DNA of 60,000 nt from assembly GCA_038087875.1 (NCBI GenBank), contig CM075989.1:18912001-18972000 (forward strand), read 5' to 3'. Position numbers and translations under genes: made by a program. The stretch's first letter is position 1. Each line of letters opens with the position of its first letter. Below are positions 1 through 60,000 of this stretch, one piece after another. The notes under the pieces were generated by a model that had not been told where the DNA came from, made no database searches, and saw only the letters and a list, made by a program, of their open reading frames with translations. The stretch is from Malacoraja senta (Eukaryota).

Positions 1-433
1 AACAGTGCGATATTAATGTCAGGTTACAATTACGTTGAGGGAGTGATTGCACAATTAATGAAAGAATCTTTTCTTTCTGCAAAATTGTAACTCTGCAAAT
101 CAATATGACCATATCAAAATGGTGGACAATATTACAATACGTTATAAACTGTCGTATGCAGCAAAAAAACTGGAATTCATATTCTTTTAGAATCAATATT
201 TATTTTAGGAGCAGTCGCCTTCTGCTACATAATCCCTGTATCAACAACTATTTAATCCTTGTATCAAAAGCAATTAAGCAATCTCAATTAAAACATTGCT
301 ACTGTTCACAATATTGACTTATATAATTGAAATCCAGAGCAATGTTCCTTCTGGATTGGTTTAAAACTGTCCTATTTTGTATGTTGCATGCAGATTTTAC
401 CCAACCCACTTAAATATTTTTTTATTAATGCAG

Positions 434-550
434 AGCAAGACGCAAAGGAGAAGGAAACATTGATAACCATCATGAAAAATCTAATTGATTTTGTGAAGAT
501 GATGGTGAAATACGGGACAATTAAACCAGAAGAAGGCGTTTCATACCTGG
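434..550 (+). CDS. SCG3: Secretogranin III, internal coding exon (first in window; upstream exons lie outside)
   Basis: cag|AG acceptor at 431-433, G|gtgag donor at 551. Encodes (E)[38 protein letters not shown], matching the recalled vertebrate SCG3 segment [35 protein letters not shown]. 117 nt, phase 1/1. Confidence 0.96.
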
Positions 551-926
551 GTGAGATTACATTTAAATATACACTGATTACATTTTATATTAGTGTCTAA
601 TGATCAAAAAGTGCATTAATGAACAACTTCTCTTGTGAGAAGCAAGGAGAGGGAAGAATTACATTTCATGTTTTTCTTCACTCCTTACAATGCCGTGTAC
701 GACAGTGATCGCAACTTCTACTGAAGTGTGGATGGCCGTTGGCTCACTAGGAGCTCATCCGCCCTTTGACAGGTCTTGTTTTTGGTCCTGCTGGGGGTCC
801 ACAGCCACCTCCTCACCTGGCAAACCAGGTGGGGGAGACGGTTTAGTCGCCGACTATCCGATGGAGCAGGTAGCACGGGATTACATGGTACCCGTGGCGG
901 GGGAAACTCACCCCGACTGGACCTGA

Positions 927-1860
927 AAAGTGCAAGGTCTTGCATTTTAGAAGTCAAACCAGGCCAGGACCTTCAAAATGAACGGTCGGCCCCGAGGAGT
1001 GTTGTAGAACAGAGGGATATCGGATGAAAGGTATATAGTTTCTTGAAAATAGCATCATAGGTAGATAGGGTGGTGAAGATGGCTTTTGGCATGCTGGCCT
1101 TCATTAGGCAGGGAATTGCATATAGAGATTGGGACGCTGTGTTACTGTTGTGCAAAATATTCATAAGATCGTGCTTGGAGTATTATGTTCACTTTTGGTC
1201 ACCTTGCTGGAGGAACGATGCCATTAAGCAGATTGACAAATTCTTGATTAGTACGGGTGTCAGGGTTATGGGGAGAAGGCAGGAGAATGGGGTTGAGCGG
1301 GAGAGGTAGATCAGCGACGATTGAATGGCGGAGTAGACTTGATGGGCCGAATGGCCTAATTCTGCTCCTAGAAGGTATGAAGCTGGAAAAAGGGTGCAAA
1401 GAAGATTCACGAGGATGTTACAAGGGCTTGAGGGCCTGAGCTACAGGGAGATGTTGGGCAGGCTAAGACTTTGTTCCTTTGAGTGCAGGAGGCTGAGGGG
1501 TGATCTTACAGAGGTGTACAAAATCATAAGGGGAATAGAGACGGTGAAAGCATATAGTATTTTTCCTAGGGGAGGAGAATCAAGAACCAGAAGGTGTAGG
1601 TTTAAGGTGTGAGGGGAAAGATTTAATATGAACCTGAGAGGCAACTTTTCCACCCGAGGGTGGTGGGTATATGGAATGAACTGCCAGAGGAAGTGGTTGA
1701 GGCAGATACAATACTACATTGAAAAGGACATTTGGACAGGTGCATGAATAGAGAGATATGGACCATACACGGGCAAAAGGGACTAGCTTAGATGGGACAT
1801 TTTGATCGCCATGGATGAGTTTGGCCAAAGGATCTGTTTCAGTCCTCTATAACTCTATGA
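927..1860 (+). mobile_element. Degenerate CR1 LINE 3' portion, with a second CR1 tail nested at about 1228-1372
   Basis: KCKVLHF..., LEYYVHFWSP, QRRFTRMLQGLEGLSYREMLGRL...RRLRGDLTEVYKII. Confidence 0.85.
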
Positions 1861-4800
1861 CCCTCAGAAGACAATGGAACATCACCTGTAGGTGCAACAG
1901 GGAAATGATGTAGGTCGGTTCTGCATCCTGTCATGGATGAAATATGTAACATTAATCCTTGTTCAATTACACTTGAAGGTCGGATAGAAATTTTGAAAAG
2001 TTTCCTCAAAGATTTTGTCTCTCTCCCGGGAACCCAAGCAGTCTGGTGAACGTTGATTGTGTGCGGTCTGTTCCATGCAGTAGTACACTTAATGGCTCAG
2101 CGTTCTTCCCCACTTTATAAATCATATGCGGAAATCTGAGCTGTGGAGTTTATGTATCATCTGGATTTCATAAACAGTGCTATCTACCCATTGGTGACCC
2201 TTGATCGGACTTTACTGCCTTTATCTTGCACTAAACGTTATTCCCTTATCCTGTATCTATACACTGTAAATGGCTCGATTGTAATCATGTGTTGTCTTTC
2301 CGCTGACTAGTTAGCACGCTTCAAGAGCTTTTCACTGTATCTCGGTACATGTGACAATAAACTAAACTGAACTAAACTAAACTATTCCAGTGTAGAATGC
2401 CAAATTATCTCTGAAAACAACCTCAATTTTACACTCAGGGTTCTGGAAATTGTTACAAAATAATATTGCAGGCAGATAAGTAGAGGAAACACTTTTTCTC
2501 ACAGAGAGTGGTGAGTCTGTGGAATTCTCTGCCTCAGAGGGCGGTGGAGGCAGGTTTTCTGGATGCTTTCAAGATAGAGCTAGATAGGGCTCTTAAAAAT
2601 AGCGGAGTCAGGGGATATGGGGAGAAGGCAGGAACGGGGATACTGATTGGGGTTGATCAGCCATGATCACATTGAATGGCGGTGCTGACTCGAAGGGCCA
2701 AATGGCCTACCCCTGCATCTATTGTCTATTGTCTATCACTAATTTTTCTAGGTCTCTATTACTATAATGATCTGGAAATCATAAGCCAGGTAATTTTCCC
2801 CCTCATTTTTCACTGTATACTGTGTTGAGGTAATTTATGTCAAATGATAATATGGAGAGGTCTATCTCTACCCTACTGTTTCCACAACTCGACAGTGTCT
2901 CAGGGGACAGAAACATCTTCAGACGCTGGAATCGCAAGCAAAATACAAAGCAACGGAAGGACTCAGCGGGTCAGGCAGCATCTGTGGAGGGAATAGACAG
3001 GCAACGTCTGGGGTCGGGACCCTTCTTCAGACTGATGGAGTGGTGGGGAGAAAGCTTGGGGGGAACGAGAGGTTTGGTGGTGGGGGGGTGGGGGTGCTAA
3101 ACCTGGCAAGGGACAGTACTTCCTCAGGTTTGAGGGAAACATTACGGTCACAAGACTGATCAGAGGATTAAGTTACAATGAAACAGCAGAAAAAAAGAAC
3201 TCGAGGCACGAAGTGTTGATGCACAAAGAGAAGAGAAGCTGGATAAATACATGAGGGAGGGAGTGGAAGGATCCACTGATTGAATTAGATGACCAGGGAT
3301 TGGGGGGAGGCCTGTGTGGAACATAAACGTGATCGCGGAGCAGTTTAACTGAACGGTCTGTTTCTGGTGCTCTCGATTCGATCCAGTTTCATGTCAACAC
3401 TGTGGCTCTTTTGGGCGGCACATTGACGCCGTTGGTAGAGCAGCTGCCTCACAGCGCCAGAGACCCAGGTTCGATCCTGACCTCGGGTCTGTCCGTCTGC
3501 ACTTGTACGTTCTCCCACGAGGTCACGGGGAGAACATACAAACTCCATACCGACAGCACCCATAGTCGGGATCGAACCCGGGTCTCTGGCGCTGTGAGGC
3601 AGCAACTCTACCGCTGCGCCACCGTGCCGCCCTTTCATAGGAGTCGGAGAAGACCAAAGATTAATGTTGTTGAGGTACGGCTTTGTGTTAGTGATTAGTG
3701 TTGTGCAGTGTTCAATCAAGAATCCAGGAACAAGGGTAACATGTATGTGCAGAGATTTTAAAAGGCCTTCAGTGACTGGAGGTTGGAGGAATGAGGAATT
3801 ATTACACGGCCTGTAATAATTCCTCATTACACGGCCTGTAATAATTTCAGAGGAGCTGACAGGGTCAGTGGGGAACAGAGCATTCACTGGAAACAGAGTT
3901 GAACATTTAGGTCTGAGATGATGAGAAGATTTATTAAATTAAAAGTTATGATTCTTTGGAACTCTCTACCTCAGAGAAGGACATGGATGGGCAATTATTC
4001 ATTCCTCTCAAGGCCAGGATCAATATTTTTTGATCACAGAGGGAATTAGATATGGGTGTCGGACAGGAAAATGATTGAAGTGGAGAATCAGCCAAGATTT
4101 TATTATATGGTGGCCTAGACCCAAGGGGACAATGTGCCCCAAGAGGGCTGCTATTTCTGATGTTCTTATGTTGATGACACAATATTAAATAGTACAGGTA
4201 AGGAAAATGAAAAGTATCACTTTAAAGTCCTGACAAGCATCAGGAATGTTTTTGTTTATGAATTAACTTTTTTAGTAACAAAAATGTCAGGGAGAGAAAG
4301 TGTGATCTTGGGTTGGAAGCCACGATTGTACAAAGACATAATGCTCCTTCTACAGTGGACATTTGGGGCTTGAAGTCACTGTCTGAAGAAGCTTTGGCGT
4401 AGATAGAAACAGAGAACACTAGTTTAGTTAGATCAGTTTAGTTAATCGTCACGTGTACCGAGGTACAGTGAAAAGCCTTTGTTGCGTGCTAACCAGTCAG
4501 CGGAAAGACAATACATGATGACAACCGAGCCATTCACAGTTTACAGATACATGATAAAGGGATTAACGTTCCGTGCAAGGTATGGTCCAGTAAATTCCGA
4601 TCAAAGATAGTCCAAGTGTTCCCAATGAAGTAGCTAGTATAGTAGCTCTAGTTGTTGGTAGGATGGTTCAGATACTCTGAGATACTCTGCAGGATGGCCA
4701 GCGTCTGTGAAGAGAAAAAAGAAGAGAGTGGAGAGAGGGTTTCAAACTTTAGCAAATAGTTCATGGATTTGGAAAAGTATCAGCATGCAGAGAGTGGACT

Positions 4801-7800
4801 GTTCATGCCACAACTTAAAATAGAACCTGACAACTAACAACTACATTCATCAGTCTCAGGAAGGGTCTTGACCTGAAACGTCACCCATTCCCTCTCTCCA
4901 GAGATGCTGCCTGTCCCGCTGAGTTACTCCAGCTTCAGAAGGTAGACACAAAGAGCTGGAGTAACTCAGTGGGTCAGGCAGCATCTCTGGAGAGAAGGAA
5001 TGGGTGACATTTCGGGTCGAGCCCCTTCTTCAGACTGAATTTCATTGTTTTACATGATGCTTCCATTCACAGAGTAAACAATAAAAATATTAAGTGAAAC
5101 CTTTATACCTTCATCTAATGCCAGAGTGGCTCGACAATACTTGCCTTATTTACAATGGGTCGATGCCGACCATTTATTTTTTCAGCTTTCTGTTATCAGC
5201 CTCATATTTTCTAATTTAATAGATTAAAATAAAGCGAAGTACTTAACAAATATTGTTATAAAAACTCTTTGCATTTCCGGATAGTGCGTGCATCTGACAA
5301 CAGCTGAGCAAACATTTGGATTGGAATTAATCTTACAGATGCCATTTCCTTCCTGCGATAACAAGTATTAGTTTAGTTTACTATTGTCAAGTGTACAGTG
5401 AAAAGCTTCTGTTTGCATGCTAACCGCTCAGAGAAAAGACTGTACAAGAATACAATAAGGCTGCCCACTCTGCACAGAGGGTACAATATTCAGTGCAAGA
5501 TATAGTTATAACATCACAGACCAATTAAAGACAGTTCAAAGCTCTTCAATGAGGTATTGGTACCACAATGTATTGAATAATCAGTCGCAATGTTTTGCTT
5601 CAAATGCGCAAGCAATTTAAACTATTTCATAGTTTTTATTATTATAACTATTATTTCATATAGTATACCATTAGTATACTCATTAGTATATAAATTAGTA
5701 TACTTTAGTATATGAATAGGAATACTTATAAACAGCATACTATAAATAAGTATAGTAAACTTATTAAATATAATATACTAAATAATATACTTATTCATAA
5801 TTGATAGGAGCAGAATTAGGCCATTTGGCCCATCAAGTCTACTCCGCCATTCAATTGTGGCTGATCTATCTTTCCCTCTCAACCCCATTCACCTGCCTTC
5901 TCCCCATAATCCCTGACACTCTTACTAATCAACTCTTGTAAATAACATACTATTATTTGGTATAGTATTAACTATTACAAAATATAATATGAATTTGCTA
6001 CTCTACAGTACCAAATCAGTTTGGCAGGTTGCAGTAATTAATTCAATTTGTTGATTTGTAAGCAAAATATTTAACTGCAGTCTTTATATACATTGTTGAA
6101 ACTGAGAGTATATACTGTATACATATATTGTTTAAACTGATCAAATAAAATGAGGAATGAGTTCCCACTGGAGCAAAACGTCACAAATGTTGAATTACTG
6201 GAAAGGGCAACACAAACCAGAGTCCAGTGTGTGAGTGGCAACAACATTACGTTTTATGGCCTTGAAGTTGCAGAAGGAAGGAAATAATAAGTTTGGGGAA
6301 AGGTAGCTTTGAGGCATTGCTGACAAACAAGTTCATATTATAAAGTTGCATTTGGATTCTGCTATAATAAGGAGGGAGTGCACAAACTTGGATAACAGCA
6401 GCATTGAACAAGATTTGGGGATCTACAGCCATTTTAGCTCTCAGGGCATGTTGTCTTCTGCTAATGCAGGGGAGTTTAGTTCGGTTTAGTTTGGTTTAGT
6501 TTAGTTTAGAGATACAGCACGGAAACAGGCTCTCCGGCCCACCGACCAGTGATCACCCCGTACACAAGCACTATCCTACAGACTAGGGACAATTTCCAAT
6601 TTTTACCAAAGCCAAATTAACCTACGAACCTGAGTTTTGTAGATTAACTCTGAAGAGAGTTCTGGCAATGGAAGATTCTGTCAGAGCAGGAAGCTAAGCC
6701 TGTTTGATAGACAAATGTCTCAAGATATATGGTTAAATGTTTTTGGAGGAAACAGAACTAAACACCAATGCAGTAAAGGATTAGCAGATTGTGTTCCCCA
6801 GTTGTCATGTAATCCATCTACAGTTTTAATCTCTGTCAAGGCACAGTGCTGGAAGAACTCAGCAGGTCAGGCAGCATCTGTGGAGGGAATGGACAGACGA
6901 CATTTTGAGTTGGGACCCTTCTTCAGACTGAGGAAATGGGGGGTGGGGGGGAGAAAGCTGGGAAACGAGAGGTGGGGTGGGCCAAACCCTGGCAAGTGAT
7001 AGGTGGATACAAGTGAGGGGGGGGAAGGGGAGGCTGATTGGCAGATGGGTGGAGTAAGTGACAAAGGCTACAAGTGAAAAGCAGACAAAAGGGCATCATA
7101 AATAAGGAGAGAAGAGGTGGAGTGAAATGTAAATTCCTCATTAGACATGTTGACGTGCATAGATAGTAAAGGTTGAGAAGTTAAAAATAATTAAAATGAT
7201 TTTTAATGGAAGTCATTTAAAATACTATAGTGTAGCTCAGGCAAGTGTGATTAATACAAGGTTCTGCAACACTGGCAATTAACTGCAATTTTAATCTGTA
7301 TTGCATGTGGAGTTGAGCAAATCTCATAAAGTCATATATTAGGAGGAATGCAAAGAATTATTTGCCATTAATTTCAATCAGTGACCAGCATTTCACTTTA
7401 AAATTCACCTTCACAACCCCCAATGGCACACACACAGAACCATTTCAATGCCATTACTAACCAGAGAGCAGACCTAGACTTACTGGAAATGATATCAAGC
7501 TCAGATTAAATATTAATTTTGTTGAAGCAAAAGATTTGCAGCTGAACCTTTAAACCACAGGATTTTAAAGCTATCTTTATCAAACATTATAAAATGTAAC
7601 GTCACCCATTCCTTCTCTCCAGAGATGCAGCCTGTCCCGCTGAGTTACTCCAGCATTTTATGTCTACCTTTGATTTAAACCAGCATCTGCAGTTCTTTCC
7701 CACACATGCTTTTAACAAAACAGTACTATATTCCCGTTTACAATTGTGTGTCACTTCCAGACTAATTATAGAAAAACAAACATTATATAGAAATATTTAA

Positions 7801-9839
7801 AAAAAAAGATAGTTCATGTTATATTATATGCTGTTTCAATCTATACATAAAATGGACAATTGGCCTGATATACCCTGCACAAATACCAGGCCTCAGATGG
7901 CCTATTGCCACCTTGATCAGCCTTCTCGTGTGCTGGCTGCTTATAAACCTGAGGCTCACAGATAACACAGGAACTGATTCCTCAGTCGAACTCGTCCATG
8001 ACAACCAAGGTCCCACATAATGCTTCGGGAGCAACTGGAGATGCTGGTTTACACTGAAGATAGACACAAAAAGCTGGAGTAGCTCAGCGGGACAGGCAGC
8101 ATCTCAGGATAGAAGGAATGGGTGACGTTTCGGGTCGAGACCTTTCTTCAGACTGACGTCGGAGAGAAGAGGAGAACGTCTTCAAAGGAGGCATACTTTG
8201 AGGAGATTTTGCAGTGGAGCAGACAAAATGTCTAGGAAGTACAGTCTGAAGAAGGGTCTCGACCCAAAACGTAATCCATTCCTTCTATCCAGAGTTGCTG
8301 CCTCCAGCATTTTGTGTCTATCTTCCCACATAATGCTAGTCCCATTTGCCCATATCTGCCCTGTATCTCCCTCTACCTTTCCTAGAAATGTGCCTGTCCA
8401 AATTACTTTTGTACTTGCCTCAACTATCTCCTCTGGCAGTTCCAATGGAGCTGATCCATTGATCAGTCCAATGATCAGTCTGAAGAAGGGTCTCAACCCA
8501 AAATGTCACCCATTCCTTCTCTCCAGAGATGCTGCCTGTCCTGCTGAGTTACTCCAACATTTTGTGTCTACTTTTGATTTGTACCAGCATCTGCAGTTCT
8601 TCATTACACACTTCCTCTGGCAGCTCGTTCCATTTACCCACTACACTCTGAGTGAAAAAGCTGCCCCTGAGGTTTCTAATAAATCATTCCTCCTCAGCTT
8701 ATACCGATGCACTCTGGTTCTTGATTTCCCTTTCCTGGGTAAAAGATTCTGTGTATTCATCCTATCTATTCCCCTCATGATTTTTTATACGCATCTATAA
8801 GATCACCCATCTTCCAGCATCCATGGAATATAGTCCTAGCTTGCTCGAACTCGAGTCCCAGCAACATATTCGTAAATCTTCTCTGCACCCTCTCCAGCTT
8901 AGTGGCATCTTTCCCATAGCAGGGTGACCAAAACTGAACACAATACTTAAAGTGTAGCCTCACTGACGTCTTGTACAACCACCAGAGTTTGAGTTCTAAA
9001 TCTGAGTTGACACAACGATGTTCTGTGAGGAAAGGCTGTTTTGTGAGAGAGACCTGTCTGCAAAAAGTGCTTTAATCTGAAGAATAAAATACTTGGTGTT
9101 AGACACAAAATTCTGGAGTAACACAGCGGGTCAGGCAGCATCCGCGGAGAAAAAGAAATGGGTGATGTTTCTGAGAAAGGGGTCCCGACCCGAAACAAGA
9201 GTCCGAGGAAGGGTGTCGACCCAAAACGTCACCAAACCTTTTTCTCCAGAGATGCGACCTGACCTGCTGAGTTACTCCAGCACTTTGTGTCTATCTTCGA
9301 TATATACCGGCATCTGCAGTTCCTATCTACAAAAAAAATACATGGTGTGTTGTGTGTGAAATCTCCCACGCCACTGAGTGAAAAATAGCATCTCCTGGCC
9401 AACGTCTCAACTGATGCTATTGATAGCAAATTAAATATAAGTACCGTCGTTTTTGTATGACAATGCTCATGGCTGTCTATCCTTTGGCCTCCTCTCTACT
9501 TCAAAGATTTAGGTTTAGACTTAGGCATATTATGTTGACACATGTCCAGTGTTTTGAATGGTATTCAAACAGATATACTATACATTAATTCAATCAGTTA
9601 AACTTAAGTACACTAGACAGAGGAAATGGGAAGATACAGACTCTGTCTGTACCTAATGTTCGGTTGTAGACAGTAACATCTATTTAAAGTAAGGATTTAT
9701 GGAAATTAATAATATTCAGGGAAGGTTCATTTCCAAATCATAAAACACCACAGTCTTGATTAAAATCTGGGCATGTTTTGAGGAACGAGACTGCGAGCCA
9801 GACCTAGTAATGTTTAGAAACCTGCTTTGTAACTAGCAG

Positions 9840-10398
9840 AAGACAGACACAACATGCTGGTGTAACTCAGCAGGTCAGACAGCATCTCTGGAGAAAAGGA
9901 ATAGGTGACGTTTCGGGTCGAGACCCTTCTTCAGACTGAAAGTCAGTGGGAAGGGAAACGAGAGATATAGACAGTGGTATAGAACAAATTAATGAAAGAT
10001 ATACAAAAAAGTGACGATGATAAAGAAAACAGGCCATTGTTGGCTGAGGGCTAGGTGAAAACGAGTTATAGACAATGAAACTCACCAAGATGACATTGAA
10101 ACTGATACAAAGACTAGGGTGAGGGAGGCACCGAGAAAGAGGGGATGCAAGGATTAAGTTAGAGAAGTCAATGTTCATACCGCTGGGGTGTAAGCTGCCC
10201 AAGTGAAATATGAGGTGCCGTTCCTCCAATTTGCGTTTGGCCTCACTCTGACAATGGAGGAGGCCCAGGACAGAGAGGTCAGTGTGGGAATGAGAAGGAG
10301 AATTAATGTGTTTGGTAACCGGGAGATCAGGTAGGCCCAGGCGGACTAAGCGGAGGTGTTGACGAAACGATCGCCCAGTCTGCGTTTGGTCTCGCCGA
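9840..10398 (-). mobile_element. Penelope-like element remnant: GIY-YIG endonuclease C-terminus plus terminal repeat
   Basis: GETKRRLGDRF...SPSHSHTDLSVLGLLHCQSEAKRKLEERHLIFHLGSLHPSGMNIDFSN, followed by the ctgaagaagggtctcgacccgaaacgtc terminal repeat. Confidence 0.82.
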
Positions 10399-11157
10399 GG
10401 GCTCTTCCCTTAAACAACGGATACAGGAGATGAGGTTGGAGGAGGTGCAATTTGCAGGCATGATTAACAGTGTTCCTAACAATCAAAACATCCCAAATAC
10501 AGATTGGAGAAACTGTTTGAGCAAGATCAGCAGGTTGCTGCAAATACTAAATGGTCAAATAAACACCTTCACCCTAGGATGTCAGTTGCTATGGCAACTA
10601 ATGTGCTTGGTATGGTCCTCTGGGAATTAGCAAATAAAAGCATTGGTTGCTGAGATACTGATCCTCCATTAACCTGCAGACAACTGCTCTACGAGATTCT
10701 GCTTTTACTGAATATTCACTGTGATTCAGCTGTTATTTGAAGTTTTAATGATCTGCCTTTAAACAATAGCTTTTATTTCAATTTGCAGCAGTGACATTTA
10801 CATAAGCAGTTCCTAAATGCGCTTAATTCACTCCAGGGATTAACCCTAAACTGAAACGCGAAGTGTAGAACTGAATTTGAGAACCAGTTTCCTCATCGCC
10901 AATATACCTATGAATCTCACAAATTTGTTGTACTTCATTGAGTTATAATTGAAGTAGGGACGCAAGAGACTGCGGGCCCAGGAATCTTGAGCAAAACACA
11001 AAGTACTGGAGAAACTCAGCGGGTCAGTCAGCCTCTGTGGAGATAATGAACAGACGCTGTTTTGAGTCGGGACCCTTCTACAGACTGCAGTGGAGCAGTA
11101 AAGTGGAGACACAAGAATCTGAATTACATTGCATACTTGTGTTAGACACAGGGTTGC

Positions 11158-11450
11158 AAGGTGGCGTAGCATTAGTGCCGGTGACCCGGGTTCCATCCTG
11201 ATTATGGATAATTAACTGTACGGAGTTTGTACGTTCTCCCCGTGACCTGCGTGGATTTTCTCCAAGATCGGTTTCCTCCCACACTCCAAAGACGTACGGG
11301 TTTGTAGGTTAATCAACTTGGTATAAATATAAAAATGCCCCTAGTGTGTGTAGGATAGTGTTAATGTGTGGGGATTGCTGGTCGGTATGGACTCGGTGGG
11401 CCGAATGGCCTGTTTTCGTGCTGTATCTCTAAACTAAACTAAACTAAATA
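11158..11450 (+). mobile_element. HE1/V-SINE-type element
   Basis: Degenerate head, conserved core and (ctaaa)n tail. Confidence 0.82.
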
Positions 11451-12923
11451 AAGTAAAGGGGATATGAATTCCTTTAACTTCGACTAGAAGGCTGAAAATC
11501 ATTAGAGATAATGCATTCGAGCAGGAGGTTATCTTAAGACTGCTTCTCTGTTCAAGATATACACTGTAGGCATTGTCCCCTCCGAACAAGTGAGCATTTG
11601 TTGGGATAATTTATAATTAGGATCCCTTATCTGGAAAAATGTGTCGGAAATAATTGGGAAGCCAAAATGGCGTCTCTTGCATCTGGACTGCTCCGTGTGT
11701 GTACTGCACTAACTGGGGCGATTGTGTTTATGCACGGGGATCGTCCTGCAAATCTGTATGAAAGAAATGTATTTCACTGTACCTGGTACACATAGAAACA
11801 TAGACAATAGGTGCAGGAGTAGGCCATTCGGCCCTTCGAACCAGCACCGTCATTCAATATGATCCTGGTTGATCATCCAAAAGCAGTACCCCGTTCCCCA
11901 TAATTTTCCCCCATAATCCCTTGATTACGTTAGACCTAAGAGCTGCATCTAACTTTCTCTTGAAAACATCCAGCGAATTGGCCTCCACAGAGAATTCCAC
12001 AGATTCACAACTCTCTGGGTGAATCCAGAGACACGTGACAATAAAGAAGCCATTGCTACCATTGTGACATTGTCAATGCAGTTGAGGATGGGGTATTAAC
12101 AAAGTCTGTACCGTGGACCCTTGAGCATGAATCAGCGGGCTGGAATGTATATCCACAGCAGCTGAGTAAATCAATCTGAGTATGGCTGAACTATTTATTC
12201 CTGAAGGTTTGGGCGAGGCATCAAAATGAAGCTGACATCATGGGATTCTGAAAGTAAGGATGCAGATCAAGAGTTGGCAACGGTATCATGACTAAACTTG
12301 CGTGTGATCCAGAATCAATTTTCATGTTGCGCTGGGGCTACATGAAAGGATCTATTTTTGGAGTGTGGTAAAAGAAACAAAAAGATCTGACTTGGGTTGG
12401 GATATGCAATCCGGATCGCTCATCCCAAACCAGATTAGTTTGCAGACCCAAGGATCTGTGAGCGTTGGAATGTTGGGAGAAACACAAAGTGCTGGATGAA
12501 CTCAGCGGGTCAGGCAGCATCTGTGGAGGGGATGGAAAGGCGATATTTCGGGTCGGGATGCTTCTACACATTAATGCTGATGTTTTGGGTTGGGACACCT
12601 CTTCAGATCAAAGGAGGGTCTCGACCTGAAACGTCACCTGTTCCTATTTCTCCAGAAATGTTGGCTGACCCGCTGAGTTACTCCCGCAGCTTGTGTCTAT
12701 CTCCGGTAGAAACAAGCATCTGTAGTTCCTTCCTACACAAGGAAGGGTCCTGAACCAAAACGCCAGCAGTCCATTCCCTCCACAGATGCTGACTTACCCA
12801 CTGAGTTCCTCGAGCACTGGCTGTTTCGAATGAGTTTTCCCTGGGTTTATATTGACAGATTGCTTTGAATAGGCGATGCATGATTTTGTATTTATGACTG
12901 AAGTCACTCTCTTTTCCCGGCAG

Positions 12924-13007
12924 AGAATCTCGATGCAATGATCGCTGTGCAGACAAAAAACAAGCTCGGCAAAGTCAAGCCCTATGCCATAAGTAAGGAA
13001 ACAGAAG
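12924..13007 (+). CDS. SCG3: Secretogranin III coding exon
   Basis: Pyrimidine tract plus cag acceptor. Encodes (E)NLDAMIAVQTKNKLGKVKPYAISKETE (cf. ENLDEMIALQTKNKL). AAG|gtaaac donor, 84 nt, phase 1/1. An alternative in-frame donor exists at 12993. Confidence 0.92.
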
Positions 13008-13128
13008 GTAAACTTGGAATCTATGTTTAAATCTATTGGGCAACATAGTTTAAACAAAACCATTTCTTCAAGGATGGTTTTTTGTGCCAATTTTTACAAT
13101 TAAAATGAGGTCTAATCACTTTCTGCAG

Positions 13129-13242
13129 GTACAATTAATGACTTAGACAGCACAAAGAACCACTTCATAAAGCAGGACAAAGAGACGGCTAATTCTGAGG
13201 ACTCCACGAAAGAGATAGTGGAAGAAACAGAAGAGGAGAAAG
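13129..13242 (+). CDS. SCG3: Secretogranin III coding exon (divergent acidic region)
   Basis: ttctgcag acceptor, AAG|gtgggc donor, 114 nt, phase 1/1. Encodes (G)TINDLDSTKNHFIKQDKETANSEDSTKEIVEETEEEK, keeping the two DSTK motifs of SCG3. Confidence 0.85.
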
Positions 13243-13357
13243 GTGGGCAGTTCACTCGTTTATCAACACATCTCGTTTCTCTGCATAAGGACTGAATCAG
13301 TCCAAATTATTAACCGCATCATTTCTGTGAAAGAGCCAAACAGGAAATGGTGACATA

Positions 13358-13646
13358 GGTGGCACAGCGGTAGAGTTGCCGCCTTACAGCGCCAGAGACC
13401 CGGATTCGATCCTGACTACGGGTGCTATCTGTATGGTCTCTCCATGACCACGTGGGTTTTCTCCAGGTGCTCCGGTTTCCTCCCACATTCCAAAGACGTA
13501 TAGGTTTGTAGGTTAATTGGCTTTGGTAAAATTGTAAATTGTCCCTAATGCCTGTAGGATAGTGTTAATGTGCGGGGATCGCTGGTCGGCACGGACTCGG
13601 TGGGCCGAAGGGCCTGTTTCCGTGCAGTTTTTCTAAACTAAAGTAA
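13358..13646 (+). mobile_element. tRNA-derived HE1/V-SINE-type element
   Basis: A-box-like ggtggcacagcggtaga, B-box-like gattcgatcc, central ccggtttcctcccaca domain, CR1-like tail gggccgaagggcctgtttcc...ctaaactaaa. Confidence 0.85.
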
Positions 13647-13719
13647 AAAGATATTACAAGCACAAGTTAACAGGGGAGTGGGATATACAAATATAGAATG
13701 GAGACACAAGAAGCAAAAC

Positions 13720-14220
13720 ACTAAGTGCTGGAGTAACTCAACGAGTCAGGCAGCATCTGTGGAGGGAATTGACATGCAATGTTTCAGACTGATGCAGTAG
13801 GGGGAGAAAGTTGGACAATAGAGGTTGGGGGGGGGGCAAAGCCTGGCAAGTGATAGGTGGATACGGGAGATGTGGGGGGGGGGGGAGTGGCAGATGGGTG
13901 GAGGAAGTGACAAAGTCTTGAGGTGAAAAGGAGACAAAAGAGTGTCAGATAAGGAGAAAAGAGGAGGTTTGAAATGGAAGGTTGGATAGGAGAAATAGGT
14001 GGAACTGAGGGGAGGAAAAAAGGGAATAAAAGGAAAGATAGGGCTTGGGGTAGGAATTGAGTGTACGGAGGAGGGGAAAGGAGCAAGGTGAATGGGAAAT
14101 GGGTGCATACCAGGGTGGAGGTGGGGGGCAGTGGAAAAAGAGGGGGGTAGGGGTATATTACTTGAAAATGGAGAATTCAATGTTCATACCGTTGGGTTCT
14201 AAGCTACCAAAGTGGGACAA
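13720..14220 (-). mobile_element. Degenerate Penelope-like element 3' region
   Basis: Purine-rich block ending in gagaattcaatgttcataccgttggg (GMNIEFS on -), plus the gtgctggagtaactca terminal motif. Confidence 0.6.
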
Positions 14221-15197
14221 CGAGGGACTGTGTTCATATCTTTGTCTCGTGTACACTTACAAATCAGAAGATCCAGATTAAGTGATGGTTTGCAGATAAA
14301 CCTCTTTGCAGATCCATTTGGAATGGGCGTGCAGAGAAATTGAAAGAGTCAACGGTATGATGGAAATAAGCTGTCATCACCAGTGACTCACAGGAGGCAG
14401 TTTGTTTGATGGGTTTGGGCAGGGAATGGATGGAGCTGGTGCGTTTCCAGTCGTGAGGCAGAGATATAAAAGGACTGCTCAATGCTTATTGTCCTGGATG
14501 TGCCTTTTGAACGTCAGGGACTGGAATAGAATTAAGAACTGCTGAGAGCACACAGACGAGTGAGCATCTGCATCACTGCAGGTGTCCCTCTGTGCTGAGC
14601 CAGCCTGTTCTTCTTGTAAATAGTATTATAGTGTCAAACAGCACAGAATCTGACCCTTCAAAAGTTTAGTTAGCTTTTTATGTGCGCCGAGCATTTTTTC
14701 CATTCAAACTTTTAATGCCATTGTAATGATACAGAATTATTTTGAATTGAATTGAATGGAATACTTTATTGCCACATGTGAAAAGACACAGTGAAATTCT
14801 GTGCTTGCGTACCTTCCCAAGATATGTAAATAGCCGCCACATAAAGGGCACTGACAAAGTTACAAAGCATCCCGCGCCGGGTTCTCCTTTGTACTCCCCC
14901 CCCCCTCTCTCACGGTGGTCCCTCCACGCCGGGTCCTCCTCCGCTCTCTCACAGTGGTCCCTCCACGCCGGGTCCTCCTTTGTTCCCGGCAGCATGTCCT
15001 CCGACTCCCACTTGGTCTGTCCGTGACCGCCGCACCTTCAACCACCGCCGACCCCGACCGGCGCCCACATCGACGCCAGAAGCACATTTGACAACGTAAC
15101 TTATTAGCAAATAGCATGTTTGACAAGTTCTCTTCTGTTAATAATTTGTTACTCAAGGATAGCCAACTCTATTTATATTTCCCGGCACAATTCTGAA

Positions 15198-15444
15198 TTT
15201 AATCTTTTTATTTGAATTTCACGGCAATTTACATACATACAATAATAACAGACAGTAATAATCAAGGCATAATTGTACAACAGTATGTAAGCGATCCTCA
15301 AAACCCTTACCCTTACCCACCTTCAACCCACCCAAGTCAAGTCGGAGCCAAACGGGGACAAACAACACTCACATACGTACACATCCACACACAAATGGTA
15401 GAATAGACGAAACAAAATGTGCTATATAAAAATAAAAATAGAAA

Positions 15445-15475
<31 letters not shown>

Positions 15476-17163
15476 TATCTAAATAAACAATAGTAGGGAG
15501 GGGGGGATTAAGGGGAAAGCAGCTGCTGTAGAACAAAACGATGATGGAGAACACTCAGTCCTCTTCCGAGTCCGGGGACAAAGTAAGAGAGTTAACCAGT
15601 TCAAAGAAAGGGTTCCATGTATCTAGGAATGTCTTGGTAGAGCCTTTGAGAGAGAACCTAAGTTTTTCAAGTTTCAGATTGTAAAGCACCTCCTTAACCC
15701 AACGGGCGTGTGTCGGGGGACAGGTGAGCCTCCAACTAAGCAAGATCAGTCTCCGGGCTAACAAGGTTGTAAAAGCTAGGACCCGTTTCACCGCAACAGA
15801 GAGGTTGGTATTGGGAGGGGTACCGAAAATGGCTGACATTGGATTTGGAAGAATAGTCTGGTCGTAAGCTCTGCTTATCAATTCAAAAGCACTCCTCCAA
15901 AAGGCTGCTAGTTTAGGGCAAGACCAAAACATGTGGCTATGGTTGGCAGGAGATTGACTACATCTGTTACAGGTGTCATTGACAGCTGGGTACATTCTAG
16001 CTAATCTTGCATTTGTATAGTGGACTTTGTAAAGGACTTTGCATTGGATTAGGCCATGACGAGCGCATATGGAAGAAGAGTGGATCAAATCCAAGGCAGA
16101 GTCCCATTGCTGGTCTGTTAATTGCGTATTCAGCTCTCCCTCCCACGCAGCTTTTAATGAGGTATGAGGTTTCAATAAAACCGACCCTGGCAAATTATAC
16201 AAAATAGAGATACATTTCTTCCGATTGGGGTCTAAAGCTAAGATGATATCAGTCAGGGTTTCAGGAGGGCGATTTGGGAAGTAGGGAAATGTCTTCTTCA
16301 CAAAATCCCATATCTGGAAAAAACGAAAAAGGTGGGAGTTTGGGAGGTTGTAGTTAGACGAGAGCTCCGCGAAAGATGAGAAGATACCATCCTTATATAG
16401 GTTTTTAACACTACTGATGCCATTGCTATGCCAGGTTTTAAATGCGTGGTCTATACTTGAAGGTTTAAAAATGTGATTTTTAAGCAGTGGGGTCAAGATG
16501 GAAGGACCCTGTAAACCGAGGTTTTTCCTAAATTGACTCCATATCTTGAGCGAAAGGGACACAATTGGGCCTGCACCCACAGATGTTATAGAAAGGGGGA
16601 GTTGGGAGCATAGGACAGACCGCAATGGGAGACGTGAACTCGCCTTTTCCATATATACCCAGATCGGTGGGTGCTCGCAATCATCATTCATCCAATACAG
16701 GAGTTTTTGCAAGTTAACTGCCCAGTAGTATTGCCTAAAATCAGGGAGGGCCAAACCGCCATCACTCTTAGGCGACTGCAGTATCGCCTTTTTGGATTTT
16801 GACCGGTTTGCTACCCCATAAGAATTTAGATATTGTCCTTTCTAATTTGTCAAAAAAAGATTTGGTGATAAGTATGGGGACATGCTGGAAAAGATACAGG
16901 AATTTGGGTAGGACAACCATCTTAACCAGATTTATCCGGCCCACGAGGGATAGCGGTAAGACTGACCAGCGATCAAAATCTTTTTCGGCTTTCTCAACCA
17001 GAGGCAAAAAGTTTGTGCGGAACATATCAGATAAGGGTATTGTGATAAAAACGCCGAGATAGCGAAACCCATCCTCTGCCCTTTTGAATGAGGCTAAAGA
17101 GCGAGGGAGCTGCTTAGCCGGTAAGTTAATCGGTAATAGCTCACTCTTTTGGTAGTTAAGTTT
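15198..17163 (-). mobile_element. 5'-truncated L1-clade LINE (end of RT, C-terminal Cys-rich domain, 3' UTR)
   Basis: KLNYQKSELLPIN...FRYLGVFIT...LSLVGRINLVKMVVLPKFLYLFQ...GGLALPDFRQYYWA...CNRC..HMFWSCP. One frameshift near 16790, stop at 15555. 3' UTR carries (TA)n and AATAAA at 15207-15212. Confidence 0.92.
15444..15478. repeat. (TA)n microsatellite within the L1 3' UTR
   Basis: atatatat run, directly visible. Confidence 0.9.
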
Positions 17164-17278
17164 CTAAGCACGCAGTTAACAAGGACATACATTGCACACA
17201 TTCAGTCATGAGAGTGTTGACTTCCAGAAACAAAATGTTGCCTCTTGCATTGTCACAATGGCCTGAACATTCACGCTG

Positions 17279-17890
17279 CAGTAAAGCCTCGTTATTGACG
17301 ATTGTCCCCTATAACTGGGTGTGGGGATAAATATGAACTAGTTTAACCCAAGGCCAGGTGGGGGGCGGATGTTAAACCAGTGGGGTTTCACAGGGTGGGG
17401 ACCCACAGAGCCCCCGGCCCCACACGCGGTGCACCAGGGACGGGCCCAGTACTCACGCCACCTTCATGCTGGTCGCTCTCTCTACCAAAGATCACAGAGC
17501 TCCGCTCTATGACCTTCGCTCTCTACTCCCACGCCGTAAACACACCACGCGGTGCCAGCTAGTGAGGTAACCTCATGGAAGTGGGTGGGTTGGTGGGTGG
17601 GGGAGGCGGTGTAATGGGAGCCTCGCTCTGTCACCAGGTGACTGGCGCACGTTGCCAGAACGATGCAGATGCAGGTGCAGTGGCGTTTGCTGCATCCAGC
17701 ACCTCTCGAGGGCCTCGCATTGGTGCAGCCGCTTCAACTCCGCGTCCAACGCAAAGCTCCTCGAGAGTGTTTTACCGCTCTCTCTCTCTACCCACCACCG
17801 CCTCCCCGTTGCCTAACGCTGCACGGTGCCCACCAAACATCAACACATCACAGGTCCGTTATTGCAAGCGTTGTCCGTTATAAGGAGGGA
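17279..17890. mobile_element. Possible degenerate pogo/Tigger-like non-autonomous DNA transposon
   Basis: Left cagtaaagcctcgttattgacg and right tccgttataaggagg are partially complementary, and the interior is GC-rich. No clean TA TSD. Confidence 0.3.
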
Positions 17891-18283
17891 AGTCTCTCCA
17901 GATATTTATGAGAGGCTTGTTTTTTGTAAAGGTCGTTACGCCTGAAGAAGAGAACAAAATGCTGGCTTGAAGTCTTACTTGGAATTGTGCTTCTGCTGAC
18001 CTCAGCAATTCCTGTCTGATTCACTCCGCACAGTCCCCCGAGGCACACACCACCTGCTTGCTTCTACTGCAGCAGCTGGGAGGTCACCGTGGATGTACAC
18101 CAAACCTGTACATTCCCAGCACAGAAACCATGCTAGAATTGCCAGAGGTTGGAATTAACTGTTGTTAGATCTAGCATTATTAACAGAGGAATTCAAGCAT
18201 TATTAAAATAATAACATTACAGCGCCTTTCATTCATTGTTCCATTGCGTATTTGAAGTCTATTCTAGCAATGTTATTTTGAAC

Positions 18284-18824
18284 ATCAAATCTGAGGAAGG
18301 ACATTATAGCCATAGAGGGAGTGCAGAGAAGGTTCACCAGACTGATTCCTGGGATGTCAGGACTTTCATATGAAGAAAGACTGGATACACTTGGCTTATA
18401 CTCGCTAGAATTTAGGAGATTGAGAGGGGATCTTATAGAAACGTACAAAATTCTTATGGGGTTGGACAGGCTAGATGCAGGAAGATTGTTCCCGATGTTG
18501 GGGAAGTCCAGGACAAGGGGTCACAGCTTAAGGATAAGGGGGAAATCCTTTAAGACCGAGATGAGGAAAAACTTTTTCACACAGAGAGTGGTGAATCTCT
18601 GGAACTCTCTGCCACAGAGGGTAGTTGAGGCCAGTTCATTGGCTATATTTAAGAGGGAGTTAGATGTGGCCCTTGTGGCTAAAGGGATCAGGGGGTATGG
18701 AGAGAAGGCAGGTACGGGATACTGAGTTGGATGATCAGCCATGATCATATTGAATGGCGGTGCAGGCTCGAAGGGCCGAATGGCCTACTCCTGCACCTAT
18801 TTTCTCTGTATCTATGTATCTATG
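18284..18824 (+). mobile_element. CR1 LINE 3' fragment, well preserved
   Basis: QRRFTRLIPGMSGLSYEERLDTLGLYSLEFRRLRGDLIETYKI...TRGHSLRI...FFTQRVVNLWNSLP, then a 3' UTR with (tatctatg)n tail. Confidence 0.93.
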
Positions 18825-19748
18825 AACCTATTTATTCTAAAATCAAAACAAAAAATTGAAAGGACCTGTCTCGAACGTTGAACAAAACACAAAGTGCTGG
18901 TGAAACAAACTATAAAGACCCCTCTCAAATCTCTCCCCTTTCACCTTAAGCCTTTAGTTTTAGAATCATCCAGACAGTGAAAAAGACTGTGAGCGTTCAC
19001 TTAATCCATGTCCCACATGATCTTGTACACTTCAATAAGGTCACCTCTCAGCCTGCTGTGCTCCAAAGAAAAGAGTCCTAGCCTAGGCTTTTGGGTGACA
19101 TTGAAACACTAACTTGAAATGAATCTTACTTGTAGCCAAGATAGACACAAAATGTTGGAGTAACTCCGAGGTGCAGGCAGCATCTCTGGAGGGAAGGAAC
19201 GGGTGACATTTCAGGTTGAGACCCTTATTCTGACTGCAGTCACCCGCTGAGTTACTCCAGCATTTTGAGTCTACAGTATAAATCTGTATCTGCAGTTCCT
19301 TCATACACATACATACTTATACCCACTTTCCCTGGCACAGTTAGAGCCTCATCTCTGGGCAGTGACCCAGACCCAGCATAGATACAAAAAGCTGGAATAA
19401 CTCAGCGGGTCAGGCAGCATCTCTGTAGAAAAGGAATGGGTGACGTTTCGGGTCGAGACCCTTCTTCGGACTCTGAAGAAGGGTCTCGACCGTTTAAACC
19501 AGCTTCTGCAGTTCCTTCCTACCCAACATGTTGGTCAGAGGAATGACAGCAGTGATAAATTGTCACTCCGTCATTTCCACTACTTTGCGCATGAAACAAG
19601 GTGTGCATGTTTTGTCCGAGCATGGTCACATTGATTTACGAACCCAAACCTTTCATGCATGTTCTTGCCAGTTTAAACACCTTTAATGACAGACTGCCCT
19701 AACTACTCATTAGCTAATGGGACACACGATCTCCCTTTTGATCAACAG

Positions 19749-19832
19749 AACTTGACAAAACAGAGTCTTACCTATCGGCAATCAGAAAGAATATCGAGTG
19801 GCTGAAGAAACACAAGCAGGGGAACGGGGAAG
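19749..19832 (+). CDS. SCG3: Secretogranin III penultimate coding exon
   Basis: caacag acceptor, AAG|gtaggt donor, 84 nt. Encodes (E)LDKTESYLSAIRKNIEWLKKHKQGNGE (cf. KTEAYLEAIRKNIEWLKKH). Confidence 0.95.
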
Positions 19833-20148
19833 GTAGGTTTACACGTATTAAGATTGACATTTGTTTTCGGCAGTGAAAATAACCAACTTCTGCTCAAAGA
19901 CAAATTGTAAAATGTTTAAATACATCAGACACGGAAGCAGCAGAGAAATAGCCATAAAGCAGAGTGGAGTAATATTTCATTCAATAGTCATCAACCTGAA
20001 CCAAGAACTCTGTCTTTCTCACTACAGAAGCTGCCAGAGTTTCTATGTATTTACAGCATTTTCTATTTAATTTCTGCATTCCACATTGACAGAATTTTAT
20101 ATTTATGCAATGAGATTGATTGATTGATTGAAAGATACAGCATAAAAA

Positions 20149-20460
20149 GGGTAGCACAGTGGCGCAGCGGTAGAGTGGCTGCCTTTCAGCGCTTGCAGCA
20201 CCAGAGACCCGGGTTCAATCCTGACTCCGGGTGCTGTCTGTACGGAGTTTGTACGTTCTCCCCGTGTCCGTGTGGGTTTCCTCCGAGATCTTCGGTTTCC
20301 TCCCACAGCCCAAAGACGTACAGGTTTGTAGGTTAATTGGCTTGGCATAAATGTAGATTATTCCTAGTATGTGAGGTAGTGTTACTGTGCAGGGATCGCT
20401 GATCCGTGCGAACTCGGTGGGCGATAGGCCCGTTTCTGCACTGAATTTCTAAACTAAACG
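20149..20460 (+). mobile_element. HE1/V-SINE-type element
   Basis: tRNA-like head, V-type core, ctaaactaaa tail. Confidence 0.85.
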
Positions 20461-21467
20461 AAAACAAGCCATTCGGCCCATCGAGTCCACACTAACCATT
20501 GATGACCTATTCATACTAAGTCTATGTTATCCCAGTTTGCTGTTCCTTGCATGTGGCATCACTGACAGTAAAGGAGGCCCAGGACAGAAAGGTCAGTATG
20601 GGAATGGGAAGGGGAGTTAAAATGTTCGGCAACCGGGTGATCACCTAGGCCAAGGCAGACTGGCACTGCTTAAACCCGGCTGTTATGAATATAGTCAACT
20701 TTACCTCTTGGCCATGGGGTATAGCTACAACTGCTGAATGAAGAGTGCCCTAACTTCCCATTTCCCCAATACTGTTCTTCCTGTTATTTCCATAATGCTG
20801 GTAGAATTATATAAAATTATGAGAGGCACAGATAGGGTAGATAGTCAGAACCTTTTTCCAAGGAGGGAAGAATCGAATACCAGGGGGCATGGTTTTAAGG
20901 TGAGAGCAGCAAGGTTTAAGGCAGATGTGCGGGGCAAATTTAATTTAAAGAGGTGTTGAGTGCCTGCCAGTGGTAGTGGTGGAGGCAGATATGTTAGTGG
21001 CATTTAAAAGACTTTTGGATAGGCACATGGATACACAGGGAATGGAGGGATATGGATTATGTGCAGGTAGATAAGCAGTGGTCTTGGCTTCATAGATAAG
21101 ACACAAAATGCTGGAGTAACTCAGCAGGTCAGGCAGCATCTCTGAAGAGAAGGAATAGGTTATGTTTCAGGCCAAAATCCTTCTTCAGACTGAGAGTCAG
21201 GGGAGAGGGAGAGGTATGAAAAGGTTCATAAGCCGGCACCAAAGACCAGGGAAAGGCGGAGCCCACAATGGTCCATTGTTGGCTGTGGAATAGGTGATTA
21301 CGAAGGGATGTATGGATGTGAACAGCGGAACAGGCAGGGTGACTTGGCATCATGTTCGGCACAGACATTGTGGGCCGAAGGGCCTGTTCCTGTGCAGTAC
21401 TGATCTATGGCTCCATCTATGTTCATCTCAAACAGTGAATGAGCTCAGTGCTAATGTTTGTGCTCTA

Positions 21468-21722
21468 TGCCCGGTTTCCGGGGTTACGTCCGCGCCCGAG
21501 TGGTACTTGAGAGGGATCACGCGCTGTCCACAGGCACCCTGGGGGTTTCCGGGACCGCTGGGCACCGCAGGGGGTGGAATGTGTCCTTAACAAGAATGAT
21601 GATAGTTATTTGAAAATGTAGTGATTAGATAATTTGGTGATTTAGTATTATGGTGGTGGGTGCATTATCACTGTTTTGGTTTGTAAATATTATTTTTTAT
21701 AATAATTGAATACACTATTTTT
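21468..21722 (+). mobile_element. Tx1-like LINE, extreme 3' fragment
   Basis: Translates to ARFRGYVRARVVLERDHALSTGTLGVFRDRWAPQGVECVL, resembling Tx1 ORF2 C-termini, followed by an AT-rich UTR. Confidence 0.55.
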
Positions 21723-21760
21723 GATTTTATTTAATGTTTTTGCTCTACGTCTTAACGCAG

Positions 21761-21879
21761 GTTATGAGCTTCAGAAGTTGCGAGACACCATTGACCAACA
21801 AGTTGACAACTACGTACAAAAAGGGATCCTGGAGGAAGGAGAAGGGGATATTATCAAACGTATCTATGATAGCCTGTGA
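21761..21879 (+). CDS. SCG3: Secretogranin III last coding exon with stop codon
   Basis: ttaacgcag acceptor. Encodes (G)YELQKLRDTIDQQVDNYVQKGILEEGEGDIIKRIYDSL, with TGA at 21877-21879 (cf. DYDLSKMRDFINKQADAYVEKGILDKEEAEAIKRIYSSL*). Confidence 0.95.
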
Positions 21880-22639
21880 CACCCTCTAACGCACAAAGGA
21901 AGTGATCCTCATCCTTCAACAACAGCTGACCCTATAAGTTTATTTACATATAGTTTGTATTAGGATATTTAATAAGCTTTAATTTATTTTTTCCTTGGCT
22001 ATTCTGTCGTGTCAAGCAGATTCAGGGACTCATTACTGGAAAAATTGCTCGGAAATAGGCCCTTCGGCCCACCGAGTCCATGCTGGCCATCTTCCGTTAT
22101 CCAACTTTCTCATCCACTAAGGGCAATTTACAGAGGCCAATTGACCTACAAACCCGCACGTCTTTGGAATGTGGGATGTGAAAACCCATGGATTCGTACG
22201 GGTGTCAGGGGTTATGGGGAGAAGGCAGGAGAATGGGGTTGAGGGGGAAAGATAGATCAGCCATGGTTGAATGGTGGAGTAGACTTGATGGGCCGAATGG
22301 ACTCATTCTGTTCCTATCACTTATGAACATAAACCAGCGCACCCAGAGGAAGCCCACGCGGTAACAGGGGGACGTGCAAACTCCACAAAGACAGCAAGAA
22401 CTGGGCTGCAAGAACTGGTAAGGGGGGGGGGTAATCGCACACCCCCAGTGAAGGCTAGGGGGAGGGGGACTGGCAGGGAAGGGGCAGATGATACCCCACC
22501 CACGTCCTCTTCAGCCCTGCTGTTAGCTGAAAGCACACATCCGCAGCCTCACCACGGACAACGGACTGTCCCCCAGTTTCTGAATAGAAACTGCTCAACA
22601 CACTGCAGGGCTGCTGAACATGACAAAGCTCCATCCTCA

Positions 22640-22819
22640 AGGGGCTGTCCCACCGTACGAGGTAATTCAAGAGCTCTCCCGAGTTTTTGAAAAATGTTTT
22701 AAAAAATCTCCACGAGAGCCCTGAGTACCTACGAGCGGCTATTACTGTAATTCTCCGAGTTCGAATCAGGGGAAACTCGGGAGAACTCTTGAATTACTTC
22801 GTACAGTGGGACAAGCCCT
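22640..22819. mobile_element. MITE with ~47-bp terminal inverted repeats (PIF/Harbinger-like)
   Basis: aggggctgtcccaccgtacgaggtaattcaagagctctcccgagttt pairs with aaactcgggagaactcttgaattacttcgtacagtgggacaagccct. Flanks are tca and taa (TWA-like TSD with one mismatch). Confidence 0.75.
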
Positions 22820-23967
22820 TAACACGCCTCCTCAAACAAGGCATTTCACGTGAATGTCTGTGCTGAACATGATGCCAAGTCACCCTGCCTGTTCCAGCAA
22901 CCATTACAACCCTAAGTTCCACCACCTGTGACCCACCAAGCAGTTTGCTACGTCAAGGCAAGGTCTGAATTCACAGGATATTATCCATGTACTTTGATTT
23001 CCTTTCCTCTGTGTCATCTCTTGCAACGATATTCCATCTGATGAATTCACGAAGTATACCCTTTTATTAACTATTTGCAAGGAATTGTGGTGAATGAATA
23101 AAGGATTGGAAGAGTTCCCCCAAAGCTTGTTTGGATGTAAATGATGTCAAATGTTTTCCCCCTGATTTTGCTCCACGATAAGTTAGTTACATTGGTAGAT
23201 CTTTAATTTCAAAAATAACACTGAGTTTTCCCACCAAGAAGTGGTTTCTGTAAAATTACAAAGGCCACTCAAGTGGAAAGATCTCTTCCCACTGTTTGAA
23301 GAGTAACTTTTCCAAACTGATTGCATCGTAGAGTCGAACAGCGCAGAAACAGGCCCTTCGGCCCAACTGGTCCATGCCGACCAAGATGCCCCATCTAAGC
23401 TATTCGCTGTATGTTGTGTTTGCATCACAAAGTCACGTCTATTGTGTTTGTAGAGAAGGGGGTGAGGGAAATGAGACACATTCACTTCTCCAGAATGGAT
23501 TACACATTGAATCTTGGCTCCTTTGTGAGTGTAAATGATTCCCCATCATGTGGTTGTCAGTAAATGTAAGAAGTATTTTGTTCAAGTGTAAATATATGTT
23601 AAACTTTCAAACTCGTGTAAAAATGCTACAATTAAATTGATTTGAGTTTTCTTTACGAACTTAACTTTTCCTGGCACAAGTGTCAATTCAGAATGGTTTC
23701 CGCATTTCATATCCATGCAAAAAGTGTGTCCAAATCATAATAAATCGGATAGATATTCATAATTGCCTTTAATATCGCAATTACATAATAACACAAGAAA
23801 ATGATGGTCGTAATTTTTCAGAGAATGTTGGAAGAAGACATTTATCCGGCTTCAGGTTTCAAGATGTAATGTTCTGGAGGCTAATTGAAATCAGTCTAAT
23901 AAATATCATTCCACTGCTAAATTGACACAAATTCATAGCCCTTGATGATCCTACAAATCAAGATGGC

Positions 23968-24522
23968 AACACACAAAGTGCTGGAGGAACTCAGCAGGAC
24001 AGGCAGCATCTCTGGAGAAAAGGAATAGGTGACGTTTTGGGTCGAAACCCTTCTTCAGACTGAGAGGGGGGAACGGAGGGGGGAAACCAAGAGATATGAA
24101 AAGGTTCAAAACAAATCAGAGCCAGCACCGATGACCAAGGAAAGGTGGAGCCCACAATGGTCCATTGTTGGCAGCGGAAGAGTTGTCAACAAAGGAATAT
24201 ATGGATGCGAACAGTGGAATTGGCACAACAACTTGGGCGGGGGAGGGATGGAGAGAGAGCTAATATAGCGGATGCTGCTTAATATTAGAGAAACCAACAT
24301 TCATACCGCTGGATAGACACTGGAGTAACTCAGCGGGACAGGTAGCATCTCAGGAGAGAAGGAATGGGTGACTTTTCGGGTCAAGGCTGGGGTGTAAGCT
24401 ACCCAGGAAAAATATGAGGTGCTGTTCCTCCAATTTGTGTGCGGACTCACTCTGACAGTGGAGGAGGCCCAGGATAGAAAGTTCAGTGTGGGAATGGGAG
24501 TTAAAATGTTCAGCAACCGGGC
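23968..24522 (-). mobile_element. Penelope-like element remnant with a nested terminal-repeat fragment
   Basis: PVAEHFNSHSHTELSILGLLHCQSESAHKLEEQHLIFFLGSLHP plus the same terminal repeat as at 9840-9940. Confidence 0.78.
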
Positions 24523-25686
24523 TTTCCATGCACCAGGTCACAGCTGGGAAGATGGAGGTTTGTTTTGGTTTGATTTATATTCTGCCTGACCAGATAGTTC
24601 TGTCAGTGATAATTTAGCATCACTAGTTTAGTCGTCAGCGTGGAAACAGGCTCTTCGACCCACCTTGCCCACACCAGCCAACATGTCCCATCTACACTAG
24701 TCCCACCTCCCTGCGTTTGGCCCATATATCTATCTCTCTAAACCTGTCCTATCCATGTGCCTGTCTAAATGTTTCTTAAACATGGAATGTAGGCATTGAT
24801 ACAGCACAGGAACAGGCCCTTTGGCCCACAACATTTGTCATTTGTAACTGTCTGCAGAGATATGCAACCCCCCCAGTCTCTAATACAGACTGACAACACT
24901 TCCAGACAGTCTTCGCTTTGGCGAGGCCAATAGAATATCCTCAGAGAAATAAATGTACATATCTGTACAAAACATGCAAAAGGCTACCCGACATGCTGTG
25001 CGGCACGAGATCACCCCGGTGTGCCGCGGCCATCCCCGACATCAGGCCTGCCTACCCTGCCTTGGAAGCGGGAACCCACGCAGCGAGGGTAACCGCCGAG
25101 CCCGGCCCCTGCTCGCATTGTGGACTGGAGAGGAGGGACTCAGCGTCAGACAGACCGGCTGCGGGAGGCAGTGCATGGCCTCGATGGTGGAGTGGGCCAC
25201 TGGAGGCCCTACAGCAGCGGAGGACACCAACAACTAGGTTTGGCCAGGCTGACCGACCCTGCAACGCCGCCAGGACAACCAGCCCTCATGGTCAGGTCAA
25301 GAATTCTATTCTTATAACAACTGGGACTTGAAAATGGCACCAAAACTGGTGACTCTGTACTGTCTCAGTGTAATCCTAACTCTACACTTGTACCATGTCT
25401 GAGATGCTTATCTAAGATGTATCTGGGTGCTAACATATAGTGATATTTGTACTGAATAGTATACAAAAATTAGTATATGAGACAAATAAAGTACCATTGA
25501 ACCATTGACCACTGAACCATTTTTGCAACCAATATGCAGGTTTTATTTTTGCAGGCACACAGCACTTATGTATAATAATAATCTTTATAATAGTATGTGT
25601 AAAGACTGAGTTACCAGCACACACTGCAAAAAGCTAAAGAAACACACGGAATACATAACTTTGGGTTGAAGTCGTAACAAAAATTA

Positions 25687-25692
25687 TTTATT
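25687..25692 (-). terminator. Candidate distal polyadenylation signal (AATAAA) for LYSMD2
   Basis: tttatt on +. On the - strand it is followed by a GU/U-rich tract (gtattccgtgtgtttctttagctttt) and preceded by UTR-like non-repeat sequence. A more proximal AATAAA lies at 29893-29898. Confidence 0.45.
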
Positions 25693-27619
25693 GCAGATTT
25701 TCAAATGAAATAGAACAAGTTCTCATCGCCAATACATCATTTGTTTTAAATATCTAAGGCCACAACATACAGACAAACAAAGAATTCATGCATAAAAAGG
25801 TCACTGCATTAGTTCACCCATTCGAGTCCTGAATAACAAGTTACAGTTCACAAAGTTTGGAATCATCACCCTGAACAATGTTCTTTCAAAGCATATTTGC
25901 CCAATCTTAGTCCTGAATAATATTTGCACAGTTTAGGACTATTGACAGAAAGCAATGAAACTAAACGGAATTTAATTCGATTTTAAAAACACAGTACACG
26001 TGGATCGCTCTCATCCCCCATCTGCAAATACTATCCATGGATAACTATTACAGAGTTTAATACTGTTTTGTGACAATATCCGATTTGGGAATGAGCAAGC
26101 ATTTTACCGCTTCAGTCCACTTGCACTCAGTCCTGTCCGTGTGAAAATCAAAACCAGACTTGAATCTCAGAAGGACCACAGGTGAGCAGGTCTTACATAC
26201 AATGCCACAATCACACGTGATCCAACCCCTGCCACAGAACCCAAACAGTGACAATAAATATATAATTCAAATTGCAGATAGATTGAAATTAATGAGAATA
26301 AATACCAGCTAGTTTCTATGACAGGTCATCCGCCTGCAATTACAACCTCACAACTGGGTGGTAAACTGCAAATCGCTATCTGCTCATTCAAGAGTGTTTA
26401 GTGGAACTAGCAAATTATTACTTACTGCAGCTTAACGGGGTCATTAATGCAATAATATTGGAGACACATAGTGCGGTGGTAACTCAGCGGGTCAGACAGT
26501 GTCACATGGATAGGTGACGTTTCAGGCCAGGACCTACCTATCCATGTTATCTAGAGAAGCTGCCTGACCCACTGAGTTATCCCAGCACTTTGTTTCCTTT
26601 TGTGAAAACCAGCAGGTTTCTACAATATTTTGGGGGATCTGGATATGTAGTAGAAAACAGGAAAAGAAGAAGAATTGAAGAAAATTAAATTTAAATCTCT
26701 GTGCCAACTAAGGGGTCCCCAATTGAGGGATATTTTCATCTGTTAGAAATGTGTTAATATGCTCTAAAAACTAGCCCACATCATATAATGAAATGTGATT
26801 TACTTTTGAATAACAAGATCTTTAGCCAGAGTTTGGTCATCAGGAATGTGCCATTTTGCAGTTAAAAACCACAAGGCATTATTAAATGATAATAATGATT
26901 AAAATAATATTTTTTAATACTGAAGTGGAAGAGGGACTCTGCCAGCTCTTGATTGACTATACAAGTTCCTTAATCTTCCCGCTTGAATTTGTTTTTAAAA
27001 CTTTGAAAAGGAAAAATAAAATAAAATTCATGCCAAAATTGAAAATAACTGGCCCCAATAAAGTAATTAGACATAAACGTACATGAAAATCATGGAACAC
27101 TACTCATAAGCAATATAAGAGTTGGACTGAAATGTATTAAGCTGGAAAAATAGTTTAAAATGTTCACCCATGGAATTTGTACGTACTTTGCTGATGCTGA
27201 TAAATATCCTACCTGGAATAAAATATATGTCCCTTGCTCCTTCAGATGGCAATCCCGGTGTGTCTATCTGGTATCAGATGATTGGATTTCTATCGGTTAT
27301 GAGAGTTCATGTTAATTCTGCTTTCACTTGATATGTCACACTCTCTCTATACATTATATTAAAAATTGCCTGAAAAATGTAAATTGCCTTTTGTTATAGA
27401 GCAAAGCACTTCGATAGATATGGTTCAGTTAAATATTTGATATATTCAAGTCGAAAATAAAGCAAGCCATGATGCCTACAGCTCATAATGTGTGTAGTTT
27501 CTCCACGTTAATCCCTGAATTGTCATCATAATATCAATACATTCACCGACAGAGTTCACAGCTTTAGTCACCTGAACTTTTGTCACCGCTAAATAACAAC
27601 TCACCACAGTCTCAGCAGC

Positions 27620-28130
27620 AGCCAAGCACCTCAATCGCAGAGCACAGAAGTTGGGACATTACTTTACAGGTGGACATGAGGCTGGCGAGGCCACACTTGG
27701 TGCTCTGTGTTCTCTTTTGGTCACCCTGCCACAGGAAAGATGCCATTAAGCTGGAAAGAGTACAGAGATTTACAAGGATGTTGCCAGAACCTCAAACGGT
27801 CCCGAGCTATATGGAGAGGTTGGGCAGGCTAGGAATTTATTCCTTAGGAGGTTGAGGGGTGATCCTACAGGGATCTATAAAATCACGATGCAAATGCACA
27901 GAATGATTCACACAAGAACCAGAGAACATAGGTTGAAGGTGAGAAAAGAAAGATTTAATAAGAACATGAGGGGCATTTTTTCCACACACAGGTGGTGGGA
28001 ATATCATATGGCACGAGCTGCCAGAAGAAGCAGTTGACGCAGGTACAATAACAACATTTAAAAGACATTTGGACAGATACTTAGACCGGAAAGGTTTAGA
28101 GGAATATGGGCCAAATGGGATTGGCTCAGA
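27620..28130 (+). mobile_element. Degenerate CR1 LINE 3' fragment
   Basis: RPHLVLCVLFWSPCHRKDAIKLERVQRFTRMLP...SYMERLGRLGIYSL. Confidence 0.82.
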
Positions 28131-28214
28131 CTACTGAGTTACTCCAGCACTTTGGGTCTTTCTTGGTAAACCAGCATCTGCAGTTCCTTGTGTCAACACT
28201 ATTGAGCATTTGAT

Positions 28215-28623
28215 AGCCCAAGAGCTGCCCTGCACAACACCAGCTGACGCTTCTAAGGCCGCCTGGGTCAAGACGAGATGGAGAGACCAGTGGAAGTCAG
28301 CGGAACCATCCAGGCTACACCATTACATCAATGACCCCATGGACGTCCCAGGCCACGACCTGCCCCAAAAGCAGTGGACAACCCTCAACCGCTTGAGGAC
28401 AGGCATCGGACGCTATGGAGTAGCGATGAAGAGGTGGGGCCTCGTGGACAGCGCCTCCTGCGAGTGTGGGGACCCAACACAGACAGTGGAGCACATAGTC
28501 ACCAGTTGCCCCAAACACTGGCCACCGAATGGTGAACGAGGTCTGATTGACCTGGACGATGACACGTTGGCCTGGCTCGCCTCGACGGAGTTGCAGGTCT
28601 AAAAGACATACGACAGAAGAAGA
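28215..28623 (+). mobile_element. 5'-truncated Vingi/Ingi-like (I-group) non-LTR retrotransposon, 3' end
   Basis: Uninterrupted frame with WTTLNRLRTGIGR...KRWG...CECGDPTQTVEHIVTSCP (CCHC knuckle), stop at 28602, tail catacgacagaagaagaag, and TSD agcatttgat at 28205-28214 and 28624-28633. Confidence 0.75.
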
Positions 28624-29141
28624 AGCATTTGATTACTGCAATTGTATGCTGACAGTCAACCTAGCTATCTGAGCGAGCAGTGCTTGCAGGTAATTGCTGC
28701 TCCTCTGTCACTATACATTTAGGTCCATCGCTTGGACACCTAGCACATTGTAATCACTGACCCTCCATTTGGTTCATTGTTCGCAGACGCTTCCTTCACC
28801 CAGTATCCACAGCAGCACAAGTGCAAGGGCAGGCATGGTCAGATGCTGTGGTACCATTCCAGCCTGTCTTATAGAAAGTGCTCCTCCATGCTGGATATGA
28901 GCAGCTAACCCTGCAAACCAAGCGCTAACCAAACCCATGACAGGGGCGGGGCAGGCAAATGGAAATCAGGTCAAGCAGAAAAACAGGTAGCAGCCAAAGC
29001 TAATTTGAATGAGTTCTTAAAACTACTAATAAAATGTCAAACTAAATGCTTGATAGAATTATAAAATGATTCATCACAAATTTTCAATCAGAAAGCCTGT
29101 TGGAATGTGTAGGAAGGAACTGCAGATGCTGGTTTACACCA

Positions 29142-29241
29142 AAGATAGACACAAAATGCTGGATTAACTCAGCGGGACAGGCAGCATCTCCAGAGATGCT
29201 GCCCGTCCCACTGAGTTAATCCAGCATTTTGTGTCTATCTT
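29142..29241. repeat. Near-perfect 49-bp inverted repeat made of Penelope terminal-repeat sequence
   Basis: Arms 29142-29190 and 29193-29241 are 47/49 complementary, with a 2-nt spacer. Confidence 0.9.
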
Positions 29242-29919
29242 CATTATTAGAATGGAATGGACAGACAAAGTTTCAGGACAGGATCGTTCTTCAAACATCA
29301 TTGACGAAGGGCCCCAACTCGAAACCTCATCCCTCCATTTTACTCCAGAGATGCTGCCTGACCCGCTGAATTACTCCAGCTTTTTGTGTCTATCTTCAGC
29401 TTGTTGGAATGGGCATATTGGCATCATTCCCACCACAGGGAGAGAAGATACCCCCCCCCCCCCCCGCCTGTTATTGTCAGACACTGAGCAGTCAGCTCAA
29501 ATGACCAAGTCCGCGCCACTTGAATTATTTAACAGACCTTTGCAGCTTAGTCAGAATGTGAAAGAAACAATTGTTAGGCTCATCAATTCCAATTTAGTTG
29601 GTGCACAATTGGTCTCATTTTTTTTTTCAAATGATATGCTGAGGAGTTTGAAGGAACTGGCCAGGCACCAATGTCACAAATTACTGAGACAACTGCGTTC
29701 CCCTTAAGTAAAGTTTTAGCCAGTTCAGGCAATTATGAGACCACAAAGATGAGAAGAGGGATAAAAAGTCTCCCCTTGTCACCCCATCCCACTGAGCGGA
29801 CAATTGATCCAAGATCGAATCAGCTAATCACTTTTCAGAGAAAGTAAATGCACGTGTAGAGATAGAAGCCTAGACATAGCACGTGGTGTTCATTTATTTA
29901 TGACAGAGGGGGAAACTAG

Positions 29920-30209
29920 ATTTAAAGATACAGCGTGGAAATAGGTCCTTCAGCCCACCGAATCCACGTCGACCAATAATCACCCGTACACTAATTCTAT
30001 CCGTCACACTAGGGACAATTTACAGATGCCTTTTAACTTATAAATCTGCATGTCTTCGGAGTGTGGGAGTAAACCGGAGCACCCAGAGAAAACCCACACG
30101 GTCACAGGGAGAACATGCAAACTCCGTACAGACAGCACCCGTAGTCAGCATCGAACCCGGGTCTCTGGGGCTGTAAGGCAACAACTCTACCGCTGCGCCA
30201 CCGTGCCGC
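29920..30209 (-). mobile_element. HE1/V-SINE-type element
   Basis: Reverse complement of the same SINE consensus. Confidence 0.85.
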
Positions 30210-31324
30210 TCTCATTTCCCGGGGAGATCTCTCGGCGAGAACAGTCTGTCTGCACTCGTTGAAACTCAGACTTGGAGAACAGAGTGAAAATGGCACCAAC
30301 TGCCTTACTTACTGGAACACAGTAACAGTGGAATGAATCGACAATGAAGAATGCGACCACTCTCAGACCTGCAGGCCTCTGATCGTCATTAGCTTTAGGT
30401 CAGATTCCGTATCCCAATTAGCCGATTCAAGAGTCAGGATGACCAGAAACCCCTCTCCTCTCCCGAGCACTGACGGCAATTTCTTTTGAAGGCTACCTGT
30501 TTGTACACGGCCCTGCCCTTGCAGAAACTGGCTACGTGTGTGAAACAGCACCACAATGGTTCCCTATAAAAGCAAATGGCCTGTTTGGCTTCCATACCCA
30601 CACATTGTGTTTAACTTTATACAAGAAATATGATTCCGCTTATTTAAAAAAAAAAAAAAGTTTGTCATTAATCCATTGTCTTTATCCTAAATCAACATTA
30701 CTGCTTAGCACTGAATGTACTCTATTATTTTTGGTTTCAACTTGAAGATTTCAAACAAATAGGCTCTTCGAATCACTACTAATGTCTACAGGATTGTCGG
30801 GTAAAATAAGATCTCTTCCTTTCGGTTTAATCTAATTTTGCAAAAATATAATAAGGTCGTGTTTTGGTTGTGATTTAATTACTTCAACGAAGCTTAATGT
30901 TGGAGTAATGCACTCACCTCTGACCCAGACCCACACGTGTTGGACATTAGGAGAAAGCACAGCAGCCAACACGTGTAAGATGGACAATGGGCTTCGGATT
31001 TGAAACCGGGTTGACCGCACTGCTTAGCACACAAGTTCAGCCCAGCACTAATTGGGCGGCGACAAGCACACACTGCAAATCTTGCTGTGGGAATATAAAA
31101 CAGCGAGTGGAGATGGCAGAGGGAGACGCAGAGGTAACAGCAGCTCACACTTCACACCAAAGACGCACAGTCTCCCGCTCGTCCCCTGCCACGTCGAAGT
31201 ATACAAAGCAATGGCTTAGATTTAAAGCAGATTTAAAACCCGGAAATCAAACGAAGTCACACAGTCTATGCACACGTAACGGAAAAACCGATTATCCTTC
31301 AGCATCCTGGGAGCGTGGATCCCA

Positions 31325-31388
31325 TTAATCAAGGCTCTGGTAGGAAGATGTGGCCGAGGGGTCATCTTGGTGCCCGGTGTCTCCAGAT
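31325..31388 (-). CDS. LYSMD2: LYSMD2 last coding exon with stop
   Basis: ctttacttcccacag acceptor, phase compatible with exon 2. Encodes (G)SGDTGHQDDPSATSSYQSLD-TAA, resembling the recalled mammalian end DEESPYATSLYHS. Total CDS is 636 nt, 211 aa. Confidence 0.82.
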
Positions 31389-31874
31389 CTGTGGGAAGTA
31401 AAGAATTTGATTATTGCACGGCAAAGATGGTGACACAATATCTTTGGAGAAACAACAGTCTTAAAAGAAAGCATATTAAAATGATATTTTTTTGAATCGA
31501 TCTTTGGTTGCGAAGGCGTGAAGGTTTTGAGAATGGCAACATTTGGAAGTGAAGGCACCACATTTATTACAAGCTGTAAACTAATTTGCATGGTTTTAGT
31601 GAGAAAATATGTCACACAGGAGCTCTGTCAAGCTGTCATAATGCTTGGCATATACGGTCCCTGACTCAACGACACGTTGGATGTTAACACTTTGATCAGA
31701 TCTCAGGTGTGGAATAACCAAAAGCTTCACACTGCAATCTACAACCCATCCGCCCGTCTGATGCTGCCTGTCCCGCAGAGTTACTCCAGCATTTTGTGTC
31801 TATCGTCGGTTTTAAACCAGCATCTGCAGTTCCTTCCTATTCATGCCATTTCATACCGGTTAATCTGATAGATT

Positions 31875-32347
31875 CATAGGGTCATACAGTATGGAGACGG
31901 GCCCTTCGGCCCAACTCGTCCATGATGGCCCATCTAATCCAGTCCCATTTGCCTCCATTTAAATCTTTCCCTCTAAATCTTTCCTATCCATAAAACTGTC
32001 CAAATGTCTTTTAAATATGTTATTGTACCTGCCTTAACTACCTTGCTGCTTTGGCAGCCACTCTCCATACACCCACCTGTGTTAAAATGTTACCCCTCAA
32101 GCTCCTACTAAATCTTTCACCTCTCACCCTAAACCTGTACCCTCTAGTTTCTTGCTTCTCCAACCATGAGGAAAGAATTACTGTACAATTCACCTTATCT
32201 ATTCCCCTCATGATTTTATACACCTCTATAAGATCACCCCTCAGCCTCCTGTACTCCAAGGAATAAAGTCCTAGGCTTGCCCAACCCCTCCTTATTGCTC
32301 TGGGCTCCGAGTTCTGGCAACATCCTCGTAAATCTTCTCTGCACTCT
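31875..32347 (-). mobile_element. CR1 LINE 3' fragment
   Basis: EYRRLRGDLIEVYKIMRGIDKV...TRGYRFRVRGERF. Confidence 0.85.
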
Positions 32348-33635
32348 TGATAAATCGAAGGAGGACAACAATATAAATCAAAGTACTTTACGGGGAGATA
32401 AATGTTTAACTACAAAATAAGGACATTAAAGGTAGGAGCCAGGCATAAAATTGGGATTTAAGCAACAGAATTCCCATTGCAGAGCGAGCTATAGAGATGA
32501 ATGGCTGCTATTTATATTATTGTTTACAAGGTCTGTAGTTGACTTGAAGGATTTACAGACTGATACCGATGGGCTCACAGGAACTGAAGAGTATTTGGCA
32601 GCACTAGATAAAGCTATCTATTCAACACATCCCCAACAGTATGTTCTCTGCACAGTGTAATGGATGTGTTCCAAGTCACCAACTCTCTCCACTGTGAAGA
32701 GCGTGTGAGACCAGAACTGTACACATTGTTCCAAGTATGGTCCAGCATTTTCTGTTTTTATTTAAGAAAAGCTCCGGTATTTGACTGCTCATTTGATCGA
32801 GATCATCGCTGATATTCAGATTGTGGCACATGAAAAGCAGAAAAGCTCATGCAGACAAGTTTTCAGAAATTAAAACAGAGAATGAAAGATTCACTCAACA
32901 AGCAGGTGTGATCAATGTTTTTGAACAATGAGTCTCCTTTCTCCATGGATGCAGATTAAGCTGCTGAGTTTTTCACTTAAGATAGACACAAAATACTGGA
33001 GAAACTTAGCGGGACAGGCAGCATCTCTGGCAGAAAGGAATAGGTGACATTTGGGGTCGAGAACCTTCTTCAGACTGGGAAGCAGGGAAGAGGGAAACAA
33101 GAGGTATGAAAAGGTACAGAACAAATCAGGGCTGGTACCGATGGCCAATGAGCCCACAATGGTCCATTGTTGGCTGTGGAGATGATATCGGAGGGATACA
33201 AACAGTGAAACTAGCCAGGTCGACTAGGGTTGGGGGAGGGATGGACGGAGAGAGAGGGAATGCAAGGGTCACTTTTCAGATTTGCAATCACCATTTCTTC
33301 TACTGACGCAACAACATGTGAAAATTTGCGTTTTGATTCTAATCTTGTAGCTAGCTTGTCAATCCAATTATAATGCACCACACCTATTTCACACAGAGAC
33401 GGTGACAGCATCTGCCATGGACAGATGCTCATCTGAGACAATGCAGGATTTAACACAAGCATAACTTGAATATTCCCAATGTCGTCATTCAACTAATCTA
33501 GTTTATTGGCAACGGTATACTGTGGAACCTTGACTGAACATGCTAAAGCTGCGCATTTATTTAAGATCTTCTTAAGTTGTTCCCTTAAATATACCTGCAA
33601 ACTTGTAAACTTGCAGACTTGTAAACTAGAATATA

Positions 33636-34140
33636 ACAGCTCCATCCAAGACCGCAAGAAATTGCAGGGGATTGCGGACGCAGCCCAGACCATCACACAA
33701 ACCAACCTCACTTCCATCGACTCCATTTATACCTCACGCTGCCTCGGCAAGGCCAGCAGCATAATCAAGGACGAGTTGCACCCCGGCCACTCCCTCTTTT
33801 GCCCTTTCCCATCGGGCAAAACGTATAGAAGCGTGAAAACGCACACCTCCAGATTCAGGGACAGTTTCTTCCCAGCTGTTAGTTATCAGGCAACTGAACC
33901 ATCCTACCACAACTAGAGAGCAGTCCTGAACTACTATCTACCTCATTGGAGCGCCTCGGACAATGTTTGATCGGACTTAACTGGCGTTAATTTGCACTAA
34001 AGGTTATTCACGTTGTTCCCTTTATCATGTATCTGTACACTGTGGATAGCGCGATGGTAATCACACATTGTCTTTCCGCTGACTGGTTAGCACGTAACAA
34101 AAGCTTTTCACTGTACCTCGATACACGTGACAATAATCTA
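33636..34140 (+). mobile_element. Rex1/Babar-type LINE, 3' fragment
   Basis: DRKKLQ...AQTITQTNLTSIDSIYTSRCLGKASSIIKDELHPGHSLF...PSGKTYRSVKTHTSRFRDSFFPAV, then a 3' UTR ending gtgacaataa. Related UTR pieces at about 2180-2380, 4420-4670, 5370-5555, 34358-34630 and 43350-43965. Confidence 0.75.
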
Positions 34141-35169
34141 AATTATACAAAAATATAAACAGTAGCCATTCTTCTATGGAGCTTGTTATGTTCCATAAAA
34201 TCCCACTTTGCTTCCTGGCCCCTACCATATTGTCCCTATTCTGTAATGAAGCATTTATCTTTCTTTCAGATACTTTGATTGATATTTATGCTCACTAAGA
34301 CCTCGTTACCCACTGAGGGACAACATTTTGCACAGAGCAAGTAGTGCCAATTATAAAGTTTAGTTTAGTTTAGTTTAATATTTCCAAGTGTTCTGAGGTA
34401 CAGTGAAAAGCATTTTTGTTGTGTGCTATCCAGTCAGCGAAAAGACTACACATGATTACAAACAAGCCATCCGCAGTTTACAGATACAGGATAAAGGAAT
34501 AATTTTTAGTGCAAAATAAAGTTCAGTAAAATCCGATACACGATAGCCCGATGATCTCCAATGAGATAGATGGTATGTCAGGACCGCTCTCTAGATGGTG
34601 ATAAGATGGTTCAGTTGCCCTATAACAGCTAGTATTATTATTGTAGAGTTTAAATTACAGTTTAATTTAGTTTAGAGATACAGTCTGGATACAGGCTGTT
34701 CGATCTGAAGAATGGTCCCAAACCAAAATGTCACCTATCCATTTTCTCCAGTGATGCTGCCTGACCTGAGTTACTCCAGCATTTTGTGTCTATCTTTAGC
34801 ATTCTGATGAACCTCTTCTAAATCTTCTCCACAACCTCCACTTCCATCCTATAATTAGGCGACCAGAACTGCACGCAATATATTTAATAAATATATCTAT
34901 TGAATATATTTACGGCAAAGATTGACAGGCACGGGAGTCAGGAGTATGAGAAGGGAATGGTAAGTGATGTGGAGGCCAAGATTTGATTAGCCGTGGTCTT
35001 AGGGAAAGGCACAATGGGTTCCACAGATCAGTTTCTTGTCCTCCTATGTACCACTTTGGTCATCTATTTTGTACACCTGAACCATCTAATAGTTCAATGG
35101 TACAATGGTTCTTGATTGTCATGTCTGCACAGTGAAATTCTTTTTGCATAGCCCACATATCTAAGCTGA

Positions 35170-35460
35170 GGGCGGCACGGTGGTGCAGCAGTAGAGTTGC
35201 TGCCTTACAGCGCCAGAGACCCGGGTTCGATCCTGACTACGGGTGCTGTCTGTATGGAGTTTGCATGTTCTCCCTGTGACTGTGTGGGGGGTTTTCCGGG
35301 TGCTCCGGTTTCCTCCCACACTCCAAAGACGTACAGGTTTGTAGGTTAATTGGTTTTGGTAAAGTTGTAAATTGTCCCTAATGTGTAGGATAGTGCTAGT
35401 GCACTGGATGATCGCTGGTCGGCACGGACTCAGTGGGCCGAAGGGCCTGTTCCCGCTAAA
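35170..35460 (+). mobile_element. HE1/V-SINE-type element, near full length
   Basis: gggcggcacggtgg...ggttcgatcc...tggagtttgcatgttctccc...gggccgaagggcctg. Confidence 0.88.
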
Positions 35461-38400
35461 GTACCACTAAAGTCTAACGGAACGCTGCACAGCTCTGAGC
35501 TATACAGTCCGAGTTTAACTAGCTAGCCCTTTATCACAACTAGTTGTACCCTGTGCAGCAACCTGGGTACATGCCAGAATCCCTCCTTGGCCAATGTCTC
35601 CCTCCTGCAGTGCTATACTCTCGCCTTCATTGAATATTCCAAATGAAAAATCAGCAGCTTTCTCAGCAACTGCAGTAGCATATCTCAGCATTAATATTCA
35701 ATGCGTCAGCTGAAGTCCAGCATCTCAGTTCTTTATGATTTATAGATTCCCAAACCAATTTTGTTTATCCAGGAACTGAAAGTGCTTCTCCATAAAGTCT
35801 GCAATCTCTTGTGCTGGTCATCTTCCCAAGGTACAGCATCGCACACTTGTGCTAAATAGTGCCACGGACAGTGTCTCCATTGACATCTGCAGTAGCTATG
35901 CAGAAAATGTTGATGATACATAACTAAGTCCACTAAGTCTTGGGTGTGTTGCCGCTGTGAGGCTGGCACTGGGTTAAACCAACATAGAACAGCACAGTGC
36001 AGGAACTGGCTCTTCGGCCCACTATGACTGTGCTGAACATGATACCAACCCTTATCTGCCTGTGTGTGATCCATATCCCTCCATTCCCCGAATATCCATG
36101 TGCCTATCAAAAACCTTTTAAACACTCCCATCATATCTGTCTCCACCACCACCACCCCCAGCCGCATGTTTCAGGCTTCCACCACCCTCTGTGTATAAAA
36201 AAAAGAGGATATGCTTTTAAAATGTACATATTGTAAAGATTAATGCAATTCAGATAACTCCTACATTGGTTTATCCAACAGTGCTCCAAAGAGAGAAGTG
36301 GAACAACCTTCCTTAACCTCAACACACGGTAACCACAGGCCCAACCAACACACACGTGCCCTGGGTCACTGTCCCCATGGCATTGTGTGTCCAGATTTGA
36401 TTTCTATATATTCCCAACTCAACTTGCCTGCTTAATGAACAAGGGATTGAAGTTACAGGGCTTGGTGGAATGTGGAACTGGCGCCATAATTAGCTCATTG
36501 ATGAGCATATGGAACAGCAGAGAAGTCTCGAGGGGCCAAGTGGACTTTCCTGCTGCTAATTTGTATGCAAGTCGCTGAGGAGGAATTCCTTTAGCCAGAG
36601 GGTGATGAATCTGTGGAATTAATTGCCACCGAAGGCTGTGGAGGCCAAGTCAATGGGTATATTTAAAGCAGAGAATGACAGAACCTTGATTAGTACGGGT
36701 GTCAGGGGTTACGGGGAGAAGGCAGGAGAATGGGGTTGAGAGGGAACGATAGATCAGCCATGATTGAATGGAGTAGACTTGATGGGCCAAATGCCTATTT
36801 CTGCTCCTATCCCTTATGAACTTATGAAGTTCAAAAATGATTCAGGAACGCTTCTTTCAACACTCGGTGGTGTTAAAAAAACAACCCATAGGTTTGAATG
36901 GATCTCAGGAGTACGGCTGTCAACAAAAGCAGTAAAATAAATGGAGTCCCTCCGCAGATGCTGCCCCACCCGCTGAGTTACTCCGGCAATTTTTGTATTG
37001 ATCTAGATTCCAGCATCTGCAGTCCCTTTTGTCTCCAAAATAAATTGCCTGACCCACTTAGTTACTCCAGCATTTTGTGTCTATCACCAGGTTTATTTGA
37101 AGGCCTAAACTTGCAACATTTCTGGTCCATTGCAACATAACTGCAAAATTGCAGTATATGGTGGGACAACAGAATATTTAGCGATTCTCTAATCAAAAAT
37201 AAAACTATTCTCCATGTTGGCAAATGTTCACATTCACAAGCTGGGCAACAAGAAGCTGTTAAATTTACATTCACAGCAATACAACAAAATGTCACTTTGC
37301 AAACTACATATTCCATGAGGGCAAAGCACTGAAGATTAAAACCTATACTTTGTTCAGGGATCTTTGGGGGGTGGAGGGGAGGAGGGATGTACATTGGTTC
37401 ATGTAAACAATGTGAAAATGAAAATCAATGGAAAATAAACTTCACATTTGGAAAATAATAGGATGCATTTAGTCGATGTGCAGCTCGGTGAGGAAGATAT
37501 TTCTAAAATCCGAGTAAAAAAATGCTTTTCAGTGCATTCAAACCGTATGAAGTTTGACATGTTGAACTTACCACTGAAATGGGTCATCAGAAGTACCGCT
37601 GACAACAAGAAAAGTCACTACAAGTGCATAATACAGTAGGAATTAAGGAAGTTCAGAATGTCATAGCAATGTGAAAACTAATGAAAGTTGGAACTAGAAT
37701 GGGGTTTGAGGAGAATAAATGTTGAGAATATCAAATGTACAGCATTTTACAAAGAAAAAAACAGTAGCCTTGAAATAAAATATCCTCGTACTGTTATTGT
37801 GAAGTACCAGGCATGTGACAAAAATGTGTCTCCAGTTAACAATGTTGCTCTCAATATTTAATGTTTGATGCAACGTTTGTTCCAATCGCCCCCAGCACTA
37901 CAGCAAACACAAGACTCAAACCACGGTCAAGGGAAACCTTGTTAGTGAGCTTCTCTCTCCTCAAGGCTGGGCAAGACCTGAATTACTGCAAGTAAAATCC
38001 TTCAAACTCAGATGAGACGGACAACCAGATGACAGAAAGTGTAGGAAGGAACTGCAGCTGCTGGTTCACACCAAAGATAAGAGACACAAAATGCTGGAGT
38101 AACTCAGCGGGACAGGCAGCATCTCCGGAGAGAAGGGATGGGTGACGTTTCAGGTCGAGACCCTTCTTCAGACTGAGAGTCAGGGGCGAGGGAAACTAGA
38201 GATATGGAAGGGTACATAGTGCATGCAAGGTGTGAATAGGACAGATCAAAGCAGACGATGATCAAGGAAATGTACAAACAGAAAAGGAGAAGGACAACGA
38301 GGTGACTGAATTTTGAGTTAACTGGTTATCCGCTGGCAAATTCAATGCATGTATATCACACCAGGAAAAGTTACAGCCTGATAGACAATAGACAATAGGT

Positions 38401-38924
38401 GCAGGAGTAAGCCATTCGGCCCTTCGAGCCAGCAGCGCCATTCAATGTGATCATGGCTGATCCCCAATCAGTACCCCGTTCCTGCCTTCTCCCCATATCC
38501 CCTCACTCCGCTATTTTTAAGAGCCCTATCTAGCTCTCTCTTGAAAGCACAATGAGTGTCCCGAGACTCTTTTGACAACATCCTCTCCACCAATGTGTCA
38601 GAAATAAATAAATCTCTGGTTGCCACTTTAAGTTCAGTGTGGCTTCATGGCCAAGTTAAGACCATGACAATTTTTTTAAACTTTTGATTTGAAGCATACA
38701 AGATGGCGCCTGAAACGTGGCGTCTCTTGTGCACCGACTCAGCGTGGTCTATTGTCTGACACTCTTATATTTACCAGGAGTGAGCCTAATGTATAGTAGG
38801 ATTATCACTGAACTGTAGGAAAAATATATCGCTATACTTAGGTACACATGAAAATAAAATACCATTGAACCATGTTGCACACATTCCACCCAGAATCTGG
38901 AGACTCAGGTCTAAACACCTCCAC

Positions 38925-39590
38925 ATAGAACAGTACAGCACAGGAACAAGCCCTTCTGCCCACGATGTCAGTGCTGAACAAGAAGCCAAATTAAACTCAC
39001 CCCTTCTGCGTGCATGTGATCCATATCTCTCCATATCCATGTGTCAATCTAAAAGCCTCCTAAACGCCATTCTCTTATCCAACAACACTAATGGCAGCGG
39101 GTTCCAGGCACCCACCAGCCTCTGTAAAACCCTTGCCCTACACATCTCCTTTTAACTTTATCCCTCTCATCTTTAATCTATGTTCTCTGGTCTTTGACAT
39201 TTCCACCTTGAGAAAATGGTTTTGCCTACACTATCTATACCTCTAATACATTTCATATACAACCTTTGACTCTCCTGAGAAAACAATGCTAGTTTGTTCA
39301 ACCTCTCCTTATAGCTAATAGCCTCTAATGCAAGCAGCATTCTGATAAACCTATTCTGAACTCCCTTCAAAGCTGCCACATACTTCCTATAATGGGTGAC
39401 CAGAACTGCACACAATACTCCAAATAAGGCTGCAACAAGACTTCCTAACCTTTATACTCAAAGCCTCCACTGATGAAGGCAAGCATACAATGTGCATACC
39501 AACTCCATCTAGTCGTGTTGCCACTTTCTGAGAGCTATGGACTTGGACCCCAAGATACCTCTGTACATCAATACTGTTATGTAGGGCCCA
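38925..39590 (-). mobile_element. Degenerate CR1 LINE 3' fragment
   Basis: YRKYVAALKGVQNRFIRMLLALEAISYKERLNKLALFS, plus a CR1-type 3' UTR. Confidence 0.78.
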
Positions 39591-40753
39591 TTTCCATGCT
39601 GTACCTCGAAAACATCTGTCCGAATACCCTCATCACAACATGCCCCCCACCCCCCCCCCCAACTATTCTCATGTTATTGGTAATTGTGGACACATTAGAC
39701 TTTTACCTTCCTCGTATATATATTGCAAATAATTGAGGTCATGATCTGATTCTTGGGAAACTCTTATCTATATAGCTTGCAGCTAGAAATATTGAGTGTC
39801 TAGTTTTAATCTTTCTTCTCATGAAAAAGACTAACCATTACCTCAGAATTAATAATCAAATGTATGCAATGTGATTTGTTTATTTGCAAATATTAACTTA
39901 ATTTATGAGAGAGAAATGTGGAGCAGATATCACGAGAAGTTGGCAATTTCAAGGCTTGCTTTAAACCAGAACATCAAGCACACCACATTATTTGTATCCG
40001 ATGAGCATATCAAAGGGTCTCTGCTGAATTTGAAAGGCTTTGAGCAGTTTTGGCATCAATCTAACATTTGTCACATGCAAATGCTGCAATCATCTGGAAT
40101 TGTTCTGACCTTCGCCCTGCTATTAGAAGCTCTCGAGCTTCCTCCCAGGCAACAGAAAGCCTCAATGTCAGACCAGCTGCCAGCAGTTTCTGTGGCAGGA
40201 AAGATTATAACCGTGCAAAACCTACAATGTGGTGCTGTCACAGAGAGGTGGATAAATGGAAGGTGATGTACAATTAATGTTCTGTCAAAAGGAAACTGAA
40301 GGCTTCTGTTTTTTGTCATTCTATACTTCACCTGCACAGTTCACACTGCTGATAGCGACAAGTTTCCATCCTTTCATCTTCGGGAGCTGGCAGTCTAGTA
40401 GATTATAACGCTGAAAGCTGCAGGAGTCATGCATAAAAACAGCGTGTTGGAACCCCAGTCAATAGCTAAGCATGGATGAGGAATGCCTGGTTAACCTACT
40501 GCTGTCAATCCATACGCAGAGAACCCCACATTGCGGAGGGATGCGTGGGGATGCATGCCCAGAGAACGAGCTACATCGTGATTTACCGTAACGCAATGCT
40601 GCATAATCTGCGCAGACCCCAAGAAACGCATTTAGTTTAGTTTAGGAAGGAACTGCAGATGCTGGTTTACACCGAAGATAGACACAAACTGCTGGAGTAA
40701 CTCAGCGGGTCAGGCAACGCTCCTTCTCTCCAGAGATGCTGCCTGTCCTGCTT

Positions 40754-41049
40754 TAGTTTAGTTTAGAGATACACGTGGAAAAAGGCCCTTCGTCCCACCA
40801 AGTCCACACCGACCAACGATCCCCGCACATTAACACTACCCGACACACAAGTGGGACAATTCTAACAATTTACCTACAAACTGGTACGTCTTTGCAGTGT
40901 GGGAGAAAACCGAAGATCTCGGGGAAAGCCCATGCAGGTCATGGGAGAGAACTTACAAACTCTGTGCAGACAAGAATCCGTAGTCAGGATCAAACCTGGG
41001 TCTCTGGCGTTGTAAAGCAGTAGCTCTCCTGCTACGCCATCGTGCCGCC
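40754..41049 (-). mobile_element. HE1/V-SINE-type element
   Basis: Reverse complement of the same SINE consensus. Confidence 0.82.
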
Positions 41050-41738
41050 GATCAATAGACTCGATCTCGACAAATGAAGCTTCATTTGGGTAAGTGTGTT
41101 GCAGGTGGGGATGCAGAGTTAGGTCAACTGGTCATCACCACACTGAATGATGGGTCTGGCTTGAAAGGCAAAATGTCCCATATTTTCAAATCCTCACTGC
41201 TGACTTACTCTGTACTCCAGTGTAAACATGCTAATTTAACCAAATATTTGAAAATATCAACCAGTCGCAATGATTATCGGAAAGGTCAACTTATAATATC
41301 CATATTAAATGGCTTTAAAATAATTTCAGCTTTATCCACCAAAAACAAGGTTTAGTGTTAAATGCATTACTTACAATCAGTGCATTTTTCGCAGAAATAA
41401 TCTAATGGCTGATCTAATTTTCCCTCTCAACCCTGTTCTCTTGCCTTCTCCATGTAACCTTTGACACTTAATCCAGAACCTATCAATCTCAGCTTTAAAA
41501 ATACCCAATTTGGCCTCCACTGCTGTCTGTGGCAATAAATTCAACAAATTCACCACCTTTAAGCAAAAACAAATCCCTCCTCATCTCTATTCTAAGGAAA
41601 CATCCTTTTATTGTGAGGCAGTGCCTCTGGGTCTAGACTCTCCCACCGCTGGATAGATCCTCTCCACATCCACTCTAGTTGTGCCTCTCTCTAGTGTAGT
41701 GCATATATATATTGTGCATTTAAATAAAATACAATTAC

Positions 41739-42076
41739 CCGTGATCGTCCTCCTGTATTGTTTTAGCAGCCGCTTGCGTTGATAGTTTAATCTGCAAGTC
41801 CAGTCTCTGTAAGTAGTCTTTTGCAGACAGTTCCTCAGGCTGCGTGGGCCTGGTGTCTGGATCTTCTGTATTTGGAGATGGAGAGTCTTCTTCGTTATTC
41901 AGAGGCCTTCCGTCACTGAATGCATACGTTTCTGTGGATTCATTCTCAGGAGAGTCCAACGAGTTCAGTCCGTTAAAAAGTGACCCCTTCTCCGATATCA
42001 CTGGGATAAGGAGGGTTTTCCTCAAGAATATGCAATCACTTGTGAAGAGTTTATTTGCCCTTTTAATTTGGTCCGT
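41739..42076 (-). CDS. LYSMD2: LYSMD2 coding exon 2
   Basis: ttttgttttag acceptor. Encodes TDQIKRANKLFTSDCIFLRKTLLIPVISEKGSLFNGLNSLDSPENE...ELSAKDYLQRLDLQIKLSTQAAAKTIQEDDH. GG|gtaatt donor, 338 nt, phase 0/2. Confidence 0.95.
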
Positions 42077-42237
42077 CTAAAACAAAATCAGGATAAATGT
42101 TAACAACATCTTAGCTGCAGATTTGTTTTGTTTTACAATATTATATTTCCCATATTGTGATGTCTGCAAAATAAATTTTAACCTGTAATAATGGTGGAAT
42201 TTTGGTATAAATTGTACTCTGGTGTAAACTCAGCTGT

Positions 42238-42541
42238 TTTAGTTTAGTTTAATTTAGAGATATGGTGTGGAAACAGGCCCTTCGGCCCACGCTGACCCAA
42301 CGATCCCCGCACATTAGTCCTATGTTATCCCACTTTCGCATCCCACACACTAGGGGCAATTTACAGAAGCCAATTAACCTACAAACCTGCACGTCTTTGG
42401 AAACCGTAGCACCCGGAGAAAACCCACGTGGTCACAGGGAGAACGTACAAACTCCGTACAGACAGCACCCGATGTCAGGATCGAACCTGGGTCTCAGGTG
42501 CAGTGAGGCAGCAACTCTATCATTGAGCCACTATGCCGCCC
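42238..42541 (-). mobile_element. HE1/V-SINE-type element
   Basis: Reverse complement of the same SINE consensus. Confidence 0.8.
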
Positions 42542-43661
42542 CACAATATTCTACTAAGTTGGTTGAAGTACCAATACTCCAGGGAAAACTAAACAATGAA
42601 GATTTATTAAGACGCTGGAGTTTTACCTTGGGACCAAGCCTCTAATGCAGATTGATGGGATGAAACCATTACTTAGCTATAAAGCATCTTAATGAACTGC
42701 ACTTGAGGAGTATCTTAATGGCTACTGTCTCACTGTCTCATGGACAACTGATGTGGGACATGGGGAATAAAAGCCCCACTGCCCAGCAGTGGGTGCCCTT
42801 TATAGGGGCATTTCTGGAGCTGGGGGTGTCATATCCACAGCCAGTGAGTTCAAAATTATACCAGCAGTTTATTCCAGTTGCAGCTTACCAGTTTACCTAC
42901 AATAAGTGAACAATCCTCTGATCAAATGTTCATACATGCAGAGCTCTGGGCTGGTATCTGTTAGGCTCTACATTGTTATAGCACCTTTGTTCTCCATCTG
43001 AGTGCTTATAGAGCCAGACTACTTATGCTTTAAGAAAGGTGTCTCCTCAGGGCTGCGTGGCGCTGTACTGGGAGGCTGACGCGAGTGCCAGAGGAGGGAG
43101 TTGAGGCAGGTACTGTCACAACCCTCAAGCGACAGGTACATGCATAGGAAAGGTTTAGAGGGATATGGGCCAAACGCAGGCAGGTGGTACTTGTGTAGAT
43201 GGAGCACGTCGGTCGGCGTGGACGAGTTAGGCCAAAGGGTCTGTTTGCACGCAGTATGACTATGACTCCTGCTTTCCCCGCTCCTGTACCCGGGAGCCGG
43301 TGAATCCCTGTGCTGGTACTGGTCTCCGCAGAGCTTGGTGAGGAGAGGTTGGTCACCAGCATAATCAAGGACCAGTCTCACAATGTCTCGCCACAGTCTC
43401 TCTCAGCGCCTCCTGTAATGGACGCTGCTGTCTCCTCTTCTCCCCTCTTCCATAAGCAAGAGGTACAGAAGTGTGAAAGCGCATACCTCCATATTTAGGG
43501 ACAGTTTCTTCCCGGCTGTTAGCCCCAGGCAACTGATCCATCCATCCTACCAACAACTAGAAAGTGGTTCTGAGCTACAATCTAGCTCACTGGAGACGAT
43601 CGGCCTATCTTTAATCGGACTTTACTGGTCTTTATCTTGCACTAAACATTATTCCCTTTAT

Positions 43662-43832
43662 TTATTTAAGAAGGAACTGCAGATGCTGGAAAATCCCAGA
43701 TACACAAAAATGCTGGAGAAACTCAGCGGGTGCGGCAGCATCTATGGGGCGAAGGAAATAGGCAAAGTTTCGGCCCGAAGCGTTGCCTATTTCCTTCGCT
43801 CCATAGATGCTGCTGCACCCGCTGAATTTCTC
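43662..43832. mobile_element. Palindromic Penelope terminal-repeat insertion nested in a Rex1/Babar remnant
   Basis: 15-bp TSD cattattccctttat at 43647-43661 and 43833-43847, with long internal inverted arms. Confidence 0.8.
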
Positions 43833-44646
43833 CATTATTCCCTTTATCATGTATCTGTACACTGTGGACAGCTCGACTGTAATCCTGTATAGTCCTTCCG
43901 CCGACTGGTTAGCATGCAACAAAAAAGCTTTTCACTGTACCTCGGTACACGTGGCAATAAACTAAACTGGTGTTGGCCGCCTGGGGCGAGGAGTGCAGTC
44001 AGTCAGCAGTGAGGTAGGTGCGAGGCTCGGAGATGTACCACAAATGCCAGCGCAGTACACATGACCAGCCCTGGGGACTTGGTAGCACCTGCCCCGTTTG
44101 TTGACAACCCGCCTGCACGCCACAGTCCCTCGTGGCGCCTGCTGTACACTCGAATGGAAGCTGCTACCTCCTGCTGTCCTTGGAGGTGGGCAAACACCAA
44201 CATGCTGGTTGACCCGCGTCCCGTGAGCACGAGGCCAGAGAGAGGGTCTGCGCAGTCTGTCGACACCTGAACCAGTCACCGGCCCCGCAGCTCAGCAGCT
44301 GAGCAAAACGCACAGCCCTCCCCCAGCCTTGCCCAACACCCACTCACACCAGCTGTCTCCCCACACCAGCAACGTGCAGATCAATGTTGGATGCATGCCA
44401 GCTGCCTGGCGCAGCAATGCAGTCAGTCATGCATGAGGCCACCACATGGCTTTTGGGCAATGATTCCATCAGCAGTCTTGCTCTTGGGATTGTGTTCTGA
44501 ATGTTAAACAAGCTCTCGATGCAGCAGATACATAGAGTGTTCATCATAGACTCACGGCACAGAAACAGGCCCTTTGGCCCTCCATCTCCATGCTGACCCA
44601 ATCGCCATGCTGGGAATGCTGCCATTATACCATGCTGCCATTATAG

Positions 44647-45062
44647 GAATAAATAGGTCTTTATTCTTTGGAGCGCAGAAGGTTAAGGGGAGACTTGATA
44701 GAGGTCTTTAAATTTATGAGAGGGATAGACAGAGTTGACGAGGATAAGCTTTTTCCATTGAGAGTAGGGAAGATTCAAACAAGAGGACATAATTTGAGAA
44801 TTAAGGGACAAAAGTTTAGGGGTAACATGAGGGGGAACTTCTTTACTCAGAGTGGTAGCTGTGTGGAATGAGCTTCCAGTGGAAGAGGTGGAGGCAGGTT
44901 CGATTTTATCATTTAAAAATAAATTGGATAGGTATATGGATGAGAAAGGAAAGGAGGGTTATGGTCTGAGTGCGGGTAGATAGGATTAGGTGAGAGTAAG
45001 CGTTCGGCACGAACTAGAAGGGCCGAGATGGCCTGTTTCCATGCTGTAATTGCTATATGGTT
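44647..45062 (+). mobile_element. CR1 LINE 3' fragment
   Basis: ERRRLRGDLIEVFKFMRGIDRV...TRGHNLRIKG...NFFTQ, plus 3' UTR. Confidence 0.88.
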
Positions 45063-46544
45063 ATCCCCAATTTCCTGCATTCGGCCCCTACCCCTCTTAA
45101 CCATTCCTATCCATGTAACTGTCCAAATGTCTTTGAAAGCTGTAATTGATATGGACTACCCTCCAAGTGAAAACATTGCCCCCGAGATCCATCTTAAATC
45201 TCTCCCCTCTCACAAGACTATGCCCCTTAGTTTTTGAATCCTCTGCCCTGGGTAAGAGACTGTGAGTGTTCACTTTATCCATGTCCCTCAAGAAGGTCCC
45301 CCCTCAGCCTCCTGTTAGGCTCGCGATTCCAGCATCTGCAGTTCCTTGTATCTCCACAATGAGATTACTACCTTAAAGGTGCACACCAAATATAATCTTG
45401 AAGGAGGCATTCAACATAATCAGTGTGTGTGCACGTCCCTGTCTCCCTCCCCCTCTCTCCGTCTCCCCCTCCCTCCATCTGTGTGTAGAGGAGGATTCTA
45501 GGAATTAAATTGTAACTGAGGGGCAAGATGAACATATCTATGATAAAGGAATCAGTGGTGGATTCTTCAATAACGGGTTTACAGGCCTTCATTCTTCATC
45601 TGAAGAAGGATCCCGGCCCGAGACGTCAACCATCCCTGACCCGCTGAGTTCCTTCAGCACTTTGCGTCCTTCATCTTTCTTCCTCGTTATGCATTTCACG
45701 ATTCAAAATATCCCTGCATCCAATCAAGTCCCAAATAACCGAGCAAAACCTCAAGAAGCCTCAGGACACTTAACACAAATCTAACTCTCTCACATACTTT
45801 TCTTTCCCTCAAAAGCAAAAAGCCAGCGATGAATTCAATTAATATTTTATAACTGGCAAACAATGCACAAGTGATATTGTATGTGACAGCAGAATATAAT
45901 AACCGCACTGGCGGGCAGCCCATTCCCACTCGCGCCTTGTGTCCATGTGGGCAGCCCAGATCATTAATCACATCCTGTGGCTGCAACTCAATTGGATATT
46001 TTCAGCAGAGAGAGGAAAGTGAAAGCAATTTTTAAGCTTCAAAAACATCTGGTAAGTCAGGGAGGATTTCTGCAAGGGCAGTTTGAGGAATGAAATGGTG
46101 GTAGCGAGAAACATTGGTGCATTTTAACGAAAGATTATATTAATACAGCCGTCGGAACCACAGCAAACCCTTAACATGCTCCATCTCACAAATTCACAGT
46201 ATTCCTCACCATGGACATAGCTTAAGAGTCACGGAGCTATGGAGGCATAGAGCTGTACAGCACAGAAACAGGCCATTCGGCCCATCCCATGTGACCAAGT
46301 TGGCATATTGGGCTAGTCCTATTTGCCTGCATTTGCTCCAGATCACTGCTAATCCTTCAATCCTTATATCTGTCCAAATGTCTTTTAAAAATTCCAAATG
46401 TCCTTTCGAAATTCAACAGGATAATGTAACATAGCAAAAAAAAAAGACTCCTGGAGTGTATAAACTACACTTTGAAATTGGAGGCACTTTACCATCCCTC
46501 AGTTAATAGGCACGGTGATGCAGTTATAGAATTGCTCCTATGAA

Positions 46545-46862
46545 AGGGCGGCGCAGTGGCACAGCAGTAGAGTTGCTGCCTTACAGCGCCAGTGACCCAG
46601 GTTCGATCCTGACTATGGGTGCTGTCTGCACGGAGTTTGCACGTTTTCCCCCATGACCTGCGTGGATTTTCTCTGGGAGTTCCCGTTTCCTCACACACTC
46701 CAAAGACGTATAGGTTTGTAGGCCAATTGGTTTGGTGAAAAAAAATAGTAAATTGTCCCCTGTGTGTGTAGGATAGTATTAGTATGCAGGGATCGCTGGT
46801 CGCTGTGGACTCGGTGGGCCGAAGGGCCCGTTTCCAGGCTGTATCTCTAAACTAAACTAAAA
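46545..46862 (+). mobile_element. HE1/V-SINE-type element, full length
   Basis: Same head, core and (ctaaa)n tail as the other copies. Confidence 0.88.
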
Positions 46863-47394
46863 GGTGCTGGCTACTTCTGCTTCTGCTGGTCCTTTTACAG
46901 GCTGTATAAATGTGCTTTGTGAAACAGGAACCACTGCTGAGCACCTGCACAATTGGGCTTAAACCAGCATCTGCAGTTCCTTCCTACACTGAAAAAAGGG
47001 TGGCCAGTCAACCAGGACTCTGCCCCAATCTGACCCCCAATTTATGTACTGTTGCTGAACATTAACTTGTCTTGCCATGTCCAGCTGATTTCTTTCTTTT
47101 CTGAATGGATTTCAATAAAAGCCTTCAGATGACAAGTTGTCAAGGGTAATCCAGTACTTAAAAACGCCATCTTCCCACAGTTGTGAATGATATATGGCGT
47201 TAGTTAATGGATACAAGTTTCAAACACTAATTAGATTGTTGGACGAGCATAAGAATATCACATTCATAGTCCTTAAACCATGACCTCATTAGAAAGTTCA
47301 TAAAAACCCATAGCTATTTAAGATCTTACAGAGGTGCATAAAATCATGAGGAGAATTGATAGGTTTAAGATGAGGGGAAAGATTTAACCTGACA

Positions 47395-47820
47395 TCCTAA
47401 CTTGCCCATGCCAATAAAGATGCCCAATCTAAGCCAGTCCCATTTGCCCGCAGTGAGCCCATATCCCTCTAAACCTTTCCCATCCATGTCCCCATCCAAA
47501 TGTTTTTTAAATTTTGTTATTGTACCTGCCTGAACTCCGTCCTCTGGCAGCTCGTTCCATATAACCACCACACTCTTTCCCCTCTCATCTTAAACCTATG
47601 CCCTCTGGTTCTTAATTCCCCTATTTGGGTAAAAGATTCTGTGCATTCACCTTATCTATTCTCCTCATGATTTCATACGCCTCTATAAGATCACCCCTCA
47701 GCCTCCTGCACTCAAGGAATAATGTCCCAGCTTGCCCAACCTCTCCCTATAGCTCAGGCCCTCTAGTCCTGGTAACATCCCCGTAAATGTTCTCTGCATT
47801 CTTTCCAGCTTTATGGCATC
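47395..47820 (-). mobile_element. CR1 LINE 3' fragment
   Basis: Reverse complement of the same CR1 3' consensus seen elsewhere (agatcacccctcagcctcctgcactc, WNELPE). Confidence 0.82.
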
Positions 47821-49559
47821 ATCTTGTAAAAGACCAGTTTACTACAGCACAATGAGGCAACTATTCTGCCCATTGGTTCCATGCTAGACTGAGTAAAGCA
47901 ATCCCATTCCCTTTCTCCTTACTTCCCTGCAGCCCTGCAAATTATTTGCTCTTATATGCGTATCAACTCTATTTTTTGCCACTTTCCCACAAAAAACAGT
48001 CATTTACAGTAGACTTCCATTTATGGAAGAGAAGCAACCACCCAGAAGAAGCCCATGCACTCACAGAGAGAACGTGCAAACTCCACACAGGCAGCACCCA
48101 ATGTCAGGATCAAACCCAGGTCTCTGGAGCTGTGAGGCAGCAACACTCACTGCTCTGCCACAAGCCCACCATTTGTACTTCAAAAATGCAAACGTACAAG
48201 CTGCAAATATATATTCAACAAGATTTCAAACAATCCCATCAGTTTTATTCAAGAATCTGCCGCCATCAGCAAATTTGATGTTGAGCAGCCATGCAGGTCC
48301 ACTGGGACCAAGTTCAAGTTCTTGGTTTGTACTTTGAAAGGTTATACGAATTGTAGAATCATACAACAACCTTGATGTACTGCCTCTCTGAAAGATATAA
48401 ACCAATTCCTGGTAGGAAAACCACACCCAAGCACAAGATCAGAGTCGGTGACCATCTTTCCAAGGCTGAAAAGTCCACTGTTATTTATGCCAGGTTCCCA
48501 TGGAGACTGGCCGATGAGTTTGCCTGCTGCACCATTCTCCGGCATTAGTCGGTGTCTTCTGCGAGCGAAGCAGTAACTGGCTGTGGATGAAGAGGAAGGA
48601 CTCCAACTGGGCTGCAAAATGACCAGCAAGAGGGGTAAAACGGAGGGGAGCGCACTGTTGCTGTTGAGCCCTCTGGAGGTGTTGTGGGCCTATCAACGAA
48701 GCACCAAGGAAGGAGGGTGCCCACCGGATGACCCCAATGATGTTTTTACCCCTACCCCCACTCAAGATAGTAAGAAGGTGCCAATTATAGGTGGGATTGT
48801 AATATCAACTCCTATAAGCCCAACTAAATATACAAGGTAGTCCACATAAAACAGCACAGCAGAGGAACGGGACCTTCAGCCCACAATGTTTGTGCCCAGC
48901 ATGATGCCTAGTTAAACCAATCTCATCTGCCTGTACATGCGATGACTGGAGGCCCGCAAAAGCCTGGGGCTTGCCTGGAACGGAGACCGCTCATAACAAC
49001 AAGCACCTGAGGTCAGGATCGAACCCGGGTCTCTGGTGCTATGAGGCAGGAGCTCTACCAGCTGCGCAATAAAACTATATTCAGTAAAGCTTTGATAAGA
49101 CACAAAAAGCTGGAGTAACTCAACGGGTCAGACAGTATCTCTGGAGAAAAGGAATAAGTGACATTTCGGGTCAAAACCCTGCTTCAGCTTTAATCTCCAA
49201 TTACTTCATTTTGTAAAAAGAACAAATGACTGGATAAAAATGTAAATCAAATGAATAAAATTGTCAACTAAATGTCTTCCAGCAACATTGATGACATTCA
49301 AAATGTCCCCTGGGCATTGTTCTTGACAGAGTTCGCCAGGAGATTTAAAATATTTTTACATATTCATTACATTTCCATGATTTTCAAATGGCAATTGTTT
49401 CCAGAATCTTCTATGAGAATTTTACAAATCATCACAGTGCAATAAAATCCACAAAGGTTGTACACTTAAATTGCTAAATTCCACAACAATTTCCACCATT
49501 CACTGAAGATGCAAAATCAGAACAGGATCAGCTGTCAAATCCATACTAATATACAAGGG

Positions 49560-50368
49560 TAGTTTGAGATTAAGGAGGTGTTGAGGCTCTTCAAGAACAT
49601 TTTAAGGTGGATAAATCCCCGGGACCTGATAGGATCTATCCCATGTTATTGAGAGGCAAGAGAGGAGATTGCAAGAGCCTTAATGAAGATCTTTGTGTCT
49701 TCTCTAGACACAGGCATAGTCCTGGAGGACTGGAGAGTAGGTAATGTCGTTCCTTTCTTTAAGAAGGGTAGGAGAGATAATCCAGGGAATTATAGGCCGG
49801 TGAGCCTCACGTCAGTGGTAGGAAAACTATTGGAGAGGAATCTTCAGGATCAAGATTGCTGGGGTCGCGAACTGAGAGGGAGGCTGTCAAAAATATACAG
49901 CGGGATATATGCCAACTACAGAAATGAGCGGAAAAATGGCAGATGGAGTTTAATTCATGCAAGTGTGAGGTGTTGCAATTTGGGAGGTCAAATGCAAGGG
50001 GAAAATATACAATTAATGGTAGGACCCTAAAGAGCATTGATGTACTCAGGAATCTTGTGGTCCAAGTTCATAACTCCCTGAAAGTGGCAAAATAAGTAGA
50101 TGGTGTGGTATAGAAGGCATATGGTATGCTTACTTTCATAGGTCGCAAACATCAGGAAGTCGTGATACAGCATAATAGGACTTTGTTTAGGCTTTGTTTG
50201 GAGTATTGTGTGTAGTACTGGTCGCTCCATACAAGATTGGAGAGGCTTTGAAAAGGTGCAGAGGGCGTTTTCCAGAATTATGCCTGGATTAGGGAGGTAT
50301 TAGCTACAGGGAGAGTTTGGACAGACTTGACTTGTTTTTTCAGGAATGCCAGTGGTTATGGGGAGACA
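49560..50368 (+). mobile_element. Internally deleted, degenerate CR1 ORF2 fragment
   Basis: KSPGPD...EDWRVGNVVPFFKKGRRDNPGNYRPVSLTSVVGKLLE, joined to post-RT CR1 sequence. Confidence 0.85.
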
Positions 50369-50812
50369 TCGTCAGTCTGAAGAAGGGTCTCGACCTGAAA
50401 TGTCACCCATTGCTTTTCTCCAGAGATGCTGCCTGACCCAGCGAGTTACTCCAGCTTTTCGTTTCTATCTTCGGTTTAAACCTGCATCTGCAGTTCCTAT
50501 CTGTTCCACATTTCATTAGAGAGTGACTGTGATCCTTCCCTTTCGGTTTCACAGAATTGAAAATGTAAAACTAGATAAATGGTCAATTGCAAATGGTTTT
50601 AAAATCCTGAATGGTCTTTATGCAATATCAATCAATAATTTCAGATCCCAGGAGGAATCGAGGCAAATTCCAAGATGTATGATGCTGCAGACTGCGTTGA
50701 CCTATATCGATCCAAGTCCAAAAGCTGTACTAAGCTCCATCTACACTACCTTGAATGCAAGAAGTCTGCAGCAAAGCTCACATAAACGGAGGCTTAATTA
50801 ATCATGTAGTCA

Positions 50813-50966
50813 CAGTGCCCTCCATAATGTTTGGGACAAAGACCCATCATTTATTTATTTGCCTCTGTACTCCACAATTTGAGATTTGTAATAGAAAAAA
50901 AATCATATGTGGTTAAAGTGCACATTGTCAGATTTTAATAAAGGCCATTTATGTACATTTTGGTTT
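50813..50966. mobile_element. Single terminus of a Tc1/mariner DNA transposon
   Basis: Begins cagtgccctccataatgtttgggaca, a Tc1-type CAGTG end. No partner end found in the window. Confidence 0.6.
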
Positions 50967-53900
50967 GGAGGGGGAGGGGGGGAGGGAAAGAGGTGAAATG
51001 CAAGGAAAGGCAGAGGAGAGTGTATGTAGAAGTTATCTAAACTTAGAAAATTCAACGTTCATACTGCTATGTTGTAACCACTCTTTTAAATGTGGCTATC
51101 ATACCTGCCTCAACTACCTCCTCTGGCAGCTCGTTCCATAAACCCACCACCCTCTGTGTTTCCCTCAGGTTCCTATCAAATCTTTCCACTCTCACCTGAA
51201 ACCCATGTCCTCTGGTTCTTGATATCAATCTAATCCTTTCCTATTAGGAGTGTGATTGTCCTTGAAATGGTACAAGCAAGGAAGAAAGGTTATGGAAGTT
51301 AGACATTTCTAAGATTATTTGACTAGGATTGATACAACCACGAAGAGAACTCTTAAAGATGATTCAGACAAATTGTTCAAGGATTAAAACAAAATGAAAA
51401 TCAAACAGAAATTCCCACCTGGAGAAGCATTGCTGGAGACGTTAACTTGATTAGTACGGGTGTCAGGGAGAAGGCAGGAGAATCGGGTTAAGAGGTAAAG
51501 ATAGATCAGCCATGATTGAATGGTGGAGTAGACTTGATGGGCCGAATGGCCTAATTCTGCTCCTGTCACTTCTGAACATGAACAAGGTAACCATTAAAAG
51601 ATGTTTAGGAAAGAGGATTAAGAAGCAACAAAATAGGTGTCTTGAATGAGTGTCAATGCTATAAGTTCCGTTTTGGTACTTACCAATTGTACTGTTTTAC
51701 AGGATTCTTAAATAACGTTTTTCTGCCACTGGATCTGTAATAGGATCTTAAATATTTCCTGTGCTGAATTCATCATCTTTCATTGCATTTGGCCCAACGC
51801 CATTCTACATGTCCAGGCAGACACTGGAATATCCTCTGTCAGAATCGCTTCAAGTGTACAAACACTGAATGTATAATACACTAGTCAACTACATACGATA
51901 AAAATACGAGACCCCAACTACATACGATAAAAAAACTTGCATTCCTGCGAAGCAACCTACTCATGTTATATAATAGGTCATCCCAGCAACCAATTCTAGA
52001 AAATGTAGATGCAAAAGAACTGCAATGCTGGTTTACAAAAAAAGACACAAAGTGCTGGAGTAACTCAGCGGGTCAGGCAGCATCTCTGGAGAATATTCAC
52101 AGGTGTCGTTTCGGGTCGGGACCCTTCTTCGGACTGAAGAGGGTTCCCGAACCGAAACATCACCTGAGCATGTTCTCCAGAGACGCTGCCTGATCCACTG
52201 AGTTACTCCAGCACTTTGTGTCTTTAATTCTAGAAATGTTGCACGGAAATCCTTTATTTCAGGATCCTGGGTCATGTTGAATCTCAAGCACCGTGGAGTG
52301 TTCAAACAAAGGGGAACGAGCCTTTCTCTTCATTCTCCAGACACAAGGCCTGAATAAGCAGACTTTGTACATTCAACATCACGATTAAATGGCAAGAAGC
52401 ACAGGCAGCACAAAGCCTGTGGGCAGTTGGAGAGAAGACAGAAATTGGGTTCTTTACAAAATGAGTTCGACACACACACGGGTGGAGGCGGCTGCAGGGG
52501 GCCCTACTGCAGCCGGGCGAGAGGATCAAGCGCAGCCTGCAGCAGCTGCATGGAGAGGCGGTGGAAGGAGCAGACACCATCGCGCTGGGCCAGGCCCACC
52601 CCTACTTCATAGATCCAGTGTCGCCACGACACCGGGCCTCAAAGTGAGAAAATTTTAAAAATGCATATCTCATTGGGCCAAGTTTGGAATTGTCACGAGA
52701 CTTAGAGGTTGCAAGATGGCGTCGGAACGTGGCGACTCTCTGCGTGCTGTTCCAGAAGAGGATCTATTGTACTCACATTTAGTGTGATTTGACTCAATCG
52801 CATGCAGAATAAGTATCTCTGTACACCTGACAATAAATAAACCACTGAACCATTAAAACATGGGATTTATTTGGCATTTCTTGCTGCGCAGCGAATGTTT
52901 ATGGGCTTCCCTTCAGAGTGCCACAGACTTTGTTCTCCCATAACTGCATAATATAGGAACGCCAGGAAGTAACCAGTGATAATGCACTCACCTTTAACAA
53001 ATATACCTCCTCCTTAATTCTCAATGGGTTACAAGGAACTTTGTTTTGTTTCTAGGAAAGGTTTGAAGGGATATGGATGAGCCAAATGCAGGCAGGTGGG
53101 ACTGGCGTAGACGGGGCATCTTAGTCGGCATGGATAGGTTGGGATGAATGGCCTGTTTCTGTGCTGTATGATTCTTTGACCTCTCCACGTGCATCAATAT
53201 TACTGCACTAAAATCTGCCTTTTTGGGCGGTGAACACTGTGGCAAATATAGCCCACAGCAAACAAAGTGCAGCAAGCTGAAAGCAAGGTCTCTGAATTCC
53301 CAAGAAGACATCACAGCCAATACACTGATACATTTTAGAATTTCATCATTTAAATAGCAATTATGAAAGCTACTTTGAAAAAAAAAACCTCATAAAAGGC
53401 AATTGCATATCAGACAAAGCACTGAATACTTGACATTAAAAATGCAAATGTTATGTAATACATTCGACTTGAAAGCAATTGCAAGTATAAAAGGGAAACA
53501 AATGATCTGATCGAGTGAGTGGGTGAGAGCACAGCGGATGAAATAATTGGAAAATTGTGAGGCCAGACACGTACAACGCCCAACGGAAACGCACAGTTTC
53601 TTCAATGGTCTGATGTCGAGCTGATAAAGCCATGGAAAGACACAAAGTGCTGGAGTAACTCAGCGGGTCAGGCAGCATGTCTGGAGAGCATGGATAAGTG
53701 ACGTTTCAGGTCGGGACCCTTCTTCAGACTGATTGTAGGGCGGGCAAAGAAAGCGGGGAGAGAGGAGAGGCAGGACCAAGTGTGGCAGGTGAAAGGCAGA
53801 CACACATCCATGTTCTCCAGAGATGCTGCCTGACCTGCTGAGTTACTCCAGCACTTTGTGTATTAACAGGCATCTGCAGTTCTTTTTTTTCTAGGATACC

Positions 53901-54367
53901 AGGAATTGTTGAATTCAGTAGTAAATCATGAAGGCAGTACATTCATTTTTTTTGGATATCTCAAGCAAGAATCCATTCCTCATCCCCAATTGCCCTTGAA
54001 GTGCACACCTTTCTGAGGAACCCCCTCCTCCCCCCCCCCAACATCGTCCCCTTTCTCCCCCACCCTTCCCTTTCTTCTAGTACCCATCCACTGACACTAT
54101 CCTGCACACTAGGGACAATTTACAATTACCCTACAAACCTGTACGTATTTGGAATGTGGGAGGCAACCGGGAACACCCAGAGAAAACCCACACAGTCACA
54201 GAGAGAACGTACAAACTCTGTATAAGCTCGTAGTCAGGATCGAACACGGGTCTCCGGCGCTGTAAAGCAGCAACTCTACTGCTGCGCCACCGTGCCGGCC
54301 ATACAATATAATTCAGATTCCCACGGCAGTCCTGAACTCAGATCTCTAAACTATTAATCCTGCACTT

Positions 54368-54421
54368 GGGGTGGGAGATTGCAACCATCACGTGGTCCGC
54401 CCTGTTTCGACAAATGCAATC
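54368..54421 (+). ncRNA. Predicted minimal HDV-like self-cleaving ribozyme
   Basis: Manual fold: P1 GGGGTGG/CCGCCCT with G1-U wobble, P2 GATTGCA/TGCAATC, P3 ACC/GGT, 7-nt L3 ATCACGT, P1.1 C54389-G54404, vestigial P4 TTTCGA, J4/2 CAAA with catalytic-position C54411. Confidence 0.8.
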
Positions 54422-54508
54422 AACCCGGTGTGCACAATCAAATAAGATCAAATAGAACAAGTTGTCCTACAACTTTAGGCTGTGCACGCCATAGACAAGA
54501 AGAAGAAG
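54368..54508 (+). mobile_element. 141-nt non-autonomous retroelement with ribozyme head and (GAA)n tail
   Basis: Flanked by a perfect 12-bp direct repeat aatcctgcactt (54356-54367, 54509-54520). Ends in catagacaagaagaagaag. Confidence 0.85.
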
Positions 54509-57111
54509 AATCCTGCACTTTGACTGCTGTGCCATCACCATGCACCTCCGTATTCATCACTTCCCACAACTTTCACCTCCGGGCAGATCAGGAACAATTA
54601 ACAAGTTGAACCACTATACAATTATATCAATTAGTCTTTCCTGATATATCCATCCTGTACTCTCTGTTCCCTTCACTCCTCTTCATTCTCTGCAACCTAA
54701 AACATGTTAAAACATAGAGTACAGCACAGGCCGCTCGGCCAACGATGTCAGTGTCGAACATGATGCCACGATAAACTAATCTCCTCTGCCTGCATGTGAT
54801 CCATATCCCTGCATTCCCTACACAACCATGTGCATATTTAAAAGCCTCTTAAATGCCACTATCTACCACCCCTGATAGCGCATTCCAGGCATCCACCACC
54901 CTCTGTGTACAAAAAACTGCCCCCCACATCTTTAACTTTTGCCCCTCTCATCTTAAAGCTATGCCCTACAATCTTTGACATTTCCACTGAGAAATAGGTT
55001 CTGACTACCAATGTTTGATTTCTAATTTTTCTCAGCTCTGATTAAGAAAAATGTCACCCACCCAAAACATCAATCCTGTTTCTCTCTCAACAGATGCTGC
55101 CCAACCTAATGTGTGCTTCTGACAAAATGTGTAGGATCTGCAGATTCTCGTTTAAACCAAAGACAGACACAAAAAGCTGGAGGAACTCGTCAGGTCAGGC
55201 ACCATCTCTGGAGGAAAGGAACAGGTGACGTTTCGGCTTGAGACCCTTCTTCAGACTCAGGGGAAAGGGAAATTAGTTTCACTGTTGTCCTGTTCAGTTT
55301 CAGTGCCTTTTTAACTCGTTAACACCTATCCCACAGCCAACAAAGGACCATTGTGAGCTCCATCTTTCCTTGATTATCATTGCTTTTATGCATATCTTCC
55401 ATTCATTTGTCTTATATCTCTCATTTCCCTTTCCCCGTGACTCACAGTCTGAAGAAGGGTCTTGACCCGAAATGTCACCTATTCCTTTTCTCCAGAGATG
55501 CTGCCTGGCCTGCTGAGTTACTCCAGCATTTTGCGTCTGCCGAATGTGTGCTTCTGGCATTTTCTGGGGTTTATTTGAGTCACATAATAAACATAGGTTT
55601 AATACTGTGCCCAAACTACTGTAGGTTCCAGGTATGCCGTGCTACCAGTCTAAAGGCAATAGAATCATTAATTCTATTTACAGAACTTTAAAATGCCTGT
55701 TGCCTGTTGCCACAGTGAGGCCTGTGACAAGTTGCCTTGCAACAATCGATAGACTCTAGCTGTGCAAAGCAACAGGACAGATGGCTGTGCAATGTTGTCA
55801 GGCCGGATCACGTAACTTGAAGCCATGGACCTCCAGCCTTGAGGTTTTCAGCACTTTGGTGCTGAAATCATATCAATGCAGCAATGGATAAATATGCAAG
55901 GCTTTCTCTTTCTTTAACCCATGGGTTAAGGCATGGGTTAAAGAAAGATAAAAAGGAAAAGAGTGGTAACAGTCAGACTAAAGTTAAAAGCATTTATGGT
56001 TCAGCTGCTGGTGGGGTGGCGATAGTGGTTAAGGTAAGGTGAAGAACTATTGAAAATTGCCAAGCTAATTCAAAAGACAGCTTACTAAACTGTGAGGCTG
56101 AAAAATTTCCAGAGGAGAATAAAAACCCACCCAGATCAATACTCAAGTTTACTCAAGTCTCATAATCCAAGTACATTCAGAAAAGATCTGGATAAATTCC
56201 GGAAAAAGGTAGCACTAGGTACAATTATTGTTAAAACAAAATTGAAATATTCAACAACTTTGGAAAGAAAGAATTTGGGCATTTAGTACCTTTGAATTCA
56301 GCAAACTAGACTATAGGTACATTGAATATATTGTCTACGTTTTTTCTCGCATTGTCACTTAAATCTGCAGCCATTGCCTTAAATCAAAGAGTCTTGCAGT
56401 CTTTTTGGACTAAGACATCAACCAAGAAATAGCAAAATCTGCACAGTAACAAATGCCATATCCCCAAACAAGATATTAAAAATATATTAATACTACATAG
56501 CTGTACATCCGTCTCAGCTTCCTGGCAACAGCTTCCTGGCATGCCATTAGTTGCTTTATGGTATCCATTCTATTCTCTGCCCTCACAATCCGGAACACTC
56601 ACTGAATGTTCCCGCAATAGCTTTAATCCTCTGTATGAAACGCTTTAGAATTAAATACAGGAAGCCCATGGAAAATTGGTATTAAAATTCCGCTGAAGAG
56701 TTTAAATATTTCAAATTATTTACGGCAAAAGACTGATTGAGGTAGCAATTTAGTTCATGATAGATGTACCCCACTTGAATTCATGCAAGAATTTAAGGCC
56801 TATGGTTTAATATTAGCAATACAAATAGGTTTTACAATAGAGAAACAAGGAACTGAGGATGTGGGATTATAAGAAAAGACACAAAGTTCTGCAATAACTC
56901 AGTGGGTCAGGCAGCATCTGTGGAGAAGATGAATAGGTGACGTTTCAGGTTGGGACCCTTCTGGCTGTGGTGGGGGAGGGGGATGAGGGGTGGAAAACTG
57001 GAAGGGAGAAGGGGCAGGACAAAACCTGGAAACCGAAACAAACTCAAAACCTCACCTATCCATGGTCTCCAAAGAAAAGTTTCTTTCGAAAAGTTAGTTA
57101 AGTAACAGTGA

Positions 57112-58215
57112 ACAGATTGGGGAGGGGAGGGGGATTAGATTGGGGAGGGGAGGTGGATCAGATTGGGGAGGGGGGTCAGATTGGGGAGGGGAGGGGGATC
57201 AGATTGGGGAGGGGGGATCAGATTGGGAGGGGGGGGTCAGATTGGGGAGGGGAGGTGGATCAGATTGGGGAGGGGGATCAGAGAGGGGAGGGGGGATCAG
57301 ATTGGGAGGGGGGATCAGATTGGGGAGGGGAGGGGGATCAGATTGGGGAGGGGGGGATCAGATTGGAGAGGGGAGGGGGATCAGATTGGGGAGGGGGGGT
57401 CAGATTGGAGAGGGGAGGGGGATCAGATTGGGGAGGGGGGTGTCAGATTGGGAGAGGGGAGGGGGATCAGATTGGGGAGGGGAGGGGATCAGATTGGGGA
57501 GGGGGGATCAGATTGGGGAGGGGGGGGGTCAGATTGGGGAGGGGGGGATCAGATTGGGGAGGGGGGATCAGATTGGGAGGGGGGATCAGATTGGGGAGGG
57601 GAGGGGGATCAGATTGGGGAGGGGGGGATCAGATTGGAGAGGGGAGGGGGATCAGATTGGGGAGGGGGGGTCAGATTGGAGAGGGGAGGGGGATCAGATT
57701 GGGGAGGGGGGTGTCAGATTGGAGAGGGGAGGGGGATCAGATTGGGGAGGGGAGGGGGATCAGATTGGGGGAGGGGGGATCAGATTGGGGAGGGGGGGGG
57801 TCAGATTGGGGAGGGGAGGTGGATCAGATTGGGGAGGGGGATCAGAGAGGGGAGGGGGATCAGATTGGGAGGGGGGGGTCAGATTGGGGAGGGGAGGGGG
57901 ATCAGATTGGGGAGGGGGGATCAGATTGGGGAGGGGAGGGGGATCAGATTGGGGAGGGGGGGATCAGATTGGGAGGGGGGGATCAGATTGGGAGGGGGAT
58001 CAGATTGGGGAGGGGAAGGGGTCAGATTGGAGAGGGGAGGGGATCAGATTGGGGAGGGGGGATCAGATTGGGAGGGGGGATCAGATTGGGGAGGGGAGGG
58101 GGATCAGATTGGGGAGGGGGGGATCAGATTGGGAGGGGGGGATCAGATTGGGGAGGGGAGGGGGTCAGATTGGAGAGGGGGCTCAGAGAGGGGAGGGGGA
58201 TCAGATTGGGGAGGT
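57112..58215 (+). repeat. G-rich minisatellite, core (A/G)TCAGATTGG + G2-4AG4-8, variable unit of about 17-24 nt
   Basis: Directly visible tandem array of roughly 50-60 units. Confidence 0.97.
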
Positions 58216-58319
58216 GGAAATTAGAAAGGGGGTGAGAGTGGGTAGAAGAGGGAGGGAGGGATGGGATGGGGGGGAGGGGGGGGTAGGGTACAAAAGGGGA
58301 TGTCGTGTCCAGTGTCTCC

Positions 58320-58780
58320 CCCACTGATCGGGCCTCGGGCCTCGGCCCCCCCCGGGCCTACCCGCGGCCGCAGCCCCGGACTCACTCACTCACTCACTCA
58401 CCGTGACCCCGTAGCGCAGGGCCAGGCCCCGCAGCGTGTCGCCGCCGCCCACCGGGTGCCGGACGTAGCGCTCGGCCAGGGGCGCGGGCACGCTCGCCGT
58501 GCTGCCGTACCAGCGCGCCTTGGTGCGGGCCAGGCTCTGCCACAACTCGGCCTCCTCCTGCTCCTCCGCCTCGGCCTCCTCCGCCGCTCCGGCCTGAGCC
58601 TGGGCCTGGGCCTCCCCCGGCAGCGCCTCGGCCATCGCCCTCTCCCCTCTCCCCTCTCCCCTCTCTGAAGACCGACCGACCGGCCTGAAGCTCCGAGTCT
58701 CCCCGCAGCAACAGCAACAACAGCCGCCGCCACTCCCCCCCACACACACTCTCACTCACAACCTCCGCCGCTCTGAGTCT
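58320..58780. promoter_or_regulatory. CpG island spanning LYSMD2 exon 1 and its promoter/5' UTR
   Basis: Very GC-rich with dense CpG, against a CpG-depleted background. Overlaps the start codon. Confidence 0.85.
58402..58635 (-). CDS. LYSMD2: LysM domain-containing protein 2, coding exon 1
   Basis: ATG at 58635 in a good Kozak context (gcgATGg). 78 codons, MAEALPGE...ELWQSLARTKARWYGSTASVPAPLAERYVRHPVGGGDTLRGLALRYGVT (N-terminal half of LysM). ACG|gtgagt donor, phase 0. Confidence 0.94.
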
Positions 58781-59581
58781 GAGCAGGATGCGGGAAGGTT
58801 GGCAACAAAACACGGCATGACCCCAGGAACAGCATCCAGTGGACGGGCCGAATGGCCCGCCTCTAGAATGGTGCAATCACCAAACTTTCAACAACTGACT
58901 CCCCCCCCCCCCCCCTGCACTTAAATTCAAAGCATTCCAGTATCTGCAATCTCTTTTTTCAATGTGATCCATTGTCTTTTTTGGTGTTTGTTGAATTTCT
59001 GCACTAGTTGGTCCTCAATTTAATTTAAATTTAGCCCTCAGATCAAATTTAAGATTCACACTTTTAAGTCAAATCTCTGGTTACAGGCTGAAACCAATAA
59101 GATTATCGAGAGCAGGCAGGTTGAAAACTGTGCAGGAAGGAACCGCAGATGCTAGTTAACACCGAAGACAGACACAAAGTGCTGGAGTAACTCAGCGGGA
59201 CAGGCAGCATCTCTGGGGAGGGGGAATGGGTGATGTTTTGGGTCGAGACCCTTCTTCAGACACTGTTAAAAACTGTGCTCCCCATGAACCCATTGGGTTA
59301 AAGTGACATCTGTTGACATCCCTGAAAATTGAGGGCTGGAATCTGTATCAGAGATCCCCAGTTTTCTCCTCCACTTCACACCGTGGGGGAAGATCTGACA
59401 GCTAACAAGAGCAGAAACTTTTAAAAAACGGTGGATCATGTGGAAATAAGAGATTGCAGATGCTGGAATCTTGAGCCCAAAACCAAATGCTGGTGTAAGT
59501 CAGTGAGTCAGGCAGCATCTGGGGAGGGAAATTGGCAGGCAATGTTTCGGGTTGGGACCCTTCTTCAGGCTGATGGAATCG

Positions 59582-59885
59582 TTCAGTTTAGTTTGGAGTT
59601 ACAGCGCGAAAACAGGCCCTTCGGTCCACCGAGTCCGCACCGACCAGCGATCCCCGCACACTAGCACCACTCTGCACACACGAAGGACAATTTTACATTT
59701 ATACCAAGCCAATTAACCTACCAACCTATACATCTTTGGAGTGTGGGAGGAAACCGAAGATCTCGGAGAAAGCCCACACAGGTCACAGGGAGAACAGACA
59801 AACTCCTTAGAGACCAGCACCGTGGTCAGGATCGAAGCCGGGTCTCTGGCGCTGCAAGGCAGTAGCTCTAACGCTACGATGCCAT
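59582..59885 (-). mobile_element. HE1/V-SINE-type element
   Basis: Reverse complement of the same SINE consensus. Further partial copies at about 6475-6632, 48020-48160, 49000-49068 and 54085-54296. Confidence 0.8.
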
Positions 59886-60000
59886 GCCAAGTATTGGGGA
59901 GAAAACTTCCAAGCAGGCATACATTTGAGGAAATTTTGTAGTGGACCTGTAAAATGAAACATGATTGAATGTGGTGACCCAGGAAACATCCAGATGCATA

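What the first reader, a model, noticed from the sequence alone, without database searches (positions are those of the whole stretch)
54356..54520. 141-nt retroelement headed by a minimal HDV-like self-cleaving ribozyme
Seen in sequence: a perfect 12-bp TSD (aatcctgcactt) brackets 54368-54508, and the first 54 nt satisfy the nested double-pseudoknot topology in the correct order. The parts are P1 5' 54368-54374 GGGGTGG; J1/2 GA; P2 5' 54377-54383 GATTGCA; P3 ACC / L3 ATCACGT / GGT; P1 3' 54397-54403 CCGCCCT (G1-U wobble); single-pair P1.1 C54389-G54404; P4 reduced to T-TTCG-A; J4/2 C-A-A-A with C54411 at the HDV C75 position; P2 3' 54415-54421 TGCAATC (7/7). The predicted scissile bond (5' of G54368) is exactly the TSD boundary. 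Established: HDV-like ribozymes process the 5' ends of R2, RTE and Ingi/L1Tc-type retrotransposons. Inference: this is a tiny non-coding mobile ribozyme with no Pol III A/B boxes, which cuts itself out of read-through transcripts and is retrotransposed in trans. It may be an undescribed elasmobranch family. The first L3 base is A where U is canonical, so this copy may be impaired.
Basis: partly seen in the sequence, partly recalled or inferred. Interest (0 to 1): 0.92.

Follow-up and report, generated by a model that had tools for sequence, protein, structure and literature searches.

The report
Ribozyme-headed short retroelement from an RTE-like LINE
The 141-base insert is one copy of a family of several thousand small non-coding mobile elements, made from the two ends of a LINE retrotransposon of the same genome, and both begin with a very small HDV-like self-cleaving ribozyme motif that would cut the RNA exactly at the element's first base.

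Summary
A perfect 12-bp duplication brackets 54368-54508. The first 54 nt have the HDV-like double-pseudoknot order.

- **Family:** over 1,790 first-look candidates. All 40 scored are 96-100% identical; 39 start at base 1, one at base 2. One subfamily alone has 1,811 exact pattern matches.
- **Ends:** 47 of 50 copies keep the GGGGTGG head. TSDs are mostly 11-12 bp, and 30 of 40 abut G1.
- **Ribozyme fit:** the consensus meets the published "loose P4" descriptor. The window copy fails only at the first L3 base (A; T in 43 of 50 copies). Chance rate is 3e-8 to 1e-7 per nt.
- **Origin:** a LINE copy carries the same ribozyme about 53 nt upstream of its EN-RT ORF. LINE 3' ends carry the element's last 42 nt, stop codon included. 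The element is an internally deleted LINE derivative.
- **Recency:** a contig from another run has the empty site.

Self-cleavage is untested, Rfam models miss it, and no raw RNA reads were available. I rate it a new member of a known kind.

The parts
54356..54367 (+). 5' copy of the 12-bp target-site duplication (AATCCTGCACTT)
   Evidence: A contig in run X19 joins 54355 to 54509, with 12 letters fitting either side. This is the empty site carrying one copy of the duplication.
54368..54421 (+). 54-nt P4-less HDV-like ribozyme motif. The predicted cleavage is 5' of G54368.
   Evidence: Only descriptor hit in the window. Chance rate about 1e-7 per nt. The family consensus passes the strict published descriptor. 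No Rfam hit.
54368..54374 (+). P1 5' strand, GGGGTGG
   Evidence: Pairs with 54397-54403 in 7 pairs, including G1.U and U5.G wobbles. In one subfamily position 32 is A, which gives a U5-A pair (hand tally tested).
54377..54383 (+). P2 5' strand, GATTGCA. The two bases before it (54375-54376, GA) are J1/2.
   Evidence: 7 of 7 pairs with 54415-54421. P2 and P3 also appear in the nested MFE fold.
54384..54396 (+). P3 (ACC/GGT) around L3 (ATCACGT). A54387 replaces the family's T.
   Evidence: T in 43 of 50 copies, A in 4, G in 1, C in 1, deleted in 1. The consensus ACC-TTCACGT-GGT is identical to one sea-urchin ribozyme family in Fig S15 of PMC4870747's supplement.
54397..54405 (+). P1 3' strand CCGCCCT, followed by GT. 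G54404 would pair with C54389 as P1.1.
   Evidence: Meets the 'RN' element of the descriptor.
54406..54410 (+). 5-nt linker (TTCGA) where P4 would be
   Evidence: The G54409>A variant reaches 10% or more in laid contigs.
54411..54414 (+). J4/2, CAAA. C54411 sits at the catalytic-C position.
   Evidence: Meets CNRA. The second base is A, G or T in different subfamilies.
54415..54421 (+). P2 3' strand, TGCAATC
54422..54466 (+). Variable body. It derives in part from the LINE 5' UTR.
   Evidence: Subfamilies A-D differ here by substitutions, indels and a replaced segment. Subfamily D copy L089 matches the LINE 5' end at positions 8-96, 95.5% identity.
54467..54508 (+). LINE-derived 3' tail. It holds the LINE's last codons, the stop codon TAG, a UTR of about 20 nt, and (AAG)4 at 54497-54508.
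   Evidence: 92-100% identical to the 3' ends of LINE copies L084, L085 and L086. ORF end read.
54509..54520 (+). 3' copy of the 12-bp target-site duplication

Best explanation
The insert is a dead daughter copy of a high-copy, non-coding, internally deleted derivative of an RTE-like LINE in the same genome. It resembles a SIDE or SINE.

The LINE and its derivative share two ends. The 5' end is a 54-nt HDV-like ribozyme without P4, followed by part of the 5' UTR. The 3' end is the last 42 nt: final codons, stop codon, a very short UTR and an (AAG)n tail.

Proposed working:
- A source copy has no promoter of its own and is transcribed as part of a longer host or read-through transcript.
- The ribozyme folds and cuts 5' of G1, which sets the RNA's exact 5' end.
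- The LINE's reverse transcriptase recognises the shared 3' tail and copies the RNA into a new site by target-primed reverse transcription, leaving an 11-12-bp duplication.

Shown here: the family, its uniform ends and TSDs, the descriptor fit of the consensus, the chance rate, identity with the LINE at both ends, and the empty-site allele.

Inferred: self-cleavage, co-transcription, and mobilisation in trans.

The window copy has A instead of U at the first L3 base. It probably cannot cleave itself.
For: **Family and ends**
- 1,790 first-look candidates. All 40 scored are 96-100% identical; 36 span 1-141 and 39 start at base 1, one at base 2.
- 1,811 exact matches for the CTAA subfamily pattern, against 0 for the control.
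- 47 of 50 copies keep the head. 40 have an exact TSD of 6 bp or more, mode 11-12 bp, and 30 of those 40 abut G1.
- Contigs of three runs lose similarity at 54367/54368 and continue into diverse flanks.

**Ribozyme motif**
- The published descriptor, read, is met by the consensus. It passes strictly in 19 of 30 top copies, and in 22 of 30 if the first L3 base is freed.
- It hits nothing else in the window.
- In 274 kb of other loci it hits only the Rfam-supported control, L081/L082.
- Chance rate is 2.8e-8 per nt strict.
- The changes that distinguish subfamilies fall where the descriptor allows them: J1/2 position 8, J4/2 second base (A, G or T), and position 32, which turns U5.G into U5-A. 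A hand tally rows gives 45/9/5/35, Fisher p = 3e-12.
- P3-L3-P3' equals that of sea-urchin ribozymes the RNArobo supplement calls confirmed.

**LINE origin**
- L087 carries ribozyme positions 9-54, then 5' UTR, then an ATG at 681. The ORF is collinear with residues 22-603 of a 1019-aa EN-RT homologue. Pfam finds Exo_endo_phos_2 and RVT_1.
- L088 is a second copy of the 5' UTR plus ORF start.
- L084, L085 and L086 carry the tail with the ORF stop inside it.
- D-subfamily copy L089 matches LINE 5' at 8-96 and LINE 3' at 95-120, with a 2-nt overlap.

**No Pol III head:**

**Recency:** empty-site contig in X19.
Against: - No cleavage assay exists and no raw RNA reads were available. All 24 runs are stored as contigs, so no RNA 5' end was seen.
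- Rfam's HDV-type models give no hit even at E<=10 on 91 nt.
- There is no P4 helix.
- Copies are too alike for true two-sided covariation. The only pair change is one-sided and sits at a CpG.
- In the sample chosen by its 3' half, only 1 of 20 copies still passes the descriptor, so most copies are decayed.
- In runs guessed to be RNA, contigs run across the 5' boundary into flanks. This could be uncleaved RNA or DNA.
- The LINE 5' head was seen in one copy only, and that copy lacks the first 8 nt.
- No intact LINE ORF was found. The longest open frame is 449 aa among 150 scored hits.
- The RTE-clade label rests on architecture and recall, not on a tree.
Confidence: 0.78

Rival explanations
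1. The head does fold like an HDV ribozyme or descends from one, but the element's 5' end is set by transcription initiation. The head would then act as an internal promoter or as a protein or translation element. This is how the first 77 nt of L1Tc and NARTc act, as both promoter and ribozyme.
For: Uniform 5' ends and TSDs abutting G1 fit a fixed start site as well as a cleavage site. Dual promoter and ribozyme use of one 77-nt head is in print (PMC3383444, abstract seen). In the LINE the motif lies about 53 nt before the ATG, a place where a role in translation has been proposed for other elements (PMC6765202 passages).
Against: No Pol III boxes or tRNA. The catalytic-core letters (L3 TTCACGT, G after P1', CNRA) are kept in all four subfamily consensus sequences, while the body changes. 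A promoter alone would not require that.
Confidence: 0.12
2. An ordinary LINE-tailed SINE whose first 54 nt fit the HDV-like descriptor by chance. No ribozyme was ever involved.
For: No Rfam hit. No P4. No covariation. At the shuffle rate, about a hundred strict chance hits would be expected genome-wide: 2.8e-8 per nt over 3.9 Gb counting both strands.
Against: The hit is at one pre-defined position, base 1 of a TSD-bounded family, so the chance is about 3e-8 to 1e-7. The P3-L3-P3' 13-mer equals that of a published ribozyme family. Non-LTR elements are where such ribozymes are known to sit.
Confidence: 0.04
3. A 5'-truncated LINE fragment, or a tRNA/7SL/5S-derived Pol III SINE.
For: The last 42 nt are LINE sequence.
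Against: All 20 further hits to the 3' half also contain head sequence (18 begin at positions 1-5, the other two at 16 and 34), and none continues into LINE sequence. No ORF lies inside the 141 nt. ARAGORN finds nothing. The best A and B box matches have 3 mismatches each, which is the commonest value for box A and close to it for box B in random 141-nt pieces. No small-RNA family hit in Rfam.
Confidence: 0.01

Closest known systems
R2 SIDEs (short internally deleted elements) of Drosophila; PMC3414825, abstract read
   Same: A non-coding element made of a LINE's 5' HDV-like ribozyme joined to a LINE 3' end, propagated by the LINE's machinery.
   Different: R2 SIDEs are rare, sit in rDNA units and are co-transcribed with 28S rRNA. 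This family is dispersed over all large contigs with variable TSDs and thousands of copies. Its ribozyme is 54 nt and lacks P4, whereas the R2 ribozyme lies within about the first 184 nt of R2 (PMC6765202 passage).
RTE and baggins LINEs with 5' HDV-like ribozymes (Ruminski et al. 2011). The paper is not held. It is known here only through PMC6765202 passages and reference lists.
   Same: A promoter-less LINE whose 5' end is an HDV-like ribozyme, thought to be released from read-through transcripts. The same review says some SINEs also use HDV-like ribozymes.
   Different: I could not check whether this lineage or this P4-less form is among the published cases. The RTE assignment rests on a single EN-RT ORF, homologues of about 1000 aa on contigs of about 3.2-3.4 kb, and a near-absent 3' UTR. 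No phylogeny was run.
L1Tc / NARTc Pr77 of Trypanosoma cruzi; PMC3383444 and PMC4035085, abstracts seen
   Same: An autonomous LINE and its truncated non-autonomous partner share a 5' head that is an HDV-like ribozyme.
   Different: Pr77 is 77 nt and also acts as an internal promoter. The host is a protist with polycistronic transcription. NARTc is a truncated version of L1Tc per the PMC5814959 abstract.
Sea-urchin HDV-like ribozyme family; rows 8, 39, 46 of Fig S15, Additional file 1 of PMC4870747
   Same: Identical P3-L3-P3' (ACC-TTCACGT-GGT) and the same CCCTGT after P1. P1 and P2 have different letters in the two families.
   Different: The sea-urchin form has a longer P4 region, about 18 nt. 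Whether the likeness is descent or convergence is open. L3 TTCACGT is also the commonest L3 in that figure, in 13 of 15 rows by my reading.
Minimal HDV-like ribozymes of the human microbiome (Riccitelli et al. 2014). Seen only as a title in reference lists. Details are recalled.
   Same: A very small double pseudoknot of about 50 nt. PMC4870747's Background says about 50 nt suffice.
   Different: Those come from metagenomes of microbes. This one heads a vertebrate-type genome's retroelement family.
Hammerhead-bearing SINE-like elements of Schistosoma, and retrozymes; PMC6765202 passages, PMC7761336 passages
   Same: Small non-autonomous retroelements that carry a self-cleaving ribozyme.
   Different: A different ribozyme class. 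Those occur as tandem or circular-RNA forms. Here there is a single ribozyme per dispersed copy, and it cuts only the 5' end.

Membership tests
HDV-like self-cleaving ribozyme (published loose-P4 descriptor, PMC4870747 Add. file 1, Figs S11/S27) | P1 of 5-8 pairs whose first pair is R:Y, with its 3' strand directly after P3' | tested here: met
   7 pairs, with G1.U as the first. Kept in the consensus of all subfamilies seen.
HDV-like self-cleaving ribozyme (published loose-P4 descriptor, PMC4870747 Add. file 1, Figs S11/S27) | P2 of 6-8 pairs that closes the second pseudoknot, and P3 of 3 Watson-Crick pairs | tested here: met
   P2 is 7 of 7 and P3 is ACC/GGT.
HDV-like self-cleaving ribozyme (published loose-P4 descriptor, PMC4870747 Add. 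file 1, Figs S11/S27) | L3 = TYYHCG(N)Y | tested here: met
   The family consensus TTCACGT meets it (T in 43 of 50 copies at the first base). The window copy has ATCACGT and does not meet it.
HDV-like self-cleaving ribozyme (published loose-P4 descriptor, PMC4870747 Add. file 1, Figs S11/S27) | R N after P1' (P1.1), then J4/2 = CNRA directly before P2' | tested here: met
   GT, then CAAA in the window copy. Other subfamilies have CGAA or CTAA.
HDV-like self-cleaving ribozyme (stem-P4 descriptor, Fig S13, and Rfam models) | A P4 helix of 5 or more pairs, or a score against RF00094, RF02682 and related covariance models | tested here: not met
   Only 5 nt lie between P1.1 and J4/2. No Rfam match at E<=10 on 3 kb or on 91 nt. 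The same RF00094 model does find a classic-size candidate elsewhere in this genome.
HDV-like self-cleaving ribozyme | Site-specific self-cleavage 5' of G1 that depends on the J4/2 cytosine and a divalent metal | not testable with these tools
All available runs are contigs, with no raw reads.
SIDE-type non-autonomous LINE derivative | 5' end and 3' end both identical to those of an autonomous LINE of the same genome, with the coding part deleted | tested here: met
   L089 positions 8-96 match LINE 5' (L087) at 95.5%. Positions 95-120 match LINE 3' (L085) at 100%. The LINE is collinear with an EN-RT homologue. Caveat: only one LINE copy shows the ribozyme, and it lacks the first 8 nt.
RTE clade of non-LTR retrotransposons | A single ORF of about 1000 aa with AP endonuclease and RT, a unit of about 3.3 kb, a very short 3' UTR with a short-repeat tail, and clade placement by RT phylogeny | tested here: inconclusive
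   EN and RT domains found. Homologues of 800-1140 aa, mostly on contigs of 3.0-3.5 kb. The stop codon lies about 20 nt before (AAG)n. No tree was built, and the clade's defining list is recalled.
tRNA-derived Pol III SINE | A tRNA-like head with A and B boxes | tested here: not met
   ARAGORN finds 0 genes. The best box matches have 3 mismatches each, as in random pieces. The box consensus sequences are recalled.

The most novel reading that the evidence does not exclude
A vertebrate-type genome holds a recently active SINE-like family of several thousand copies with no Pol III head. Its only 5' function is a natural P4-less HDV-like ribozyme of 54 nt, inherited from an RTE-like LINE. If so, dependence on a ribozyme and read-through transcription, not on an internal promoter, can sustain SINE-scale amplification. 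The family would also provide one of the smallest natural eukaryotic HDV-like ribozymes, with thousands of natural variants to study.
Probability: 0.45. Interest if true: 0.62.

Novelty: new member of a known kind. Interest (0 to 1): 0.52.

Why it matters
The work turns a single-copy guess into a defined system. There is a LINE and its internally deleted parasite, and both begin with the same 54-nt ribozyme motif.

- For ribozyme research, it offers a natural P4-less HDV-like core whose consensus is easy to test. Subfamilies vary exactly at the descriptor's free positions, and decayed copies act as natural mutants. Examples are the window's U-to-A change at the first L3 base and the loss of the catalytic C by CpG decay in CGAA copies.
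- For mobile-element biology, it is a case where the SIDE route, known from rare rDNA-bound R2 derivatives, has reached thousands of dispersed copies and left an insertion absent from another sample.
- For annotation, covariance-model scans miss it. Descriptor searches anchored on repeat 5' ends would be needed to find its like.

Tried and rejected
- **Rfam scans** of 3 kb and of 91 nt around the site found no HDV, CPEB3 or drz family.
- **MFE folding** of the 141 nt gives z = -1.4. It cannot show pseudoknots.
- **LINE hunt, step 1.** The top 30 RVT_1 loci form one unrelated LINE family with no likeness to the element.
- **LINE hunt, step 2.** Of 20 further hits to the 3' half, 18 begin at positions 1-5, one at 16 and one at 34, and none continues into LINE sequence.
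- **LINE hunt, step 3.** The ribozyme's last 22 nt followed by anything other than AACC gave 3 matches, none a LINE. This was uninformative, because the LINE also continues with AACC.
- **A 'longer element'** seen three times is a subfamily-B copy with another repeat nested inside it.
- **Intact LINE.** None of 150 scored C-terminal hits has an open frame longer than 449 aa, and none of the same-family RT N-terminal hits exceeds 442 aa. L085 and L084 are 5'-truncated copies. L086 is interrupted by a Tc1-like insertion.
- **RNA evidence.** All 24 runs are stored as contigs, so starts, strand and level cannot be read. Contigs of runs only guessed to be RNA cross the 5' boundary. One contig of a metatranscriptome run covers 54398-54495. 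I draw nothing about expression or cleavage from these.
- **Variant table gaps.** The table lacks the A54387>T difference that the genome copies show, so its absences prove nothing.
- **Earlier notes of this scan:** nothing found by sequence, place or words.
- **Papers not held:** Ruminski 2011 (PMC3308841) and Webb & Luptak 2011 (PMC3256349). Prior description of this family there, or in Repbase/Dfam, could not be checked.
- **Literature searches** for HDV-like ribozymes with SINE, non-autonomous, RTE or shark terms listed no paper on such a family in fishes.
Full report
**Observation**

AATCCTGCACTT occurs at 54356-54367 and again at 54509-54520. The 141 nt between them end in (AAG)4.

- P1 GGGGTGG / CCGCCCT
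- J1/2 GA
- P2 GATTGCA / TGCAATC
- P3 ACC / GGT around L3 ATCACGT
- G after P1'
- five linker bases
- J4/2 CAAA

The claimed 'P4' is at most one U-A pair, so I call it absent.

**Is it more than chance?**

I first wrote a descriptor from memory. It hit the window on both strands only at 54368. In 454 kb of fetched loci it hit only family copies and one positive control.

I then took the published descriptors from the supplement of PMC4870747 (Figs S11, S13, S20, S27) and re-implemented the loose-P4 form.

- In the window it gives no strict hit. It gives one hit, at 54368, when the first L3 base is freed.
- In 3,000 dinucleotide shuffles of the window (360 Mb) there were 10 strict and 42 relaxed start sites. 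That is 2.8e-8 and 1.2e-7 per nt, or 0.003 and 0.014 expected per window.
- Such a rate would still give on the order of a hundred chance hits in a 1.9-Gb genome, so a lone hit would mean little. The weight comes from its position at base 1 of a TSD-bounded repeat, and from the family.

**The family**

- The window's own genome (1.94 Gb) returned 1,790 first-look candidates. All 40 scored are 96-100% identical; 36 span 1-141 and the other four lack one or two end bases.
- In the 30 loci fetched, 29 start GGGGTGGG and one starts CGGG. Each has its own flanks.
- All 20 further places, found with the 3' half alone, also carry head sequence: 18 from positions 1-5, and one each from positions 16 and 34. 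One search shows the latter has the head plus an internal deletion.
- A pattern for the subfamily with J4/2 CTAA matched 1,811 places, against 0 for the reversed control.
- Of the 50 aligned copies, 47 keep a recognisable head. 40 of those have an exact TSD of 6 bp or more, mostly 11-12 bp. In 30 of those 40 the TSD abuts G1, and the rest lie within 1-3 nt.
- Contigs from three other runs lose similarity at 54367/54368 and at 54505-54510 and run on into diverse sequence.
- The consensus has T at the first L3 base: T in 43 of 50 copies, A in 4, G in 1, C in 1, deleted in 1.
  - Three of the four A copies come from the sample ranked by likeness to the window copy, which biases it towards A.
  - In the other sample A occurs in 1 of 20.
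  - A is therefore most simply a private change.
- In the antigenomic HDV ribozyme the equivalent U23A change was inactive in all four combinations tested (PMC3386971, section 5). The window copy is probably dead as a ribozyme.

**Subfamilies**

Pattern searches print the matched letters, and these show at least four forms, A to D. They differ by substitutions, indels and a replaced segment between positions 55 and about 99. The 54-nt head and the last 40 nt or so stay the same.

Within the head I saw three recurrent differences:

- position 8 in J1/2 (G or A);
- the second base of J4/2 (A, G or T; also seen as variants of 10% or more in laid contigs);
- position 32 (G or A), which pairs with U5 and so gives U.G or U-A.

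Positions 8 and 32 are linked. My hand tally of 94 usable rows out of the 100 printed gives G8/A32 45, G8/G32 9, A8/A32 5 and A8/G32 35, with Fisher p = 3e-12. I dropped 6 rows because the head was deleted or unreadable, or because position 8 was neither G nor A.

All three differences lie where the descriptor is free or the pair is kept. This is consistent with constraint on source copies, but it is weak evidence. The pair change is one-sided and sits at a CpG. There is no two-sided covariation, because the copies are too alike.

Individual copies decay fast. 19 of 30 top copies pass the strict descriptor (22 of 30 relaxed), but only 1 of 20 copies chosen by their 3' half does. In CGAA copies the catalytic C lies in a CpG, and it is T in L061, L063 and L066.

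**Comparison with known ribozymes**

Rfam's covariance models do not see the motif. Such models penalise a missing P4 and cannot score pseudoknots. The same RF00094 model does find one classic-size candidate elsewhere in this genome, at 43.8 bits and in a single copy. My descriptor code also finds that candidate.

Fig S15 of the RNArobo supplement lists 15 sea-urchin ribozymes that it calls confirmed. One family there has the same ACC-TTCACGT-GGT and the same CCCTGT, with different P1 and P2 letters. The paper's Background says about 50 nt suffice for a minimal active double pseudoknot.

**Origin and partner**

A pattern anchored on the tail, with 'not' codes upstream, gave 249 matches. Among them were four rows with a different upstream sequence. 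One of these places, L084, shows a LINE ORF end whose stop codon TAG lies inside the element's tail.

- The last 42 nt of the element are 92-100% identical to the 3' ends of three LINE copies, L084, L085 and L086.
- The C-terminal 168 aa have 4,607 first-look candidates.
- The protein has RVT_1 and Exo_endo_phos_2 domains.
- Its homologues are mostly about 1000 aa, on contigs of 3.0-3.5 kb.

Together with the near-absent 3' UTR and trinucleotide tail, this architecture is what I recall for the RTE clade. No tree was made.

One LINE copy that reaches upstream, L087, carries four parts in order: positions 9-54 of the ribozyme, then 42 nt identical to the body of subfamily D, then 10 nt, then an ATG. 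From that ATG the sequence is collinear with residues 22-603 of the 1019-aa homologue P0001.

A second copy, on the minus strand of L088, shows the same 5' UTR running into the ORF. It is cut off at position 61 or so.

A fetched D copy, L089, matches LINE 5' over its positions 8-96 (95.5%) and LINE 3' over 95-120 (100%), with a 2-nt overlap.

The short element is therefore an internal-deletion derivative of a LINE that itself begins with this ribozyme, about 53 nt before its start codon.

**Recency**

In run X19 a single-copy-depth contig joins 54355 to 54509, with 12 letters fitting both sides. This is the empty site. Its flanks differ from the window at two places. The insertion is thus absent in another individual or close relative.

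LINE fragments are 91-94% alike, and no intact ORF was seen. What supplies reverse transcriptase today is open.

**How it most likely works**

- *Shown:* the anatomy, the uniform ends, the TSDs, the shared LINE ends, the lack of a Pol III head, and the empty site.
- *Inferred from established knowledge* of R2, RTE and L1Tc elements, as summarised in PMC6765202 (passages):
  - transcription as part of longer transcripts;
  - self-cleavage 5' of G1;
  - recognition of the shared 3' tail by the LINE enzyme;
  - target-primed reverse transcription.
- *Not shown:* any cleavage and any RNA end. All runs were contigs.

**Comparison and novelty**

The closest systems are:

- R2 SIDEs (PMC3414825 abstract);
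- L1Tc/NARTc (abstracts);
- RTE and baggins LINEs with 5' HDV-like ribozymes.

The 2019 review also says that some non-autonomous SINEs use HDV-like ribozymes. It adds that hundreds of intergenic copies with conserved downstream and varying upstream sequence were seen in the first survey. The kind is therefore known.

What is new here, as far as my searches reach (key papers not held; no Repbase or Dfam), is this particular family, its P4-less 54-nt head, its scale, and the documented LINE-to-SIDE derivation. I rate it a new member of a known kind, with interest about 0.5.

Noticed in passing
L081:1501-1583 (-) = G000:C1:320228970-320229052: A separate, classic-size HDV-like ribozyme candidate with a full P4. 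RF00094 scores 43.8 bits (gathering score 50), E = 4e-5 in a 501-nt scan. It also passes the published descriptor. It is single-copy in the genome, with no ORF of 80 aa or more downstream.
   Followed up: partly
L083:141-408; also G000:C1:314628362-314628447 and G000:C1:224601341-224601426: Three copies of the short element carry another abundant repeat (starting ...GAAGGAACTGCAGATGCTGG) nested at the same internal position. In L083 it has its own duplication. This is either an insertion hot spot or a composite that has itself been copied.
   Followed up: partly
Base -1 of 47 family copies (L001-L030, L061-L080): The base just 5' of G1 is T in 25, C in 13, G in 5 and A in 4 copies. Pyrimidine in 38 of 47 gives p = 5e-6 against window composition. 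It reflects the target site. New copies also mostly get the U or C that an HDV study found best at -1 (PMC1874588, abstract only).
   Followed up: partly
Element positions about 80-106, subfamilies A and D (printed rows; L089): The small hairpin just before the LINE-derived tail differs between subfamilies (GTTGT/ACAAC against TGTAG/CTACA), but both use the same 3' strand CTACAAC. This may be a kept stem-loop for recognition by the reverse transcriptase.
   Followed up: no
L086:1330-2186 (-): A Tc1/mariner-like transposase reading frame (…FEWPSQSPDLNPIEH…) interrupts this LINE copy.
   Followed up: no
window 54200-54300: Just upstream of the insert lies a stretch that by eye resembles the head of a tRNA-related SINE on the minus strand. 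ARAGORN calls no tRNA there.
   Followed up: no
L031-L060: RVT_1 has 159,857 first-look candidates in this genome. The 30 best loci all belong to one LINE family unrelated to the element studied.
   Followed up: partly
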